A DNA stretch of 48,444 nucleotides. Source: a virus. The translations under genes were made by a program, and so were the position numbers. Shown here in pieces: positions 1-48,444 of this stretch. The notes under the pieces are model-generated. The model was given only the letters and a program-made list of their open reading frames with translations. It made no database searches and had not been told where the DNA came from. Position 1 is the stretch's first letter. Each line of letters opens with the position of its first letter. The stretch is taken from IMG/VR virus record IMGVR_UViG_3300045988_154943, positions 1-48,444 of that record. One strand, 5' to 3'.

Positions 1-75
1 ATTTTTTTTTGATAATTTTTACCACAAAGTCTTTTAAACTCTTCAAGAGTATCGCTTTCTATACGCATAGTGAGA
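1..75. repeat. 75-nt exact terminal direct repeat (window positions 1-75 are identical to 48370-48444), indicating a circular or terminally overlapped contig
   Basis: Same 75-nt string (a, t9, gataatttttaccacaaag...catagtgaga) at both window ends. Confidence 0.9.
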
Positions 76-95
76 TTAGCGTTTAATTTTGCCAT
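1..95 (-). CDS. 5' part of a 65-aa ribbon-helix-helix (Arc/CopG-like) protein gene. ATG at 95..93, AGGAGG SD overlapping the integrase stop. The ORF continues across the circular junction to 48267
   Basis: Translation MAKLNANLTMRIESDTLEEFKRLCGKNYQKKIRDIMKAYVNKYSSIEKKEQELRDKSLNVESYLK; N-terminal beta-strand plus two helices typical of the RHH fold. Confidence 0.55.
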   Translation of the reverse strand, partial: MAKLNANLTMRIESDTLEEFKRLCGKNYQKK

Positions 96-107
96 ATAAT
101 GTTCCTC

Positions 108-1055
108 CTAATCAAATAGTATATTACTAACATTATATTCAAGTTTGTTATTATCCCTAACACATTTATTAATATATCTTTGTGTGGTAACTGGGCTTAG
201 TTGATGAAGAGTGTCTTGAATAGTTCTTACATCTGCCCCATTTTGATAAGCAATAGTAGCAAAACTTCTTCTAAGGCTATGACATGATACTCTATTTTCA
301 TCTATGCCATTGTCTTTGAATATTTTTTTGATTATACTTCTAATGGTTTTATTAGTTACTCCTTGTCCTTGACTATTGTTACTAGTAGATATAAATATAT
401 ACCCACTACTTCTATTACCAATATAATTATAAAGGTCATCTATAACCTTAGGAGATAACTTATTGTATTCACTTTCGTCATCTCTCTTTTTACATTTTAT
501 AAACAATACAACTTCTCCATTGTAAGCCTTTATGTTTTCTATTTTTGCAGTAGCGATTTCGTTTGCTCTTAAACCAGTTGAACAAGCAAGACTAAATATT
601 GCCTTTTCTCTAAGGTCTGTTATGTTGTTATAAATATCCTTTAACTTGTCAGTAGATATGATTTGAGTTTTAGGTAGTGCAGAAGTTTTAACACTCTTAA
701 CATCTTTAGTAATATTTTCGTATATGCCATTTAACTCTAAATACTTAAATAAAGCCCTTACTGAGGTCATATAAGTATTAATAGTATTAATAGTCATACT
801 ACTCTTTAATTCGTCTCTATAAGCCTTAAAATCAATTCTAGTAGGGTTATTTATATTATGTTTTTTTAAATAAGCCATAAAATTCAATATTCCTACTTTG
901 TAAGCCTTTAATGTTAACTCGTCTACGTCAACATATTCTTCAAAACTTTCCTGTACTTTGGATAAATCTAAATCCTTGAATATAATTTCGTTTTTCATTT
1001 TTTTCTCCTCTTTCTTTACGTTCAATATTGTAACACATTTCATTATAAATGTCAA
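108..1055 (-). CDS. int: tyrosine site-specific recombinase / phage integrase (XerC/D-like)
   Basis: C-terminal catalytic motifs GLRANE...CHSLRRSFAT...LHQLSPVTTQRY (R-K-H-R-H-Y); SAM-like N-terminal domain. Confidence 0.9.
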   Translation of the reverse strand: MTFIMKCVTILNVKKEEKKMKNEIIFKDLDLSKVQESFEEYVDVDELTLKAYKVGILNFMAYLKKHNINNPTRIDFKAYRDELKSSMTINTINTYMTSVRALFKYLELNGIYENITKDVKSVKTSALPKTQIISTDKLKDIYNNITDLREKAIFSLACSTGLRANEIATAKIENIKAYNGEVVLFIKCKKRDDESEYNKLSPKVIDDLYNYIGNRSSGYIFISTSNNSQGQGVTNKTIRSIIKKIFKDNGIDENRVSCHSLRRSFATIAYQNGADVRTIQDTLHQLSPVTTQRYINKCVRDNNKLEYNVSNILFD

Positions 1056-1074
1056 TACAAATTAAAAAAGAATA

Positions 1075-1323
1075 CTATTTCTTAGTACTCTTCTTCTTAT
1101 TTGCTTTTGCTACTTCCTTTTCTAGTTCTTTCATGGCTAGGTCAGAAAGCATATTTGTTAATTCATCTAATGATTTGTCTAGGTTTTCTTTTGCTTCTAA
1201 AACTTGCTTCTTAGCAGTCTTTCTACCTATCATGTTATCAATGAAACTAATGATTATTGATATTAAAGCAACAATACCAGTTAGATATAAGCAAACCATA
1301 AATATATCTTTTAAGATTTCCAT
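1075..1323 (-). CDS. small membrane-anchored coiled-coil protein
   Basis: One N-terminal TM helix (LYLTGIVALISIIISFI) followed by charged coiled-coil; good spacing to int. Confidence 0.4.
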   Translation of the reverse strand: MEILKDIFMVCLYLTGIVALISIIISFIDNMIGRKTAKKQVLEAKENLDKSLDELTNMLSDLAMKELEKEVAKANKKKSTKK

Positions 1324-1338
1324 AACTTCTCCTTTCTA

Positions 1339-1728
1339 TTAGAATGGCAAATCGTCCATATAGTCGCTTTGGCTACCATCTAATTCATTTATATCAAAGC
1401 CCTCTTTGGACTGATTATACTCGTCAAATGCACCACTATCAATGTTAACTATCTCGTATTCAGCGATAAACAAACTCCATTGTACATCATAACTATTTCT
1501 AGGCTTATATCCATTCTCAAACATATCAATTATTTTTATTTGAGTTCCATCTGGAATGTCTGTATCTTTGGGGAAAGATAGTTTCTTTTCAAGATGAATT
1601 TCAGTGCCATCTTGAAGTTTTTGTCTAACAGAAGTGCTATAGAAAGTATATTCTCTAACATCTTTTCTGTTGACAGTGATAGTGTCTCCTAGCATGATTT
1701 TATAAGGTCTCTTTACTTCTTCTTCCAT
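1339..1728 (-). CDS. hypothetical protein with SSB-like acidic C-terminal tail (possible single-strand DNA-binding protein)
   Basis: C-terminus ...SDYMDDLPF resembles the SSB DDDIPF partner-interaction tail; sits in the replication/recombination module. Confidence 0.3.
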   Translation of the reverse strand: MEEEVKRPYKIMLGDTITVNRKDVREYTFYSTSVRQKLQDGTEIHLEKKLSFPKDTDIPDGTQIKIIDMFENGYKPRNSYDVQWSLFIAEYEIVNIDSGAFDEYNQSKEGFDINELDGSQSDYMDDLPF

Positions 1729-1973
1729 TATTCTTCATCTCCTGTAATTATTCCTAAAGCCATTTGAAGTCTTTTTTCTAGTGTGAATAAATAATCTTCC
1801 ATACTAGATAATTGCTCTCTCATTGTGCTTATTTCTAATTTTTGAGTTTGTGAACAAGTATCTTCTATTTGCTCTAGTTGGTCTAAATATAGCCTTAGTT
1901 TAGTCTTTCTAATCAAAAGTTCAGAATATTCTGTTAGTAATCTTTGATTATGTAATTTTTTATCTACTTCCAT
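1728..1973 (-). CDS. hypothetical coiled-coil protein
   Basis: ORF with ATGA overlap to neighbour, coding-like composition. Confidence 0.4.
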   Translation of the reverse strand: MEVDKKLHNQRLLTEYSELLIRKTKLRLYLDQLEQIEDTCSQTQKLEISTMREQLSSMEDYLFTLEKRLQMALGIITGDEE

Positions 1974-2188
1974 TAATCTTCCAACTCCTCATAAAACTTA
2001 TTGTGCCTTTTATATACTTCTTCTTTGATGTCATCTATTTCTTTAAGTTTCTTAGAAAATTCATCTTTGTTAGTAGCATTATAAATTTCTCTATATCTTT
2101 TAGATAAACCATTGATTAAATGTGTAGTTTCAACATCTTTCATTGGGGTTTTAGTTCCATCACTTGATGTGTAATACTTTTCTTCCAT
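1973..2188 (-). CDS. hypothetical protein
   Basis: ORF, translationally coupled. Confidence 0.4.
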   Translation of the reverse strand: MEEKYYTSSDGTKTPMKDVETTHLINGLSKRYREIYNATNKDEFSKKLKEIDDIKEEVYKRHNKFYEELED

Positions 2189-2197
2189 AATAACCTC

Positions 2198-2473
2198 CTA
2201 TAATTTAATTTCTTCAATTTCTGCTCTTACTTCTAAAATATGAAGATAGTTACCCATAATTTGTTGTTGTTCTCTTAACATACCAGCAGGACAGTCATGC
2301 TTTGGGTTTTCCATTTTCTCTCTATTAACAAAATCCAAATGGTTATAAGCCTCAATTTTATTATTTAACTTCTTTAGTTTTTCATATCTAATTTTAGTTT
2401 GATAATATTCTGCTTTAAACCTTTCCTTGTAATCTTCACTCTCCATTAATTTAATTGTATCTTTTAATTCCAT
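2198..2473 (-). CDS. hypothetical protein
   Basis: ORF in operon context. Confidence 0.4.
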   Translation of the reverse strand: MELKDTIKLMESEDYKERFKAEYYQTKIRYEKLKKLNNKIEAYNHLDFVNREKMENPKHDCPAGMLREQQQIMGNYLHILEVRAEIEEIKL

Positions 2474-2474
2474 A

Positions 2475-2720
2475 TCATTTTCCTCCTTTGTATAAATGTT
2501 TATAGTCTATTTTGTTTTTAGTAAGCAATGCCTTTAACTTTCTAACTTCTTTGTCTTTGGTATCTAGTTTATCAGCAAATTCTTCACATTTAATACCAAG
2601 TTCTCTATTAGTATCTTCATATGTTTTGACTAAACCTTTAACTTCATTTAATTCATTGATAGCATTATTTCTCTCGTCAACAAGGTTTCTCCAATGTTCT
2701 CTAGTCACTATTTTTATCAT
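2475..2720 (-). CDS. hypothetical coiled-coil protein
   Basis: ORF in operon context. Confidence 0.4.
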   Translation of the reverse strand: MIKIVTREHWRNLVDERNNAINELNEVKGLVKTYEDTNRELGIKCEEFADKLDTKDKEVRKLKALLTKNKIDYKHLYKGGK

Positions 2721-2880
2721 TCTTTAACACCTCCCATTTCATAACCAAGGATACTCTACAACCATCTTCCTCATTTACTAGGCTTATAGTATCCATTGCT
2801 TGCATTAAGTTCTTTTTGATTAAGCCTTTATCTTTAATGAACTCATTTATAATTAAATCTATCATTTCACTTTTAGTCAT
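2701..2880 (-). CDS. short HU/IHF-like (histone-like) N-terminal domain protein
   Basis: MTKSEMIDLIINEF..GLIKKNLMQAMDTISLV parallels the HU N-terminus MNKTELINAVAEKADLTKKDAKAAVDAVFETITEA; start trimmed to the internal Met with GAAGAGG SD to avoid overlap with the upstream gene. Confidence 0.35.
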   Translation of the reverse strand: MTKSEMIDLIINEFIKDKGLIKKNLMQAMDTISLVNEEDGCRVSLVMKWEVLKNDKNSD

Positions 2881-3535
2881 TTTTTGCCTCTTCAAAATCT
2901 CTAACTTTTATTTTGACTATTATTCTGTTTCCATTTTCATCAAGTAATTCCACGCTAGGTCTAGCAACCAAACCCTCCATTTTAGCAACTCCAATTGTTG
3001 AATATGGTTTGCTCTTAACAAATTCAATTCCATCTTCTAAAGTGCCTTTGAAAAGTACTGGCACTGCTTCTATTCCAAAAGATTTAGCAATATTATTTAC
3101 ATTTTCTCTTGATAGATATTTTCCTCTTATCCATACATCAAATAGTATGAATGAGTTATCATCTCTATAATCTTTACCACATGCTTGTATTTTGTTACCA
3201 TAACCCTCGCCTATAAGTATTACTGGGTTACTTCCAAACTTTTGCTCAAACATTTCTTCATTTACTTCTCCACCAAATAATTCAATAAGTTTATTCATTA
3301 ATTGGCTAGGTATTGCTGCTTTATCGGTTCTACCATAGTAACTCACTTTATGTCCGTCCCAATAAATTCTAATATTTGTTCCATCTATCTTTTCCGTAAA
3401 ATCCCATGAGATATTTTTTAAAAATTCAATAGTTGGGTTTCTAAATTCACCATCTTTAAGTTTTTTTGTACCCTCATCTCTAGCAAAAAGTCCTTCAATT
3501 TTCTCATATTCTTTTATCATATTATTCCCCCTCAA
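2873..3535 (-). CDS. ATP-dependent RNA ligase-like nucleotidyltransferase (Rnl2 family, stand-alone adenylyltransferase domain)
   Basis: Motif I EKIDGTN (covalent lysine-adenylate motif KxDGxN), motif III-like FILFDVW, motif IV-like GEGYG, motif V-like EGLVARP..K. Confidence 0.65.
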   Translation of the reverse strand: MRGNNMIKEYEKIEGLFARDEGTKKLKDGEFRNPTIEFLKNISWDFTEKIDGTNIRIYWDGHKVSYYGRTDKAAIPSQLMNKLIELFGGEVNEEMFEQKFGSNPVILIGEGYGNKIQACGKDYRDDNSFILFDVWIRGKYLSRENVNNIAKSFGIEAVPVLFKGTLEDGIEFVKSKPYSTIGVAKMEGLVARPSVELLDENGNRIIVKIKVRDFEEAKND

Positions 3536-4076
3536 ATAGCCCTAGTTCTTTAAGACTGTATCTTTTCTCTAATTCCATGCCTTTATACATAGTATTTTTT
3601 TTGAAATATGGTAAACAAGTATATTCACTTTCTAATCTTATTTCAATAAACTCCTTTGTATAGCCTGATTTTCTAATAACATATTTCACCTTATCTCTAA
3701 AAGGTCTTATAACTCCCTCTAGGTATCTTTTTTCTTCTTCATCAAGTATTTCTGGTTTGCCAATATAACCATTTACTACATCAATTGTACCTGTGAAGTC
3801 ATTTGGTAACTTTTTGAAGAATGTGCCAGATACTTTTTTTTCAATTCTATTTAATGGTAAAATCATACCATCTTTTGTTTCAAAACATTTATAGTCGTCA
3901 TAGTGTAGTTCAAAACCAGTATTAGGTTGAATACAAAAATCTGATATTTGTACAATTTTTCCATCATAATTTGTTGATAAAATTGATTTTTTCAATAATA
4001 CTAAATCCCCCACTTTATATATTATCCCATTATAATTAAAATATTTACCAATTCTATCTTTATTAAAAATCTTCAT
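3522..4076 (-). CDS. hypothetical protein (start placed at MKIFNK with AGGAGA SD)
   Basis: ORF between ligase and MBL genes; the internal ATG has a canonical SD, the upstream ATG overlaps the MBL gene. Confidence 0.45.
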   Translation of the reverse strand: MKIFNKDRIGKYFNYNGIIYKVGDLVLLKKSILSTNYDGKIVQISDFCIQPNTGFELHYDDYKCFETKDGMILPLNRIEKKVSGTFFKKLPNDFTGTIDVVNGYIGKPEILDEEEKRYLEGVIRPFRDKVKYVIRKSGYTKEFIEIRLESEYTCLPYFKKNTMYKGMELEKRYSLKELGLFEGE

Positions 4077-4722
4077 TTTCTCTCTCCTTTTCTTTGTGTT
4101 CGTGACAATAAATATATCTGCTATTATCACTCATCATTTCCATTAAAAATTTATTTGTTTCTTCTTCACTCATATGTGAATTAAGTACTCTATACTCATA
4201 CACATATTCTGAATTTAACTCTTTTTCTTCTATTCTTTGTTTTAATTCTTCTTCACTATAATTTCTTTCTACGAAATAATAATCTAACCCTCTCAAACAG
4301 TCTAGATAATCTAACCTTGAAGTGTCTGTCGCATAATATACCCTTATAGGCTTTAAATTAATTAAATATGAAGTATTTGGTACATCATGGTATGTATCTA
4401 TAGGTTTGATAGTAAATAAGCCTAAATCGTATTCTTTTAAATTATCAAGAACGAAAATGTTTTTCTTATTTACTCCTAAGTTGATTAGTTCATCTACTAA
4501 CCAAATTCTACATATGAATTTTAATGTTGGTTTATTAAATGCCAATTGCTTAATACAATTCTTATTAAAATGGTCGGTATGGATATGTGTCAATAAAATT
4601 ATTTTTAGTTTTTTTACACAAGATTTAATCTTTTTATAAGAAACCCCCATATCTATTGCAATATAATCGTTTATAATAACGCAATTGCCAGATGAGGAGG
4701 AGGAAATAATATTATAATTCAC
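4063..4722 (-). CDS. metallo-beta-lactamase-fold hydrolase
   Basis: HxHxDH motif (LLTHIHTDHF), N-terminal SSSSGN beta-strand region; probable GTG start with GGAGG SD, because the longer ATG-initiated ORF begins inside the upstream HNH gene. Confidence 0.6.
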   Translation of the reverse strand: MNYNIISSSSSGNCVIINDYIAIDMGVSYKKIKSCVKKLKIILLTHIHTDHFNKNCIKQLAFNKPTLKFICRIWLVDELINLGVNKKNIFVLDNLKEYDLGLFTIKPIDTYHDVPNTSYLINLKPIRVYYATDTSRLDYLDCLRGLDYYFVERNYSEEELKQRIEEKELNSEYVYEYRVLNSHMSEEETNKFLMEMMSDNSRYIYCHEHKEKERENEDF

Positions 4723-5317
4723 AATACCTCCATATATATCCGTACGCTGTATTACAATGTTTTCTTTTTTTGCAACAACCAGTGATATTCCCACGTTTTT
4801 TAAAACCCAAAACTCTACATATCTCCGCAGAACTATTCCAAGTTTTAATAAAATTGCCATCTAAATCATATTGATTAATCTTTTTGCACCTTGAACCATA
4901 ATTATTATTATAAGCAACAGTACACCATTCTAAATTTACCACAGTGTTGTCTGTTTTAATTTCATTTTTATGATTAATACAGGGATAATTATTTGGATTT
5001 GGTATAAAGGCAGTTGCTACCAAATAATGACCTCTACTAGTTATCAAAGTTCCATTTAATGACAAACCCATTTTTACATATCCATCTTTATCAAAACTAC
5101 ATTTAAGTATCTTTTCATCAACATTTTGTTTTCTAATATACCTGCAATATTTATTTGCTGCTTCATATTTTATTTCTCTCTTTAACGACATAACTCTACC
5201 GTAATTAGATATTTGATATATTCCCTCAAATCCAAGTATGTCTTTCCATATTTCATTCTTTAATGGAGTTAAATCCAACCATCTTTCACTATTTGGTTCA
5301 ACTTGTTCAAATTCCAT
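4712..5317 (-). CDS. free-standing HNH homing endonuclease with NUMOD4 motif
   Basis: GFEGIYQISNYGRVMS (NUMOD4), INHKNEIKTDNTVVNLEWCTVAYNNN (HNH); C-terminal basic DNA-binding tail. Confidence 0.85.
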   Translation of the reverse strand: MEFEQVEPNSERWLDLTPLKNEIWKDILGFEGIYQISNYGRVMSLKREIKYEAANKYCRYIRKQNVDEKILKCSFDKDGYVKMGLSLNGTLITSRGHYLVATAFIPNPNNYPCINHKNEIKTDNTVVNLEWCTVAYNNNYGSRCKKINQYDLDGNFIKTWNSSAEICRVLGFKKRGNITGCCKKRKHCNTAYGYIWRYCEL

Positions 5318-5318
5318 T

Positions 5319-6140
5319 TTATACCTCGTCTAAACTTTTTGGTTTCTCCTCTGTTGGTTTTTCATAAATAGTTGCTTCGTTTACTATATTGCCTTTACTA
5401 TCTACTCTACTAACTGAAATTTCGTCACTTTCAATAACTTTTCCTAGTATAGCATTTATTCTACCACCAAATAATGTGAATAATTCTTTTGCAAGTTCTT
5501 TAACAACTTTAGTTTTAACCATTTTAGTTGGCATTGAAGTCCAAGGGCTAAATGTAGTATTTGCACTTGGTGATACTCTTTTAATGCTATCTATGTCAGC
5601 CTTACTCATACATATAGTTTTTTCAAACCCATTAGCAAATTTTATATAAGCATAAGCATATTCAATATCATCATATTTATCACTTGTTGTCTTTGGTGTA
5701 TGTATTAATTCCTCGGTTACTGGATTAAATTTAAATTCATCTCCTTTGAATACAACATTGTTAGTAAATCTTACTATTTCTGCTGGTTTGATAAGGTCAA
5801 TTACTTTAAACCAACCCTCTTTTTTTCTTATGATTACTGGTTTGCCTTTGAATGGGATAATATCATAGTCATTCCCTGCTTCACAACCTACCATTGCCTC
5901 TTTAAGAACTCCATATAACATTTGCATTTTAGATGTTCCGTCCATCTTCATTAAATCTTCTCTATTTGCTATATAAAAACCTGCACTATTCTTAATTCTT
6001 TCTACTGCAATATTACTTGGTAATAATGAGTTGTTTTTTAATACTAGTTTCCCAATAGCATTTTCTATTCCAGACTGGTCAATTATTTGAATATAATTTT
6101 CCTCTTCTTTTTTTACTAATTCATTCTTATCATTTGTCAT
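5319..6140 (-). CDS. recT: RecT-family single-strand annealing protein
   Basis: C-terminal SPWTSMPTKMVKTKVVKELAKEL matches the RecT signature PW..H..EMAKKTAIRRL.KYLP; size and position in the recombination module. Confidence 0.65.
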   Translation of the reverse strand: MTNDKNELVKKEEENYIQIIDQSGIENAIGKLVLKNNSLLPSNIAVERIKNSAGFYIANREDLMKMDGTSKMQMLYGVLKEAMVGCEAGNDYDIIPFKGKPVIIRKKEGWFKVIDLIKPAEIVRFTNNVVFKGDEFKFNPVTEELIHTPKTTSDKYDDIEYAYAYIKFANGFEKTICMSKADIDSIKRVSPSANTTFSPWTSMPTKMVKTKVVKELAKELFTLFGGRINAILGKVIESDEISVSRVDSKGNIVNEATIYEKPTEEKPKSLDEV

Positions 6141-6379
6141 TATTTTCTATTTCTCTCCTTTCTTGTTTTATTTTTCTCTTGTTTTTCATGGTCTTTGTCT
6201 ATTTTTTCTATTCTTTTTGTGTATTGCCTAATAAAACCATATAATTTTTTATCTGATAACTCTGGGTTGTTATAATGAACTATGCTTATTAATCTAGCAA
6301 TAGCAATTACGGCTTCTTCTGCACTACTATGTTCAAAATGGGCGTTTACTTTCTCTTTATCAACTTCAACTTTTATCAT
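6140..6379 (-). CDS. hypothetical protein
   Basis: ORF, ATGA-coupled. Confidence 0.4.
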   Translation of the reverse strand: MIKVEVDKEKVNAHFEHSSAEEAVIAIARLISIVHYNNPELSDKKLYGFIRQYTKRIEKIDKDHEKQEKNKTRKERNRK

Positions 6380-7215
6380 TTGTACTCTATCTCCTTTTCT
6401 TTCATAAATTCTTTTAATTCTCTTAGTTTAGTTCTAGTAGCCTTAACTGTGAAAGTTATTTCAAGTTCTTCCTCTTCAACTACTTCAACTGGTTTAATAA
6501 TCTCTTCAACTTTCTCCACTACTTTTTCTTCTTCCTTAACAACTTCTTCAACTTGTTCAAGTTTTTTCTTTAAGGCTTCTTTCTCTTTGTTTCTGTTAAC
6601 GATAGTTAGTCTAGCATTAACATAATCAAAACCATTCTTTTTGTATTCAAGAAGTATATCTTCTTTAAACTCCTCAGAAGCAATGCACATCATATCGTCA
6701 CTAATCTTTTTGCAGAATTTAAGTATTACTTCTTTAAGACTTTTTTCTGTGTTTGTTAAGTTAATCTTGATAGGTACTTGGTCTATGTTAGTTATTATTT
6801 CTTCGATATGATAGAACTCTCTATATTGGTCTAAAAACTCAATTAAGTTATTTCTCTTTTCTTGAATTTGTTCCATCTCAATGTCTTTAACTTTTGTATC
6901 TAAAGTATCAATGCTATTATCAAGTAACCCTTTAATTTTTTTGTTATAATAATCTTCAAACTCTTCGTAAGGCTTATTAATTTCTTTTTTAATTTCTTTT
7001 CGTTTGTTTTCAAAACCAGTTTTCATTGCTCTTAGCATTTGAACATTCTTTTTAACTTCTTGTTTATTTTCTTCTGTACATTCTATTAAGTCAATGTCTT
7101 TAGTCATGTTAGTAATAATTTTACTTGCCACATCAAGTTGAGAAAATATTTCAGGCAATTGCTTAACTACTACTAAATCGTTAATATTAATATTATTTTC
7201 ATTCTCTTTCATCAT
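6376..7215 (-). CDS. acidic coiled-coil protein (possible DUF1351-like recombination-associated protein)
   Basis: 279 aa, glutamate-rich C-terminus; position upstream of RecT as in many Firmicute phages. Confidence 0.4.
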   Translation of the reverse strand: MMKENENNININDLVVVKQLPEIFSQLDVASKIITNMTKDIDLIECTEENKQEVKKNVQMLRAMKTGFENKRKEIKKEINKPYEEFEDYYNKKIKGLLDNSIDTLDTKVKDIEMEQIQEKRNNLIEFLDQYREFYHIEEIITNIDQVPIKINLTNTEKSLKEVILKFCKKISDDMMCIASEEFKEDILLEYKKNGFDYVNARLTIVNRNKEKEALKKKLEQVEEVVKEEEKVVEKVEEIIKPVEVVEEEELEITFTVKATRTKLRELKEFMKEKEIEYK

Positions 7216-7235
7216 TTACCTCCTCTAGTAATTTA

Positions 7236-7264
7236 ATTATATAATTACTTATTACACTTGTCAA
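7236..7264 (-). promoter_or_regulatory. consensus sigma-A-type promoter (TTGACA-17-TATAAT) for the recombination operon
   Basis: Minus strand TTGACAagtgtaataagtaattaTATAAT, about 14 nt upstream of the GAGGAGG SD of the 7215 gene. Confidence 0.6.
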
Positions 7265-7409
7265 TACATTTAAACTTTTTTAAAAGAATTTTAACCATTT
7301 TTTTATCTTTCAATTTGTAAGAATTATCTTTCTTACAAGCAAGATAACCCTCCATAAGCATTCTTTGTGTAAATTTTAATTCGTTATCTTTTAAAACTAT
7401 AATTTTCAT
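7245..7409 (-). CDS. small hypothetical protein (54 aa) not in the ORF track
   Basis: ATG with GGAGGA SD, overlaps the DnaB 3' end out of frame and fills the gap to the next gene: MKIIVLKDNELKFTQRMLMEGYLACKKDNSYKLKDKKMVKILLKKFKCIDKCNK. Confidence 0.3.
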   Translation of the reverse strand: MKIIVLKDNELKFTQRMLMEGYLACKKDNSYKLKDKKMVKILLKKFKCIDKCNK

Positions 7410-8670
7410 TTATTTCCTCCATTCTTTGACTTTCTTTTAAGTATTTTATTTTAAAACCTATATTTCTTGCTCCTCCTCTACATTTAGGAACTAATATTTT
7501 TATTTCTTTTTCAGGGGAAGTGTTTTCTTTATTCTCATCATGTATTAGCATAATAGTATCTGCACTTTGTTCAAGTTCTCCACTATCTTTTAAATCTTGC
7601 ATAGTAGGTATATCACTACCATTCCTGTTGATTTGTGCTATTAAGAAAATAGTTACATCATAATCTTTTGTTACATCATTAAGCATTCTTGTTATTTCCC
7701 CAATTCTATCTTTATCACTTTGCCCTGCTTTGTAAGAAACATAACCAATGTAGTCAATGAATACTATTAAATGTTCTTCTTTTTGTTCTTTAATAATTTT
7801 ACTAATTAAACTTTTAATATTTTTACTCCCATTGACTATTTCATAGTTAAGTTTGCAAATATCTTCAATGTTTTTTCTAACTAGGCTATCTTGATAATCA
7901 GTTTCAGGGTTTATAATTTTTGCTATTTTAATTCTACTATGTATTCCAATTATCCTCTCATAAACTTCTTCTTTAGTCATCTCCATATTGAAATATAAAC
8001 ATTTGTAAGTACTTGCTAAATCAACAAATAAATTAAGTGCTAATGCTGATTTTCCCTCACTGGGTCTCGCAGCAATTATGTTAATTGTATTCTTTTTGAT
8101 TTTAAGTTTTTGATTAAGCATATCAAATCTATTGAATTTAATCAATTTGTCTTTGCCTCTAATTAACTTAAGTATTTCATCTGGAGTTAATTTATTATGT
8201 GTGTCTTTAACAACTAAATTTTCTTTTTCCAATTCTTTTATTTTTAAAATGAAATCTTCTGATGAAATTTTATTTGCTTTATATAATTCAGCATACTCGC
8301 TTAGTTTTTTGTCTATGTATATTTCTTCAAGCCTTTCTTGGTATTTATAAAACATTGAGAAATTTGCATAAGTAAGTGAATGATTAATAACATAGTCCAT
8401 GTATTTACTTTTCATATCTTCGGTAGGTAAGTATGTAAGTGCAATATCTAAGTCTAAAGTTTGCCTTTTAGCATAAATAATTTTCATAAAATGTAAGACT
8501 TTCCTATTTTCAGGATTTAAGAATACACACTCTTCAATGAAAAGTTCTTTAATTAATTCGTTTTTTGTTAAAATCATTGCAATGACAGTACTTTCTAAGT
8601 CCATGCCATATAAAGAACCTGTTTCATATTCTTTTACGATTTCATAATCTCCAACTTTAACATTGTCCAT
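7384..8670 (-). CDS. dnaB: replicative DNA helicase, DnaB family
   Basis: Walker A ARPSEGKSALALN, Walker B LIVFIDYIGY, IFLIAQINR and LKDSGELEQSAD motifs of the DnaB RecA-like domain. Confidence 0.9.
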   Translation of the reverse strand: MDNVKVGDYEIVKEYETGSLYGMDLESTVIAMILTKNELIKELFIEECVFLNPENRKVLHFMKIIYAKRQTLDLDIALTYLPTEDMKSKYMDYVINHSLTYANFSMFYKYQERLEEIYIDKKLSEYAELYKANKISSEDFILKIKELEKENLVVKDTHNKLTPDEILKLIRGKDKLIKFNRFDMLNQKLKIKKNTINIIAARPSEGKSALALNLFVDLASTYKCLYFNMEMTKEEVYERIIGIHSRIKIAKIINPETDYQDSLVRKNIEDICKLNYEIVNGSKNIKSLISKIIKEQKEEHLIVFIDYIGYVSYKAGQSDKDRIGEITRMLNDVTKDYDVTIFLIAQINRNGSDIPTMQDLKDSGELEQSADTIMLIHDENKENTSPEKEIKILVPKCRGGARNIGFKIKYLKESQRMEEINENYSFKR

Positions 8671-8672
8671 AA

Positions 8673-9305
8673 CTATTCTCCAAAATATGGGTCATCTGTA
8701 ACATCAATGTATACTGGTGTTTCTCTTTTAGGTGTATTAGTTTTCTTTTCTTTTCTTGCCCAAGTTAGAATAGTTGCATAATGGTCTTTGTATTTTACCC
8801 CCTTGCTAGCAATGTACGCACTTAATGTTTCAATGCGTTCATCTACATCATAAAATTTGTCTTTTAATTTTTGGTATTGTTCATCAGTTAAAAACACGTT
8901 TTCAAACTCTCCAAATTTTTTCTTTTCTTTAGATATATCTTTAGATATATCTTTCTTTTGTTCTTTATTATTTATTATATTATTAATACAACTTTGTTGC
9001 ATACCCCCATGCAACTTTGTTGCATAGTATGCAACAAACTTCACCCCATTAATATAGTTCTCTTTTTTCCCAATTAGGTCTTTTTCGACAAGAGATTTTA
9101 AATTTTTCATAACCCCATATTTAGTAGAATTAGTCCAATTGGCTAAATATTGTAAACTACCATTATACTCGTGATTATTTATTTGACTAAAACCATAGAT
9201 TATAGCATATATGATTAATTCGTTCCCTTTAAGATTTAGTTCATTTACCATAAAACCTTGAATACAAACGTAATTCTCATTTGCTAAAGTTGTTCTTTCA
9301 ACCAT
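8673..9305 (-). CDS. phage replisome organiser / replication initiator (DnaD-like, conserved phage C-terminal domain)
   Basis: C-terminal KYKDHYATILTWARKEKK motif of the phage replication-protein C-terminus; internal iteron and palindrome cluster. Confidence 0.55.
   Translation of the reverse strand: MVERTTLANENYVCIQGFMVNELNLKGNELIIYAIIYGFSQINNHEYNGSLQYLANWTNSTKYGVMKNLKSLVEKDLIGKKENYINGVKFVAYYATKLHGGMQQSCINNIINNKEQKKDISKDISKEKKKFGEFENVFLTDEQYQKLKDKFYDVDERIETLSAYIASKGVKYKDHYATILTWARKEKKTNTPKRETPVYIDVTDDPYFGE
8926..9040. repeat. candidate origin of replication: 12-bp tandem repeat plus two adjacent palindromes sharing the GTTGCAT/ATGCAAC core
   Basis: ctttagatatat x2 (8926-8951); GTTGCATacccccATGCAAC (8997-9014) and GTTGCATAgTATGCAAC (9019-9036) inside the replisome organiser gene. 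Confidence 0.45.
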
Positions 9306-9315
9306 ATCTCATTAC

Positions 9316-9531
9316 CTACCTTTCTTTAACTTCAAAAAAATCTTCAATTTTAGCGTCATTTGAAACGCAAGCAACTATATCTTTTGCCATTCTTCTTGAA
9401 CAACCTTTTTTTCCATTTAGGATTTCAGTTAAATAAGTGTAGGAACAAAATAGAATTTCTGTTGCTAAATAATTCATTCTTCTACCTTGAAGTACTTTTG
9501 CTACTTCTTTTTCATTGAACCAATAAGTCAT
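9316..9531 (-). CDS. small putative HTH DNA-binding protein
   Basis: 71 aa; YLTEILNGKKGCSRRMAKDIV helix-turn-helix-like segment; first gene after the internal promoter. Confidence 0.35.
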   Translation of the reverse strand: MTYWFNEKEVAKVLQGRRMNYLATEILFCSYTYLTEILNGKKGCSRRMAKDIVACVSNDAKIEDFFEVKER

Positions 9532-9564
9532 TGCTTTACCTCCTCTCTATTAGCATTGTAATTC

Positions 9565-9594
9565 AAGTTTAACATATATTTTTTTATATGTCAA
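9565..9594 (-). promoter_or_regulatory. promoter (TTGACA-18-TAAACT) with overlapping operator-like palindrome ACATATAT..ATATATGT
   Basis: Minus strand TTGACAtataaaaaaatatatgtTAAACT; perfect inverted repeat fills the spacer, immediately downstream of the XRE regulator gene. Confidence 0.5.
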
Positions 9595-9635
9595 GAATTT
9601 TACTTTAAAAAAAAAGAAGAACTTTTATTCTCTTT

Positions 9636-10430
9636 TTAATTTTCACTTTTCAAAATATAATCTATGATTTTTTCATATCTTTTTATTTTGGCTTGCATAT
9701 CTTCATATTGTTCTCTCTTAATAGAAATAAAATCCATAAATGAATTGTTGGGAATTGTTTTTGAAACTGAAATTGGTTCTTCCTCAACTAATTTTAAATC
9801 TTCCTCTGTATACAAATCATTTTGTTCGTCAACATTAGAACTTTCCATTTCAGGTTTTGCTTCAACTATACATTCTTTTGGAATTTCAAAACTGCTATGT
9901 TTACTTTCTTCAATTGGTTCGCTACATGGCATTAATGAGCCTGCTTGCGTAACTACTCCGAAACCAGATGGAGTAGTATAGTCAATATTTTCTTCTACTT
10001 CTGTTTTTACTTTCTTATTAAAATCATTTGTGAAGAATTTGTTAAGTTTGTATAGTGTCAAGAATGTTAGACTTTCATATGCACCATTTTCAATACACGA
10101 AATAACACTTTGTGCTATTCCTACCTCATTTGCTAATTCTCTTTGACTTTCAAGTCCAAATTCTTCTCTCATTTTTTTCAAGTCAATGTTTTTAAGCCAA
10201 TTTAATAATTCTATTTTTTTTATCTTTTTCTCATTTTCCGACATATTTACAAATTTCAAATATTCTTCTAAAGTATCTCCACTAATATTTCTTTCCCCAT
10301 TTTCTAATTCTTTTATTGTTTCTTCACTTACGTTTAATAAACTCGCAAGTTCTTTTATGCTAAATGCACTCTTTTTATTTTTCTTTTTATAAAAATTCAT
10401 ATTTCTTCTCTCACTTTCCTTTATTATCAA
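9636..10430 (-). CDS. transcriptional regulator with two tandem XRE-family HTH domains and an acidic C-terminal extension
   Basis: SIKELASLLNVSEETIKELENGERNISGDTLEEY and QRELANEVGIAQSVISCIENGAYESLTFLTLYKL match the HTH_XRE pattern. Confidence 0.8.
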   Translation of the reverse strand: MIIKESERRNMNFYKKKNKKSAFSIKELASLLNVSEETIKELENGERNISGDTLEEYLKFVNMSENEKKIKKIELLNWLKNIDLKKMREEFGLESQRELANEVGIAQSVISCIENGAYESLTFLTLYKLNKFFTNDFNKKVKTEVEENIDYTTPSGFGVVTQAGSLMPCSEPIEESKHSSFEIPKECIVEAKPEMESSNVDEQNDLYTEEDLKLVEEEPISVSKTIPNNSFMDFISIKREQYEDMQAKIKRYEKIIDYILKSEN

Positions 10431-10532
10431 TTCTAAGCATATTTTTAGCCTCTCTGTTGGGCTTTTGGCTATGCCCTAGACCAATTTATCATTTGAACAC
10501 TTTCGTTCAAAATAACCCCTTTAAAATGTTTT

Positions 10533-10691
10533 CTAATCATTTTGACGATTTTTCTTAATATAATCTACTATTGCTTCCCTCATTGCTTGTGAAGCAGTTG
10601 TACATTTGCTAATGGCTACTTTCTTAAATTCTTCTGCCATTTCTTTTGATACTCTTGTAATCATATTTACATCATATTTTTTGTTTTCCAC
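10533..10691 (-). CDS. ribbon-helix-helix (CopG/Arc-like) small protein, 52 aa, not in the ORF track
   Basis: GTG start 8 nt after an AAGGAGGT SD; VENKKYDVNMITRVSKEMAEEFKKVAISKCTTASQAMREAIVDYIKKNRQND has the RHH beta-alpha-alpha pattern. Confidence 0.45.
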   Translation of the reverse strand: MENKKYDVNMITRVSKEMAEEFKKVAISKCTTASQAMREAIVDYIKKNRQND

Positions 10692-10776
10692 TAATTTATA
10701 CCTCCTTTCAATTGCATACTAATTGTATCACAAATGCTATCATATGTCAATACATTTTTGCAAATAAAAAAAGACA

Positions 10777-11499
10777 TTATTTAACAATTAATGTCTCTCC
10801 TGCTTTTAAATCAATTTCGTATGTGCTATCTTCTGTAATATTATAGATGTCTTTATATGTATCTTGTTTTTTTAGTTCTTCATCTAAAGATTTTATTTCA
10901 TTTCTTAACTCTTCTATTTCTTTAGTTTGTAGATTAATTTTATCATTAAGTTCTTGAATTTCTTTCTTTTGTGTTTCTATAATTGTCTCAAGTTCTTTTA
11001 CTTTTGTATCATCTTGAGTTGGTTCTGTTGTAAAATCTTTTGGTAAATAGATAAAACCATCAAATGTGTATTTATATCTGCTTGAAGATAATTTATAACC
11101 ACTTGATTTTGTGAATTTTTGTGTATAAAATAATCTCCCTTTATAATCACTACCTGAAGCCAATATATCTCCATTATCGTAGATTTCTTCAACTATCATT
11201 ACATGCCCACTTCCATCTGATGGCTCATGTATCTTTCCACAACTCCAAACAATTACAGAACCTAATTTTGGAGTTTGCCCTTTTTGATAAGTCTTTTCCT
11301 CTTGATACCAGTTTTCAGCATTAGAAGTTTGTAATTTTGGTTTTCCACTAACTCCTAATTTATTTAACAATTCATAAAATCTACCCCATGCATATGCTGT
11401 GCAGTTAGGCATTCCATATCCACTTTTATAAAATACATTATCTTTGTAATAAAATCTATTATCTGTAGTTGGTGCAGTTAATCTTGGTTCAAATGTCAT
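10777..11499 (-). CDS. endolysin with CHAP (cysteine, histidine-dependent amidohydrolase/peptidase) domain and C-terminal coiled-coil
   Basis: Catalytic Cys context GMPNCTAYAWGRF and His context DGSGHVMIVEE; adjacent to the holin. Confidence 0.65.
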   Translation of the reverse strand: MTFEPRLTAPTTDNRFYYKDNVFYKSGYGMPNCTAYAWGRFYELLNKLGVSGKPKLQTSNAENWYQEEKTYQKGQTPKLGSVIVWSCGKIHEPSDGSGHVMIVEEIYDNGDILASGSDYKGRLFYTQKFTKSSGYKLSSSRYKYTFDGFIYLPKDFTTEPTQDDTKVKELETIIETQKKEIQELNDKINLQTKEIEELRNEIKSLDEELKKQDTYKDIYNITEDSTYEIDLKAGETLIVK

Positions 11500-11816
11500 T
11501 ATTCTCCACTCCTCTCAAGTTTCTTCACTTTCTTCATTTCACTAAATGGCTTGAATACTTTGTTTTCTAAAGCACTATACAATAAGTTAGCGTCTATCCA
11601 TGAAAAGAAACCACACCATGTGCTATAAATCCATGTTGCGTCACTAAATGATTTTGCGAATAATGTACCAATTATCATGCTTACTAAGAAACTGATTAAA
11701 AACAACCATTTTTTCTTGCTTACTTGTTCTTTTATCTTTTGCACAGTTAAGGTAGTTACACACCCACTTGCTATTGCTATAACAAGTACTTGTTTTAATA
11801 AATTCATATCTAACAT
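11499..11816 (-). CDS. holin
   Basis: 105 aa, 2-3 TM helices, charged C-terminus, ATGA-coupled to the endolysin. Confidence 0.6.
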   Translation of the reverse strand: MLDMNLLKQVLVIAIASGCVTTLTVQKIKEQVSKKKWLFLISFLVSMIIGTLFAKSFSDATWIYSTWCGFFSWIDANLLYSALENKVFKPFSEMKKVKKLERSGE

Positions 11817-11829
11817 TTTAATCCCTCCT

Positions 11830-12162
11830 TTATTCTATTTCCTCGTTCCAATATTTCTCTGCTATCTCACTAATAACATTGTGAGAATTTGCAAATAAAT
11901 CACATACGATTTCCTCGTTAAAATTCATTTCCCAACTGCAATATTCGTATATGTATATGTGCATTAATTCGTGTAGCAAAGACCTATTCATAGTATAATA
12001 GCAATTATTTACATCAAGAAATAACTTATGGTCTGAAAACCTAACGAAAGCGTATATGCTTGCGATATTAGACATATCTCCATCTTTAGAATATTCTTCC
12101 ATAATTTCTTTATGCCCAACTTCAATTATTTCCCATGTATGGTCGTTCATTTTGAATTTCAT
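11830..12162 (-). CDS. small HExxH zinc-metallopeptidase-like protein
   Basis: LHELMHIYIYEY motif, 110 aa, located between tail fibre and holin. Confidence 0.4.
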   Translation of the reverse strand: MKFKMNDHTWEIIEVGHKEIMEEYSKDGDMSNIASIYAFVRFSDHKLFLDVNNCYYTMNRSLLHELMHIYIYEYCSWEMNFNEEIVCDLFANSHNVISEIAEKYWNEEIE

Positions 12163-12208
12163 ATAATTCCTCCTTTATAATAATTATATCATAAAAAAGA
12201 GAGTATTT

Positions 12209-14200
12209 CTACTCTCCGTCAGTTTGCCATGTAAGCACTCCATTTATATTCTTTAATGTTTGTGTTTTAGTAGCGTCATAGCCTTGTATTGAAGTTAATT
12301 TGTTATCTACATAACCCTTTGTAGCAGCATGGTTAACATTTGTTGGGTTTGCTACAAATAATGGGTCGTATGTTCCTTGTGTGTTTGCTCTTACTATTGC
12401 AACTCCTCCTCCTGCTATGCCAGTTATTCTTGAAGCATTTGTAACTCCAGTTTCAATTGTAGAGCCTATATAAACTGGTGCTTCCCCATCTACATGAAGT
12501 TTTTGTATGTTTGTAATAGCATTACTATTCATATTGATATTACCATTTACATACCCACCACTTGTTTTCAACATATTAGTGTCTTGCATTGTCCATACTC
12601 CATCAGAATATAGAACAAGTACTGACCTATTTAATTCTATACTAGTAAATCTTAGTTCTGTTTCTGTATGATATTTTAATGGGTATTCATCACTTCCAAC
12701 TACTGCAATAACTGTTTTGTTTGCTGATATTGCTGCTTGTATCTCATCTATTGTTTTGTTTGCGTCATAGCCTGCAGTTTGATTTGCAGTTAAAGTTACT
12801 TTGAATACTCCATCTCCACCACCTGCACTTGCTACAGTGTCATCTACGTACTTTTTAGTGGCAGGGTGGTAATCTTTGGTTGGAGTGAATAAATCGTTGT
12901 TATCAACTGTTAAAACTTGATTTGTATTTCTGGAACTCGTAACACCATATCTGGTTGTGTAGAATTGTCTTTTTTGGCTAATGTCTACTGCAGTAATTAT
13001 TCCATCTGTTGTATTGTTTGCCGTACAACTAATTTCTAAATCGCCCCAATAATCATGCCCACCTTGTTGAGTAGCATAGACTGATGGGAATTTAAAAACT
13101 AAATAATTACTAGCCCAACTACCATGTAAAGGTGCAGATATAGCATACCATGAATATTGTTCAAAGGGACTATAACCTTGAACTAACAATAAGGGTTTCT
13201 CACCATTTCTCCATTTTTCTGCAATTTCGTTGAACATTGCTAGAGTTGCTTCGGTTGTATCATGTTTATCGTACTCCGCAGTCATTTTATAATAATATAT
13301 TTTATCGCCACCACTAATTTGAATACTACCATCAGCCTTTTTCTCATATACCCTTTTTATTTGGTTAGTTTCTGTGTCTTTTTCACAATTTAAGGCTACT
13401 AAGTTGAAAGTGTTCCCATCTTTTCTTACAGGTGAGCCTTTAAGCATAATATATGTGGTGTCCAAAGAACCAAATTGTGGTACTATAAAATGATATGTAA
13501 TATAAGAATTTGCTCCTGTAGCACCCTTTTTGACTATTATACATGGCTTTTGCCCTGCTTCCATAAGTTCTTTGATTTCATTAAACATTGCAAGTGTAGT
13601 TTCTGATGTATCTTCAAAGTCTGTGTCTCCATTGTATTCATAGTAATAAGGCATATCAAATTTGTGGTTAAATTCTTGACTTATTTCATTCATTTTAGTA
13701 TCAAAAGTGCTTTGGCTAACAAGACCACTAACTAAATCTGCTACACTAAATTTTACTTCTTCTCCACTTTGCAAAGTTAAAACTATCTCTTTAGTGCTAT
13801 CATCATAACTAGCCCCTATAACCATGCTCTCTAGTGGTAAATCTACAGAGCCTGTGCTTATTACCTCTCCTGCAGTATTCTTTAGTTCTATTGTCATAAC
13901 ATAAGTTGTATTATCTATTGATACACCTAAATTAGTACCAGTCTTGCCTTTTAATTCATAGTTTACTAAATTACTAACATTGTTATCAATGTAGCCCTTA
14001 TCATTTTCTAATTGGCTAACTTCTGTAGGTATATCTTCACTACTAGCAAAGCCAATATGCCCACTATGTTCATAGTCTAGGTTCTTTAGTTTGCTATGGT
14101 CTGTTTCTCCTCCAACATTAACTGGTGGGAAATAAGAAGTTGCTTTTATTTTTATAGGTTCTTTTTCATTCATTATTTTCACTTTTATTGGTTGTGACAT
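12209..14200 (-). CDS. tail fibre / receptor-binding protein
   Basis: 663 aa, Gly/Thr/Ser/Asn-rich beta-rich composition, last large structural gene before the lysis genes. Confidence 0.55.
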   Translation of the reverse strand: MSQPIKVKIMNEKEPIKIKATSYFPPVNVGGETDHSKLKNLDYEHSGHIGFASSEDIPTEVSQLENDKGYIDNNVSNLVNYELKGKTGTNLGVSIDNTTYVMTIELKNTAGEVISTGSVDLPLESMVIGASYDDSTKEIVLTLQSGEEVKFSVADLVSGLVSQSTFDTKMNEISQEFNHKFDMPYYYEYNGDTDFEDTSETTLAMFNEIKELMEAGQKPCIIVKKGATGANSYITYHFIVPQFGSLDTTYIMLKGSPVRKDGNTFNLVALNCEKDTETNQIKRVYEKKADGSIQISGGDKIYYYKMTAEYDKHDTTEATLAMFNEIAEKWRNGEKPLLLVQGYSPFEQYSWYAISAPLHGSWASNYLVFKFPSVYATQQGGHDYWGDLEISCTANNTTDGIITAVDISQKRQFYTTRYGVTSSRNTNQVLTVDNNDLFTPTKDYHPATKKYVDDTVASAGGGDGVFKVTLTANQTAGYDANKTIDEIQAAISANKTVIAVVGSDEYPLKYHTETELRFTSIELNRSVLVLYSDGVWTMQDTNMLKTSGGYVNGNINMNSNAITNIQKLHVDGEAPVYIGSTIETGVTNASRITGIAGGGVAIVRANTQGTYDPLFVANPTNVNHAATKGYVDNKLTSIQGYDATKTQTLKNINGVLTWQTDGE

Positions 14201-14516
14201 CTAAAAGCACCTCCTTTAAACTATCATAAATAAACTTTTGGTCTATGTATGACCCCATGATAGTGTTATTTTTGAAAAGTACTCTAACATCTAACTTTGT
14301 ATAATTGTCCATATTAAATGTTTCTTCCTCAGTAAGCCATATTTCAAAACATTGTGTTTCATTATCATAGGTTACTTCTGTACTTTCCCCATCATAAGTT
14401 TTTGTGAGTTCTCCAATATTAAATTGGACTTTTTTGACACCATTTATATCTAACACATTATCATTTTTATCAGTGATTTGTATTTGTAGATAAAATTGGT
14501 CTCCTTGCTTAAACAT
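14166..14516 (-). CDS. hypothetical tail-associated protein
   Basis: ORF overlapping the tail fibre start; structural operon context. Confidence 0.4.
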   Translation of the reverse strand: MFKQGDQFYLQIQITDKNDNVLDINGVKKVQFNIGELTKTYDGESTEVTYDNETQCFEIWLTEEETFNMDNYTKLDVRVLFKNNTIMGSYIDQKFIYDSLKEVLLDVTTNKSENNE

Positions 14517-14729
14517 AAAAATTCCTCCATTCTAAAATAAAAAAGATGTGTATAAGTCTAGTTGCGTTATTGTCACTTGTATATCTTTACTTATTTCACA
14601 TCAATTATATCATAAAATGTATTAAATTCAAAATTGGAGTACCATACCCGAATTGCACGAGTGTCTATTTGATTTGCAGTCAAATCGGCTTACTTCTTGC
14701 CTAATGGTACATATTAGGGAAGTTATTCC

Positions 14730-14942
14730 CTATATTTTCATGCTTTGTACTTCTGTATAGAACATTTCCATAAGAGTGTTTGAGATATTCATGTATTTGT
14801 TTCTCTCATCTTCAGTTTCTGCTTCTTGTGCTAACCACTTCCATTTTTTAGCGTCACAGTATAAGTCTATCACTCTCTTGGCATATCTCTTAGTTTCCAT
14901 GCACTTTTCTTCTATTTTATCATAACTTTCCATATCTTTCAC
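14730..14942 (-). CDS. hypothetical protein
   Basis: 70-aa ORF. Confidence 0.35.
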   Translation of the reverse strand: MKDMESYDKIEEKCMETKRYAKRVIDLYCDAKKWKWLAQEAETEDERNKYMNISNTLMEMFYTEVQSMKI

Positions 14943-15090
14943 CTATGTTTAATGCTAAAGACATTTGTACATAGGAATAATTTTTAATGTACATATCTAA
15001 TACCTTTATCTCATCTTCGTCTAACGTCACTTTCAATATAAAGTCATCATAGATTTGTTTAATTGATAGGTCTTTCTTCATATTTTTCAT
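14920..15090 (-). CDS. possible small sigma-70 region-4-like/ArpU-like HTH protein (56 aa), not in the ORF track
   Basis: MKNMKKDLSIKQIYDDFILKVTLDEDEIKVLDMYIKNYSYVQMSLALNIGERYGKL; the LDEDEIKVLDMY..YSYVQMSLALNIG segment resembles a region-4 HTH; weak SD. Confidence 0.25.
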   Translation of the reverse strand: MKNMKKDLSIKQIYDDFILKVTLDEDEIKVLDMYIKNYSYVQMSLALNIGERYGKL

Positions 15091-15225
15091 ATATATCATT
15101 TCCCCTCTAATGACATTTTATGTTATTTTTTGTCATATTTATAGCCACTTTTAAGCCACTTAAAGTGTGCAAATAAAAATACACCACTCGTTTAGTGATG
15201 TATTATAGCACATATTTTTATTTTG

Positions 15226-15543
15226 TCAAGATAATTTTACACCAGTTTTTTTGATTTTCCATTTTTTACTACGGTCATATAAATCATGTATATAATTATC
15301 TCCACCTCTATCAAAATATCTATTGCATTTTTCGTTGAAACTCTTGTAAAGGTAATCTTCAACAAAGTCCATTTGGTCATAGACATAAAATTTGTTTGCT
15401 AAATCAACTCTCATATCATCAAGTTGGTCTTGTTTTAAATCCTTAAATTCTTTTAAAACCTTTTTAATCATAGTTATCATGTAACCAATTATTATAGGGA
15501 TTAAATAAGAAATAATTTTTTCTATAATCAATGCTGCACTCAT
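15226..15543 (-). CDS. holin-like membrane protein (BhlA/XhlA-type topology)
   Basis: N-terminal TM helix (LIPIIIGYMITMI) then coiled-coil; positioned among tail-fibre genes as in PBSX-like lysis cassettes. Confidence 0.35.
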   Translation of the reverse strand: MSAALIIEKIISYLIPIIIGYMITMIKKVLKEFKDLKQDQLDDMRVDLANKFYVYDQMDFVEDYLYKSFNEKCNRYFDRGGDNYIHDLYDRSKKWKIKKTGVKLS

Positions 15544-15600
15544 AAAATCTTATCCTTTCATGTACATTATATTATACTATTGTTTTTTTGTCAAATTGTG

Positions 15601-17619
15601 TTACACTTCTTTTACTGTTATATGAGTTGCCATAGTATAACCTGACCCTGAGTTTAGATATTGCCCTGTGTATGATTGAATTGCAATTCCTATTTCTGGT
15701 GTAACCTCAGTTATTATAGGTGTCATAGTAAATGTTGTATAATCGTCCGCAGCACTTTTGCCAATTGCGTCTGAAAGAGCAGTGCTACCAGCAAAAAGTC
15801 TAAACCAACTTCGATTTGCAGAATACGACCAAATTTGAGCGGATATTTCAACCTTACAAGTTTTTTTTGAATATATATGTTTATCAATTAAAACCAAATT
15901 ATCTCCAATAGAAGTGTAAACACTATTAAACGGAATTAACTCATTTGCATTAACATAATATGCTCCAGAGTTTATATATGCAGTAATAGCACTTTTACTT
16001 GTAATTGGGGTAATTTCTTTGCCATTAAGGTATAATTTGCCATTAACTTGTAAACCATCATCTAAGGTTTCATCTACAATTCCGTTAATTGCATATTTAT
16101 AGCCAGTATTACTTTTAGAATAACTATCTAAAAACAGCCCATTATCTACATAACCTAATTCATAATCTGTATTGAATATAGTAGTATCATACCCATCACT
16201 TAATGCTAATTGCATATCATAATCTACACCTGCAGGCATACCACCTGATGTGCCATTATAATGTATTTGGAACCCATCTTCTATTGATATATAAATATTA
16301 TCTATACTTTGGTCTCCGACTTTTGCTTTAAATAATGCAGTTGCGTCTATCCAAACTTGGTCACCCCATGTTTCGTTAGGTCTTTTAAATCTATATTTAA
16401 AACTTGTTATTCCATTTGGTCTGTCTGTTGCAAAATTATTTTTCCATAATTTAGCATTTAAACTCAAATATGTTTCAGTGTCAACACCATTTTTTCTCTG
16501 TGTTATAATATTTGAAATTTGAGGGAGTTGATTATAATTAACAATAGTTACACCACTTTTTGTAACATAAGTGTGTTTATTCCTGCTATCTATAGCAGCA
16601 ACTATTATATTAGAACCATAATTATATTTATTTAAAGTATGGGTTACATCATCAGTATCTGAGTAAAGTTCTTCTTGATTATCTTGAAAACTATATCTAC
16701 TCATTGTAGCACCTTTATTAGCAATTGCTTTATTAGTACTACTAATAGTAATTTTTACATTGCTATAATTGTTTATAAGAATTTTACTATTATTAGTTAA
16801 CCCTAGAGTTGTAGTATTTATATCATTATAATCGAAATCTTGGAAAGTAGGATTTGCACTTTCACCAAAAACAAAATCTCCCAACATTTCATTACTACCA
16901 ATTAAATCTGTTTTGGCACTTGTCTTATAAGTCCTTACAACATATGTTAATTTTATAGGAGAAGTGGTTTCATTTGCAGATAAATTGTAAATAATATTAT
17001 ATTCATTTTCTGCAAATTCAAATGAATTACCACCCTCAACTACCCCATCAATAGTTTTGATTAATGTTCCACCACCACCATAATATATGCTTACACTATC
17101 GTAATAAGAAGATACAGATTTTTTAATTCCTACATTACCAGTACCACCATCTTCATATACCTTGATGAAAGAAATTTTACTTGCTCTTGGGATACTTGTT
17201 AATTTTAATGCACCTGTGTTAAATTCTACCGGAGAAATTGGCGGATAAGGTGATGAACTTTCATGAGAATATTTTGTAGTTACAGTCAATGACAATTCAC
17301 CATTTGTATCATGTTCTAATTCACCACTCCATTGCCCTATTATATTTGATGGTTTATTTAATGGTATAGAACTTATTTGGTTATTAACTCTTTCAATTGT
17401 TTGTCCTGTTTTTGTGTCATATGTAGAAATTGAATTATATGGACTAGATAAAGAAGCATATGAGTGTCCATTAATACCATACGCATATTCAGTAATTGTT
17501 ACAACACTTTTATTAGTATCAATATTAAAACTATCTTCTGATACTACTAATCTAAATACATAACTATTTGAAGAATAACCAACGGCTCTAACAGTTTGAC
17601 TATTATCATATAAAATCAT
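15601..17619 (-). CDS. tail receptor-binding / upper baseplate protein
   Basis: 672 aa, Ser/Thr/Asn/Gly-rich, follows Tal. Confidence 0.5.
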   Translation of the reverse strand: MILYDNSQTVRAVGYSSNSYVFRLVVSEDSFNIDTNKSVVTITEYAYGINGHSYASLSSPYNSISTYDTKTGQTIERVNNQISSIPLNKPSNIIGQWSGELEHDTNGELSLTVTTKYSHESSSPYPPISPVEFNTGALKLTSIPRASKISFIKVYEDGGTGNVGIKKSVSSYYDSVSIYYGGGGTLIKTIDGVVEGGNSFEFAENEYNIIYNLSANETTSPIKLTYVVRTYKTSAKTDLIGSNEMLGDFVFGESANPTFQDFDYNDINTTTLGLTNNSKILINNYSNVKITISSTNKAIANKGATMSRYSFQDNQEELYSDTDDVTHTLNKYNYGSNIIVAAIDSRNKHTYVTKSGVTIVNYNQLPQISNIITQRKNGVDTETYLSLNAKLWKNNFATDRPNGITSFKYRFKRPNETWGDQVWIDATALFKAKVGDQSIDNIYISIEDGFQIHYNGTSGGMPAGVDYDMQLALSDGYDTTIFNTDYELGYVDNGLFLDSYSKSNTGYKYAINGIVDETLDDGLQVNGKLYLNGKEITPITSKSAITAYINSGAYYVNANELIPFNSVYTSIGDNLVLIDKHIYSKKTCKVEISAQIWSYSANRSWFRLFAGSTALSDAIGKSAADDYTTFTMTPIITEVTPEIGIAIQSYTGQYLNSGSGYTMATHITVKEV

Positions 17620-20069
17620 CTTATATACCTCCCATAAATCTTTTTATTGTCTATTATTAATTTAGTAGTAACTAACCCATCAATATCAGATGTGTCACAT
17701 TTTGCATTTTTCATATAACCCTCTGTTTTGTTTAGATAAAATGTTTTAGTATCTTTGTAATATTGAGCGATTTCATCAGTCATTATTCTCATTTCATCAT
17801 TACCAGAATGAATTTTATAACCTGTCTCATCTAACAAATGAGTTAAACCAATTACTTCTGTCCTTTTTGGAGACCATTCAGTGTAATTGCCATATTCTAA
17901 TTTTAAATCTCCAAATTCTATGTCACACTCTGAAATAGATGTACCACCTGCAAATATGCTAATTGAACCATAATTGCTTGTAAATGTATCTAACCATTCA
18001 CCATTATATTCCAAGCCATAATAAGTGGTTGTTATAGTAGGTTCATTTTCTATATATAGAATTTGATAATGTGAGTAATATAATTTATTATTTTGGTCTT
18101 TTAAAAAGCCTTGATATGAAATTCTTTTCCAACTGGAACTTTCATTATTATACTCATATAATTGTGAATATGTCTCGTTTTCATAAAGTCGTAACCATTT
18201 AACCGAAGTATCTGTTGGTTGAGTAACATTTGAAAATACATTTAAAGAATTACTGCTCTTTGGTATTTTAAATTTCAAGTTTATTAAATCATCAGTCATA
18301 TCTTTTTGTGTACTCCATGTTATAAAAGGTTGACTAGTAAAAGATAAATTATCTAACATATCATTATAAAAATTGATGTCTATGCTGAAAAAACCATTAT
18401 TTTTTATTTTTGAAGTTATTCTAAAAGATAAGGTTAACTCTTCTTCTTTTTGTACCAAATCAAATATATCACTATAAATTATACTATTTGTTTCAGAGTA
18501 ACTATTATTATACACAGTGTTTAATGCTCTTCCACTTATATATTTATTTTTTGTATCACTAGTAGATACCACATTATAATTATTAGGAATAGGGAATGTT
18601 TTCTCTAAATTTGAAATAAGAATATCAGTCTTTTCCCAATGTGAAAAAACATCTTCATTATAAATTGCTTCATATACGACACCATTCTCGTATTGCCCAC
18701 TCGTTTTAGTACAATACCAATATGTTTGGTTTTTAGTTGGTGGTGTGTCTCCTCTATACATAAATATTGGAGATAATGTACTCCACCCCTCAAAATCATA
18801 AAACATAGTATTTCTCACTAAATTATTACCACTCTTTTGGAAATCGATTTTTAAACCATCTATGCTTTCTTTAATTGTTGTTATTTGCTTAGTGTTATCA
18901 TCTACCTTAGTAATTGTATCCTTTATAGTACCATCTATTGTATTTATTTCTCTCTTAATAGTGTTTATGGCGTTTTTTGGGTCTTCCTCTTTAACATTTA
19001 CTACTTCCGTTTGTTGTCCTGTTGGGATAGTAGGATTTATAGTAGTCATTATGCTTTGTTCAAATGTTATTGTATTATCATTTACTGTCACATAATATTT
19101 ATTTCCACCTAAACTAAATTTCAAATTATCCCATGCGTCTAATGTTATATCTCCAAAATTTTCATTTTTTAATGTATATATTTCAGTGTTTTTAACAGTG
19201 TCATATATATAGTTAACTATTGCAACCATATCTTCTCTCGTACCTCCTATAAACAAGTTATTCTGTCTTATATATAGCGTATTCCCAGTTGTGTCTCCAC
19301 TTTCTATTCCCTCAAGTTCATATCTAACTCTAGTAATCTTGTAAGGCTCTCCTAATTCCCACTTTTTACTTCTCAAAGCATTGATTTCAATAGCGTTTTC
19401 TTGTTTTAAAGGTATAAGTTTTACTTTGCCATCTCTATCTATTTTAACATTGCAACCTTTTAATTCTGCTATCCAACTTAGCCATTGTTTGCCACTAATG
19501 GTGCTATCATATGCTCCAGTAGTTATATTATTCCCTTTAGGGTATTCTTCATCAAATGTTACTCCAAAAAAGTTACATATATATTCAAAAATTTCATTAA
19601 TTGTTGACTTGTTGTTAACAAAACATTTGCTAATGTCTATAGCAGGTTTAAATTTAACCCCATAGTCCAAACAAGTTATTTCACATTTAGTTTGATAATC
19701 CTCTGATAAATCATCTATTAGGTATTTACCCATAGGTACATATAACATTTCACCATTTAATGTTGTTCCTATTGATAATGCTACTTCATTCCCACTTTCA
19801 ATAGGTAGATTATCCAAATTCCTAAATGTAATAGTTATTTGTTGGGAGATAAAACTCCCAACATAAAACATATTACTTGTAGTGTCTATGATAGGGTTTG
19901 ATATAACGATTTTGGCGATTTGGCTATAAGGCACATTTACTGGTGTCTTATCTTCCCCTTTTTCCTTAATGGTAAGTTTAACATTATATATGCTATTACC
20001 ACTATATTCTTTATTCCTAAATGCTTGGGTTACATCAGTACCCTCACTATTTTTAACTATATAAGCCAT
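17616..20069 (-). CDS. tail-associated lysin-like protein (Tal / prophage tail endopeptidase family)
   Basis: 817 aa, immediately downstream of the Dit-like gene and tape measure. Confidence 0.5.
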   Translation of the reverse strand: MAYIVKNSEGTDVTQAFRNKEYSGNSIYNVKLTIKEKGEDKTPVNVPYSQIAKIVISNPIIDTTSNMFYVGSFISQQITITFRNLDNLPIESGNEVALSIGTTLNGEMLYVPMGKYLIDDLSEDYQTKCEITCLDYGVKFKPAIDISKCFVNNKSTINEIFEYICNFFGVTFDEEYPKGNNITTGAYDSTISGKQWLSWIAELKGCNVKIDRDGKVKLIPLKQENAIEINALRSKKWELGEPYKITRVRYELEGIESGDTTGNTLYIRQNNLFIGGTREDMVAIVNYIYDTVKNTEIYTLKNENFGDITLDAWDNLKFSLGGNKYYVTVNDNTITFEQSIMTTINPTIPTGQQTEVVNVKEEDPKNAINTIKREINTIDGTIKDTITKVDDNTKQITTIKESIDGLKIDFQKSGNNLVRNTMFYDFEGWSTLSPIFMYRGDTPPTKNQTYWYCTKTSGQYENGVVYEAIYNEDVFSHWEKTDILISNLEKTFPIPNNYNVVSTSDTKNKYISGRALNTVYNNSYSETNSIIYSDIFDLVQKEEELTLSFRITSKIKNNGFFSIDINFYNDMLDNLSFTSQPFITWSTQKDMTDDLINLKFKIPKSSNSLNVFSNVTQPTDTSVKWLRLYENETYSQLYEYNNESSSWKRISYQGFLKDQNNKLYYSHYQILYIENEPTITTTYYGLEYNGEWLDTFTSNYGSISIFAGGTSISECDIEFGDLKLEYGNYTEWSPKRTEVIGLTHLLDETGYKIHSGNDEMRIMTDEIAQYYKDTKTFYLNKTEGYMKNAKCDTSDIDGLVTTKLIIDNKKIYGRYIR

Positions 20070-20079
20070 ATTTTAATCA

Positions 20080-20544
20080 CTACTCCTCTACTAATGAGAA
20101 CGAATGGTCTATAAAGTTTTCATGTATGTTCCCATTATCATCTTTCCATGCTCTCCACACTGTGATATTCTTATCACTTGCGTACATCTTGTGTACTTTT
20201 GGTTGTAATGTCTTTCTATCTATAAGTTCTACATAAATCCATTCTGGGTCAAGCCTTTTTAATATATATGCTAAGTCATTTTCACTTAACACATTATATG
20301 AAAACTCAACATCATATACATCATGTCTGACCCTATTTCTATGTGTATATCCTTGCAAATCTGTGAATGGGTCTTTATCTACATCATGAAGTGTTATTCC
20401 TAGACCAGAGGGAGTAGGAAAATCTTGCAAATCTGTACACTTGTATTTGATTTGCCCATATTCATCATAGCCATCTTCTTGTCCAGTATGTCCTACTCTT
20501 ATGTAGTTTTCATACTTATTATAATCTATTACTTGCTTTACCAT
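20080..20544 (-). CDS. distal tail protein (Dit)
   Basis: 154 aa directly after the tape measure. Confidence 0.5.
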   Translation of the reverse strand: MVKQVIDYNKYENYIRVGHTGQEDGYDEYGQIKYKCTDLQDFPTPSGLGITLHDVDKDPFTDLQGYTHRNRVRHDVYDVEFSYNVLSENDLAYILKRLDPEWIYVELIDRKTLQPKVHKMYASDKNITVWRAWKDDNGNIHENFIDHSFSLVEE

Positions 20545-20554
20545 TTCCTACCTC

Positions 20555-23161
20555 CTAAAATCCATATTGCCTATCTTTCTGCTTTTGTTTGAATGTTATG
20601 AAGTCTAATAAGCCCTCAGTGTCTCCCTCAGCAGTTATATTAACATTAACATTTCTTCCAGTTGCCATTATTGCTTTCGCAACACCAGCACTTATTCCAT
20701 CTACAATTTGGTCGTTATTTGCTACAGTCGTTTTATTATTTATTGAACCAACCATCTCTGCTCCTGCTTCTCTTGCTATAAATAATTCTCCTTTTTCTGG
20801 GAAACCACCTTGAGCAAATCTTGGAGTAAATCTTCTTATTGAAACATCTGAAAGTAATTTTATTTTTTTATCAACACCCAAAATTTCTGCGATTTTATTT
20901 TCTTTAACTTTCTTTAATAGGCTATTTACGGCGTCAACTATTAAAGTATTAATCAAATATTCAACTCCACTTACAATGAAATTTATAAGTTTAGTAACTG
21001 CACTTATTGCACCCTCTACAAAACTATCTATAGCCCAACCTAATCTACTTATGAAATTTAAAACGTCTTTTAATACATTATGTACTAAATCTGCTACGGC
21101 GTTTAATATATTTACAAAAGTATTTCCAAATGTGTCTATAGTTTTTGATATTCCGTCAAAGATTTTTGTGAATAAATCTCCTACACTTTCGATAACTTTT
21201 GGTAATACATCCCCTAGTGCATAGATTATATTTTCAATATGTGTACCTATAGTTTCTAATATTTCATTTAATCTAGGTGCAACTGTGTCTATAAAAGAAC
21301 CTACTGCTTTTAATATTATTGGTAAAGTGCCTTTCATTACCAATAATATTGCGGATAAAGCACCTGTTAAAGCAATAACTGATATTAATGCTAATGGGTT
21401 TGACCCTAATATAAGTGACGCTCCTACTAAACTCCATATTAATACCTCAACCATGCCTAATGGTATGGCTAATGCTACCAATAATTCTGTCATAGTAAAA
21501 CCACTATCGGAAATTACTTTTATTAAATCTGCTATACTAGATAATGCAGAGGCAAGTGAGAGTAATACAATTGTTATTGATATAGCCTTTTCTAATGATA
21601 GTTTTTTAGTTGCTTTTTCTAATAGCCATACTGCTGCTACCACTTCTAAAAGCACCCCTCCAATTAATGATAACACTTCCCCCACACTTAAACCACTTTT
21701 TGAAAATGCGTCCATCAATTCTATTATTGATTTTATTACTAATACAAGCCCTCCTAGTATAGCAAAAACCTTTATGCCTGTACCAATACTTTTTAAAAAA
21801 CTTCCAAAACCATCTTTTAATTTATCAACCGAAGTAGCAACATCTTTTATATCTTTAGCCTTTTTCTTTCCAAATATAGATTTAATTTTACTAATTCCTT
21901 TAATTATTGGGAACAAGGTTAAAAATGCTACCAATATTGCTGCTACTGCTATTTTTATCTTGTCTATTAATTTGCCACTATGTTTCCATTCGCCATTGGC
22001 GTCTTTTGTAAACCCAAACCACCCCATAATAGCATTCCTTATTTTAACGGCTCTATTATGTGCTTCTTTAAGTTTGTCATTATATTCATCTAATGCTGCT
22101 AATGCTTTAGGGTCTACTCCTCCAACAGTTCCAGTACCACCACTTGAAGCCGTAGGCGTTTTTATTACATTAAGTTTATCAAACCCTCTAAGAGATTTTT
22201 GTGCTTCTTTTGCTGCTTCACCAGCCCCCTCTAAGTTAGTTTTGAAGTCATTACTCTTGTTGACAATGCTTTGCATTGGTACATCTATTCCGAATAACCC
22301 TAATAGCATTCCTAGAAGTTCATTTACGACCATTAGAATACCATTTAAGACTGGTAGCATAGTTTGTAATAATGGAAGTATAAACGCTCCTAATTGCCTC
22401 TTAAGGGTGTCTATTTGTGCATTCCATATTTTAGTTTGAGTGGAAACATCATTAATAGTTGCAGCATAATTGCCTTGTGCATTTTTAAGTTGGTCTATTA
22501 CTAATAAATATCTAAGTGTTGCTTTTGTAGCAAGGCTCATATTTGTAGTATTAGTTTGTATTCCAAGAGCAAGTGCTTTTTGCTTAACTGCATTATCAGT
22601 TACATCTGCACCAAGTATTTTTAAGGTTTCTGCTTCACCAGTAAGACCGCTAACTAGTTGACGAGCCATTTCCGCAGTATCTTCGTTATAATATGAAGCC
22701 ATATCATTAGTTAATTTAAGCATATTTTCAGCAAGCAAACTCGCTTGTTCATTTGCTAAGCCTAGCGAACTTGTGAATTGCCTAAATGTCCCTAAACTAC
22801 TTGTAAGTTGTGCTATATCAAGCCCTGATAAGTCTGCCATAGTTTTAACAAGTTGTTCACCACTACTATTGACTTCGCCATAAGCAACTTGAAGTTTTTG
22901 CATACTTTTATTGTAATCAACTTGTCTTTTAGTAAGCCTTATCATAGTATCTGTATATTTTTGTATAGATAATAACCAAGCCCCAATTTGTTTTATATCA
23001 AAAGCATTCTTTAACTTTTTACCAGTATCTTCTGCTTTGTCACCAAGTTCTTCCGTTGCGTCTGTTTGATTTTTTGTCTCTTTTCTAAGGGCTTTTAATT
23101 GCTTTATTGCCGCTTCCAAATGAGTTTCAATACTCAACCCAATATCTTCTTTATTATCCAT
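20555..23161 (-). CDS. tail tape measure protein
   Basis: 868 aa, N-terminal coiled-coil, central hydrophobic/TM block, Ala/Gly/Leu-rich repeats; after G/GT chaperones. Confidence 0.85.
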   Translation of the reverse strand: MDNKEDIGLSIETHLEAAIKQLKALRKETKNQTDATEELGDKAEDTGKKLKNAFDIKQIGAWLLSIQKYTDTMIRLTKRQVDYNKSMQKLQVAYGEVNSSGEQLVKTMADLSGLDIAQLTSSLGTFRQFTSSLGLANEQASLLAENMLKLTNDMASYYNEDTAEMARQLVSGLTGEAETLKILGADVTDNAVKQKALALGIQTNTTNMSLATKATLRYLLVIDQLKNAQGNYAATINDVSTQTKIWNAQIDTLKRQLGAFILPLLQTMLPVLNGILMVVNELLGMLLGLFGIDVPMQSIVNKSNDFKTNLEGAGEAAKEAQKSLRGFDKLNVIKTPTASSGGTGTVGGVDPKALAALDEYNDKLKEAHNRAVKIRNAIMGWFGFTKDANGEWKHSGKLIDKIKIAVAAILVAFLTLFPIIKGISKIKSIFGKKKAKDIKDVATSVDKLKDGFGSFLKSIGTGIKVFAILGGLVLVIKSIIELMDAFSKSGLSVGEVLSLIGGVLLEVVAAVWLLEKATKKLSLEKAISITIVLLSLASALSSIADLIKVISDSGFTMTELLVALAIPLGMVEVLIWSLVGASLILGSNPLALISVIALTGALSAILLVMKGTLPIILKAVGSFIDTVAPRLNEILETIGTHIENIIYALGDVLPKVIESVGDLFTKIFDGISKTIDTFGNTFVNILNAVADLVHNVLKDVLNFISRLGWAIDSFVEGAISAVTKLINFIVSGVEYLINTLIVDAVNSLLKKVKENKIAEILGVDKKIKLLSDVSIRRFTPRFAQGGFPEKGELFIAREAGAEMVGSINNKTTVANNDQIVDGISAGVAKAIMATGRNVNVNITAEGDTEGLLDFITFKQKQKDRQYGF

Positions 23162-23179
23162 ATTTTCAACTCCTTTCCG

Positions 23180-23503
23180 TTAATATCTAGCCCAAGCATT
23201 GAACTCTTGTTGAGCCTTTATATTAACTTCTTCCTTTGTTAATTTTTTAACCTTTTTATTTTCTTGTTTCTTAAATACTTTTTCGTATGCAGGAAATTCG
23301 TTTTTCTTTCCTTTAGAGAAAGCATTTCCTAGAGAAGCCGAATGTGCTATAAAATTCATATTCCCATTAAGCCATGAATTATATTTGATGTATTCTGCTT
23401 GTTGTTGTTGTTCCATTTCCAACTTCTTCATAAAAGAAATTCGGTATGACCAATATAGTTGAGGGTCATCTTCCCAAAACTCTTCACTAGTCATACCGAA
23501 CAT
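23180..23503 (-). CDS. tail assembly chaperone T part (frame open upstream, fused to G by a -1 frameshift)
   Basis: T frame is open with no stop across the G stop codon; canonical G/GT position before the tape measure. Confidence 0.6.
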   Translation of the reverse strand: MFGMTSEEFWEDDPQLYWSYRISFMKKLEMEQQQQAEYIKYNSWLNGNMNFIAHSASLGNAFSKGKKNEFPAYEKVFKKQENKKVKKLTKEEVNIKAQQEFNAWARY

Positions 23504-23574
23504 TATTGCACTAGGGAATAGTTCATTAAGATAAAAGTCAGTGTATGAACTATATGTTTCGCTAGAGTTCTCTT

Positions 23575-24012
23575 CTACTTCTTCTTTGGGCGTAGTGCAG
23601 TTAAGTTTTTTAATTCTGTTTTAGATACATTGTCTATATTCATATCTTCTATCATTTGTTGTGCTAACTCGATTAATTGTGTTTCACCATATTCTTTAAT
23701 AGCCTCGTCATATAACTCGTTTGCTTTTGTTATACTTAGTTTGTGTTCTGTATATAACATTATCCAATATAATCTTCTAAAAGTTGTTGATATGGTTTTA
23801 CTATCTTCTTCAAACTCTTCAACTCCATCAAATGGGTTTGTTTCGTCTGTTATTTCGTTATCTTCAACATCACTATATTTGTCTTGCATTTCTTGAAGTT
23901 TTTTATTTTCTTCTTTGCAAAACTTTTCCCACGCTATAAGTCCCTTTCTATTTAAAAATAAAGTGTATTCAACCCCTGAAATCTCTATTCTTTCCTTACT
24001 TATTTCGTTCAT
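23575..24012 (-). CDS. tail assembly chaperone G
   Basis: 145 aa acidic protein between the major tail protein and tape measure. Confidence 0.6.
   Translation of the reverse strand: MNEISKERIEISGVEYTLFLNRKGLIAWEKFCKEENKKLQEMQDKYSDVEDNEITDETNPFDGVEEFEEDSKTISTTFRRLYWIMLYTEHKLSITKANELYDEAIKEYGETQLIELAQQMIEDMNIDNVSKTELKNLTALRPKKK
23605..23611 (-). other. -1 programmed ribosomal frameshift slippery heptamer A_AAA_AAC at the end of chaperone G
   Basis: G frame ...gaa tta AAA AAC tta...; a -1 slip continues without a stop into the 23180..23503 frame. Confidence 0.55.
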
Positions 24013-24045
24013 GATTTTCTATTCCTTTCGTTTATTTATTTTTTA

Positions 24046-24747
24046 TTATTCACCTGCTAAAACAGTTACAGCAATACTTCTATAAGAAGTTGCTTCTCCA
24101 GTTGCTTTAACTTCAAGTTCTACCATAGTGTTACCAGCAGTAGCACCTGTGATAGTTAGTTTGTTGTTTTCATAAGTAGCAGTTGCAATAGAAGTTCCTT
24201 TACTTGTAGCAGTTACAGTCGCTTCTGGACTTGTTTCAAGTGTTACTTCATATTTTTCAGTTCCTACTAATGTAATATCATTAAGTGGTGTAGTTATAAT
24301 AGCAGTTGGTTTCATTAATGCTCTTACATCATCAATTGGTTCTGTGTCAGCACTTGATACAGTTATATAAATTGTACCTTGTACAACTCCATCAACACTT
24401 AAACCACTTCTTGCGAAACTTAGTGTACCACTAAATTTTTCACCAGTATTATCTGGGTTTCTTTCTAGGAATGTTAAAGCCTTTCCCTCAATTTTCTTTA
24501 ATGCTCTTATGTTATCTCTATGATAATTGAAAGTATAAGACTTTTGGTCTAATGTTTGTAATCCCTCACATTGAGTAACCATAGCGTCACTTAATACAGT
24601 CTTATCTTGAGTACTAGGAGCGCCTTTTGTTTCTGGTGCGTCAACTACTGGTATTAACATTGAAAACAAATTATCAGTAGCGTCTTGAATGTTTAATGAA
24701 GCACCTTTACTAATAAAACCTTTATCAGTATAATATCTTTCGTTCAT
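24046..24747 (-). CDS. major tail protein with C-terminal Ig-like (Big_2-type) domain
   Basis: C-terminal VTATSKGTSIATATYENNKLTITGATAGNTMVELEVKATGEATSYRSIAVTV Ig-like repeat; position. Confidence 0.6.
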   Translation of the reverse strand: MNERYYTDKGFISKGASLNIQDATDNLFSMLIPVVDAPETKGAPSTQDKTVLSDAMVTQCEGLQTLDQKSYTFNYHRDNIRALKKIEGKALTFLERNPDNTGEKFSGTLSFARSGLSVDGVVQGTIYITVSSADTEPIDDVRALMKPTAIITTPLNDITLVGTEKYEVTLETSPEATVTATSKGTSIATATYENNKLTITGATAGNTMVELEVKATGEATSYRSIAVTVLAGE

Positions 24748-24758
24748 TTTTTCTCCTC

Positions 24759-25190
24759 CTATATTATTCTATTATTCCAACTCTGTTGAGTTGCATTAAA
24801 TATCATTATATGTCTCTTGACATTAATATCTATATATTCCCCTCTTTGACTAGAGGTTCTAATAAAACCTACATTTCTAAAGAATTTTGCAGTTAAATCT
24901 TTTAGTTCGTTTATTACAACTCTTGAATGGTAAGTAGTATTACCTAAAATAACATCTTTAGTATATATTTCTACTTGATATGTTAAATCATTCCCATATT
25001 CCATTCTATTTAGTGCCATAAGACTTAGATTATCTATATTATTTGCTTCTTTGAAAATTATTGTAGGAAAATTAGAAAATGACTGTGGAGTATCAGGAAG
25101 TACAAGTAGTTTATCTTTAAAGACCGAATTAGCCTTTATAAATGAGTTATACTCCTTTAACAATTCTACTTCTAAATTCATTTTATACAC
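24759..25190 (-). CDS. tail terminator / tail completion protein
   Basis: 143 aa, position upstream of the major tail protein. Confidence 0.4.
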   Translation of the reverse strand: MYKMNLEVELLKEYNSFIKANSVFKDKLLVLPDTPQSFSNFPTIIFKEANNIDNLSLMALNRMEYGNDLTYQVEIYTKDVILGNTTYHSRVVINELKDLTAKFFRNVGFIRTSSQRGEYIDINVKRHIMIFNATQQSWNNRII

Positions 25191-25200
25191 CTCACAGTCA

Positions 25201-25782
25201 TCATTTTATTTTACTTCTAACATATTCTGTAACCCATCTTCTTGCATTTTTTTTAACTCTAATTGCTAAGTCATTGAAAATTAACCTACCAGCAAAACCA
25301 TTTGTCCAAACTACCTCACCATTTTCATTGGTATAATACCACCCTCTATATCCGTGATTATTTATATCATATTCCCATTCATCATTACGAAGTGGAGAAC
25401 CCTCAGGGACTACAGTAAAGTTAGCACCTGTATAACCTATTCCATATTCTACTATCTTAGCAAGGCTAAGTTGAGCAGGATATTTGGATTTGGTTGTTTC
25501 ACTCATGTTTTTAGAAGAAATATCTATTTTGCTATCATTGAATATATATATTGTGCTTCCCTCGATTTTGTATTGATGTCTACTAGCATAATAACTAGTA
25601 TCTATATTTTCTTTACCATATGAAGAAAGTTTTTCAGCAGTTATTTCATTTAGTGTTTTCATACATTTTTCTGCTATATATTTATATATTTCTTTGCTAG
25701 TTAGTATTTTCTCTAGTTGGTCTAATTTATTGCCTATTTTTTTGAAGCCATTAACGGAAAAGTTGACAGTATATGTAGGCAT
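25201..25782 (-). CDS. head-tail joining / HK97 gp10-like protein
   Basis: position and size. Confidence 0.35.
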   Translation of the reverse strand: MPTYTVNFSVNGFKKIGNKLDQLEKILTSKEIYKYIAEKCMKTLNEITAEKLSSYGKENIDTSYYASRHQYKIEGSTIYIFNDSKIDISSKNMSETTKSKYPAQLSLAKIVEYGIGYTGANFTVVPEGSPLRNDEWEYDINNHGYRGWYYTNENGEVVWTNGFAGRLIFNDLAIRVKKNARRWVTEYVRSKIK

Positions 25783-25970
25783 TAGTCTAATTCTTCTTTC
25801 TTTTCAAACTTAAATTCTTTTTTTGGTTGGTTTACTTGAAATGTAGGTTTTTTCTTTTCTTGTTTTTTCCAACCAATATTTAAGTACATTGAAAGTAAGT
25901 TTTGAGGGATTTCCATATCAATAAGTTTTCCCTCTTCGTTGATTTTTTCAACTTTTATCATTCTTTCCAT
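25782..25970 (-). CDS. hypothetical small structural-module protein
   Basis: 62-aa ORF, ATGA-coupled. Confidence 0.3.
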   Translation of the reverse strand: MERMIKVEKINEEGKLIDMEIPQNLLSMYLNIGWKKQEKKKPTFQVNQPKKEFKFEKKEELD

Positions 25971-25983
25971 ATTATTTCCTCCT

Positions 25984-26361
25984 TTATTTTACAAGTTTTA
26001 AGAAGTATAGTGATATGCTAGTATTTTGGTTTCTAACTGAATAAATCCTATAATCAGCATTTTCTCCATTTTTGACTTCTCCATTTGGAGTTGTGTCTAT
26101 GTAGACATTATCAAACTCTTTGAATTTGCCTATATACTTGGCTTTATCAATTATAACTGCTTTCATCATTGAATTAGCATTTTCACCAAATTCCCTTATC
26201 TCACTATCTTCACTTATGCCTTGCACATTAAATCTATATTTAATTGGTTTACCATAGATAACCTCTTGGTTTAAATATTCATCTTGTACAACGTCTAATT
26301 TCTTAGCGATGTATATATTACTTTTGTAATTAAGAATACTTCGTTTTTGTACATTATACAT
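25984..26361 (-). CDS. head closure / head-tail adaptor protein
   Basis: 125 aa, position. Confidence 0.4.
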   Translation of the reverse strand: MYNVQKRSILNYKSNIYIAKKLDVVQDEYLNQEVIYGKPIKYRFNVQGISEDSEIREFGENANSMMKAVIIDKAKYIGKFKEFDNVYIDTTPNGEVKNGENADYRIYSVRNQNTSISLYFLKLVK

Positions 26362-26363
26362 AT

Positions 26364-26729
26364 CTATTCCTCCTTGCTTTTAGGTATACCTACTTTGGAA
26401 GTAAGCATATTCATAAGGAAGTTAGACAACCCATCAGATAACTTCCCAAAACCTAAGCCATTCTCGGAATAACTTGTAAAGCCTTGTTTATCTGCTAGAT
26501 TATATAATTCTACACAACATCTAAGTTGCCAATTATAATATTTTTTTGGAAGTGGAAATTCACTATAATCTTCGTAAGGATATAACACTTCTAAGGCAAT
26601 TGACTTACTATCATCTAATAAATCTTTCAATACTTGTTCCCAAGCATTAGTATCACCAAATATATCCTCATCAAAAGTTATTCTTTCTTTTAATTTTGGT
26701 AATTGAATACTTAATTCTTCTTCTGTCAT
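26364..26729 (-). CDS. head-tail connector (gp6-like) protein
   Basis: 121 aa acidic protein directly after the major capsid gene. Confidence 0.4.
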   Translation of the reverse strand: MTEEELSIQLPKLKERITFDEDIFGDTNAWEQVLKDLLDDSKSIALEVLYPYEDYSEFPLPKKYYNWQLRCCVELYNLADKQGFTSYSENGLGFGKLSDGLSNFLMNMLTSKVGIPKSKEE

Positions 26730-26756
26730 GTTATATCCTCCTTAGATTTGTTTTAA

Positions 26757-27908
26757 TTAACCTCTTGAAATTATTCTTACAAGTGGAACTAATTTTGGGT
26801 CAATATATACTTTATTTGAAGTATCATTGTTGTTAACAAGTTCCCAGTTTGCACCATTTTCAAAATCAGTATTTAATGGTGACCTATTAGTCTCGGCTTT
26901 ATAAGAAATTAGATAAGGAACTATCATATATCTTATTCTTGAAATTAAATCAGTATGTCCACCTTTTTCTTTAGCATTTCTATCTAATTCAGCAGGTTTA
27001 ACAGTACCCATATCTTCAAATTCAAAGAAGTTAGATTTCATTACATAAGATGTATAATTTGTTGCAGGTACTACATAACTACCAGCAGCAACATCAGCAG
27101 GTTTGAAAGCAGCCTCGTTAACATCTGATAATTTAATTTCTCCAGCAGCAGGTGTTTCACTATTAGCAACAACTTTTAATGCACCAGGAGTACTTTCAGT
27201 TGCACTATCAAAACCATCTTCTGTAGGCATATCATCATCAACTATAACTGTTCTTCCGTTCCATGTACCGATAGTTAAATCTTTTGTAATTCCTCTTTCA
27301 TCAGTATATTTATTGTATTCGATTAAGTTTAATCCCTCTAAGTTAGTACTTACTGCACTGTGCATAAAGATTACACTTAAATCTGCTTTGAAGTCACCTA
27401 AAGCCTTTTGTGCTGCTCTATTAAGACTATCTGCACTTAAATTACTAGTAATTTGATAAGTGTGTTTACTTACGAAATCATTAGAACCTGTCATTGAGAA
27501 AATACCTTTAAGCATAGATAATACAGTTGCTTGTTTCTTTTCGTCCCAGTATTCTTTAATTTCACTTGCTTCTGCCATGAAGTCTTTACCTGTAATTTCA
27601 CTTACATAGTCATATTCACCCCATGCTTTTGCTCTACCATAGCATATTTTACCTTGATAGAAAGTGTCTCTTGATGTTGAAGTAATATCTGTTTCACCAT
27701 CATAGTTTACTTCATCTCCACCAATTCTTCCATATATTGGTTCTACTTGATAGAAACCACCAGTTTGACTAGTTTGTTTTGCTTTATATTTATTAACATT
27801 TTGGAATATTGTACTTCCAATTAAAGCATTTTTCTTAGTACTTGGAACTGTTCTTAAATAAGTTTCAAATACTTCTTCGTTGAATATCTTTCCACGATAT
27901 TTTTCCAT
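26757..27908 (-). CDS. major capsid protein
   Basis: 383 aa between scaffold and connector genes; strongest SD in the module. Confidence 0.6.
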   Translation of the reverse strand: MEKYRGKIFNEEVFETYLRTVPSTKKNALIGSTIFQNVNKYKAKQTSQTGGFYQVEPIYGRIGGDEVNYDGETDITSTSRDTFYQGKICYGRAKAWGEYDYVSEITGKDFMAEASEIKEYWDEKKQATVLSMLKGIFSMTGSNDFVSKHTYQITSNLSADSLNRAAQKALGDFKADLSVIFMHSAVSTNLEGLNLIEYNKYTDERGITKDLTIGTWNGRTVIVDDDMPTEDGFDSATESTPGALKVVANSETPAAGEIKLSDVNEAAFKPADVAAGSYVVPATNYTSYVMKSNFFEFEDMGTVKPAELDRNAKEKGGHTDLISRIRYMIVPYLISYKAETNRSPLNTDFENGANWELVNNNDTSNKVYIDPKLVPLVRIISRG

Positions 27909-27930
27909 AATTTTCTCCTCCTATTTTATA

Positions 27931-28515
27931 TTATTGTAAATTTTCGATTACACCAGGATTTTCATTTACGAACTTTATTTGTTCTTCATTAGTCATTTTA
28001 TAGAATTTATCTAAAGTCATAACATTATCGTCCTGTTGAGGTACATTAGTAGTATCAGGTTTAACATTAAGATTAGTTATACTTTCTCTAGTTTGTTTTT
28101 CAACAGTATCTTTAAATGTTGTAAATCTATTTTTTAATAGGTTTGCATTATTTATAGTTGTTTGTTCATCTTCACTTACTAAAGTATCTATTAAACTTTC
28201 ATCAATATCTAATCCAGATAAGATTTCTTTTGCTTTAGCCTTATTAACAATAATCTTTGAATTTCTTAAGTTTGTTTCTGCTTCTTTTTTCATGGCTTCA
28301 AACTTTTCTTGTTCAGTCATGTTTGCTTTGTTCATTTCGTCTAATTGATGTTGAGCAGCATTGTACTTAGTTTCAAATTCTCCTTTTGTTAATACTTCAC
28401 TTTGTAAGTCTGCTATTTGCTTATCTTTATCCTTTGACACTGAATGTAAAGTATTTAAGATATCAGTAACTTGTTCCTCTGTGTATCCTTTCGCTAATAA
28501 ATCCTCACGTTTCAT
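27931..28515 (-). CDS. capsid scaffolding protein
   Basis: 194 aa, highly charged helical protein directly upstream of the major capsid. Confidence 0.5.
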   Translation of the reverse strand: MKREDLLAKGYTEEQVTDILNTLHSVSKDKDKQIADLQSEVLTKGEFETKYNAAQHQLDEMNKANMTEQEKFEAMKKEAETNLRNSKIIVNKAKAKEILSGLDIDESLIDTLVSEDEQTTINNANLLKNRFTTFKDTVEKQTRESITNLNVKPDTTNVPQQDDNVMTLDKFYKMTNEEQIKFVNENPGVIENLQ

Positions 28516-28701
28516 AATATCATCTCCTTTTCACTACAGTAATTTTACGGTTTACCAACCTTGAATTGAGATTTATTTATATCTACATTGATTACGCTCA
28601 ATGTTAAGCACTTATTTGGCACAGGTTCTAGGTTATGCTCCCAGTTCTTTGGTTTTGGAGACCAATGTTTTTCTGATTAAACTAAACCCATAGGTAAGGG
28701 C

Positions 28702-30282
28702 TTATTGCCCTTGTATTTCTTTTTGTTCTATGTTTTTCATTTTATTTTCTTGATTATCTGTTATATCATTGTCATTAACATTCTTACTTGTACCTAAAGG
28801 TTGTTCTTTACTAGCACCCTGTTGTGATACTTGTTTGCCCCATAATTTTTCTTGGGCTTCAGTAACTGCGTTACTATCACTAAACAAGTTGACAATACTA
28901 TTAGCAAATTCTCTAGGAATATCACAAGCATATAAATTCATTAAGCCTTGTGTCTTAACAAGTAAGTTATCAGACATATCTCTTTGGAATTTAGCATCAA
29001 TATCAACTACTTTTAAGTTTGTTATTCCACTATTAGCAGTATCTCTGCATATTTTAAGAATAACTTTAAGTGAGTTAATATCAGCCATCTTGAACATTGT
29101 TTCATCTGCTTCGGCTCTTATACCAGCAGAAGTGAACCCTTGCCCTGTAAGTTTTGCTTTGCCAGTATCTCCACTAGTAACTGTACCGTTATCTGTAGCA
29201 AGTGGTACTCCTAAGATTTGGAATAATGAAGTTAATAACCTAGTATAGTATGTTTGAGTATCAGTAGCATTTAATCTACCTTGTAATAAGTCTACACTTG
29301 CTTTCTTTTGGTCTGTAGAGTTGATACATACTGCACCCATTTTCTTAATATCTGTTAAATCTTGTTCTGATACTTCTGCATTTGTAAATACCATAATAGC
29401 ATTAACAAATTGTTCCATATCATCTTTATCAAGGCTTTCTAAGTAGTTAATATCATCAAATAGGTCTTTACCTATTTCTATCATTGATATTCTGCCTCTA
29501 TTAAGATAATATTCTGTTATAATATGTTCTCCCCATAAAAGTGGTATTGGTTTACCCTCTCTTTTTAATGCCCCACTCTTAGTACTATAAGTTATCTTCA
29601 TGTTTCTCAAATACACATCATATTGCATATAAGAAACTGGTTTAGTAACTATTTCCTTGTTTTCTGGGTCGATATTTGGGAAGTATTGCATTGGTGTTTC
29701 TATATAAGCAAATAATTGCTCATTACCTAATGCACTTGAATAAACAACTTCTGTATGTTCTGCAGGGCAATTTATAATTTCAAATGGGGCTTCATCTTCA
29801 CTACCCAAAGCGTCTTTATTTACATATCTAAAACCTCTACCACAAGTTAATATATCTTCATACAATAACAAGTCTTTAGTTTGTTTGTTCTCATATCTAA
29901 CGTATTGATTTAATTTAGATATTTCTGCTCCACCTGCGTCATTTAATTGGACATATTGAATAGGTTTCCCTAACAAGAATGCTTTTTTAAATTCAGTTAA
30001 AGCATAAACCCAGTTTTCAGTTGTCTTGTTGTTTATTTCTTCTCTAGTATATTTTACTTTGTTTTTAATATCTTGGTCTCCTAGTAGGTATCTTTTAAGA
30101 TAAATTGTGTCATTTTTATTTTGCTCATGAAATTGTTCAGCATTTTTTAATACTTCAATTATCATTTCATCTCTTTTTTTAGGAGTTGCATTTAATAATT
30201 GTTGTTCTGTGAAATTCCCAAGTATTGTAATCCTACCAAAAGTTTTTTGCATAATTCCACCTACCTTTATAACCTGTACCAA
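28702..30282 (-). CDS. portal protein
   Basis: 526 aa directly after the terminase large subunit. Confidence 0.7.
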   Translation of the reverse strand: MVQVIKVGGIMQKTFGRITILGNFTEQQLLNATPKKRDEMIIEVLKNAEQFHEQNKNDTIYLKRYLLGDQDIKNKVKYTREEINNKTTENWVYALTEFKKAFLLGKPIQYVQLNDAGGAEISKLNQYVRYENKQTKDLLLYEDILTCGRGFRYVNKDALGSEDEAPFEIINCPAEHTEVVYSSALGNEQLFAYIETPMQYFPNIDPENKEIVTKPVSYMQYDVYLRNMKITYSTKSGALKREGKPIPLLWGEHIITEYYLNRGRISMIEIGKDLFDDINYLESLDKDDMEQFVNAIMVFTNAEVSEQDLTDIKKMGAVCINSTDQKKASVDLLQGRLNATDTQTYYTRLLTSLFQILGVPLATDNGTVTSGDTGKAKLTGQGFTSAGIRAEADETMFKMADINSLKVILKICRDTANSGITNLKVVDIDAKFQRDMSDNLLVKTQGLMNLYACDIPREFANSIVNLFSDSNAVTEAQEKLWGKQVSQQGASKEQPLGTSKNVNDNDITDNQENKMKNIEQKEIQGQ

Positions 30283-30339
30283 TTATACTACAAATGTAAA
30301 TCATTTGTCAAATCTATGTAAAACAAATGAAAAAAAGAC

Positions 30340-32118
30340 CTAAAAAGGTCTAATCATAGGTTTTGCTTTAGGTGTATAAGAACCCCCATCAATTATTTCG
30401 TGTGTGAACATACCACAACTATCTGGTGCGTCATCGTTAGGGTTCGTACCAGTATTATTGTAAAGGGTTAAGTTATTCATAAATTGTCCCATTTCGCTTT
30501 GCACACCAATACTATCTTGTTGTGGGAATACTAATTTTCTAATAATATTCCCCTTTTCAAGTTCTATTCTTGCTTTTTTATTTTCACAATTATATTTTTC
30601 TCTTATTTGACAATAGCCAACATCATTTGCTTTTAATATTTTCTCTATATTTTGTTTTAATTCGCTTGTAACATTACTTTCTATTACTAATTCAATGATA
30701 TGGTGTTCCATAATCTTCTCTGCTATTAGATAGTACATATCTTTTGTAGCAGTTCTGGTAAATAAGCAGTCTTTTAAATAATAATCATATACATTCTCAT
30801 TTGGAACTTTAGTAAAAATAGGCATTGCAAAGAAGTCTTTACCACTCTTTCTTGTAGCGTCTATTACTGCATAAGCACCTGAAAAATCAGTTTTTGGAAT
30901 AGTCTCATAAGTCCTTAATTTGCTATAACTAAAGAATAAAGCGTCAGGGTCTGTAGGTCTTTGTTGAAAGTTGGTTTCCCATAAATACTCCTCCATATTA
31001 GACTTTTCTATCAATAGTTCTTTTGTTGTTTTTAATTCAGGGCAAGTAGATAAACCAGTTTCATAATCTAGTGCTGGGACTTGAATAATAACAACACTAC
31101 CATCTTCACTAACCCATGTATATTTATATTTTGGGTGTTTTTTAAATTTATGTCTCTTCTTTTGCAATTTAATCAACAAAGCAATAAAATCTCCACTAGC
31201 CCATAATGTACCAGTAACAACTACTTTTGGTATCATATTTTGTACAAAACGCTTACTCCATACAGTTAAATGCTTATTTAGATAATATTCATTAAGAGTT
31301 TGGCTCATGGCTTCTTTATAATCGGCATATAAGTCATCAATATGTATTCTTTGACTGGCTCTGACACCAACAACATTACTTTGAACTGTCTTAGCATAGT
31401 AACTAGATACAAGTTTACATTGTCTTAACTTCCAGTTGCTTTCAGTTTCTTTCAAAAAGTAGTTCTTTTTATCTTCACTCCAAGCCATTTCAGGGAAAAC
31501 CTCTCCAAACCACTCACTTTTCATTTCATCAATTACAACTCTACTACCACCTTTAACAACATCTTCGTTTGAACAAAGAGATAATACAGTGCCTGATGGG
31601 TCTCTTCCAAAAGACCACGCTTCACTAATTTTTTCTGGGAATGTTTTCCCATAACCACTAGGCATATTTGCTATAACTAAGTGAACATTAGGGTTAATAA
31701 CCACCTCTTCCAAATAGTGAATGTAACCTTTCATAATTTCATATCTAGGTGCAAAAAACCTTTCTGATGGAGTATCTTCCCACTCCCTGTATATGAAATA
31801 ATTTTCAAGTGAGGTTCTTGCACTCATTCTATAAGCATTTTTAAGATATTTCATATATTCTATTGCTCTAGTACCATCTTTATCGAGTTTAACAACTAGG
31901 TTTAATAGTGGTATATATCTCATAGTACTTAATTTGCTACATTTTTCTGAGTTTAAATCATAAAATTTGTTGAAAAGCACATTCATATCGTCCATGATAT
32001 TTTTTAAATCTTGAAATGGCAATTTTTTCTTATTTTTGCTATCAAAGTTTTTATCTAAAAGAGCAAAATATTTTAGAATATAATCTAGGACTTGTTTCTC
32101 GTTCAACTCTTGTTGCAT
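30340..32118 (-). CDS. terL: terminase large subunit
   Basis: P-loop variant ANMPSGYGKTF, C-terminal nuclease motif NPNDDAPDS; 592 aa. Confidence 0.8.
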   Translation of the reverse strand: MQQELNEKQVLDYILKYFALLDKNFDSKNKKKLPFQDLKNIMDDMNVLFNKFYDLNSEKCSKLSTMRYIPLLNLVVKLDKDGTRAIEYMKYLKNAYRMSARTSLENYFIYREWEDTPSERFFAPRYEIMKGYIHYLEEVVINPNVHLVIANMPSGYGKTFPEKISEAWSFGRDPSGTVLSLCSNEDVVKGGSRVVIDEMKSEWFGEVFPEMAWSEDKKNYFLKETESNWKLRQCKLVSSYYAKTVQSNVVGVRASQRIHIDDLYADYKEAMSQTLNEYYLNKHLTVWSKRFVQNMIPKVVVTGTLWASGDFIALLIKLQKKRHKFKKHPKYKYTWVSEDGSVVIIQVPALDYETGLSTCPELKTTKELLIEKSNMEEYLWETNFQQRPTDPDALFFSYSKLRTYETIPKTDFSGAYAVIDATRKSGKDFFAMPIFTKVPNENVYDYYLKDCLFTRTATKDMYYLIAEKIMEHHIIELVIESNVTSELKQNIEKILKANDVGYCQIREKYNCENKKARIELEKGNIIRKLVFPQQDSIGVQSEMGQFMNNLTLYNNTGTNPNDDAPDSCGMFTHEIIDGGSYTPKAKPMIRPF

Positions 32119-32119
32119 A

Positions 32120-32806
32120 TTAGTCCCCCTTTTTCTCTATGAAATCCTTGTATTTTTCCAAGTTAGCATTAATTCTATCAGTATTAACAACTTCTTTATA
32201 AGTTATGTTTACGTTAGGTTGTACTTTTTCAACCATTTCATGTTGTGCTTTTAGTTTGAAAATAGTGCTTTTTTCCCTAACTTGACCCATTTGAGACATA
32301 GTTAAGTTATCATCACCTAATTGGTCGTATATTTTTTCAACAACATTACGCATTTCAATATCACTAGAGTTCCTATATTCTCTTAAAGTTTGATAAGAAA
32401 TGCCTGCTAATTTACAAAATGATAATAAACTAGGTGGGTAATTACCTATTCTATCGTTTATTTCGCTTATTAAATAATTATAATATTCAAACACTATGCC
32501 TAATTTTTCTGCATTATAAATAGGCACTTTGTTATGTAAAGGGCAAATGCTCCTAAAGAAGTAGTTAGATATTACTATAGGCTTTACTTCTACATAAGTA
32601 TCTATTATGTCCCCCTCTTTATTGTAGATAAATTTTTCATGCTTACTAGCATAATTTATCATTTCATTAACTTTTTCTTCTTTAAGTGTGTCTATTGCTT
32701 TTGTTATATCGTTTATTGTACCATTAACATAAAATTCTTCAAGTTCTCTAACTGCTATTTTATTTTGTTCTCTTATTGCTTGATTTTTGTCTTTCAATTC
32801 ATTCAT
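32120..32806 (-). CDS. terS: terminase small subunit
   Basis: 228 aa with HTH-like segment LSFCKLAGISYQTLREY, ATGA-coupled to terL. Confidence 0.5.
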   Translation of the reverse strand: MNELKDKNQAIREQNKIAVRELEEFYVNGTINDITKAIDTLKEEKVNEMINYASKHEKFIYNKEGDIIDTYVEVKPIVISNYFFRSICPLHNKVPIYNAEKLGIVFEYYNYLISEINDRIGNYPPSLLSFCKLAGISYQTLREYRNSSDIEMRNVVEKIYDQLGDDNLTMSQMGQVREKSTIFKLKAQHEMVEKVQPNVNITYKEVVNTDRINANLEKYKDFIEKKGD

Positions 32807-32825
32807 AAAAGCCTCCTCTTATAAA

Positions 32826-32854
32826 ATCATATCATAAAAGCCTCGTTTTGACAA
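32826..32854 (-). promoter_or_regulatory. candidate late promoter TTGTCA-17-TATGAT for terS, -35 overlapping the divergent RusA promoter
   Basis: Minus strand TTGTCAaaacgaggcttttatgaTATGAT; the 13-bp direct repeat TCATAAAAGCCTC occurs twice (32803-32815, 32833-32845). Confidence 0.35.
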
Positions 32855-32876
32855 GTTTGAGAGGAAATGGTACAAT
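32848..32876 (+). promoter_or_regulatory. near-consensus promoter TTGACA-17-TACAAT for RusA
   Basis: TTGACAagtttgagaggaaatggTACAAT followed by an AGGAGG SD and ATG at 32898. Confidence 0.6.
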
Positions 32877-32897
32877 TACCCTAGGAGGATAAAGTTT

Positions 32898-33290
32898 ATG
32901 CGAAATACCCCATTAAAAATCGTTATAGAGGTCATTCCAAGAAGCAAAAAGAACTCACAAGAGATAATATTCAATAAAAAAACTGGCAGAAGAATGGTAA
33001 TTCAAAATAAAAGGTACACAGAATTTGAAAAGGACTGTAAATGGTTCATGCCAAAGTTAGAGAAACCAATTGACTACCCAATTAATTTAAGTTGCCATTT
33101 TTATGTAAATGACGCCAGAAGAAGAGATATAGCAAACTACCTAGAAGCCATACAAGATATTTTAGTTAAATACAAAGTAATAGAAGATGACAACTATAAT
33201 ATAATTGCTTCATTAAATAATTGTAAAATGGAAATAGATAGAATTAACCCACGTTGTGAAATTGAAATAACAAAAAAAGAGACTAATTAA
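32898..33290 (+). CDS. rusA: RusA-family Holliday junction resolvase
   Basis: RRRDIANYLEAIQDILVKYKVIEDDNY parallels E. coli RusA RRDLDNLLKAVLDAL...WEDDSQV catalytic Asp/Lys cluster; 130 aa. Confidence 0.85.
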   Translation: MRNTPLKIVIEVIPRSKKNSQEIIFNKKTGRRMVIQNKRYTEFEKDCKWFMPKLEKPIDYPINLSCHFYVNDARRRDIANYLEAIQDILVKYKVIEDDNYNIIASLNNCKMEIDRINPRCEIEITKKETN

Positions 33291-33303
33291 AAGTCTCTTT
33301 TTC
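33272..33303. terminator. bidirectional rho-independent terminator (AGAGACT/AGTCTCT stem, A-run upstream, T-run downstream)
   Basis: aaaaaaAGAGACTaattaaaAGTCTCTttttc; terminates RusA on the plus strand and the candidate large ncRNA on the minus strand. Confidence 0.7.
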
Positions 33304-34300
33304 TTTGAAACAAGGTTTGTTTCTATAAAAAAAATGAAAAACTAGGAGCATAACCAATTGTACACTCCTTGATAAATTGATTTAGGTATTCCTCACACTA
33401 ATAGAACACAACCAAATTTTCTCAGCCAATAGGAAGTAAAAGTCCTCGTAGGGGGCGACCCTATGTCCTCTTTTACTTTTGGATAACTTTTGCCGTGGGG
33501 CAAAATACCTATAGTAAATCTCTCTTACTCGCTTTCACACACGCTAGGAAATTCTATATTATTTGCGTACCTGCAAACCATAATTAGCATTCTGTCATTT
33601 TCGGATGTAGATTTGTGCTACTCGTACCAGTTTCTAGTGTTATACTCCTGTCGCCAGGTATCAACTACACATTGGTTTATTGGTTTTCCTGCCTAGCCTT
33701 TATGCACCATACATAATAGCATATTCGCAGTGTACTCAGTATATGCTTGTACATACCTTTTCCTGATTACCAACCACTAGTCCTGTGCTTTAAATTCTCT
33801 TATGTTCTACTACTATTATCTCTTTCCACACTTTGTGTGTCTCAACAATAATATTACTATTATCGTACACATAATCCCTCAAAAAATCTCTCTTCTAAGT
33901 AATATGAACGAGATAACATCCTTACCACATTGTGTTGTAGTCTTTCATAAGGTTCTAAATCAACTTGTCAAGGAGCATTCCCTACGACCATAGATAGGGA
34001 ATATACTCTATGTTGAATGTTAATTGTAAGTGCTTACGACATTTTAATAAGCACCATAGAATAATAATAAAGTGTGGATTTGCGCCAACATTTTCTATCT
34101 ACTATATCGAATTGCCTCACTATTTGGCTTCTCTATTATTACTCTATGCTACCTATTAGTAGCACATTATTACTTAAATAATGCCCTAATGGACATCATT
34201 GAGACAATGATATGTATAGTAGAAAGAAGAACCATTGTCTCAATGATGTCCATTAGGTGTCAAATAAGAATACTATGTAAGTTATACCCTTTCGAGTACA
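33300..34300 (-). ncRNA. candidate large (~1 kb) structured non-coding RNA
   Basis: No credible ORF on either strand in a gene-dense genome; visibly GC-enriched relative to flanks; many hairpins including GNRA tetraloops (CCTGgcgaCAGG, tactcGAAAgggta), TTTTGCCgtggGGCAAAA, nested AGTAAAAG...CTTTTACT stem, 24-bp perfect inverted repeat; own promoter at 34307-34335 and terminator at 33272-33303. Confidence 0.5.
34186..34256. repeat. 24-25-bp perfect inverted repeat (long hairpin) with 23-nt loop
   Basis: CTAATGGACATCATTGAGACAATG (34186-34209) and its exact reverse complement (34233-34256). Confidence 0.9.
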
Positions 34301-34306
34301 TATTAA

Positions 34307-34335
34307 GTATATCACAATACTTTTTTATTGTCAAT
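34307..34335 (-). promoter_or_regulatory. promoter TTGACA-17-TATACT driving the ORF-free region
   Basis: Minus strand TTGACAataaaaaagtattgtgaTATACT. Confidence 0.45.
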
Positions 34336-34441
34336 ACAATTTATTTCTTTTAATAATTTAATGCAAAACATAATTAGTTCTTCTTTAGTAAAATTTACTT
34401 TTTTATCAAAATTGCCCTCAAAATGTTCTTTAATAAGCATT

Positions 34442-34723
34442 TTATTCAAGATTTCTATTGCAATATCGTTCATAATTTTTACCTTTCTTTATGTATTTTT
34501 TCAAATTAATGGTATCACTACCATTTAGGAACTCCCAAATCACATCTTTTTGCAATTGGGAACAATAACAATTTGCATAAACAAACCATTTGTACATAGT
34601 TTTGCACTCCAATGTCTCATATAGTCGTTTTATACTAAATGCGTCTCTAACAAAATCTTCATAACTAAAGAATTTCATAGTATCTCTTACAAATTTGCAT
34701 TCCATTATCTCTTCTCTCGTCAT
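34442..34723 (-). CDS. hypothetical protein
   Basis: 93-aa ORF, last gene of the 41.0-34.4 kb operon. Confidence 0.45.
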   Translation of the reverse strand: MTREEIMECKFVRDTMKFFSYEDFVRDAFSIKRLYETLECKTMYKWFVYANCYCSQLQKDVIWEFLNGSDTINLKKYIKKGKNYERYCNRNLE

Positions 34724-35121
34724 AAGTCTATCCTTTCTTTAACGTATTCTCTTCTAATCAATAAATGTCCCTTTTTAGTTCTATCTCTATCATGCTCTCT
34801 TTCAAAATACAATAGCAAGTCTCTAATTTTCTTCAAATTTTCAATATCTACTCTTCTTTTAATGTTTTCATCAATTAATTCGCTTGTTATTAGATAAAAT
34901 ATTTCAGGGTCAACTCTTTCCAGAATATGCAAATAATTGTGTGAAGTGTTTTGCCTCAATATCGCTCCATTTTCAAATGTCATTAGCCCACCATTTTTAT
35001 TCGCTATAATCATATGATGATATGAAAGTTGTTTTGTATTATTAAATGTGTATCCCATTTGGTCGTAGCCTAACTTATTCAATTTAAAAGTCTTTATCAT
35101 TTCTCTAGTGATTTCTTTCAT
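34720..35121 (-). CDS. hypothetical protein
   Basis: 133-aa ORF, overlapping stops and starts. Confidence 0.45.
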   Translation of the reverse strand: MKEITREMIKTFKLNKLGYDQMGYTFNNTKQLSYHHMIIANKNGGLMTFENGAILRQNTSHNYLHILERVDPEIFYLITSELIDENIKRRVDIENLKKIRDLLLYFEREHDRDRTKKGHLLIRREYVKERIDL

Positions 35122-35389
35122 ATTCAGACACCATATCTTTCAACTTTTCTTTTCTTTTGTTAGAAGAATATTCTCTGCCTTTTGCACAATAAGGACATGA
35201 ACCATGATTTCTACACGTTGGGTCTATTCTTTTACTGCCATAATATGGTTTTCTCTTTTCTTTACCATGCTCTATCGCCTTTTCAAAACTCATTATCTTC
35301 GCCTCCTGCTTAGCCCAATTTAAAAGACACAAAAAACCTGTGCCTAAAATCGTTAAAGTTATAAATAGTATACTTATTATTGTTTCCAT
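35105..35389 (-). CDS. membrane-anchored zinc-ribbon protein
   Basis: N-terminal TM helix; C-terminal CRNHGSCPYC zinc-ribbon-like motif. Confidence 0.4.
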   Translation of the reverse strand: METIISILFITLTILGTGFLCLLNWAKQEAKIMSFEKAIEHGKEKRKPYYGSKRIDPTCRNHGSCPYCAKGREYSSNKRKEKLKDMVSEYERNH

Positions 35390-35630
35390 ACTATCACCTA
35401 AGTATAGTATATCACATTTTTAAGCAAAATAAAAGAGGTTATTTTATGCCTCTCTTAAATTATTATTGTTATTCCTACGAAGATTAAATCAAATTGAACT
35501 GCAAAACCTAAGTCTGTCTTACCTATTAATACTCCAATTGAATAATCTTTAAAATAACAAAAGTTGTGTATTAACAAATGTTTATTAAATCGTTTTGCTG
35601 CCCATTTCATCTAATCAACCTCATTTTCAT

Positions 35631-35861
35631 TTACTCATCACTCTCTACTTTTTCTATTTTTATAATTAAATTTGTAATTTCGGCTTCATATGCACTTCTA
35701 AAAGCAATATCTATTGTTGTATGTTTTAATACATCTTCCAAACATTGATTATATGTTTTAAAACCATCTTTAGCAGTTGATACATCAGTATCGTCATAAA
35801 ATTTTTTTATAGTCCATTTATACATTACTATCACTTCCTTTACATTCTTCATAATGTTCAT
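35631..35861 (-). CDS. hypothetical protein
   Basis: 76-aa ORF. Confidence 0.4.
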   Translation of the reverse strand: MNIMKNVKEVIVMYKWTIKKFYDDTDVSTAKDGFKTYNQCLEDVLKHTTIDIAFRSAYEAEITNLIIKIEKVESDE

Positions 35862-36096
35862 TGCAATTCATACTTACAACACTATCAATTCTATTATTTT
35901 TTATACATTGATATCTACAACCATCTCCACAACTACAAACATCATATAATTGATAATTTTTACATTTATAGCAATTTTTTTTACCTATTTTTTTTATTTC
36001 TTCAATTATTATTTTTATAATAGATATTGCTATAATTAATAGAATTATAGATATAATAATAATGTCAGTTAAATTAATTACTATCATTAATATCAC
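35818..36096 (-). CDS. membrane-anchored Cys-rich small protein
   Basis: Ile-rich TM helix then CYKCKN..CSCGDGCRYQC. Confidence 0.35.
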   Translation of the reverse strand: MILMIVINLTDIIIISIILLIIAISIIKIIIEEIKKIGKKNCYKCKNYQLYDVCSCGDGCRYQCIKNNRIDSVVSMNCNEHYEECKGSDSNV

Positions 36097-36478
36097 TTCC
36101 TTTTTCTATTTCTTGCATTATATCTAAAATTGTTTCTACAAAATCTTTATCATCAGCATCACAACTATTCATAACATCTTTAAGACATTCTTTTAACTTA
36201 TTCCAATTATCCTTTAAACTTCCTGCATATGCTTTAACATCATCAAATAATGCGTCTTCATCTAATCCTAGTGTTTGTGTTATATCTTCCATTTCTAGTC
36301 TAAATGTTTCTTCATTATCTTGAGTTACTAATAATTGTTCTTTTAGTTGTTGGTTTTCTTGTTGTAACTCTTTTATGTACGATACTAATAAATTACTTTC
36401 TGTAGGTGTTAGTGAATAGTCGAATATGCCGAAACAATTCTCTAAATTAGTAATTATTTTATTTATTTCTTTATTCAT
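36074..36478 (-). CDS. hypothetical acidic protein
   Basis: 134-aa ORF. Confidence 0.4.
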   Translation of the reverse strand: MNKEINKIITNLENCFGIFDYSLTPTESNLLVSYIKELQQENQQLKEQLLVTQDNEETFRLEMEDITQTLGLDEDALFDDVKAYAGSLKDNWNKLKECLKDVMNSCDADDKDFVETILDIMQEIEKGSDINDSN

Positions 36479-36708
36479 TCTGACACCTCTTTTAATATAT
36501 CTAATAAATAATCTCTTTGTCTTTCTCTCATGATAATTGTGTCTTCTTCAATTGGCACGAATTTTTCTAAATACATTATTGTCTTATAAATCGCTTCTTT
36601 TTGTTTTTTACATTGTTGTTCAAACAAATAAAACATATTATCAACAACTTCAACAGGTATCATATAATAATCACGAATTTTATATTTTTCTAATTCTTCT
36701 CTATTCAT
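36475..36708 (-). CDS. hypothetical protein
   Basis: 77-aa ORF, coupled. Confidence 0.4.
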   Translation of the reverse strand: MNREELEKYKIRDYYMIPVEVVDNMFYLFEQQCKKQKEAIYKTIMYLEKFVPIEEDTIIMRERQRDYLLDILKEVSE

Positions 36709-36911
36709 TATTCCTCACCTTTGCTTTCTAAATTAACAAGTCTTTGTTGTTCTATTTCTCCTAAATATTGTATTTTAGCAATAAACTCATATAACTGTTC
36801 TATTTCTGCCTCTAATATTTTTATTTTAGTTTCTTTTACTTTTACTTCTTTTTGCATATCATTATCTAATCTTTTAATATTTTCAAGTAAAGTAAATTCT
36901 TCTTTTTTCAT
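36708..36911 (-). CDS. hypothetical coiled-coil protein
   Basis: 67-aa ORF, coupled. Confidence 0.4.
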   Translation of the reverse strand: MKKEEFTLLENIKRLDNDMQKEVKVKETKIKILEAEIEQLYEFIAKIQYLGEIEQQRLVNLESKGEE

Positions 36912-37648
36912 TATTCCTCCACCTTTGCAACTATATTGTTTATTCTTTCTTTTGCAATATTAAAATAATTTTCATCTAATTCAATTCCTATAAAATTTCT
37001 ATTTAATTCTGTACATGCAACTCCTGTTGTTCCTACCCCCATAAACGGGTCTATAACAATATCATTTTTGTTTGAACTATTTTCTATTAGTATTTTCATT
37101 AATTCAACTGGTTTTTCTGTTGGATGTTTCTTTTTACCAATAATATTGGGGATATCCAAAACATTTTTTGTTCCCATATTATTTATATTTCTTGCTTTCC
37201 CTTTTCTTAACATTAAAATAAATTCACAATTATTAAGATAATATCTATTAGGGGTTGCATTGTTTTTTCTCCATACCAATATATTTTGAAATTTGAACCC
37301 AACATTTTCTGCTTCTTGTTGCAATTCCTTTAAGTTTCTTGCATTTATCATTATGTAACAATGTGTATCTTTCTTTAATATTCTAAATAACTCTGGTAAC
37401 CATTGTTTAAATTCAATGTCATTATTATCAAATAACTTACCACTTTTTATGTTTTCAAAATTATATAACTGCCCTTGTGTTTCCCATTTTACCGAACATT
37501 TTCCACAACCTTTTTTATTACCATAAGCACCTGTTGTGCAACCACCACTTATAATATGATAAGGGCAATCCGTTACTATCAAATCTATACTTTCATTTGG
37601 TATATCTTTCATCAGTTCCAAGCAATCCCCTCTTCTTAAATCTATCAT
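36911..37648 (-). CDS. orphan DNA methyltransferase (N6-adenine/N4-cytosine beta-class)
   Basis: Motif IV TDCPYH (D/SPPY-type), motif I FMGVGTTG, HPTEKP; no adjacent restriction endonuclease. Confidence 0.8.
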   Translation of the reverse strand: MIDLRRGDCLELMKDIPNESIDLIVTDCPYHIISGGCTTGAYGNKKGCGKCSVKWETQGQLYNFENIKSGKLFDNNDIEFKQWLPELFRILKKDTHCYIMINARNLKELQQEAENVGFKFQNILVWRKNNATPNRYYLNNCEFILMLRKGKARNINNMGTKNVLDIPNIIGKKKHPTEKPVELMKILIENSSNKNDIVIDPFMGVGTTGVACTELNRNFIGIELDENYFNIAKERINNIVAKVEE

Positions 37649-37666
37649 TATCTATAATTCCTTTCT

Positions 37667-37942
37667 TTATTTTTTTGGCATATTGTAAATTAATATTGGT
37701 TTAGGTATCAAATCTATTTCTTCGCCTAGTCTATTTGTTTTTATTACACACGCATAATTTCTCATAATATTTTGTATTTCATCTAAAATTTCAATGGCTC
37801 TTTCTTTTGTTTTGTATGTTCCTAATTCAGTGTTATCTCCATTATAAGTACTAATTCTTTTATTTTCATAATTGGCATCTAAAAATATATTATCTACTTT
37901 TTGTAATATTCTCTTATCTTGGCTTCTTATCCATAACTCCAT
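37667..37942 (-). CDS. hypothetical protein
   Basis: 91-aa ORF. Confidence 0.4.
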   Translation of the reverse strand: MELWIRSQDKRILQKVDNIFLDANYENKRISTYNGDNTELGTYKTKERAIEILDEIQNIMRNYACVIKTNRLGEEIDLIPKPILIYNMPKK

Positions 37943-38034
37943 TTTTATCAGTCCTTTGTATTTCTTCTCTTGCCATTTCTTTTATATGTTCTTTAAATTG
38001 ATTTTCTTGTTCTTTATCCATATTCTTATTTCTC

Positions 38035-38364
38035 CTAATCTTCAAATACTGTTAAAAATTTTTTATTTCCACTACTCCCAAAACATAAATTACCCTCATC
38101 ACATATTAAAGATAATTCATTGAACGTAACTTCTTCAGGACATTTGTATATTCTGTATTCTCCGTGTAAATAACATGCTTCCCTTGAATAAACAATATCA
38201 TTTTTTTCTAATTCTTCTTCTGTGGGACTTTCATGTTTCAAATCACTTATTTTTAATATCTTATATTTATCTTGTAGTTCTTTGTAAATTTCTCTATTAA
38301 TTTTTCCTTTTTCTCTTTCATTTTTAGTAAAAGCCCAACCATTATATACTATTCTTTCTATCAT
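38035..38364 (-). CDS. hypothetical protein
   Basis: 109-aa ORF. Confidence 0.4.
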   Translation of the reverse strand: MIERIVYNGWAFTKNEREKGKINREIYKELQDKYKILKISDLKHESPTEEELEKNDIVYSREACYLHGEYRIYKCPEEVTFNELSLICDEGNLCFGSSGNKKFLTVFED

Positions 38365-38588
38365 TATTTATCCTCCTCCTTTTCTAAAAATCTCTTATTA
38401 TATTCATTAATCCCTAATCTTAAGACTAAATCTAATTTTTCTTTTTCAATTATATTAGGAATTATATTATTCTCCTCGCAATATCTTTCTATTGCTTTTA
38501 ATGTTTCTTTGTCTTGATTACTTATAATTTCGGTAATCATTGTTTGGGAATACCTCAATAATTCTTCGCTTTCATTATATTCAAACAT
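38364..38588 (-). CDS. hypothetical protein
   Basis: 74-aa ORF, coupled. Confidence 0.4.
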   Translation of the reverse strand: MFEYNESEELLRYSQTMITEIISNQDKETLKAIERYCEENNIIPNIIEKEKLDLVLRLGINEYNKRFLEKEEDK

Positions 38589-38718
38589 GATTATTTCTCC
38601 TTTAACTCCGCTACTATTACTCTTTCTCCACAGTCATTTTCACAATATATAAAGCCATTTTCTACATAAAATTTTAGATAACTTGCATTCTTTATATCAA
38701 CTATATCAATTTTCTTTT

Positions 38719-38928
38719 TCATTTTCTGCCTTTATATTTTCTTTTTATAATCGGAACTGATATACTCCATTCGCATTGTGGACATATTAGAAATCGATAA
38801 TAGTCTGGAATAACCCTAAAATCTATATCATTTATTGTATAAGTAAATTTGCAACCGCAAACTTCGCATTTTTTTACATAAACTATTTCATCTGGTAAAG
38901 TTTTAGTTCCTTTTTTAATTATTTTCAT
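38719..38928 (-). CDS. small zinc-ribbon protein
   Basis: CEVCGCKF...CPQCEW. Confidence 0.4.
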   Translation of the reverse strand: MKIIKKGTKTLPDEIVYVKKCEVCGCKFTYTINDIDFRVIPDYYRFLICPQCEWSISVPIIKRKYKGRK

Positions 38929-38930
38929 AT

Positions 38931-39338
38931 CTATTCTCCTATCTTTTCATGTAAAATGTTTAAATCATTCCCATCACCATCTATGTAAATAGGTTTCTTA
39001 TCATCACTATTTAATGCTCTATCTACAAATATTGTTGTTTCATCTATAAGCCCTTTTAAGCCCTCTACTGTATTAAAACCATCATAGTCAAATATTAGAC
39101 CATATATTAGGTCTAGATAAGCATTTTTTATATCTATTTCCCTTTGTAAGTCCTCTAATTTCACAATTGCATTTGTTATTGTCATGCCTGATATTAACTC
39201 AGCATAATCTTCGTATTTAAAACCTAATTTATCATAAATTAAGTATCTATAAGACCCACTTTCATTATTTATAAAATCTGCTAGTGCTTTAAATACTTTC
39301 TTCGTTTGGTCTAATCTTATCTCTTCTTCATCTATCAT
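38931..39338 (-). CDS. hypothetical protein
   Basis: 135-aa ORF. Confidence 0.4.
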   Translation of the reverse strand: MIDEEEIRLDQTKKVFKALADFINNESGSYRYLIYDKLGFKYEDYAELISGMTITNAIVKLEDLQREIDIKNAYLDLIYGLIFDYDGFNTVEGLKGLIDETTIFVDRALNSDDKKPIYIDGDGNDLNILHEKIGE

Positions 39339-39539
39339 TTAATCACTTTCCTTTTTTAATTTATCAAAATAATCTTTTTTGTTATCTCCTAGAGTATTCC
39401 CGTAAACTCCATCAACAACATCAACTAAATAATCTTTAATAACTTTTGCTTCTCTAATGTCTTTTAATTCTTCTATTAGTTGTATAATACATAATTTCAT
39501 GTAAGCATTTTCTTTAACTAATTTTAAATGTTCACTCAT
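39339..39539 (-). CDS. hypothetical protein
   Basis: 66-aa ORF. Confidence 0.4.
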   Translation of the reverse strand: MSEHLKLVKENAYMKLCIIQLIEELKDIREAKVIKDYLVDVVDGVYGNTLGDNKKDYFDKLKKESD

Positions 39540-39541
39540 CT

Positions 39542-39931
39542 TTACTCACCTACCTTATAAGCCATTTGTTCCATTTGCTCGTGTGTGATGACTGATTTTA
39601 TATTTTCTTCATATAGCCATACATAATTTTCATCTTCGCCTATGTCAATTCTTTTAACTCCACTTTGTTTAGATTTAACTTCATGCCCATTAACATAATC
39701 TCCCTTTTCCAAAATATCAATGATATTAAAACTTGTCTTACATTCTTTTATGATTTTTTCATCAGTATAAAATTCATAATTAAATTTATAGCCAGTATTT
39801 AGAAAATCATCTAATTTAATTACTTTAACTCTAGGCTTCCCATAACCATCATCTTTAGTTATATTTACTATTTTTCTAATACCATAAGGAGTTCTAATAA
39901 ATTGCCCAACTTCTAATTTCATTTTTATCAC
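39542..39931 (-). CDS. hypothetical protein
   Basis: 129-aa ORF. Confidence 0.4.
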   Translation of the reverse strand: MIKMKLEVGQFIRTPYGIRKIVNITKDDGYGKPRVKVIKLDDFLNTGYKFNYEFYTDEKIIKECKTSFNIIDILEKGDYVNGHEVKSKQSGVKRIDIGEDENYVWLYEENIKSVITHEQMEQMAYKVGE

Positions 39932-39937
39932 TCTTTT

Positions 39938-40225
39938 CTATACATCACTTAAATATGGTTGATTGAAATCTTCATCATACCAAAATTCTTTTATTCTTCT
40001 TCTTGTTTGCGTATCAAAAGCTCCAAAACTTCTAAATCTCCATTCTTTTAAAATAACGTAACCAAAGAACTCTTCCCTTATCCCATAAATATTAGTTCCA
40101 CAAGTGCATATTTTTGTATTATCACATACTAAATATTCTCTTTTATCTTCTATTACATAATCAAGTTCTATTTCTAATGCTTTTGCTATATCTCCTAATT
40201 CTTTTAAAACTTCATCTTTTTTCAT
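39938..40225 (-). CDS. hypothetical protein
   Basis: 95-aa ORF. Confidence 0.4.
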   Translation of the reverse strand: MKKDEVLKELGDIAKALEIELDYVIEDKREYLVCDNTKICTCGTNIYGIREEFFGYVILKEWRFRSFGAFDTQTRRRIKEFWYDEDFNQPYLSDV

Positions 40226-40230
40226 TATTT

Positions 40231-40503
40231 TTACTCCCCTTTCAAAATCTTCAAATAATCTTGTAAAAAATAAATTAGTAACTTTCTATAATCCAACTTC
40301 TCATTTGTATAAAATCCTGGGTTCCAAGTGGCTTCATCATTTAATAAAATATGTTCATATAATTCATGCTCTATATCTCTAACTACTTTATTTATTCTTT
40401 TTTCATATATTGCTTGTGTAGTCTCATACCATTGTATTATTTTTGCTTGTTTGTTTACTTCTTCTTCTAATCTTTTTATTGTATTTTCTAATTCTTTATT
40501 CAT
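40231..40503 (-). CDS. hypothetical protein
   Basis: 90-aa ORF. Confidence 0.4.
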   Translation of the reverse strand: MNKELENTIKRLEEEVNKQAKIIQWYETTQAIYEKRINKVVRDIEHELYEHILLNDEATWNPGFYTNEKLDYRKLLIYFLQDYLKILKGE

Positions 40504-40544
40504 ACTTATTCTCCTTTTTCATATCTTTAAATTTTTCTTTCATA

Positions 40545-41051
40545 TTACTCGCCATATTCTTCTCTTGGGTTACTCTCTTCTTGATTTTCTAACTCCTTTA
40601 TTTCCTCTTTCTGATGGTCTATGATATTTAGCAAATCTTCTATTATTAGGTTCTTTTCTTTAGCAAAATCGTACTCTGTCAATGTAACATTTGCTACTCT
40701 TTCCTTTAATTTACTCTTTTTGTTAAATGTTATCCCCATATTTCTTATGATATAGTCCGTAATAACGTCCAAATTAGGCTCTAATTGGTTATACACATCT
40801 ACTTTTTCATATTTATTTAGGTCTTTCTCATATAAATCCCCTACAGATATTTCCCATTCTCTCTTACCCCAATATCTATACATGAACTCACCCCTTAAGC
40901 ATTCTTTAAACCCCATTCTATCCTTGATTTTACCCTTTTTAACCATCTCTTGTAGCCTTTTTAATGTGTCCTCATGTAACACGTTAGTATTATTCATTTC
41001 CTTTGCATTAAAATCATAATACATTGCATAATATTTAATCTCTTTTCTCAT
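40545..41051 (-). CDS. hypothetical protein, first gene of the operon
   Basis: 168 aa, GGGAGG SD, immediately downstream of a consensus promoter. Confidence 0.5.
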   Translation of the reverse strand: MRKEIKYYAMYYDFNAKEMNNTNVLHEDTLKRLQEMVKKGKIKDRMGFKECLRGEFMYRYWGKREWEISVGDLYEKDLNKYEKVDVYNQLEPNLDVITDYIIRNMGITFNKKSKLKERVANVTLTEYDFAKEKNLIIEDLLNIIDHQKEEIKELENQEESNPREEYGE

Positions 41052-41076
41052 TATGCCTCCCTTTAATTATGTCTCT

Positions 41077-41105
41077 ATTATACCTTTTATTATTTATAAT
41101 GTCAA
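41077..41105 (-). promoter_or_regulatory. perfect consensus promoter TTGACA-17-TATAAT for the 41.0-34.4 kb operon
   Basis: Minus strand TTGACAttataaataataaaaggTATAAT, then GGGAGG SD and ATG. Confidence 0.7.
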
Positions 41106-41121
41106 TACATTTATAAACCAC

Positions 41122-41529
41122 AAAAAAACAACCTTTTATGGTTGCTTCAACAAAAACGAAAACCTTTGTATCTTTAATAGATACTGCACTAATGATATAA
41201 ACTAGTATTACCTTTAATGTCGGCTACAGAATAATTTCATAGTCTAGGGTATATATCATCAGTACACTACCTATTTAGATAATGTGAACAACGAATTAAA
41301 AAGATAACATCTAATTAATTCCGAGTAGTCATCCTCGCCTTTACTTCTACTAATCTATTTAGCATAACCAAATGCTTCAAAGTAAATAGTGCCTTATAGA
41401 CACCATATCAAGTAAATATATTACTAGCACCCTAAACTACACTAGGCATTGGTTCTTTAAGACTTTATATACTTACTCAATATGCTGCCTATAGCAGCAC
41501 ACAATTATTTTTTTATAACCTCTCGGTTA
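41122..41529 (-). ncRNA. candidate ~400-nt phage-encoded non-coding RNA between two consensus promoters
   Basis: Upstream perfect promoter (41537-41565), downstream terminator CAACCataaaaGGTTGttttttt (41122-41146); longest minus-strand ORFs are under 20 codons; hairpins GTATCTattaaAGATAC and GCTGCtatagGCAGC. Confidence 0.45.
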
Positions 41530-41536
41530 CATACTC

Positions 41537-41565
41537 TATTATATTACTTCTTTCTTGCTTTGTCA
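41537..41565 (-). promoter_or_regulatory. perfect consensus promoter TTGACA-17-TATAAT
   Basis: Minus strand TTGACAaagcaagaaagaagtaaTATAAT. Confidence 0.65.
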
Positions 41566-41699
41566 ATACGTGATTTCCAAAGTATAAATTTTGGTCGGAG
41601 TTATGACAAGGGGTAACTCAAGGAAAACGCGAACATATAGGTGGTGTGGGGCGTGGTGTTTACTTCCAATATTGATATAATATTGAACCTTAAAAGTGT

Positions 41700-41990
41700 A
41701 AATAAAATGTAAAGTATTTATAGCAAATATTTGTATGAGTAATATCTAATTTAACAAGTGTAACAAATACGCAAATAAAAAAGAATAATGATATAAATAA
41801 TAATACTATAATAATACAATAAACACACTATATATATTATACTATATAAGCGTATGAGTACATAAAAGAGAGTATATAAAAGTAGTATATACACATTTTA
41901 AGGGTATAAATAAGCGTTTTTTGCTTTATATAGTAATAAATAAGTACTATAATACAATAACACTATATAATACCATATAAACCACTTTTA
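41700..41990. repeat. AT-rich block with imperfect ~30-bp direct repeats (tactataat(aa)tacaataa(a)cac(ac)tatata), duplicated short motifs, and a C-rich island
   Basis: Copies at about 41803-41835 and 41944-41975; gtatgagta x2; ataagcgt x2; unusual G-run ggtggtgtggggcgtggtg at 41638-41656. Confidence 0.5.
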
Positions 41991-41993
41991 AGC

Positions 41994-42026
41994 ATAAAAA
42001 AAGACCATTTTACTAGTCTTTTTCTT
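41994..42026 (-). terminator. rho-independent terminator for the 42240..42013 gene
   Basis: AAAGACcattttactaGTCTTT stem-loop followed by a T-run on the minus strand; includes the stop codon. Confidence 0.55.
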
Positions 42027-42240
42027 TAAATAGTACTAAGTTTTTGTTTTTAAGTATTTTAATATCTTCTAAACTTGTTGTTATATTTGCGTATATTTGC
42101 GATTTCTTGTAATAGTCTTTTAAGTCATTTAATGCTTGCTTTAGGTTAGTATATTCTTTTAAGTATCTAATATCATTTTTTAAAGTGTCGTACTTGTAGA
42201 GTGTGTAAAAGTGTTTAGTTTTCATATGTTTAACCCTCAA
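42013..42240 (-). CDS. hypothetical protein
   Basis: 75-aa ORF with terminator. Confidence 0.45.
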   Translation of the reverse strand: MRVKHMKTKHFYTLYKYDTLKNDIRYLKEYTNLKQALNDLKDYYKKSQIYANITTSLEDIKILKNKNLVLFKEKD

Positions 42241-42408
42241 TAAACATTACAAGGTCTAAACTATCTTTGAAATTTTGTTTTTCAAGTTCTGTCATAACTT
42301 TGTTAAACTCTTCTTTGCTTAATTCCATTAAACTACTATACAAACGACCATAAAGACCTTGACTACTTGCTAAACTTCTAATTGTTTTCATGATTTCTTC
42401 TCTTTTCA

Positions 42409-42756
42409 TTATTCTCCCCCCTCTAAGTATCTTTTCTTGTCTGTTTCATTGCAAAATGACCTAGTCCAGTCATTTCTTATTGTATAAGTTTTATTATATG
42501 TATAATTATATACATTTTTATATTCTAAATAATTCCACGTAACATAAGTAAAAGATTTATCACTTCTTAAATCTTTTAAGATTAATTCTAATTCTTTACT
42601 AGTTCTACATAATATTATTTGTAAGTGTGGTTTATTAGCACTATCTCCCCAGGCACTTAGAAACTTGTCTTCTGCTTTTATAATATATTTATAACCTAAC
42701 TTTTTAAATTCTTCTATATCTTTTTTGGTTACATTTTCCATATAAATATTTTTCAT
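42409..42756 (-). CDS. hypothetical protein
   Basis: 115-aa ORF, divergent from the plus-strand cluster. Confidence 0.45.
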   Translation of the reverse strand: MKNIYMENVTKKDIEEFKKLGYKYIIKAEDKFLSAWGDSANKPHLQIILCRTSKELELILKDLRSDKSFTYVTWNYLEYKNVYNYTYNKTYTIRNDWTRSFCNETDKKRYLEGGE

Positions 42757-43153
42757 TTTTTTATTACCTCATTTCATTTTTTTATTTTTTCATATTCACA
42801 AGTGTTCAATACACTTTTTTAATTAATTACAACTTTTTACAATTGTATTTTTTAAAACTAAAAACTTTTTAAATTCTAACAAACTTTTATAGTCATTTTC
42901 TTTTAGTCCTGTTAGTTTACAATAAATTTTATAGTTTTTGAAGTTAAACTCTTCCATGCTTTTCACCTCTTTTCTACTTAAAACTTTGTGTCTCTTGCTT
43001 TAAGCACTTTAATTGTATCACACTTTAAATACATTTGCAATACTTTTTTTGTAATTTTTTTATTTTCTTTTTTTGTTGTCCTTATTATATATATAATTTT
43101 TATTCTATTTTTCTAAAAAAGTTTTCTATTTTTTCCAATTTTAGAAAATGTTA

Positions 43154-43162
43154 TGATATAAT
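43154..43162 (+). promoter_or_regulatory. extended -10 promoter element TGaTATAAT for the plus-strand cluster
   Basis: Perfect TGnTATAAT about 270 nt upstream of the first plus-strand gene; -35 weak. Confidence 0.4.
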
Positions 43163-43180
43163 GTAATCACTTAACAAAAA

Positions 43181-43196
43181 GAAGTCCAAAGACTTC
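43181..43196. promoter_or_regulatory. operator-like palindrome GAAGTCcaaaGACTTC
   Basis: Perfect 6-bp half-sites; the same half-site recurs at 43340-43349 and 43387-43396. Confidence 0.45.
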
Positions 43197-43339
43197 CAAA
43201 AAGTTAAGTAAATAGTTATTTTACAACATAGTTTACACACTTTACACTAACTTTACATTAAATTGTCATTTTGTTGATATTGTGTGAAATTTTGGGGTTT
43301 TGGGAGTTGTAAAATATCTAGAAATATGTAGAGATTTTT

Positions 43340-43396
43340 GGACTTCTAGTTGTAGTTCTTTTAGAAAAATTTGTGTCTTTTGTTTTCTAGAAGTCC
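43340..43396. promoter_or_regulatory. pair of inverted 10-bp sites GGACTTCTAG ... CTAGAAGTCC flanking a 37-nt spacer just upstream of the first plus-strand gene
   Basis: Exact reverse complements at 43340-43349 and 43387-43396. Confidence 0.45.
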
Positions 43397-43429
43397 TTAA
43401 GTCTTAAAAAAAAAGGAAAGGAAGATATT

Positions 43430-43699
43430 ATGAAAAAAGTCCATTATGAAGATTTGGGTGTCTACTTTGGCACTAAAGCAAACGAATACTTCAATACTGA
43501 TATGTTTGAAATGATAACAATTAACTATGCTGAAGATATTAAAGAAGATAACTATAATGAAGAAACAGGACTATCAAAATGTCATATAGAATTGACATAC
43601 CCTAAAGCAAATAAACCACTATTATTAATATACTTCTACACATGCTACATATATGATAGTGAAGATAACTTAATAGGCATTGAATTTTATATAGACTAG
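43430..43699 (+). CDS. hypothetical protein (DUF2283-like beta-rich small protein?)
   Basis: 89 aa, AGGAAAGGAAG SD; C-terminal YFYTCYIYDSEDNLIGIEF. Confidence 0.45.
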   Translation: MKKVHYEDLGVYFGTKANEYFNTDMFEMITINYAEDIKEDNYNEETGLSKCHIELTYPKANKPLLLIYFYTCYIYDSEDNLIGIEFYID

Positions 43700-43711
43700 A
43701 GATTTAATATA

Positions 43712-43726
43712 GTTTCTATGTTCTAA
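43712..43726. repeat. 15-bp exact repeat GTTTCTATGTTCTAA (copy 1 of 3; others at 47119-47133 and 48100-48114)
   Basis: Three identical 15-mers on the plus strand; copies 1 and 3 are intergenic and share extended ATAT(T)AGTTTCTATGTTCTAA. Confidence 0.8.
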
Positions 43727-43748
43727 CAATGAAGAGGAGTGATTAAAA

Positions 43749-43931
43749 ATGTATAAAATTGTACTTGAAGGCAACCCAGGTTACACACTAATTGGAAACA
43801 TTAAAGATATTGAAACGGCAAAAGAAAGACTAAAAGAAATGATAGAGACCGATAAATATTTAGCGAAATATTATAATTGGAGTAAACTACCTAGATATTT
43901 AATTTTAGAGGAAGAGGAGAGTGAAAAATAA
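43749..43931 (+). CDS. hypothetical protein
   Basis: 60 aa. Confidence 0.4.
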   Translation: MYKIVLEGNPGYTLIGNIKDIETAKERLKEMIETDKYLAKYYNWSKLPRYLILEEEESEK

Positions 43932-44113
43932 TGAGATATTTAGAAGAATTGAAAAATAATGAAGTTGACAACAAATTTATTGATACAATTGATTATGAAA
44001 AAGTCAATGACATACTTTATTATTTAGCAACACACAATAAAAATTATAACAATGAACAATACGAAAAAATAATAGAATTAAAAGAGATGTTTGAGAAAGA
44101 GAGGAAAGAATAA
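43931..44113 (+). CDS. hypothetical protein
   Basis: 60 aa, ATGA-coupled. Confidence 0.4.
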   Translation: MRYLEELKNNEVDNKFIDTIDYEKVNDILYYLATHNKNYNNEQYEKIIELKEMFEKERKE

Positions 44114-44358
44114 TGGAACAATTGACAATGCAAGACTTAAAAGTCTTTATTCAAGAATTAGAAAATAATGGGTATGATTTAAGCAAAATACAAGTTTATT
44201 TAGGTGACGACGACGAATTAAACGGGGTACATAATGCTTGGGACTTAAGTTTGTTAGACAAAGGGCATTTAAACGAAGATACACAATATGTACTTGATTT
44301 AATTGAAGAAAATTGTGGTACAAGTGAATTAAAAAAGATAGGAGTGTTGATTTCATAA
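44113..44358 (+). CDS. hypothetical acidic protein
   Basis: 81 aa, coupled. Confidence 0.4.
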   Translation: MEQLTMQDLKVFIQELENNGYDLSKIQVYLGDDDELNGVHNAWDLSLLDKGHLNEDTQYVLDLIEENCGTSELKKIGVLIS

Positions 44359-44531
44359 TGACTAAAAAAGAATTAGAAGAGAAAATACATAATTTAAAAC
44401 ACGAAATAGTTGGACTATATAATTTAGCAAAAGAATTGGGAAATAAAAACCCACAAGATAATTTTATGATAAAAGATAGACTTGAATTATTACAAAAATT
44501 TGAAAAACAATTAAAGGAGAGTGAAAAATAA
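44358..44531 (+). CDS. hypothetical protein (57 aa, not in the ORF track)
   Basis: ATAATG coupling at both ends; MTKKELEEKIHNLKHEIVGLYNLAKELGNKNPQDNFMIKDRLELLQKFEKQLKESEK. Confidence 0.4.
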   Translation: MTKKELEEKIHNLKHEIVGLYNLAKELGNKNPQDNFMIKDRLELLQKFEKQLKESEK

Positions 44532-44707
44532 TGCAAGTAAGAGTATTTTATGATAATGGACATGACTACGGAGAATTTGAGTATTTTAGCAAGTATGATA
44601 GAATAAATGCTAAAGGTATTAAAGAAGAAATAGAAAGTGTCATGATACGAAAATTTGGTAAAATAGCATATTATTATAATATTATACAATTTTATAGAGT
44701 AGATTAG
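44531..44707 (+). CDS. hypothetical protein (58 aa, not in the ORF track)
   Basis: MQVRVFYDNGHDYGEFEYFSKYDRINAKGIKEEIESVMIRKFGKIAYYYNIIQFYRVD; GGAGAG SD. Confidence 0.4.
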   Translation: MQVRVFYDNGHDYGEFEYFSKYDRINAKGIKEEIESVMIRKFGKIAYYYNIIQFYRVD

Positions 44708-44718
44708 GAGGTAAAACA

Positions 44719-45159
44719 ATGGGAAATAAATATTATAAATGGAATAAAAGGGGTAGTAGAATTATAATTGATACTGGTTATAAAACTTTTGATAATTATA
44801 TTGTATGTATCACAACTGGACAATGTATTTGGGGTGGACAAACAAGTTTTTATATAAGACCATATAACGAAACAACTTGTAATGGTTTAGAACACGAAAA
44901 AGGTTATTTAAGAAATTATGATTTATCTATGTTTAATAACAATTTAGATTATCAAGTAAAAGAATATGTTAAGAATATAACAGAAAATAAAGGTTGTTTA
45001 TTGTATAAATTCTATACTTATAAAAATGGTGTAGAAAATATAGTTGGATTTATTGTAGAACAAAATGGCAACTATAAAATATTTAATAATAGTTATTATG
45101 TGAGAGCAAAAAAACAAAAATGTTTAGAAACAATAGTGAAAGTGCTTAGAAATGAATAA
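44719..45159 (+). CDS. hypothetical protein
   Basis: 146 aa, AGGAGG SD. Confidence 0.5.
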   Translation: MGNKYYKWNKRGSRIIIDTGYKTFDNYIVCITTGQCIWGGQTSFYIRPYNETTCNGLEHEKGYLRNYDLSMFNNNLDYQVKEYVKNITENKGCLLYKFYTYKNGVENIVGFIVEQNGNYKIFNNSYYVRAKKQKCLETIVKVLRNE

Positions 45160-45173
45160 GGAGGAGAAAGAAA

Positions 45174-45338
45174 ATGACTAAGTTTGAGATATATAGCATA
45201 CTAGAGAACATTGATTTAGTATGTAAACTTGATAATAACCAACTTGAAGATTTACTTGAGAGAATTAAGAATAGTACAAAAGAAGATTTAGAAAGAGCAA
45301 TAAATATGTTTATTGTTAGTGTATATGAAAGGAAGTAG
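45174..45338 (+). CDS. hypothetical protein (54 aa, not in the ORF track)
   Basis: AAGGAGGAG SD; MTKFEIYSILENIDLVCKLDNNQLEDLLERIKNSTKEDLERAINMFIVSVYERK. Confidence 0.4.
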   Translation: MTKFEIYSILENIDLVCKLDNNQLEDLLERIKNSTKEDLERAINMFIVSVYERK

Positions 45339-45343
45339 ATAGA

Positions 45344-45499
45344 ATGAAAGAAAGCAAAATTAAGGAAAGAATAAAGGAAATCAAAAAGCAATTAAAATAT
45401 ATTGAAGAAAGAGATAAAGTTTGTTGCACTTTTGGTTGTCAAGGCGAAAAGGAAGAATTATTAGCAGAGTTAGAAGAATTAGAGGAATATGGAGAGTGA
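45344..45499 (+). CDS. hypothetical protein (51 aa, not in the ORF track)
   Basis: MKESKIKERIKEIKKQLKYIEERDKVCCTFGCQGEKEELLAELEELEEYGE. Confidence 0.35.
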   Translation: MKESKIKERIKEIKKQLKYIEERDKVCCTFGCQGEKEELLAELEELEEYGE

Positions 45500-45504
45500 G
45501 TGAA

Positions 45505-45705
45505 ATGAAAGATATGATAATTGATATAATTTATGATAAAATAAAAGACTACAACTTTTATAATTATAGCAATGAAGAAGTTATGAAAGATGTTAAATTT
45601 GAAAAATATGAGAATATTTTAGGAGAAAATTGTATTAAAATTAAAATAAACAACATTGAATATGTTGTAAGTTGTAATGAGATTTTTAAAGGAAGTGATA
45701 AATAA
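45505..45705 (+). CDS. hypothetical protein (start trimmed to MKDMIIDII)
   Basis: The in-frame upstream extension in the ORF track is Arg-rich and overlaps the previous gene; the internal ATG has a GGAGAG SD. Confidence 0.4.
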   Translation: MKDMIIDIIYDKIKDYNFYNYSNEEVMKDVKFEKYENILGENCIKIKINNIEYVVSCNEIFKGSDK

Positions 45706-45917
45706 TGAATGATTATAAAATAGACTTTTTGAAGTTAGTAAAAGATAAAACAACATTTTTATATGAAGATAATGACAATGATAAAGAAAATAAACCTAGT
45801 GAAGAATTAGAAAAGAAAATTGCTGAAAGTGTGGCAAATGATTTTGAGTTATGGAACAAAATTGACGAAACAATTAACTATTGGTATCAAAATAAAGAAT
45901 TTTTGGAGGTTAAATAA
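45705..45917 (+). CDS. hypothetical acidic protein
   Basis: 70 aa, coupled. Confidence 0.4.
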   Translation: MNDYKIDFLKLVKDKTTFLYEDNDNDKENKPSEELEKKIAESVANDFELWNKIDETINYWYQNKEFLEVK

Positions 45918-46423
45918 TGGGGTTACTACATGAAATGGCGACCATATCTTATAACCAAACGAAAGCACAACAGATTAAGGCTGAGAAAGACAAGCAAAAA
46001 CAACTTGAAGAGGACTTGAAGAAAGATGTTAAAAGGTTATTAAAATATGGTTTTGATTTAGTATACAACAACGATTATGACTTCTTATATGTTTATAACT
46101 CAAAGGAACATCTTGTAACAGGTGTTTATAATGACATTTTGAGCATTAAAAATGAATTAGGAGAACAAAAATATAATTGCAACTATTATGATACTTTTGA
46201 CTATATAGAAGAACAATTTGAGAAAGAGTTTGATAAATTTAAAAGAGAAAAAGAGAAATCAAAAAAGTTACAACAAGAACAAGAAAGAGAAAGGGAAAGG
46301 CAAAATAGAAAAAATGCTAAAGGCTTATCACTAAAAAATATACCATTAGCATATAAATCTCTAGCACTTTCAATAATTTTAGACAAAGTAACTAAAAATT
46401 GGAATAAGCCACGAAAATATTAA
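45917..46423 (+). CDS. hypothetical protein with charged coiled-coil centre
   Basis: 168 aa, last gene of the plus-strand cluster. Confidence 0.45.
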   Translation: MGLLHEMATISYNQTKAQQIKAEKDKQKQLEEDLKKDVKRLLKYGFDLVYNNDYDFLYVYNSKEHLVTGVYNDILSIKNELGEQKYNCNYYDTFDYIEEQFEKEFDKFKREKEKSKKLQQEQERERERQNRKNAKGLSLKNIPLAYKSLALSIILDKVTKNWNKPRKY

Positions 46424-46424
46424 T

Positions 46425-46452
46425 ACAACTTTAATTAGTTGTATTTTTTGTT
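46425..46452 (+). terminator. rho-independent terminator (ATACAAC/GTTGTAT stem plus T-run)
   Basis: ATACAACtttaattaGTTGTATttttttg immediately after the 46423 stop. Confidence 0.65.
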
Positions 46453-46664
46453 TGTAAATGAAAAAAGGCTTACAACAAAAAGTAAGTGTAAAGTATTTTT
46501 TGCATTTATTTTGAGCCTATTTTGGAGTACATTTCAGCCACGTTTGAATTGTTTTAGTACAAATATACTATATTGTACATTTTCTTCTCAAACAGGTTTA
46601 TTTTGGGGTTATATGATATGTGCTTTTTTTGTACATTTTTTTCGTATTGGTCAAGAAAAGGCAC

Positions 46665-46746
46665 GTTTAGGTCTGGAGATTTTTTGGGAGTGGAAATAGT
46701 CTGGAAATTTTTGAGTTTAATATTTTGCACCTTTCTGGAGATTATC
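46665..46746. repeat. three direct repeats (G/T)TCTGGA(G/A)AT spaced ~33 bp
   Basis: gtctggagat (46667), gtctggaaat (46699), ttctggagat (46733); span the 3' end of the HNH gene and convergent intergenic region. Confidence 0.5.
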
Positions 46747-47616
46747 TTTTGCTTTCAATAATTGAAGATTAGTATAATGGCAAAGTTTTTCTACCTCTAA
46801 CATGGTAGTAGCAGTAGCAAGTGGTTTTATGTGGTCTATATGTACTGGCTCTTGACCTACATACTCATAACCATAATTTTGTACAAAAGTTTTTAACAAA
46901 TATTCTACTAATTCATCTATGTTAAGCCCAACTATTTCTTCTAACTTTTTATTTTTTACATATTTTTTTCTTTTAAAACTATCTTTAATGTTATTCCTAA
47001 GCCTATCTTTCATCTTCAAAATTGGGTCTGCATTTCTTTTGAGATAATCTCTTTGTTGCATTAATCTAATTCTCTCTGGATTATTTTTAACCCATTCTTT
47101 CTTTTGCTGGAGACATTGGTTTCTATGTTCTAAGTAATACTCCTTGCGTTTTCTCTTAAAATATTCTTTATTCGTTTTTCTATATATTTTGTTATATTCT
47201 CTATATTCATCTTTGTGTTTGCTGCGATATTGTTTTGCTTGTTCGCGAAGTTTTTCTTTATTGTTAGTTCTATATTCTTTTGCCTTTTGTTTGATTTTTT
47301 CGGCATTTATTTCTTTGTATTGTTTTCTTTTTTCTCTTATGATAACGCGGTTTTTAATTTCATATTCTTTTTTACATTGTGCTATTTTTTCCTTGTGCTT
47401 CTCTCTGTATTCTTTACCGCTTTTTTTAATTTGTTCCTTATGTTCTTCACGATATTTTTTATTATATTTTGCAAGTTGTTCTTTATGTTCGTGACAATAG
47501 TTTAAACTTCTCTTTTTTTCACATTCTTTACATTCACCACGATAATATCCTTTGGAATATCTGAATTCTTCAATAGGTTTATCTATCCCACATTTTGAAC
47601 ATTTTTTCATTTCCAT
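46717..47616 (-). CDS. HNH endonuclease with N-terminal zinc ribbon and a central array of ~9 lysine-rich 15-aa repeats
   Basis: CSKCG...CKECEKK ribbon; repeats of pattern hxxxKxY(R)xx(H/N)KExx (e.g. IKKSGKEYREKHKEK, IKQKAKEYRTNNKEK); C-terminal HNH VHIDHIKP...NLQLLKAKDNLQK. Confidence 0.75.
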   Translation of the reverse strand: MEMKKCSKCGIDKPIEEFRYSKGYYRGECKECEKKRSLNYCHEHKEQLAKYNKKYREEHKEQIKKSGKEYREKHKEKIAQCKKEYEIKNRVIIREKRKQYKEINAEKIKQKAKEYRTNNKEKLREQAKQYRSKHKDEYREYNKIYRKTNKEYFKRKRKEYYLEHRNQCLQQKKEWVKNNPERIRLMQQRDYLKRNADPILKMKDRLRNNIKDSFKRKKYVKNKKLEEIVGLNIDELVEYLLKTFVQNYGYEYVGQEPVHIDHIKPLATATTMLEVEKLCHYTNLQLLKAKDNLQKGAKY

Positions 47617-47753
47617 AAAAGCCTCCTATAAAAAATAGACTTATACAAGTACCAAAGCTTTTATTGTTGAGATAATCTCTTTGATACTTATATAAATCTA
47701 TTCTATGATTATCCCAACGAATTAATTATAACATAAAGAGAACAAGAAGTCAA

Positions 47754-47981
47754 TTATTTTTTTCTTGTTCTCTTTTTATTAGCAATTGCTTGCTTCTTTT
47801 TCTCTTTTCTGTACTCAGGATTATTCCAATAATATTTTTTAGAATATTCCGCTTCTTTTTCCTTATTCTTAGAAGCTGTCTCTTTCCTTTGGGCAATTTT
47901 TTCTTCTCTATACTTTTTATTTTTTCTATAATAATCTCTTGCTTTCTTCTTTTCTAAAGTAGTACTAGCCATATATATCAC
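47754..47981 (-). CDS. small basic protein made of the same 15-aa K/R/Y repeat found in the adjacent HNH gene
   Basis: ARDYYRKNKKYREEK / IAQRKETASKNKEKE / AEYSKKYYWNNPEYR; GGAGTG SD; own consensus promoter. Confidence 0.5.
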   Translation of the reverse strand: MIYMASTTLEKKKARDYYRKNKKYREEKIAQRKETASKNKEKEAEYSKKYYWNNPEYRKEKKKQAIANKKRTRKK

Positions 47982-48007
47982 TCCATTCTCTTGATAATTA
48001 CACTGAA

Positions 48008-48036
48008 ATTATATCATTTTTCAGTTTAGTTGTCAA
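48008..48036 (-). promoter_or_regulatory. perfect consensus promoter TTGACA-17-(TG)aTATAAT with extended -10
   Basis: Minus strand TTGACAactaaactgaaaaatgaTATAAT upstream of the 47981 gene. Confidence 0.65.
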
Positions 48037-48040
48037 AACC

Positions 48041-48067
48041 AATAAAAAGAGGAGGTATAAACCTCCA
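48041..48067 (-). terminator. rho-independent terminator ending the integrase operon
   Basis: Minus strand GGAGGTttataACCTCCtcttttta, immediately before the -35 box. Confidence 0.55.
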
Positions 48068-48266
48068 ACATAAAGGACAGTGTTCAGAAATTCATATTAG
48101 TTTCTATGTTCTAAACGTGTGAGAGTGGTTGTGTTTTAAATCGATTAGTCAGGGGGTACAGACTACAGTATCAATGAAAAAGAAAATTCAAAAAATTAAA
48201 TAATGTGTTAATTACTTTACCCACTCTCTAAAATCATTTTACTATTATTTTAAAATAAAGTCAATG

Positions 48267-48444
48267 CTATTTTAAATAACTTTCAACATTTAAACTTTTA
48301 TCTCTCAATTCTTGTTCTTTTTTTTCTATACTAGAATATTTATTTACATATGCTTTCATAATATCTCTTATTTTTTTTTGATAATTTTTACCACAAAGTC
48401 TTTTAAACTCTTCAAGAGTATCGCTTTCTATACGCATAGTGAGA
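48267..48444 (-). CDS. 3' two-thirds of the 65-aa RHH-family protein gene whose start lies at window positions 95..93 (circular junction)
   Basis: Reading frame continuous from window start across the 75-nt overlap; stop TAG at 48269..48267. Confidence 0.5.
   Translation of the reverse strand, partial: LTMRIESDTLEEFKRLCGKNYQKKIRDIMKAYVNKYSSIEKKEQELRDKSLNVESYLK

Follow-up and report, generated by a model that had tools for sequence, protein, structure and literature searches.

ROOL RNA was described in 2017 as an ornate RNA of about 581 nt from cow rumen that is found in phages and prophages, often near tRNAs (Weinberg et al., PMC5737381). By cryo-EM it was found to form a protein-free octameric cage of D4 symmetry and about 28 nm in size, with kissing loops and A-minor contacts as joints and a disordered linker inside (Kretsch et al., 2025; PMC12286853). 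The solved ROOLs, from cow rumen, Enterococcus faecalis and Firmicutes CAG:227, have a flat fold with eight copies per cage (PMC12286853, PMC12515178). A second study reaches the same conclusion on the cage and shows that RNAs attached to the ROOL 3' end by fusion are presented on its outer face with assembly undisturbed (Ling et al., 2025; summarised in PMC12515178). No function is known for the cage of any ROOL (PMC12286853, PMC12515178). GOLLD, like ROOL, is an ornate RNA of large size from phages or prophages, often encoded near tRNAs, and it too builds an RNA-only cage (a 14-mer).

We analyzed a stretch of viral DNA of 48,444 nt, in the following called the window, which carries the phage genes terS, terL, an SPP1-type portal gene and rusA. 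Between rusA and a group of small minus-strand genes starting from 34473 there is a gap of about 1 kb without a credible ORF. A preliminary description of this DNA had reported the gap as an ORF-free, GC-enriched block dense in hairpins, with a TTGACA-17-TATACT promoter on the minus strand and a bidirectional terminator that the convergent rusA also uses. It had proposed a ROOL-type, GOLLD-type or new class of RNA, for which Rfam covariance models and compensatory changes in homologous phages were to be searched. The description of the block was largely confirmed. The longest ORFs within 33300-34340 are one of 68 aa (TTG start, plus strand, inside ROOL) and one of 93 aa (GTG start, plus strand, 34072..34353), and no gene is called in the block in a separate public assembly of the same phage (SRR1761717). 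The phage is also contained in SRR32903647. The GC content is 0.33-0.40 compared to 0.23-0.31 in the flanks. All hairpins named were found on the minus strand, the promoter is present and conserved in the related phage L001, and the terminator hairpin next to rusA was recovered together with a further terminator closer to ROOL. An inverted repeat given as 24 bp is perfect but measures 25 nt. The statement that other gaps in this genome span only tens of nucleotides does not hold, as 41052..42012 is also long and gene-free.

Searching the whole window against Rfam identified the RNA in the block as ROOL. The match covers model positions 1-574 of 574, is not truncated and scores 155.1 bits compared to a gathering score of 99.1 (E 8.9e-33); it was recovered again with permissive filters in 33200-34500. 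In the permissive scan of this interval none of the 4227 models pointed to another Rfam family, the only other signals being sub-gathering noise from miRNA-precursor hairpins, and group I introns, group II introns, RNase P and tmRNA gave no match. The GOLLD model, which we take to be RF01998, matched neither at the gathering score in the whole window nor at E <= 10 in 33200-34500, and GOLLD is unrelated to the window ROOL in sequence and fold. Of the classes proposed earlier, ROOL was thus borne out by the full-length match and by covariation, while GOLLD and a new class were not: the gene-free block is a new copy of a known family. By blastn, sensitive to about 65-70% identity, no GenBank phage matched the whole block, and neither a cultured relative nor an earlier annotation came up.

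The window ROOL resembles the rest of the family in its full-length match, its length (610 nt compared to an average of 581), its covarying multi-junction fold, its unalignable linker and its phage context, and its relatives are of the AT-rich Firmicutes type and the rumen or gut type. It differs from many ROOLs in that no tRNA is closer than 4.7 kb, in a hairpin insertion of 22 nt and in a leader of 324 nt outside the model. The insertion is specific to this copy and is missing in L001 (22-nt deletion).

Relatives were collected from IMG/VR via the terminase and an 18-nt motif common to all copies and confirmed with Rfam, and 11 of them were aligned with MAFFT. When the consensus structure was projected onto the window ROOL, 132 of the 151 Rfam model pairs (87%) were canonical. 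Among the 11 relatives 82.8% of the cells were paired, compared to 40-47% when the partners were slid by 1-3 columns. Two-sided changes were found for 92 of the 151 pairs, none of 500 shuffles reached the observed covariation values, and all 16 pairs of the outermost helix covary. Helices 9, 10, 14, 15, 24 and 25 are poorly paired in the relatives, with the register of the alignment as part of the cause. Alignment columns from about 415 to 497 could not be aligned and have invariant flanks (AGTAGCACAAATC and CCTA..GTGTGAAAG); this central stretch corresponds to the variable linker of the family, as expected. The structure line of the Rfam ROOL model carries no pseudoknot, and the main text of PMC12286853 gives no loop sequences.

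A decayed or unrecognised protein gene in the block can be given next to no probability. Such a gene might be sought in the 93-aa ORF or in several others of 30-68 aa, but the 93-aa ORF is broken in L001 by indels of 13, 6, 23, 20, 1, 34, 1 and 16 nt, frame-breaking indels relative to L001 occur across the block (1, 4, 13, 16, 20, 22, 23 and 34 nt), and each of the six frames contains at least six stops. The substitutions relative to L001 follow no codon phase (13/11/11 in the ROOL core and 34/33/26 in the leader), the public gene calls are empty here, and the ROOL model and its covariation account for the conservation. Protein coding of the block is excluded.

L001 has a terminase 95% identical to that of the window phage and a ROOL with 90% identity. 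Among 13 terminase relatives with upstream flank, ROOL was present in this flank in three (L001, L015 and L002) and 7 kb upstream in a fourth; it is an accessory element of these phages. The sub-lineage of the window ROOL was found in bins of uncultured Bacilli (rabbit gut), uncultured Bacillales and Clostridia (rabbit gut, yak omasum), and a number of its copies (L028, L063, L066, L067, L069, L070, L073 and L075) abut tRNAs. The scan of the genome collection with the 18-mer gave many chance matches, in cyanobacteria and other taxa, and ROOL was present in only 9 of 22 loci.

Table 1. Positions of the RNA elements, signals and neighbouring genes discussed in the text.
Feature	Position	Strand	Basis or details
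ROOL RNA (Rfam RF03087), 610 nt	33976..33367	-	cmscan, whole window against Rfam 15
Copy-specific hairpin insertion in ROOL (UUUUGCC-CCAC-GGCAAAA)	33490..33512	-	insert relative to model
Sigma-70-type promoter TTGACA-17-TATACT with TG extension	34334..34306	-	consensus scan 11/12; predicted
Leader, 324 nt	34300..33977	-	structured, outside ROOL model
Leader hairpin H1 (UGUACUC-GAAA-GGGUAUA)	34300..34283	-	MFE fold; at predicted 5' end
Leader hairpin H2, perfect 25-bp stem, 23-nt loop	34257..34185	-	inverted repeat 34185-34209 / 34233-34257
Leader module 1	34164..34030	-	hairpin A 34164..34147; 18-bp stem (within 34058-34148), 57-nt insert; hairpin B 34054..34030
Leader hairpin H7 (AUUCCCUA..UAGGGAAU), abuts ROOL 5' end	34002..33977	-	MFE fold
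Terminator-like hairpin T1 and U-tract, directly 3' of ROOL	33369..33344	-	
Bidirectional terminator common with convergent rusA	33304..33272	both	
rusA	32898..33290	+	Pfam PF05866, 30.4 bits
Promoter-like site of terS	32854..32826		
Second minus-strand unit	41566..41120	-	in gene-free block 41052..42012
Second-unit promoter TTGACA-17-TATAAT	41566..41538	-	predicted
Second module copy	41500..41389	-	canonical hairpins; 17-bp stem with three G.U pairs
Second-unit terminator	near 41145..41123	-	
tRNAs of the window	28617-28691, 14635-14710		

The ROOL gene is located upstream of rusA, terS and terL (Table 1). From the predicted promoter, a strong one of the housekeeping type, transcription would start near 34300. 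This promoter differs in L001 by one substitution in the spacer, and in the more distant phage L015 the sequence TTGACT-17-TATACT precedes ROOL by about 43 nt. A dedicated promoter is thus usual for ROOL and the long leader is not. The 5' arm of T1 and the 3' strand of the outermost ROOL helix share nucleotides, and the T1 hairpin is kept in L001 with a changed stem (GGGG..CCCC). A precursor of about 950-1030 nt, which would extend from near 34300 to either terminator, is well supported, because the promoter and the hairpins are conserved in L001, the leader covaries and the structure of T1 is kept. The extent given earlier for the large RNA has to be narrowed: that block was about 430 nt longer than ROOL, and the surplus consists of the structured leader and a terminator region of about 95 nt.

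The minus strand of the leader has a folding energy of -112 kcal/mol (z -11.5) compared to -88 kcal/mol (z -6.2) for the complement. Nine leader pairs differ on both sides between the window and L001, and several others changed to G.U. Hairpin H1 has a U.G pair that is U-A in L001, and H7 has one compensatory change from C-G to U-A. For the inverted repeat of H2, the number of such matches expected by chance is 0. The L001 version of H2 has a 26-bp stem with five two-sided compensatory changes, four changes to G.U and a loop of 55 nt, and its G.U pairs are possible only on the minus-strand RNA. Folding energy, compensatory pairs and strand-specific G.U pairs support that the leader is a structure of the minus-strand RNA, and H2 is a candidate site for a double-strand RNase.

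Altogether, we are confident that the block is a self-contained minus-strand ROOL RNA gene of an uncultivated, very AT-rich tailed phage. As a member of the family, its RNA would be expected to form an octameric cage.

The leader contains an element, termed the module, that was also found in many other viral contigs. The 5' part of its consensus is (G)UGCUACC-UUUAU-AGGUAGCAU-W-GAGUAGAUAU and the 3' part, which follows a hypervariable insert of 35-110 nt, is AUAUCUAUUC-W'-AUGGUGCUUAUAAAGCAC; the module has a size of about 130 nt. A gapped exact pattern of the module was present in at least 80 IMG/VR contigs. When a looser pattern left the stem free, the stem sequence was still conserved in 27 of 36 matches. 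We built a covariance model, R1, from ten module copies that were in register and had canonical frames, and the R1 scan found 98 module sites in 95 viral contigs; L116:2219-2346 is an example of a canonical module.

Module copies were aligned by anchors and by the model, as MAFFT misregisters the variable loops. For 89 distinct copies 97% of the cells were paired, compared to 25-51% in shifted controls, in an alignment that is fitted to the model and favours the structure. Two-sided changes were observed for 24 of the 26 pairs. The junction pair W/W' was found as A-U (50 copies), U-A (19), G-C (1) and U.G (1), with three mismatches. The module is a real RNA structure with strong covariation and apparently unannotated. 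No Rfam family matched the window and L069 copies, and no GenBank phage had a DNA match to the canonical module. A catalogue from 2023 holds 8,495 unnamed candidate RNAs from IMG/VR (PMC10690425); it may already include the module, and we claim no priority.

Module 1 of the window has a diverged, fully compensated stem of 18 bp. It scores only 10.5 bits with R1 because its stem sequence diverged through compensatory changes. Since R1 under-scores this copy, its membership does not follow from its own score but from two relatives: the homologue at the corresponding position of L001 reaches 45.3 bits (E 2e-7), and the insert is near-identical to that of the copy in L069, a Clostridia bin from yak omasum (nhmmer E 1e-11).

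The insert is in general not tRNA-like: a T-loop-like motif was present in only 5 of 74 inserts and ARAGORN called no tRNA. An exact copy of the insert motif AGCCAAATAGTGAGGCAAT was not found in IMG/VR. Matches of another motif, ATGGTGCTTATTAAAATG, in viral contigs were mostly chance matches to Hsp70-like coding sequence and were discarded.

ROOL is absent from most module loci. Of 22 ROOL loci, 13-14 have a module within about 300 nt, upstream or downstream of ROOL and in the same orientation. Modules often adjoin tRNAs, share the strand of ROOL and of adjacent tRNAs, and also occur in tandem. In most of the 82 loci analyzed the module lies 0.2-1 kb upstream of terS/terL and on their strand. 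The window holds a second copy in another non-coding unit with its own predicted promoter, in which the module is succeeded by another 270 nt or so of RNA (Table 1). The 3' part of these 270 nt resembles sequences that immediately precede ROOL in L041 and L031, and no GenBank phage had a DNA match to this second RNA locus.

The position of the module relative to the packaging genes bears on two other readings. In the first, the promoter upstream of the leader would be that of the late operon and the module an antitermination RNA like put of HK022, carrying transcription past both terminators into terS/terL and the structural genes, with ROOL and the tRNAs as passengers of a long 5' untranslated region. 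The usual location of the module fits this reading, as do the downstream structural genes of the window, which are all on the minus strand, and the conserved stem sequence, which suggests recognition by a macromolecule. However, two terminators and the oppositely oriented rusA separate ROOL from terS, which has a promoter-like site of its own. Modules are also found downstream of ROOL, the second module of the window has a terminator behind it but no operon, and put-type elements have no counterpart of the hypervariable insert. We consider antitermination quite unlikely.

In the second reading the leader, in particular its 25-bp repeat and the module stem, would act as DNA, as a cos or pac site or as a palindrome bound by protein. 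The leader is found a short way upstream of terS/terL and the module family a few hundred nucleotides before terminase genes, and perfect palindromes are strand-symmetric; indeed R1 gives a score to H2, a perfect hairpin, on either strand. Against this, one G.U pair of the module stem is conserved in 84 of the 89 copies and would, as would the four G.U pairs of H2 in L001, be C.A in a cruciform or on the other strand. Sense matches to the module outscore antisense matches by 15-35 bits, and the minus-strand RNA of the leader folds better by 24 kcal/mol. The common strand with ROOL and tRNAs, the occurrence on either side of ROOL and the tandem copies are also hard to reconcile with a DNA site, and the second module of the window is far from the packaging genes, with its own promoter and terminator. 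A role as DNA is therefore very unlikely.

Two folds of the module can be drawn. In the local fold three helices meet, and hairpins A and B are 96% paired across the copies with strong covariation. In the extended fold the 3' arm of hairpin A and the 5' arm of hairpin B lengthen the central stem to an imperfect duplex of about 30 bp, which is 79% paired across the copies and contains one constant G.G. The extended duplex was found to be lower in energy in 79 of 89 copies, with a median of 5.9 kcal/mol. By these models the module looks bistable, switching between a three-helix form and a long hairpin. Since hairpins A and B covary locally, the long duplex may not be the functional form.

The three-helix form is reminiscent of the packaging RNA of phi29 (prohead RNA, presumably Rfam RF00044). 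Both are phage-encoded, about 120-130 nt long and located beside packaging genes, with a three-helix junction and complementary loops. They differ in that the module has no sequence or model match to the phi29 RNA and ends at the junction instead of at the tip of a helix, and the phages that carry the module have terS and terL, unlike phi29. Loop complementarity was measured by the co-occurrence of variants and with loop boundaries taken from the covariance model. Hairpins A and B have complementary loops, and the complementarity is specific to the partner, with variant apexes co-occurring (Fisher p 6e-5), and the longest Watson-Crick match between them has a mean of 4.96 compared to 4.45 ± 0.08 when partners were shuffled, a value reached in 0 of 1000 shuffles. 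This could mean that the loops pair between molecules, hand in hand as in phi29, giving rings or networks that include the ROOL precursor. Two hairpins that leave one junction without linkers would, from helix geometry, be ill placed to kiss within a molecule, and ROOL itself is assembled through kissing loops (PMC12286853). However, the complementarity follows from the extended hairpin, because the two loops are opposite strands of one helix there, and that hairpin is well paired and in most copies the more stable form. The loop pairs are moreover nearly all A-U, the kinship of the sequences inflates the statistics, and the Rfam model of the phi29 RNA did not match the window and L069 copies. 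Pairing between molecules is decidedly unlikely.

RNase III processes rRNA operons and the early transcripts of phage T7 at flanking stems. The leader resembles these in having duplexes of 25-30 bp that flank a stable structured RNA in a precursor, and in some of the duplexes an internal mismatch or a G.U pair is conserved. The module differs from known RNase III sites in its conserved flanking hairpins, its sequence-conserved stem and its hypervariable insert, none of which such sites require. By analogy, and as the most cautious reading of their function, the leader hairpins most likely serve as processing sites that release mature ROOL. A minus-strand transcript would start at the predicted promoter, run through the leader and the 610-nt ROOL and end at T1 or at the terminator on the rusA side. 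The leader duplexes, that is, the 25 bp of H2 and the module of about 135 nt folded as an imperfect duplex of about 30 bp, would be cut by an endonuclease of the RNase III type. Cleavage in the leader would trim the precursor and release mature ROOL (or tRNAs or the module insert), and eight copies of the mature window ROOL would then join into a hollow cage, as in the solved ROOLs. A further and rather doubtful possibility is that the module, which typically sits in islands of tRNAs and ROOL before terminase genes and has interchangeable inserts, is no passive nuclease site but an undescribed, widespread and switchable adaptor. It would present its variable insert and, where it is transcribed together with ROOL, control the maturation of the ROOL cage, decorate it or link it, in keeping with the display of fused RNAs on the cage shown by Ling et al.

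ROOL is among very few natural RNAs known to build protein-free cages, and one more copy leaves the purpose of the cage unanswered. The locus described here is unusually clean, with a single promoter, a defined leader, ROOL and two terminators at a fixed place between early and packaging genes. ROOL is commonly embedded among copies of the module, and the module marks the region before the packaging genes of phages. If the module directs the processing or assembly of the ROOL precursor, the production and use of ROOL could be approached experimentally through it. If its role is limited to that of a nuclease site, it would still be an unannotated and strongly conserved element that is worth adding to the RNA family databases.

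The ~130-nt RNA element that partly forms the structured leader 5' of ROOL (a large phage RNA, Rfam RF03087) was found to be recurrent, with at least 98 sites in 95 of the loci collected. This module consists of hairpin A, followed by a sequence-conserved stem that encloses a variable insert of 35-110 nt, and then hairpin B. Covariation in the module was strong, one G.U pair was conserved and two competing folds were found. It is mostly located upstream of the terminase genes terS and terL, often adjoining tRNAs or ROOL. No match to the module was found among Rfam families or GenBank phages.

Features of the window and of related loci (prefix L)
Feature	Location	Strand	Remark
Module, window copy	34030-34164	-	~130-nt recurrent phage RNA
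Module, further copies	L116:2219-2346; L069:2707-2834; L069:2905-3042
Leader hairpin	34185-34257	-	Perfect, 25 bp
Counterpart of leader hairpin	L001:3855-3960
Second stand-alone non-coding unit	41120-41566	-
Promoter of second unit	41566..41538	-	TTGACA-17-TATAAT
Module copy 2	41500..41389	-	In second unit
Second module type	~41275..41165	-	In second unit
Terminator of second unit	~41145..41123	-
AT-rich repeats	41780-41990
rusA (RusA-family resolvase)	32898-33290	+
tRNA-Trp-CCA	28617-28691	-	Between portal gene and next gene
tRNA-Cys-GCA	14635-14710	-
Island of 12 tRNAs	L003:7742-8616
133-aa protein	34720-35121	-	HNH-like motif SYHHMII...N...H
Terminase large-subunit ORF	L015:4131-6881		916 aa

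The leader may hold two modules in tandem. The leader hairpin includes the module stem core CAUUGAG...CUCAAUG, and the MFE fold of its counterpart in the near-identical phage L001 has three helices in a module-like arrangement. This evidence is ambiguous, since R1, the covariance model built from ten in-register module copies, gives scores to the hairpin on both strands.

In the second non-coding unit, module copy 2 is followed by ~270 nt of additional structured RNA, within which lies a second module type similar to the sequence immediately upstream of ROOL in L041 and L031. Just upstream of this unit is a very AT-rich stretch of repeated TTATTGTATTAT(T)ATAGTA-like units, which may be an origin of replication or have a regulatory role.

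Four loci (L021, L025, L037, and L039) strongly matched the ROOL profile (nhmmer, E 1e-114 to 1e-145), with the L037 score equal to that of L046, and were missing from the Rfam scans at gathering score. Their absence may stem from filtering or from divergence in their 3' domains.

The rusA gene stands alone on the strand opposite to nearly all other genes, flanked by ROOL and terS and running convergently to the former; L001, L161, and L162 have exactly this arrangement. The tRNA-Trp, also present in L001, has an atypical T-arm and reached no more than 43.8 bits against the Rfam tRNA model. Where the window has this single tRNA, the terminase relative L003 has its tRNA island, which lies downstream of both terL and the portal gene; no ROOL was found in the fetched flank of L003.

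The terminase large-subunit ORF of L015 is longer than that of the window (592 aa) and similarity begins only from residue 159. This suggests an inserted segment, perhaps an intein or fused domain.

The HNH-like protein had no Pfam match at E <= 0.01, and homologues were found near the module in nine loci. HNH proteins encoded beside terminases are a typical feature of cos-type packaging.

What the first reader, a model, noticed from the sequence alone, without database searches (positions are those of the whole stretch)
34186..34256. 24-25-bp perfect inverted repeat with a 23-nt loop
CTAATGGACATCATTGAGACAATG and its exact reverse complement are separated by 23 nt. A perfect arm of this length is far beyond a terminator stem and is unusual in a phage genome. 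It could be a very stable RNA helix within the candidate large RNA, a DNA cruciform or protein-binding palindrome (a packaging or recombination site would fit its position upstream of terS), or a hairpin recognised on ssDNA.
Basis: seen in the sequence. Interest (0 to 1): 0.55.

Follow-up and report, generated by a model that had tools for sequence, protein, structure and literature searches.

The report
Leader hairpin of a phage ROOL RNA
The perfect 25-bp inverted repeat is real, but it is best read as an RNA hairpin in the roughly 320-nt leader transcribed ahead of a phage-encoded ROOL RNA; it belongs to a family of conserved phage hairpin modules that matches no Rfam family, and its flawless pairing looks like a recent copying accident specific to this genome.

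Summary
The repeat is confirmed: arms 34185-34209 and 34233-34257, 25 nt, 100% complementary, 23-nt spacer. It is by far the longest perfect inverted repeat in the window.

It lies on the minus (gene) strand, about 40 nt downstream of a strongly conserved promoter and 209 nt upstream of a ROOL RNA (Rfam RF03087, 33976-33367). Fourteen related metagenomic loci carry a hairpin at this position. Pairing is kept through G-U pairs and compensatory changes, and the ROOL-sense strand folds far better than the antisense strand. This points to an RNA structure rather than a DNA site.

Perfection is specific to this window. The closest relative differs inside the element only by four clustered substitutions, each of which turns a mismatch or wobble pair into a Watson-Crick pair. 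That is the signature of a quasipalindrome template switch.

The hairpin (HP1) has a tandem paralogue (HP2). HP2 belongs to a widespread motif with no Rfam match, found in uncultured phages upstream of terS or of the scaffold and capsid genes, always in the sense orientation.

Most likely function (inferred): a processing and stability element of the ROOL precursor, probably an RNase III substrate. The packaging-site, cruciform and operator readings are not supported.

The parts
34185..34257 (-). HP1 stem-loop, the reported inverted repeat. On the minus strand the 5' arm is 34257-34233, the spacer 34232-34210 and the 3' arm 34209-34185. As RNA it forms 27 bp with a 19-nt loop.
34176..34263 (-). 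Full HP1 module as matched by covariance model R1, which was built from the long-form homologues in relatives.
   Evidence: 47.6 bits, E about 1e-8; alignment
34247..34251 (-). Cluster of four derived substitutions (34251, 34249, 34248, 34247) that make the 5' arm the exact complement of the 3' arm and abolish the small hairpin A. This is the proposed footprint of the template switch.
   Evidence: these are the only differences from L003 inside the element; all other relatives have AGGTGTC or AGGTATC
34306..34334 (-). Sigma-70-type promoter TTGACA-17-TATACT with an extended -10 TG (11 of 12 matches). The hexamers are invariant in every relative whose sequence reaches this far. The inferred transcription start is near 34299-34301.
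34283..34300 (-). H0, a small hairpin at the very 5' end of the predicted transcript. It is absent in L007-L010 and L021.
34030..34165 (-). HP2, the tandem paralogue of HP1 and a canonical member of the widespread hairpin-module family. Its apex (about 34130-34070) carries a degraded tRNA-like insert.
   Evidence: (22.7 bits); tRNA-like insert in L003
33977..34002 (-). H3, a conserved 7-bp hairpin that abuts the 5' end of ROOL.
   Evidence: conserved in all 12 sequences; sequence
33367..33976 (-). ROOL RNA (Rfam RF03087), full-length match.
   Evidence: 155.1 bits against a gathering score of 99.1
33272..33304 (-). Intrinsic terminator-like hairpin plus T-run that ends the ROOL unit. It is shared with the convergent RusA gene (32898-33290, + strand). 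A second terminator-like site lies at 33369-33344.

Best explanation
WHAT IT IS (shown).
The inverted repeat is an RNA hairpin (HP1) in the roughly 320-nt 5' leader of a stand-alone non-coding transcription unit on the minus strand. The order of the unit is: promoter (34334-34306), small 5' hairpin H0, HP1, HP2, H3, ROOL RNA (33976-33367), terminator (33304-33272).

HP1 and HP2 are tandem paralogues. Both belong to a family of long hairpin modules that can also refold into three adjacent hairpins (A-B-C). HP2-type modules are widespread in uncultured phages, always on the strand of the flanking genes, just upstream of terS or of the scaffold and major-head genes.

WHY IT IS PERFECT (strongly inferred).
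The ancestral HP1 was an imperfect quasipalindrome with one A.C mismatch and three G-U pairs in its lower stem. In this genome a single replication template switch copied one arm from the other. That changed 4 of 5 adjacent bases and produced the flawless 25-bp repeat.

HOW IT WORKS (inferred, not shown).
ROOL is cut out of a longer precursor. HP1 and HP2 act as structured punctuation of that precursor. A 27-bp uninterrupted duplex is a textbook substrate for host RNase III. Cleavage there would detach the 5' end and leave a monophosphate entry point for 5'-to-3' trimming (RNase J1 type) up to the closed ROOL fold. Any uncleaved hairpins would block exonucleases and keep leader sequence from mispairing with ROOL while it folds. 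In other phages, tRNAs that abut ROOL play the equivalent role through RNase P and RNase Z.
For: - Position and transcription unit. ROOL is matched at 33976-33367 on the minus strand. The promoter scores 11 of 12 with an extended -10, and terminators follow ROOL. The promoter hexamers are invariant across relatives while the spacer varies.
- A hairpin is present at the same place in all 14 related loci that reach this position (13 by alignment; L002 is the same contig as L001). Two forms have unrelated distal sequences that both still pair.
- RNA-level, sense-strand signal. In relatives the sense fold is far more stable than the antisense fold, for example -44.7 vs -23.8, -45.1 vs -24.0 and -41.1 vs -20.7 kcal/mol, with 7-9 G-U pairs.
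- Covariation in the long form. 99.4% of cells are paired, 6 pairs show changes on both sides, and the slid controls reach at most 53% paired with 0-1 such pairs.
- Paralogy and family. Model R1 hits window HP1 (47.6 bits), window HP2 (22.7 bits), L016/L017 (37 bits) and L124 (24.5 bits). It gives only one 17-bit hit in 873 kb of unrelated viral DNA.
- HP2 family. In 32 distinct sequences 91.7% of cells are paired, 15 pairs change on both sides, and 94 cells change on both sides against 34.7 +/- 4.8 in shuffles. The module is co-oriented with the flanking genes in 18 of 18 loci, next to terS-terL or to scaffold plus major head genes.
- Template switch. The only differences between window and L003 inside the element are 34251, 34249, 34248 and 34247, and each creates a Watson-Crick pair. 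Every other relative carries the imperfect arm. The mechanism is described in PMC7202029 and PMC8794818.
- ROOL is processed from a leader. In L. salivarius the promoter maps 225-450 nt upstream of the RACE-defined mature 5' end (PMC5643018). That leader also holds an imperfect hairpin with 48-nt arms.
- tRNAs abut ROOL in other phages: L035, L086, L146 and L034.
- RNase III's requirement for about two helical turns of dsRNA is established knowledge.
Against: - There are no transcript data. The transcription start, the leader and every cleavage step are inferred.
- HP1 is a local hairpin, not a stem formed by the two flanks of the mature RNA as in rRNA operons. It lies 209 nt from the ROOL 5' end, so it cannot define that end by itself.
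- The strongly conserved sequence, the conserved G.G mismatch and the conserved G-U pairs in the lower stem of HP2-type modules suggest recognition by a specific factor. RNase III does not require any of these.
- Most HP2-type modules are not next to a ROOL, so the family's function is not specific to ROOL.
- The pMP118 leader hairpin shows no strand asymmetry.
- The host, and therefore its set of RNases, is unknown. The only genome hit is an uncultured Bacilli MAG.
Confidence: 0.55

Rival explanations
1. Specific protein-binding or RNA-polymerase-binding regulatory RNA. The conserved lower stem of the module family (UAUAGGUAGCAUA paired with UAUGGUGCUUAUA, with a G.G mismatch and fixed G-U pairs) would be recognised by a phage or host factor that controls late-operon expression, for example processive antitermination or translational or stability control. 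HP1 would be a diverged copy.
For: The lower-stem sequence and its non-Watson-Crick pairs are invariant across many otherwise different phages, while the upper stem covaries freely. Modules sit at the two key late-operon junctions, upstream of terS and upstream of scaffold plus capsid. They are strictly in the sense orientation.
Against: Part of the invariance is imposed by the exact-match pattern used to collect the sequences. The window's HP1 lost exactly this motif: AGGTGTC became GGACATC. There is no sigma-70-like promoter enrichment upstream of the modules, which argues against a promoter-proximal put- or nut-like role. No candidate partner protein was identified.
Confidence: 0.17
2. Generic structural insulator or neutral leader hairpin. 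Leader sequence is simply locked into local hairpins so that it does not interfere with co-transcriptional folding of the ornate ROOL RNA, or the hairpin persists with no specific role. There would be no dedicated cleavage or recognition.
For: The whole leader is a chain of local hairpins: H0, HP1, HP2 and H3. The distal sequence of HP1 can be replaced completely provided it still pairs. H0 is dispensable in some relatives.
Against: HP2-type modules are conserved in sequence and occur mostly without a ROOL. Covariation indicates selection on a particular long helix. A 27-bp duplex would not stay uncleaved in a cell that has RNase III (established knowledge).
Confidence: 0.13
3. DNA-level site: a pac or cos packaging signal, an operator for a dimeric protein, or a cruciform or recombination site upstream of terS.
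For: The repeat lies about 1.4 kb upstream of terS. In this genome it is a perfect palindrome, equally stable on both strands. The -35-like TTGACA at 34263-34258 abuts the repeat.
Against: In relatives the structure is strongly strand-asymmetric, with G-U pairs. The distal half is swapped in L001 although its TerS is 97% identical. The arm sequence itself changed at 4 of 5 adjacent bases. Sister modules lie between minor-head and scaffold genes. Orientation is always sense, 18 of 18. Metagenomic contig ends do not coincide with the element.
Confidence: 0.07
4. Miniature mobile palindromic element, for example a MITE, a Correia-like repeat or an IS200/IS605-derived PATE whose hairpins are read on single-stranded DNA. 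It would have spread among phages and been co-transcribed by accident.
For: Nearly identical arms occur in phages with unrelated terminases and at two different kinds of intergenic site, sometimes in tandem, with a variable apex that accepts inserts. Hairpins A and C are similar small palindromes flanking a core. G-T-tolerant asymmetry could also fit a top-strand ssDNA substrate.
Against: The HP1 arm has no other copy in the window. No target-site duplication is visible (sequence). No transposase was seen among the ORFs scanned near the element. The position is syntenic across the clade. Insertion is always in the sense orientation and always at late-operon junctions.
Confidence: 0.08

Closest known systems
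RNase III processing hairpins (rRNA operon stems; intercistronic sites in phage T7 early and late mRNAs and Bacillus phage SP82 early mRNAs)
   Same: A long, nearly perfect RNA duplex of at least two helical turns, embedded in a polycistronic or precursor transcript next to a stable or highly expressed product. The relatives carry internal mismatches like those in T7 sites. This comparison rests on general knowledge, not on a test done here.
   Different: HP1 is a local hairpin in a leader, not a stem made from both flanks of the mature RNA. Its lower-stem sequence is conserved in the family, which RNase III does not need. Cleavage is untested.
tRNA punctuation of ROOL and GOLLD in phage tRNA islands
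   Same: A structured element immediately flanks the large RNA in the same transcript and could define its ends. tRNAs abut ROOL in L035, L086, L146 and L034. A tRNA-like insert sits inside the HP2 apex in L003. The literature notes that ROOL lies near tRNAs and is possibly co-transcribed with them (PMC5737381, PMC12286853).
   Different: HP1 and HP2 are hairpins, not tRNAs. ARAGORN finds no tRNA in window 33000-34500. A different nuclease would be needed.
Quasipalindrome-associated template-switch mutation (PMC7202029; PMC8794818, 'Template switching in DNA replication can create and maintain RNA hairpins')
   Same: A cluster of substitutions confined to one arm of an imperfect inverted repeat, all converting it into the exact complement of the other arm.
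   Different: The event is inferred from a comparison of metagenomic genomes, not observed. Stepwise compensatory selection cannot be strictly excluded.
Transcribed palindromic repeats (Neisseria Correia elements, REP/BIME, ERIC)
   Same: Intergenic, co-transcribed modules of about 100 nt with inverted-repeat arms that fold into long RNA hairpins and affect mRNA processing or stability. Correia hairpins are RNase III targets. This is a resemblance recalled from general knowledge.
   Different: No multi-copy distribution within the genome, no terminal target duplication, strict sense orientation, and restriction to phage late-operon and ncRNA junctions.
HK022 put RNA and lambda nut/boxB leader elements
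   Same: HP1 is a structured RNA a few tens of nucleotides downstream of a strong promoter, ahead of a long, highly structured transcript.
   Different: There is no sequence or Rfam similarity. The wider module family is not promoter-proximal.

Membership tests
ROOL RNA (Rfam RF03087) | The feature lies inside the region matched by the ROOL covariance model | tested here: not met
   The ROOL match is 33976-33367 and covers model positions 1-574 in full. The hairpin ends at 34185, 209 nt upstream.
Intrinsic (Rho-independent) terminator | A short G+C-rich stem followed directly by a T/U run | tested here: not met
   The terminator scan does not list it on either strand. The stem is A+T-rich and 25-27 bp long, and it is followed by GCAUUAUUUAAG on the minus strand and GUGUCAAAUAAG on the plus strand.
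RNase III substrate | About 20 bp or more of continuous dsRNA within a transcript | tested here: met
   27 uninterrupted base pairs, dG -44 kcal/mol, located downstream of a conserved promoter. That the region is transcribed is itself an inference.
RNase III substrate | Actual RNase III-dependent cleavage | not testable with these tools
   Requires an in vitro cleavage assay or 5'-end mapping in wild-type and rnc-mutant hosts.
Phage pac/cos packaging site | Sequence conserved among phages that share the same small terminase | tested here: not met
   L001 has a TerS 97% identical but a completely different distal stem. The window's own arm differs at 4 of 5 adjacent bases from its nearest relative.
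Phage pac/cos packaging site | Genome termini or the first packaging cut map at the site | not testable with these tools
   No reads are available. The ends of related contigs are scattered and do not coincide with the element, which is only weak evidence.
DNA palindrome: operator or cruciform | Two-fold symmetry maintained on both strands in relatives | tested here: not met
   Antisense folds are 10-21 kcal/mol weaker than sense folds in most relatives, because pairing relies on G-U pairs.
Quasipalindrome template-switch product | Clustered changes in one arm that make it the exact complement of the other, with an imperfect ancestral state | tested here: met
   Four substitutions lie within 5 nt and are the only differences from L003 in the element. 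All the other relatives with sequence here carry the imperfect arm.
HP1/HP2 hairpin-module family (defined here) | Match to covariance model R1, which describes hairpin A, a long covarying stem B and hairpin C, or equivalently an extended hairpin | tested here: met
   Window HP1 scores 47.6 bits and window HP2 22.7 bits. Background is a single 17-bit hit in 873 kb. In window HP1, hairpin A itself is destroyed (3 non-pairs marked in the alignment).
HP1/HP2 hairpin-module family (defined here) | Conserved lower-stem motif (U)AUAGGU(A/G) and sense orientation relative to the flanking genes | tested here: inconclusive
   The orientation criterion is met. The motif is present in relatives' HP1 and in window HP2, but it was overwritten in window HP1: AUAGGUGUC became AUGGACAUC.
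MITE, Correia-like repeat or IS200/IS605 PATE | Multiple copies, target-site duplication, presence/absence polymorphism, linked transposase | tested here: inconclusive
   The window holds a single copy of the arm and no obvious duplication. Related modules do occur at different sites in different phages. No empty-site comparison was made.

The most novel reading that the evidence does not exclude
HP1 and HP2 belong to an undescribed, widespread class of phage RNA elements. The class is a long hairpin with a sequence-conserved lower stem carrying a fixed G.G mismatch and fixed G-U pairs, a freely covarying upper stem, an apex that tolerates inserts (tRNA-like sequences), and an alternative three-hairpin fold. 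These elements punctuate late operons (before terS, before scaffold and capsid genes) and ncRNA islands. They would be recognised by a dedicated phage or host factor. In this phage they would be the maturation signals that release the ROOL nanocage RNA from its precursor.
Probability: 0.3. Interest if true: 0.65.

Novelty: new variant of a known kind. Interest (0 to 1): 0.45.

Why it matters
ROOL is a phage and prophage RNA that assembles into an eight-subunit nanocage. Its function and its biogenesis are both unknown.

This work places a conserved promoter, a roughly 320-nt leader and two conserved hairpin modules in front of a phage ROOL. It links that arrangement to the one published hint that ROOL is cut from a longer precursor. 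Together these give concrete, testable elements for asking how ROOL is made: which nuclease acts, where the ends come from, and whether the leader is needed.

The side finding is that the neighbouring hairpin (HP2) belongs to a sequence-conserved, covarying motif that matches no Rfam family and lies at late-operon junctions of many uncultured gut and rumen phages. That is a candidate new RNA family.

The perfect repeat is also a clean natural example of a template-switch mutation that 'repairs' an RNA stem in a single step.

The perfect palindrome itself is not evidence of a packaging or recombination site.

Tried and rejected
- Close and distant DNA searches of the locus and of a canonical module against 50,697 cultured-phage records found nothing. 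TerL has only hits at or below 26% identity, so the phage and its host stay unidentified.
- Exact scans of IMG/VR for the window's arm and for HP1 flanks found only one related contig. A tight ROOL motif pattern likewise found only that contig.
- The first genome scan found nothing. The second found one MAG.
- Rfam at permissive thresholds gave only sub-threshold microRNA-precursor look-alikes for HP1 and for its long form, meaning 'generic hairpin'.
- Terminator reading: rejected because there is no T-run.
- Coding reading: the + strand ORF 34072-34353 that spans the repeat has no family hit, and relatives differ there by indels that do not preserve the reading frame.
- tRNA reading: ARAGORN finds none in 33000-34500.
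- Loop-to-HP2 complementarity (14 nt, pair I7) is not conserved in L003, so it was treated as chance.
- Promoter association of the wider family: best promoter scores upstream and downstream of the modules are the same, 8.5 against 8.3.
- Assembly artefact (arms collapsed by bubble-popping): considered unlikely. The sequence shared on either side of the 5-nt difference is only 13 nt and 6 nt, shorter than usual assembly k-mers. This is reasoning, not a test.
- Literature full-text search for the motif sequence returned only an unrelated primer.

Full report
OBSERVATION.
The inverted repeat exists as described. The arms are 34185-34209 and 34233-34257, 25 nt each, 100% complementary, with 23 nt between them. 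The arm occurs nowhere else in the window even when three mismatches are allowed. It is the longest perfect inverted repeat in the 48.4 kb: the runner-up is 14 nt, and shuffled copies of the window reach 11-17 nt. As RNA the minus strand forms 27 uninterrupted pairs with a 19-nt loop (dG -44.0 kcal/mol, z = -10.7). The plus strand is almost as stable (-41.9 kcal/mol).

SURROUNDINGS.
Almost all ORFs of 80 aa or more here run on the minus strand. Rfam finds a full-length ROOL RNA (RF03087) at 33976-33367 on the minus strand, at 155 bits against a gathering score of 99. The hairpin therefore lies 209 nt upstream of ROOL on the ROOL strand.

A near-consensus promoter sits at 34334-34306 on the same strand: TTGACA, 17 nt, TATACT, with an extended -10 TG. 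Terminator-like hairpins follow ROOL at 33369-33344 and 33304-33272. A RusA gene converges on that terminator from the other side. A weak TerS-like ORF (32806-32120) and TerL (32118-30340) follow.

The hairpin thus starts about 40 nt into a predicted ncRNA transcription unit of about 1 kb: promoter, H0, HP1 (the finding), HP2, H3, ROOL, terminator.

The + strand ORF that spans the repeat has no family support, and indels in relatives break its reading frame.

RELATIVES.
Cultured-phage databases hold nothing similar. TerS homologues led to related metagenomic contigs, and one more came from a DNA pattern scan. ROOL was confirmed in them.

The leaders were aligned. The promoter hexamers are invariant, and a hairpin is present at the HP1 position in every locus that reaches it.

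Two forms exist:
- A 'long' form of about 105 nt, found in most relatives.
- A 'short' form shared by the window and L003.

In the short form the distal part is replaced by unrelated sequence that still makes a 12-13-bp stem. L001 has a TerS 97% identical to the window's, yet carries the long form.

RNA OR DNA?
In the relatives the element folds much better on the ROOL-sense strand than on the antisense strand. Examples are L007 at -44.7 vs -23.8, L009 at -45.1 vs -24.0 and L012 at -41.1 vs -20.7 kcal/mol. The difference arises because 7-9 of the pairs are G-U.

On eight distinct long-form sequences, 99.4% of pair cells are standard pairs and six pairs change on both sides. When the 3' partners are slid by 1-3 columns, at most 53% of cells pair, with 0-1 double changes.

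This is selection for pairing in the sense-strand RNA.

WHY THE REPEAT IS PERFECT HERE.
Within the element, the window and its closest relative L003 differ only at 34251, 34249, 34248 and 34247. The window has CCTAATGGACATC where L003 and all other relatives have CCTAATAGGTGTC, or AGGTATC in the corresponding stretch.

Each of the four changes converts a non-Watson-Crick contact with the 3' arm (one A.C, three G-U) into a Watson-Crick pair. Together they destroy a small hairpin (GACACCU-AAU-AGGUGUC) that the relatives can form.

Background divergence between the two genomes is about 7% (214 substitutions in about 2,760 aligned columns). By my own rough arithmetic, four specific substitutions within five bases would be expected by chance with a probability of about 1e-4.

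The simplest reading is a single intramolecular template switch at a quasipalindrome. This mechanism is known to homogenise repeat arms and to create perfect RNA stems (PMC7202029, PMC8794818). The perfection that drew attention is therefore a derived, genome-specific state, not the conserved property.

A FAMILY OF MODULES.
The long form folds as three abutting helices, A-B-C, or alternatively as one extended hairpin in which the 3' half of A pairs with the 5' half of C.

A covariance model built from it (R1) gave these results:
- Window HP1: 47.6 bits.
- The next leader hairpin, HP2 (34165-34030): 22.7 bits.
- Two or three modules in L016/L017, which are relatives carrying an HNH gene instead of ROOL: 37 bits.
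- The leader hairpin that abuts ROOL in an unrelated phage, L124: 24.5 bits.
- 873 kb of unrelated viral DNA: a single 17-bit hit.

An exact pattern taken from HP2 retrieved 33 IMG/VR contigs, most of them true modules with strikingly conserved arms and variable apices.

Thirty-two distinct sequences align without gaps. On the extended-hairpin model they show 91.7% pairing and 15 pairs with double changes. Ninety-four cells change on both sides, against 34.7 +/- 4.8 in shuffles, and the slid controls reach at most 50% pairing. A covarying pair between the 'loop' of A and the 'loop' of C is included. The lower stem carries an invariant G.G mismatch and invariant G-U pairs. Part of that invariance is imposed by the search pattern.

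The modules are co-oriented with their flanking genes in 18 of 18 loci. They lie either directly upstream of terS-terL or between the minor head protein and the scaffold plus major-head genes. Only two of these loci contain a ROOL detectable with nhmmer, and there the module follows ROOL. Sigma-70-like promoters are not enriched upstream of the modules.

Neither Rfam, nor the cultured-phage collection, nor a full-text literature search for the motif knows this element. The one genome hit is a gut MAG labelled uncultured Bacilli.

LINK TO ROOL BIOGENESIS.
For the L. salivarius ROOL, reporter fusions placed the promoter 225-450 nt upstream of the mature 5' end defined by circular RACE (PMC5643018). 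The mature RNA must therefore be cut from a leader. The window's predicted leader of about 320 nt fits that range.

The pMP118 leader itself contains an imperfect hairpin with 48-nt arms, 35-150 nt upstream of ROOL.

In other IMG/VR phages, tRNAs abut ROOL on one or both sides. This matches the published remark that ROOL lies near tRNAs and may be co-transcribed with them (PMC5737381, PMC12286853).

In L003 a tRNA-like sequence sits in the HP2 apex (Rfam tRNA at 31.6 bits; ARAGORN calls a tRNA with a four-base anticodon). The window retains only a degraded remnant.

MECHANISM (inferred).
I commit to this reading: HP1 is a processing and stability module of the ROOL precursor.

A 27-bp continuous duplex satisfies the known substrate requirement of RNase III, so if it is transcribed it should be cleaved. 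Cleavage would remove the triphosphate end and open the leader to 5'-exonucleolytic trimming up to the closed ROOL fold. Any uncleaved modules would block exonucleases and keep the leader from mispairing with ROOL.

The position of sister modules between cistrons of late operons, without promoters of their own, fits an intercistronic processing or stability role of the kind known for T7 and SP82 RNase III sites (general knowledge).

What is shown: the position, the conservation of pairing, the strand specificity, the family relationship and the derived nature of the perfect arms.
What is inferred: transcription from the predicted promoter, any cleavage, and the nuclease involved.

RIVALS.
(a) A specific factor-binding regulatory RNA. 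The conserved lower-stem sequence favours it. The window HP1 having lost that motif weakens it as an explanation for this particular copy.
(b) A generic folding insulator.
(c) A DNA site (pac, cos, operator or cruciform). Strand asymmetry, the module swap despite a near-identical TerS, the arm rewrite, the locations between head genes and the strict orientation all argue against it.
(d) A miniature mobile palindromic element, possibly read on single-stranded DNA. It would fit the spread of near-identical arms into different phages and sites. It lacks multi-copy distribution, target duplications and a transposase.

VERDICT.
The packaging and recombination option is not supported.

The flagged feature is a modest curiosity: a leader hairpin made perfect by a template switch. 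Its context is more interesting. It gives a defined ROOL transcription unit with tandem conserved modules, one of which belongs to a widespread phage RNA motif that matches no Rfam family.

Noticed in passing
window 33367-33976 (- strand): Full-length ROOL RNA (RF03087, 155 bits) lies between the early-gene block and terS. It is flanked by a consensus promoter and terminators, so it appears to be a stand-alone ncRNA unit in an uncultured ~29% G+C phage with no close cultured relative.
   Followed up: yes
window 34030-34165 (- strand); loci L148-L181: HP2, the second leader hairpin, belongs to a sequence-conserved, covarying hairpin motif (arms about UAUAGGUAGCAUAGAGUAGAUAUA and UAUAUCUAUUCUAUGGUGCUUAUAA). 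It was found in about 30 IMG/VR contigs upstream of terS or of the scaffold and major-head genes. It gives no Rfam hit, no hit in cultured phages and no hit in the literature text. It is a candidate new RNA family.
   Followed up: partly
L003 634-711; window about 34070-34130 (- strand); L012 and L013 HP2 apex: The apex of HP2 accepts inserts. L003 has a tRNA-like gene there (Rfam tRNA 31.6 bits; ARAGORN 'tRNA-???' with the four-base anticodon taag). The window keeps a degraded remnant. L012 and L013 carry a larger insert containing sequences that look like tRNA fragments by eye (untested).
   Followed up: partly
window 28620-28691 (- strand): A tRNA (43.8 bits; tRNA-Trp CCA in the relatives) sits between the portal gene and the ~194-aa and 383-aa head genes. 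In other phages this same junction holds an HP2-type module.
   Followed up: no
L015 3317-3859; L016 3324-3662; L017 809-1147: More distant relatives (TerS 65-70% identical) have no ROOL in the pre-terS island. They carry a NUMOD4/HNH homing-endonuclease gene among the hairpin modules instead. The island is therefore a mosaic of modules, ROOL, tRNA-like sequences and HNH genes.
   Followed up: partly
L005 5689-8451, L006 2618-5380, L024 and L025 (916-920 aa); L007 and L008 (157 + 437 aa): The large terminase is 592 aa in the window. In some close relatives it is 916-920 aa, and in others it is split into two ORFs. This suggests an intein or an inserted element in terL.
   Followed up: no
L035 5524-6321; L086 4071-4957; L146 5245-5903; L034 6772-7429: In other IMG/VR phages, tRNA genes abut ROOL directly at one or both ends with 0-40 nt gaps. 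This implies that RNase P and RNase Z could define the ROOL ends there.
   Followed up: partly
L027 (pMP118, NC_007930) 2841-2957: The L. salivarius ROOL is preceded by an imperfect inverted repeat with 48-nt arms (dG about -30 kcal/mol, z about -5), 35-150 nt upstream of the RNA. It lies inside the leader implied by published promoter mapping.
   Followed up: partly
L022 521-1647; L023 333-1473: Phages with TerS about 60% identical have a ~1.1-kb stretch with no called gene elsewhere in the genome. It has no ROOL hit but contains a weak (15.9-bit) A-B-C module match. Its content was not characterised.
   Followed up: no
L004, L014, L019, L020 (contig starts): Four independent metagenomic contigs of this clade begin inside ROOL. 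Assemblies may tend to break in this mosaic and structured region.
   Followed up: no

Follow-up and report, generated by a model that had tools for sequence, protein, structure and literature searches.

ROOL RNAs are large, ornate molecules carried by phages and prophages of low-GC Gram-positive bacteria from the gut and rumen; they lie in non-coding islands that also hold tRNA genes, and kissing loops are central to their structure (PMC12286853; PMC5737381). GOLLD RNAs comprise a conserved and a variable part, and tRNA genes are sometimes embedded in the variable linker (PMC12286853). Both RNAs assemble into cages made of RNA alone, in which kissing loops hold the parts together; the covariation that was first taken to reflect tertiary contacts in these RNAs proved to be intermolecular (PMC12286853).

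We analysed a phage sequence of 48,444 nt (IMG/VR record IMGVR_UViG_3300045988_154943, referred to as the window) that encodes a non-coding RNA of about 410 nt. Like ROOL, this RNA is large and ornate and is borne by a phage of low-GC Gram-positives from the gut or rumen, and its relatives occur in tRNA-linked non-coding islands, display an apparent kissing-loop theme and are in some cases fused to the 5′ end of ROOL itself; a phage context near tRNA genes is a ROOL trait that the window and the family share. However, ROOL folds as a single closed structure of ~580 nt that contains pseudoknots and multistem junctions, whereas the window RNA is a string of exchangeable modules that has no sequence or structure match with ROOL, and the ROOL model (RF03087) finds nothing in positions 40900-42100 at E ≤ 10. 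The likeness to GOLLD lies in the phage-borne location near tRNA islands and in tRNA genes that are embedded in two relatives of the window RNA, but GOLLD is unlike the window RNA in size and architecture, and the GOLLD model, which covers the conserved 3′ half of that RNA, has no match in the same region (E ≤ 10), in 7 related loci (E ≤ 0.5) or in 30 further related stretches (gathering score).

Two further RNAs invite comparison as well. The pRNA of phage phi29 has a three-way junction, two loops of covarying complementarity, which pair between molecules to form a ring, and a strong promoter, and it is found in small protein-primed podoviruses, where it docks on the connector. The window RNA is likewise a phage RNA with two hairpin loops whose mutual complementarity covaries, although the loop pairing of the window RNA may be intramolecular. 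The window phage is not phi29-like, being ~48 kb long and encoding an SPP1-type portal, a large terminase subunit and an integrase, and the region has no Rfam match to a phi29-type pRNA. In the purine-riboswitch type of three-way junction, hairpins of similar length stand side by side, pair through their loops and pack on a third helix, and in topological terms the repeated unit of the window RNA may be seen as a circular permutation of this fold. The unit differs in that it has neither a ligand-binding junction (there are 0-2 junction nucleotides) nor an expression platform, and in having a long third helix with variable cargo.

Two other identities were considered and rejected. The sequence CUGAUGA recalls the hammerhead ribozyme, in which CUGAUGA and GAAA are unpaired core strands that connect three helices next to a UH cleavage site, but in the window RNA it sits in a Watson-Crick helix (helix H, below), where its partner is UCAUUAG; relatives have CUAGUGA, CUGAAUA and other sequences in its place, with compensating changes in the partner strand. 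Because the motif is both base-paired and variable, the hammerhead reading was abandoned; the region also has no GAAA strand and no Rfam hammerhead match. Neither ARAGORN nor the Rfam tRNA model finds a cloverleaf in the region, which speaks against a tRNA or tRNA-like gene.

Anatomy of the RNA gene

In addition to the genes named above, the phage encodes RecT and DnaB; its large terminase subunit has a T7-like nuclease domain and its integrase is a tyrosine integrase. An earlier note on this DNA stated that no CI-type repressor is recognizable. This is not supported, as the product of positions 9636-10430 is a Cro/CI-type protein with a double HTH, which matches HTH_3 (E = 3e-17) and, weakly, Phage_CI_repr. 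Only two tRNA genes are present in the window, at 14635-14710 and 28617-28691 (ARAGORN, Rfam).

All elements of the RNA gene lie on the minus strand. Promoter P1 (41538-41566) consists of TTGACA at 41566-41561, a 17-nt spacer and TATAAT at 41543-41538, matches the consensus at 12 of 12 positions and has a predicted start site near 41531. Promoter P2 (41077-41105), which lies outside the RNA, matches equally well (12/12), with TTGACA at 41105-41100 and TATAAT at 41082-41077, and both promoters are conserved in the sister contig L001. On the 3′ side of P2 are AAAGGGAGG and the ATG (41051) of a 168-aa ORF (41051-40545) that starts the downstream operon. The ~410 nt enclosed by P1 and P2 end in an intrinsic terminator recovered by a terminator scan at 41122-41148, in which GCAACC-AUAAAA-GGUUG (GAAGCAACC-AUAAAA-GGUUGUUUU) is followed by U7; many relatives end in the same way, in GCAACC..GGUUGUUUUUU. 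The earlier note had read the locus as a non-coding transcript of about 400 nt that runs from a minus-strand consensus promoter to a hairpin with a U-run, directly followed by a second perfect promoter and the start signals of the first operon gene, and on each of these sequence features our analysis agrees with it.

The longest sense-strand ORF between the promoters has 21 codons and a TTG start. A near-identical copy exists in only one (L016) of seven full-length relatives, and there is no ORF common to all seven, in particular no small ORF conserved by homology of the kind that the note had set against its own reading. The E-F core of the RNA (see below) holds a GAGG-AUG mini-ORF (MTTRN), which was discounted as coding solely on the spacing of its Shine-Dalgarno sequence, because GAGG abuts AUG. 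Searches of the neighbouring small ORFs against PHROGs and Pfam gave nothing informative, and no match was obtained between the upstream protein of relatives and the 133-aa ORF of the window.

Perfect TTGACA-N17-TATAAT sites occur five times in the window, always on the minus strand. When one mismatch is allowed there are 12 sites against 1.74 expected, a number reached by none of 100 shuffles; looser promoter-like matches show no enrichment (47 versus 51.7 expected). Overall, the evidence supports a non-coding RNA gene that is complete in itself, having both a consensus promoter and an intrinsic terminator, and that stands head-to-tail with the operon promoter behind it. An own promoter, an intrinsic terminator and the lack of a conserved ORF are also the features of a generic free-standing sRNA gene. 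The RNA gene, which is carried by a gut or rumen phage, is real, and from the sequence its promoter is predicted to be strong and its product stable.

Modular fold and covariation

The predicted fold of the 414-nt RNA has a free energy of −119.4 kcal/mol, compared with −86.8 ± 5.0 in shuffled sequences (z = −6.5). From 5′ to 3′ the modules are a 5′ hairpin, unit 1 (A-B-C), linker D, core E-F, unit 2 (Px-H-Py) and the terminator. All of them are recovered in an RNAalifold consensus of the seven full-length relatives, and all helices of the window RNA covary among relatives. The 5′-terminal hairpin S0 (41515-41530; GUAACC-GAGA-GGUUAU), placed by MFE fold prediction, is invariant in the sister contig, and type-I relatives have an equivalent 5′ hairpin with compensatory changes.

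Unit 1 begins with hairpin A (41484-41498; GCUGC-UAUAG-GCAGC), in whose outer stem four of five pairs covary on both sides, the remaining pair being an invariant G-C. It is followed by the long helix B (41405-41483), which has a 17-bp base (AUAUUGAGUAAGUAUAU/AUAUAUUUACUUGAUAU) and a variable apical part; across 47 constructs, 11 of 12 basal pairs show compensatory changes on both sides, and relatives have 26-148 nt between the 12-bp basal strands. Hairpin C (41388-41404; GGUGUC-UAUAA-GGCACU), the stem of which covaries, completes the unit, for which both-side changes are seen in 20 of 22 pairs. The loops of A and C are mutually complementary, and the C loop follows the A loop through three classes that switch together (UUAUAG:CUAUAA, AAUUAG:CUAAUU and CAAUAAG:CUUAUUG).

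Between the two units lie linker domain D (41339-41387), which in the RNAalifold consensus has an outer helix UUUACUU/AAGUAAA and an inner hairpin that differs in sequence among relatives while its pairing is kept, and the core E-F (41293-41338). The core, in which E is CGAG-GAUGACUA-CUCG and F is GAAUUAA..AGAU-GUU-AUCU..UUAAUUC, is near-invariant, and model R1 detects it in 20 of 161 related stretches. In the relative L167 the core has diverged but keeps the E stem by means of four compensatory pairs, together with the AUGAC loop.

Unit 2 is similar in sequence to unit 1, and its three helices covary as well. Because MAFFT failed to keep the units of some classes in register, pairs were counted in fixed-register constructs; these contain stems only, with the partner picked for best pairing. 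Hairpin Px (41265-41286; CAUUAUCU-AAAU-AGGUAGUG) shows both-side changes in five of eight pairs, with 95% of cells paired in 124 constructs. The long-range helix H (41187-41264; UACUGAUGAUAUA / UAUAUCAUUAGUG) encloses a variable insert of ~50 nt, shows both-side changes in nine of 13 pairs and contains a conserved G-U pair, and the structure is therefore assigned to the RNA (minus) strand. In hairpin Py (41168-41186; CAGUAUCU-AUUAA-AGAUAC) each of three stem pairs switches in 17-36 sequences (AU/GC, UA/CG and CG/UA). Both-side changes affect 17 of the 27 pairs of the whole Px-H-Py unit, and the cells that show them number 130 versus 35 in shuffles, with 0/500 shuffles reaching 130, a control that overstates significance because the sequences are related. 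The proportion of cells paired is 93.7%, as opposed to 28-56% when the partners are slid, and is in part a product of construction, since the best-pairing partner was chosen.

The Px and Py loops are complementary over a mean run of 6.8, compared with 5.46 for permuted partners (0/1000) and 4.2 for shuffled loops. A rod-like fold that competes with the hairpins would, if extended into the loops, explain this complementarity equally well. In that fold, which is favoured by single-sequence MFE prediction, the 3′ strand of Px pairs with the 5′ strand of Py in 85.9% of cells; this pairing shows no covariation beyond shuffles. The complementarity of the flanking loops suggests instead a compact three-way junction locked by loop-loop contact. 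The building block is a short hairpin, a long helix with a variable insert at its tip and a second short hairpin, and the two hairpin loops would kiss. Two such blocks are joined by linker D and the near-invariant E-F core, and the 5′ hairpin and terminator hairpin cap the ends.

Distribution of the family and its link to ROOL RNA

Units of the type hairpin-long helix-hairpin were found 218 times in 148 metagenomic phage or MAG stretches, and the number and order of modules differ from phage to phage. Within the window, a generic structural scan for units is non-specific, yielding 19 candidates versus 4-14 (mean ~9) in random sequence; only three units, which are related in sequence, were accepted. 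Among the 4227 families of Rfam 15, none matches positions 40900-42100 beyond noise at E ≤ 10. The Lysine riboswitch model scores 10.4 bits there (E = 9.3), which is at the level of noise. Apart from tRNAs, Rfam 15 likewise finds nothing in 7 related loci at E ≤ 0.5 or in 30 further related stretches at gathering score. A BLAST search of the region against 50,697 GenBank phage records returned no family match, and queries with 96-104-nt modules against the same phages gave none or chance matches only. The family is also undescribed in the literature that we searched; the large candidate lists of Fremin 2023 (PMC10690425) could contain fragments of it. The RNA family appears to be previously undescribed.

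The inserts at the helix tips are hypervariable. In helix H of relatives they range from 24 to 504 nt, and near-identical 18-19-mers common to many otherwise different phages flank variable inserts. The B and H inserts of the window RNA are ~50 nt long and have no feature recognizable by tRNA and Rfam scans. One relative carries a tRNA-Trp gene in H (L121) and another a tRNA-Arg gene in B (L105). The idea that tRNA cargo is the rule was dropped, as only two of 218 units carry one; 53 of the 218 (24%) have a same-strand tRNA within 500 nt. One structured insert is common to H helices (L007, L016, L017 and L020) and B helices (L115 and L200). The genes downstream of the RNA vary among relatives, many of which sit directly upstream of terminase genes.

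A link to ROOL is present in the window itself, where a ROOL RNA (RF03087) lies at 33367-33976 with a score of 155.1 bits against a gathering score of 99.1 bits. The third unit of the window is located 54 nt upstream of this ROOL, an arrangement conserved in the sister phage. Units abut ROOL in six of 11 related ROOL loci, this phage included; the gap between unit and ROOL is 5-7 nt in four loci (L108, L150, L213 and L230), and in L063 a single island holds tRNA, ROOL, unit, unit and core. The association is infrequent among units at large: Rfam scans of 37 related stretches, made before the ROOL-anchored search, place no ROOL near units, and of 136 Px-H-Py units only three have a ROOL behind them. 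As read from the sequences, the A′ loop (UAAUAG) of the ROOL-linked unit can form 6 bp with the Py loop (CUAUUA) of the window RNA, a match equal to any loop pair within a unit.

Possible functions of the RNA

We consider it probable, at roughly 0.6, that the locus encodes a stable, highly structured non-coding RNA of ~410 nt which belongs to a new modular family and acts in trans through its folded shape, within the ROOL/tRNA-island class. Instead of antisense pairing, the mechanism would be that of a scaffold or a decoy, with a second RNA or a factor of the host or the phage as the partner. The fusion of the same units to ROOL in this and other phages suggests a functional kinship with the ROOL, GOLLD and tRNA-island RNAs of phages. 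A decoy was among the roles proposed in the earlier note and is possible as a general idea.

The hypervariability of the inserts, set against the conservation of the helices that flank them, would also be expected if the units were processing cassettes in which a double-strand-specific RNase cuts B and H, like the processing stems of rRNA and tRNA operons, to free functional cargo such as tRNAs, tRNA-like pieces or small RNAs. The bona fide tRNA inserts of two relatives, the structured insert that H and B helices of different phages share and the same-strand tRNAs near 24% of units fit this scheme, which we nevertheless regard as unlikely: recognizable tRNAs are found in only 2/218 inserts, those of the window RNA are featureless, the 13-bp H helix is short for RNase III, and selection acts most strongly on the scaffold and on the complementarity between loops, which would be superfluous in a simple processing stem. 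That same complementarity could act between molecules, giving homo-oligomers or docking the RNA on the ROOL-fused unit as part or cargo of a nanocage. The precedent of the ROOL and GOLLD cages, with their kissing loops and intermolecular covariation (PMC12286853), the six ROOL loci with fused units and the 6-bp match between the A′ and Py loops speak for such assembly. We hold it to be quite improbable, as covariation is blind to the distinction between intra- and intermolecular pairing, AU-rich loops reach runs of about 4-5.5 by chance, most units have no ROOL nearby (0 in 37 stretches; 3/136 Px-H-Py units) and the hairpins beside one helix are similar in length, as a side-by-side contact within one molecule predicts. 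The more specific proposal that the unit is a docking or assembly module, loading or decorating the ROOL nanocage with variable cargo that includes tRNAs, is correspondingly doubtful.

The position of the terminator directly upstream of the operon raises the question of a cis-acting leader that controls its own terminator read-through by attenuation or processive antitermination, as in the Bacillus EAR element or HK022 put. Reading the sequence shows a GUUG tract immediately 5′ of the terminator that could compete for the GCAACC strand. In several relatives the RNA has a small HTH-like protein on one side and the small terminase subunit on the other, where leaders of late operons are typically found; because many relatives adjoin terminase genes on their upstream side, a leader role is possible in some phages. 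For the family we judge this very unlikely. The operon has its own perfect promoter, and since P2 follows the terminator, read-through is not required. Units also occur inside non-coding islands and fused to ROOL, the region matches no Rfam cis-regulatory family, and there is no conserved association with a single gene family. An antitermination or other cis element dedicated to the operon, as suggested in the earlier note, is unsupported because the folded architecture is kept across many phages whose downstream genes differ. The note's suggestion of an antisense or immunity RNA, which would pair with a transcript of this or a superinfecting phage and so set lysis-lysogeny or exclusion, gains something from the strong, constitutive-looking promoter in a temperate phage with an integrase and from a divergent intergenic region nearby (about 42800-43430). 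It does not find support in the sequence of the phage, where the longest stretches complementary to the RNA outside its own locus measure 12-13 nt (E ≥ 0.24), a chance level, and the same lack of extended complementarity and of any credible opposite-strand gene overlap in the window led us to reject RNAs of the P22 sar, P1 c4 and lambda oop type. What is conserved, moreover, is paired structure with compensatory changes and not a single-stranded seed, and the phage already has a Cro/CI-type HTH protein; we consider this role highly improbable. More remote still is an element acting as DNA, whose inverted repeats would be recombination, packaging or replication sites. The shared 18-19-mers around variable inserts do resemble cassette boundaries, but the conserved G-U pairs would turn into C-A mismatches if the opposite strand were the one that folds, compensatory changes maintain pairing on one strand, and orientation is constant, with a promoter upstream and a terminator downstream.

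The finding bears on the class of large structured phage RNAs that includes ROOL and GOLLD, which have recently been found to form RNA-only cages. The new family is abundant, apparently unreported and built from a simple repeated block that is easily engineered. It illustrates modular RNA evolution, with phages that carry differently shuffled units, linkers, cores and inserts and, in some cases, a genuine tRNA gene inside a unit. Because its promoter, its ends and its covariation-backed fold are well defined, the window RNA is ready for in vitro work and suited to in vitro transcription, probing and cryo-EM. The link to ROOL gives a handle on ROOL function, through the partners of the unit and through cargo loading or tethering. 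If the unit is indeed a docking module, the RNA would be the first known to serve a natural RNA cage as an accessory or adaptor, and its family a third class of self-assembling phage RNA.

Promoters, terminator and phage context

The window RNA is an autonomous non-coding gene. It begins downstream of P1, a perfect TTGACA-17-TATAAT promoter on the minus strand (41566-41538), and ends at a GC-containing hairpin with a U run, GCAACC-AUAAAA-GGUUG-U7 (41148-41122 (-); stem to U run, 41145-41122). A second perfect TTGACA-17-TATAAT promoter, P2 (41105-41077 (-)), follows, and after it come AAAGGGAGG and the ATG (41051) of a 168-aa ORF. Both bracketing promoters and the terminator are thus as the earlier note had described them. 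The longest sense-strand ORF between P1 and P2 has 21 codons and a TTG start, and a coding reading of the region was rejected. The folding energy of the 414-nt RNA is far below that of shuffled sequences (z = -6.5). The transcript is probably abundant and stable, given that its promoter matches the consensus and a hairpin caps either end.

Consensus promoters are overrepresented in this genome. TTGACA-N17-TATAAT sites include five perfect copies, all on the minus strand (7236-7264, 15566-15594, 41077-41105, 41538-41566 and 48008-48036), and 12 that deviate at one position or none (1.74 expected; 12 reached in none of 100 shuffles); looser promoter-like matches in the window occur at chance level. 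Its operons thus seem to be headed by promoters of the host sigma-A consensus type, on which the phage would depend. Upstream of P1, about 230 nt of non-coding sequence (41570-41800 (-)) is conserved with positions 1-230 of the sister contig L001, where two additional genes intervene before the RNA; within this stretch are a promoter-like sequence, TTTACA/TTGACA-17-TATATC, and a tract rich in C and poor in G (ACACCACGCCCCACACCACC).

The phage, of about 28% GC, is temperate and siphovirus-like. Read downwards, its minus strand carries the RNA between two sets of small ORFs, then a DNA methylase (37648-36911 (-)) and a complete ROOL RNA (RF03087; 33976-33367 (-), 155.1 bits, model positions 1-574). 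Then follow a weak small-terminase match, the large terminase subunit, an SPP1-type portal, tRNA-Trp(CCA) (28617-28691 (-)), head and tail genes, tRNA-Cys(GCA) (14635-14710 (-)), a CHAP lysin, a 264-aa protein with two Cro/CI-type HTH_3 domains (10430-9636 (-)), DnaB, RecT and a tyrosine integrase (1055-108 (-)). Both tRNA genes are single and lie inside the structural/late region with no units adjoining. As the double HTH_3 protein and the integrase are present, this is a temperate phage with a recognisable repressor-type regulator, contrary to the suggestion that it has none of the CI type. Exact-motif matches within genome bins suggest that the hosts are uncultured gut "Bacilli/Mollicutes/Bacillales".

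Modular fold and covariation

In the RNA sense, the transcript opens with the 5′ hairpin S0 (GUAACC-GAGA-GGUUAU, 41530-41515 (-)). Unit 1 consists of hairpin A (GCUGC-UAUAG-GCAGC, 41498-41484 (-)), helix B with a 17-bp base and a variable tip (41483-41405 (-)) and hairpin C (GGUGUC-UAUAA-GGCACU, 41404-41388 (-)). Linker D, an outer helix with an inner hairpin (41387-41339 (-)), leads to the core (within 41338-41293 (-)), in which hairpin E is CGAG-GAUGACUA-CUCG and hairpin F is GAAUUAA..AGAU-GUU-AUCU..UUAAUUC. Unit 2 comprises hairpin Px (CAUUAUCU-AAAU-AGGUAGUG, 41286-41265 (-)), helix H (UACUGAUGAUAUA / UAUAUCAUUAGUG flanking a ~50-nt insert, 41264-41187 (-)) and hairpin Py (CAGUAUCU-AUUAA-AGAUAC, 41186-41168 (-)). 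On reading the sequences, A is similar to Px and C to Py, and therefore the two units look like paralogues. RNAalifold, applied to seven full-length relatives with the same module order (409-479 nt), independently returned every module helix.

Covariation supports a modular fold of two apparently paralogous units and a conserved core. Among 124 distinct fixed-register Px-H-Py constructs, 93.7% of cells are paired, falling to 28-56% once the partners are slid; both sides change in 17 of 27 pairs, and 130 such cells compare with 35.4 in shuffles, none of these measures being reached in any of 500 shuffles. The Py stem switches between AU/GC (17 sequences), UA/CG (36) and CG/UA (29). For A-B-C (47 constructs), both sides change in 20 of 22 pairs, with 210 cells against 51; since these constructs were chosen by pairing, the compensatory changes alone, and not the percentage paired, count as evidence.

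The E-F core (model R1) is present in 20 of 161 related stretches. In the one divergent copy, from the related stretch L167 (41.9 bits), four compensatory pairs preserve the E stem (CGAG/CUCG to CCUC/GAGG), the inner F stem is preserved as well (AGAU/AUCU to AGUU/AACU), and the loop AUGAC is retained. This pattern suggests that the E loop is a recognition site. The invariant E-loop ACUACU (41321-41338 (-)) is also complementary to the Px 3′ strand GGUAGU (41265-41272) and resembles the Px 5′ strand, which could reflect alternative pairing or a trans contact.

Within each unit, the loop of one flanking hairpin is complementary to that of the other. Over 66 distinct loop-pair types, the mean contiguous complementary run between Px and Py loops is 6.8, against 5.46 for permuted partners and 4.2 for shuffled loops (6.8 reached in 0 of 1000 each), although the loops are AU-rich and the innermost CU/AG closing pairs add to the runs. 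Examples are UUAAUAG:CUAUUAA, UAGUAG:CUAUUA, UUUUAUAG:UUAUAAAA and UUUAGUUG:CAAUUAAG; A:C loops fall into three classes, UUAUAG:CUAUAA, AAUUAG:CUAAUU and CAAUAAG:CUUAUUG. The same Px/Py complementarity could extend a competing rod-like fold, which is sterically possible in that 85.9% of cells are able to pair. Its covariation is no greater than in shuffles, whereas the hairpin stems covary strongly, and for this reason hairpins joined by a kissing contact, within or between molecules, are favoured. Where the Py 5′ strand varies, it does so by transitions only, which also leave wobble pairing with the Px 3′ strand intact.

Relatives, inserts and fusion to ROOL

The units are widely distributed among uncultured phages of gut and rumen. 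When IMG/VR was scanned for exact words from three conserved blocks, a core 16-mer gave 12 true loci, a Py 19-mer 64 stretches and a Px/H 18-mer 110, and in total at least 218 units were located in at least 148 stretches. Both totals are minimum figures, since the scans relied on exact words alone and the patterns missed one variant inside the window. The sister contig L001/L008 (48,231 nt) has the same promoter and 5′ hairpin and a downstream protein 85% identical, with a shorter RNA (about 260 nt) that keeps some blocks and lacks others. Elsewhere the core lies before or after unit 2, D is swapped for other linkers, and units occur in tandem. In several relatives the RNA is flanked on one side by a small protein with a weak HTH at its C-terminus and on the other by the small terminase subunit (Terminase_2, E=8e-8); apart from this, the genes downstream vary.

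No member was found in 50,697 GenBank phage records. The Rfam 15 covariance-model search that the earlier note proposed gave no family match at E≤10 in the window region; seven related loci searched at E≤0.5 and a further 30 searched at gathering score likewise matched none. A hammerhead was rejected, its CUGAUGA being paired and variable, and the RNA is not a tRNA. The literature searched describes neither the motifs nor such a family; a 2023 catalogue of 8,495 short IMG/VR candidate RNAs could contain fragments. Although the family shares no homology with any known one, it belongs to an established kind, the ornate phage RNAs whose function is unknown. A further conserved non-coding sequence, AAGAAYUUUCUAUUUAUCUUGGCUAK..GCAAGCUUACGAACAAA, lies 3′ of the core or Py hairpin in three related stretches (L063, 5100-5160; L077, ~2090-2110; L117, after Py, oriented ~10960), with no Rfam family over it in the loci scanned.

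The 12-nt basal strands enclose 26-148 nt in B and 24-504 nt in H among relatives (55 and 54 nt in the window). Genuine tRNA genes form two of the inserts: L121 carries tRNA-Trp in its H helix, and L105 carries tRNA-Arg in its B helix. For 53 of the 218 units, a tRNA lies on the same strand no more than 500 nt away. One structured insert of about 130 nt (..UAUGGAGGCAUAGGAAA..GGUUACCNCNGAGGGUAAAAGGUUUUAUUAGUCGACUA..) occupies H in four phages (L007, L016, L017 and L020) and B in two (L115 and L200); cargo domains have therefore been exchanged between the unit kinds.

Fusion of the unit to ROOL is recurrent. The window ROOL, about 7 kb from the RNA and directly upstream of the putative small terminase gene, is preceded at 54 nt by a third unit, of A-B-C type (~34166-34029 (-); A loop UAAUAG, C loop UUAUUA). 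Farther 5′ lie a long perfect hairpin of ~25 bp (~34185-34257 (-)) and a near-consensus promoter, TTGACA-17-TATACT (34306-34334 (-)); unit and ROOL look co-transcribed. The sister phage L008 has the same arrangement (~6440-6550), with compensatory changes in B. A scan anchored on a ROOL motif, independent of the units, gave 19 stretches, five of them already fetched by unit probes, and Rfam confirmed ROOL in 10 of the 15 scanned. Units end 5-7 nt before ROOL in four unrelated phage contigs (L108, 1331-1356; L150, ~8929-9035; L213, ~6940-7168; L230, ~4760-5066), and stand 5′ of it at six of 11 distinct loci of this subtype, window and L008 included. In L063 (3678-5130), a single non-coding island of more than 1.7 kb begins with tRNA, ROOL, a Px-H-Py unit and ~300 nt of other RNA, and continues with an A-B-C-like unit, an E-F core and further conserved RNA.

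Possible roles of the units

Each unit would be a three-way junction locked by loop-loop contact, and the RNA probably acts in trans through its folded shape, sharing the biology of ROOL, GOLLD (another large phage RNA) and phage tRNA islands; this is the favoured reading. Of five rivals to it, a processing cassette that releases cargo is the most likely. Intermolecular assembly, or docking onto ROOL, ranks next; most units have no ROOL nearby in the related stretches scanned with Rfam and among 136 distinct Px-H-Py units checked for their next element. That element is a terminator-like hairpin in 52, SD plus ATG in 21, a core in six, another unit in six and ROOL in three. A cis leader is the third choice among the rivals.

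An antisense regulator, as the earlier note had envisaged, is less probable still, as complementarity to the rest of the phage does not exceed 13 nt. Least likely is an element acting as DNA, because H conserves a G-U pair and the element always faces the same way between promoter and terminator, which places the structure in RNA. For the study of ROOL biology, the unit family provides a direct way in by experiment.
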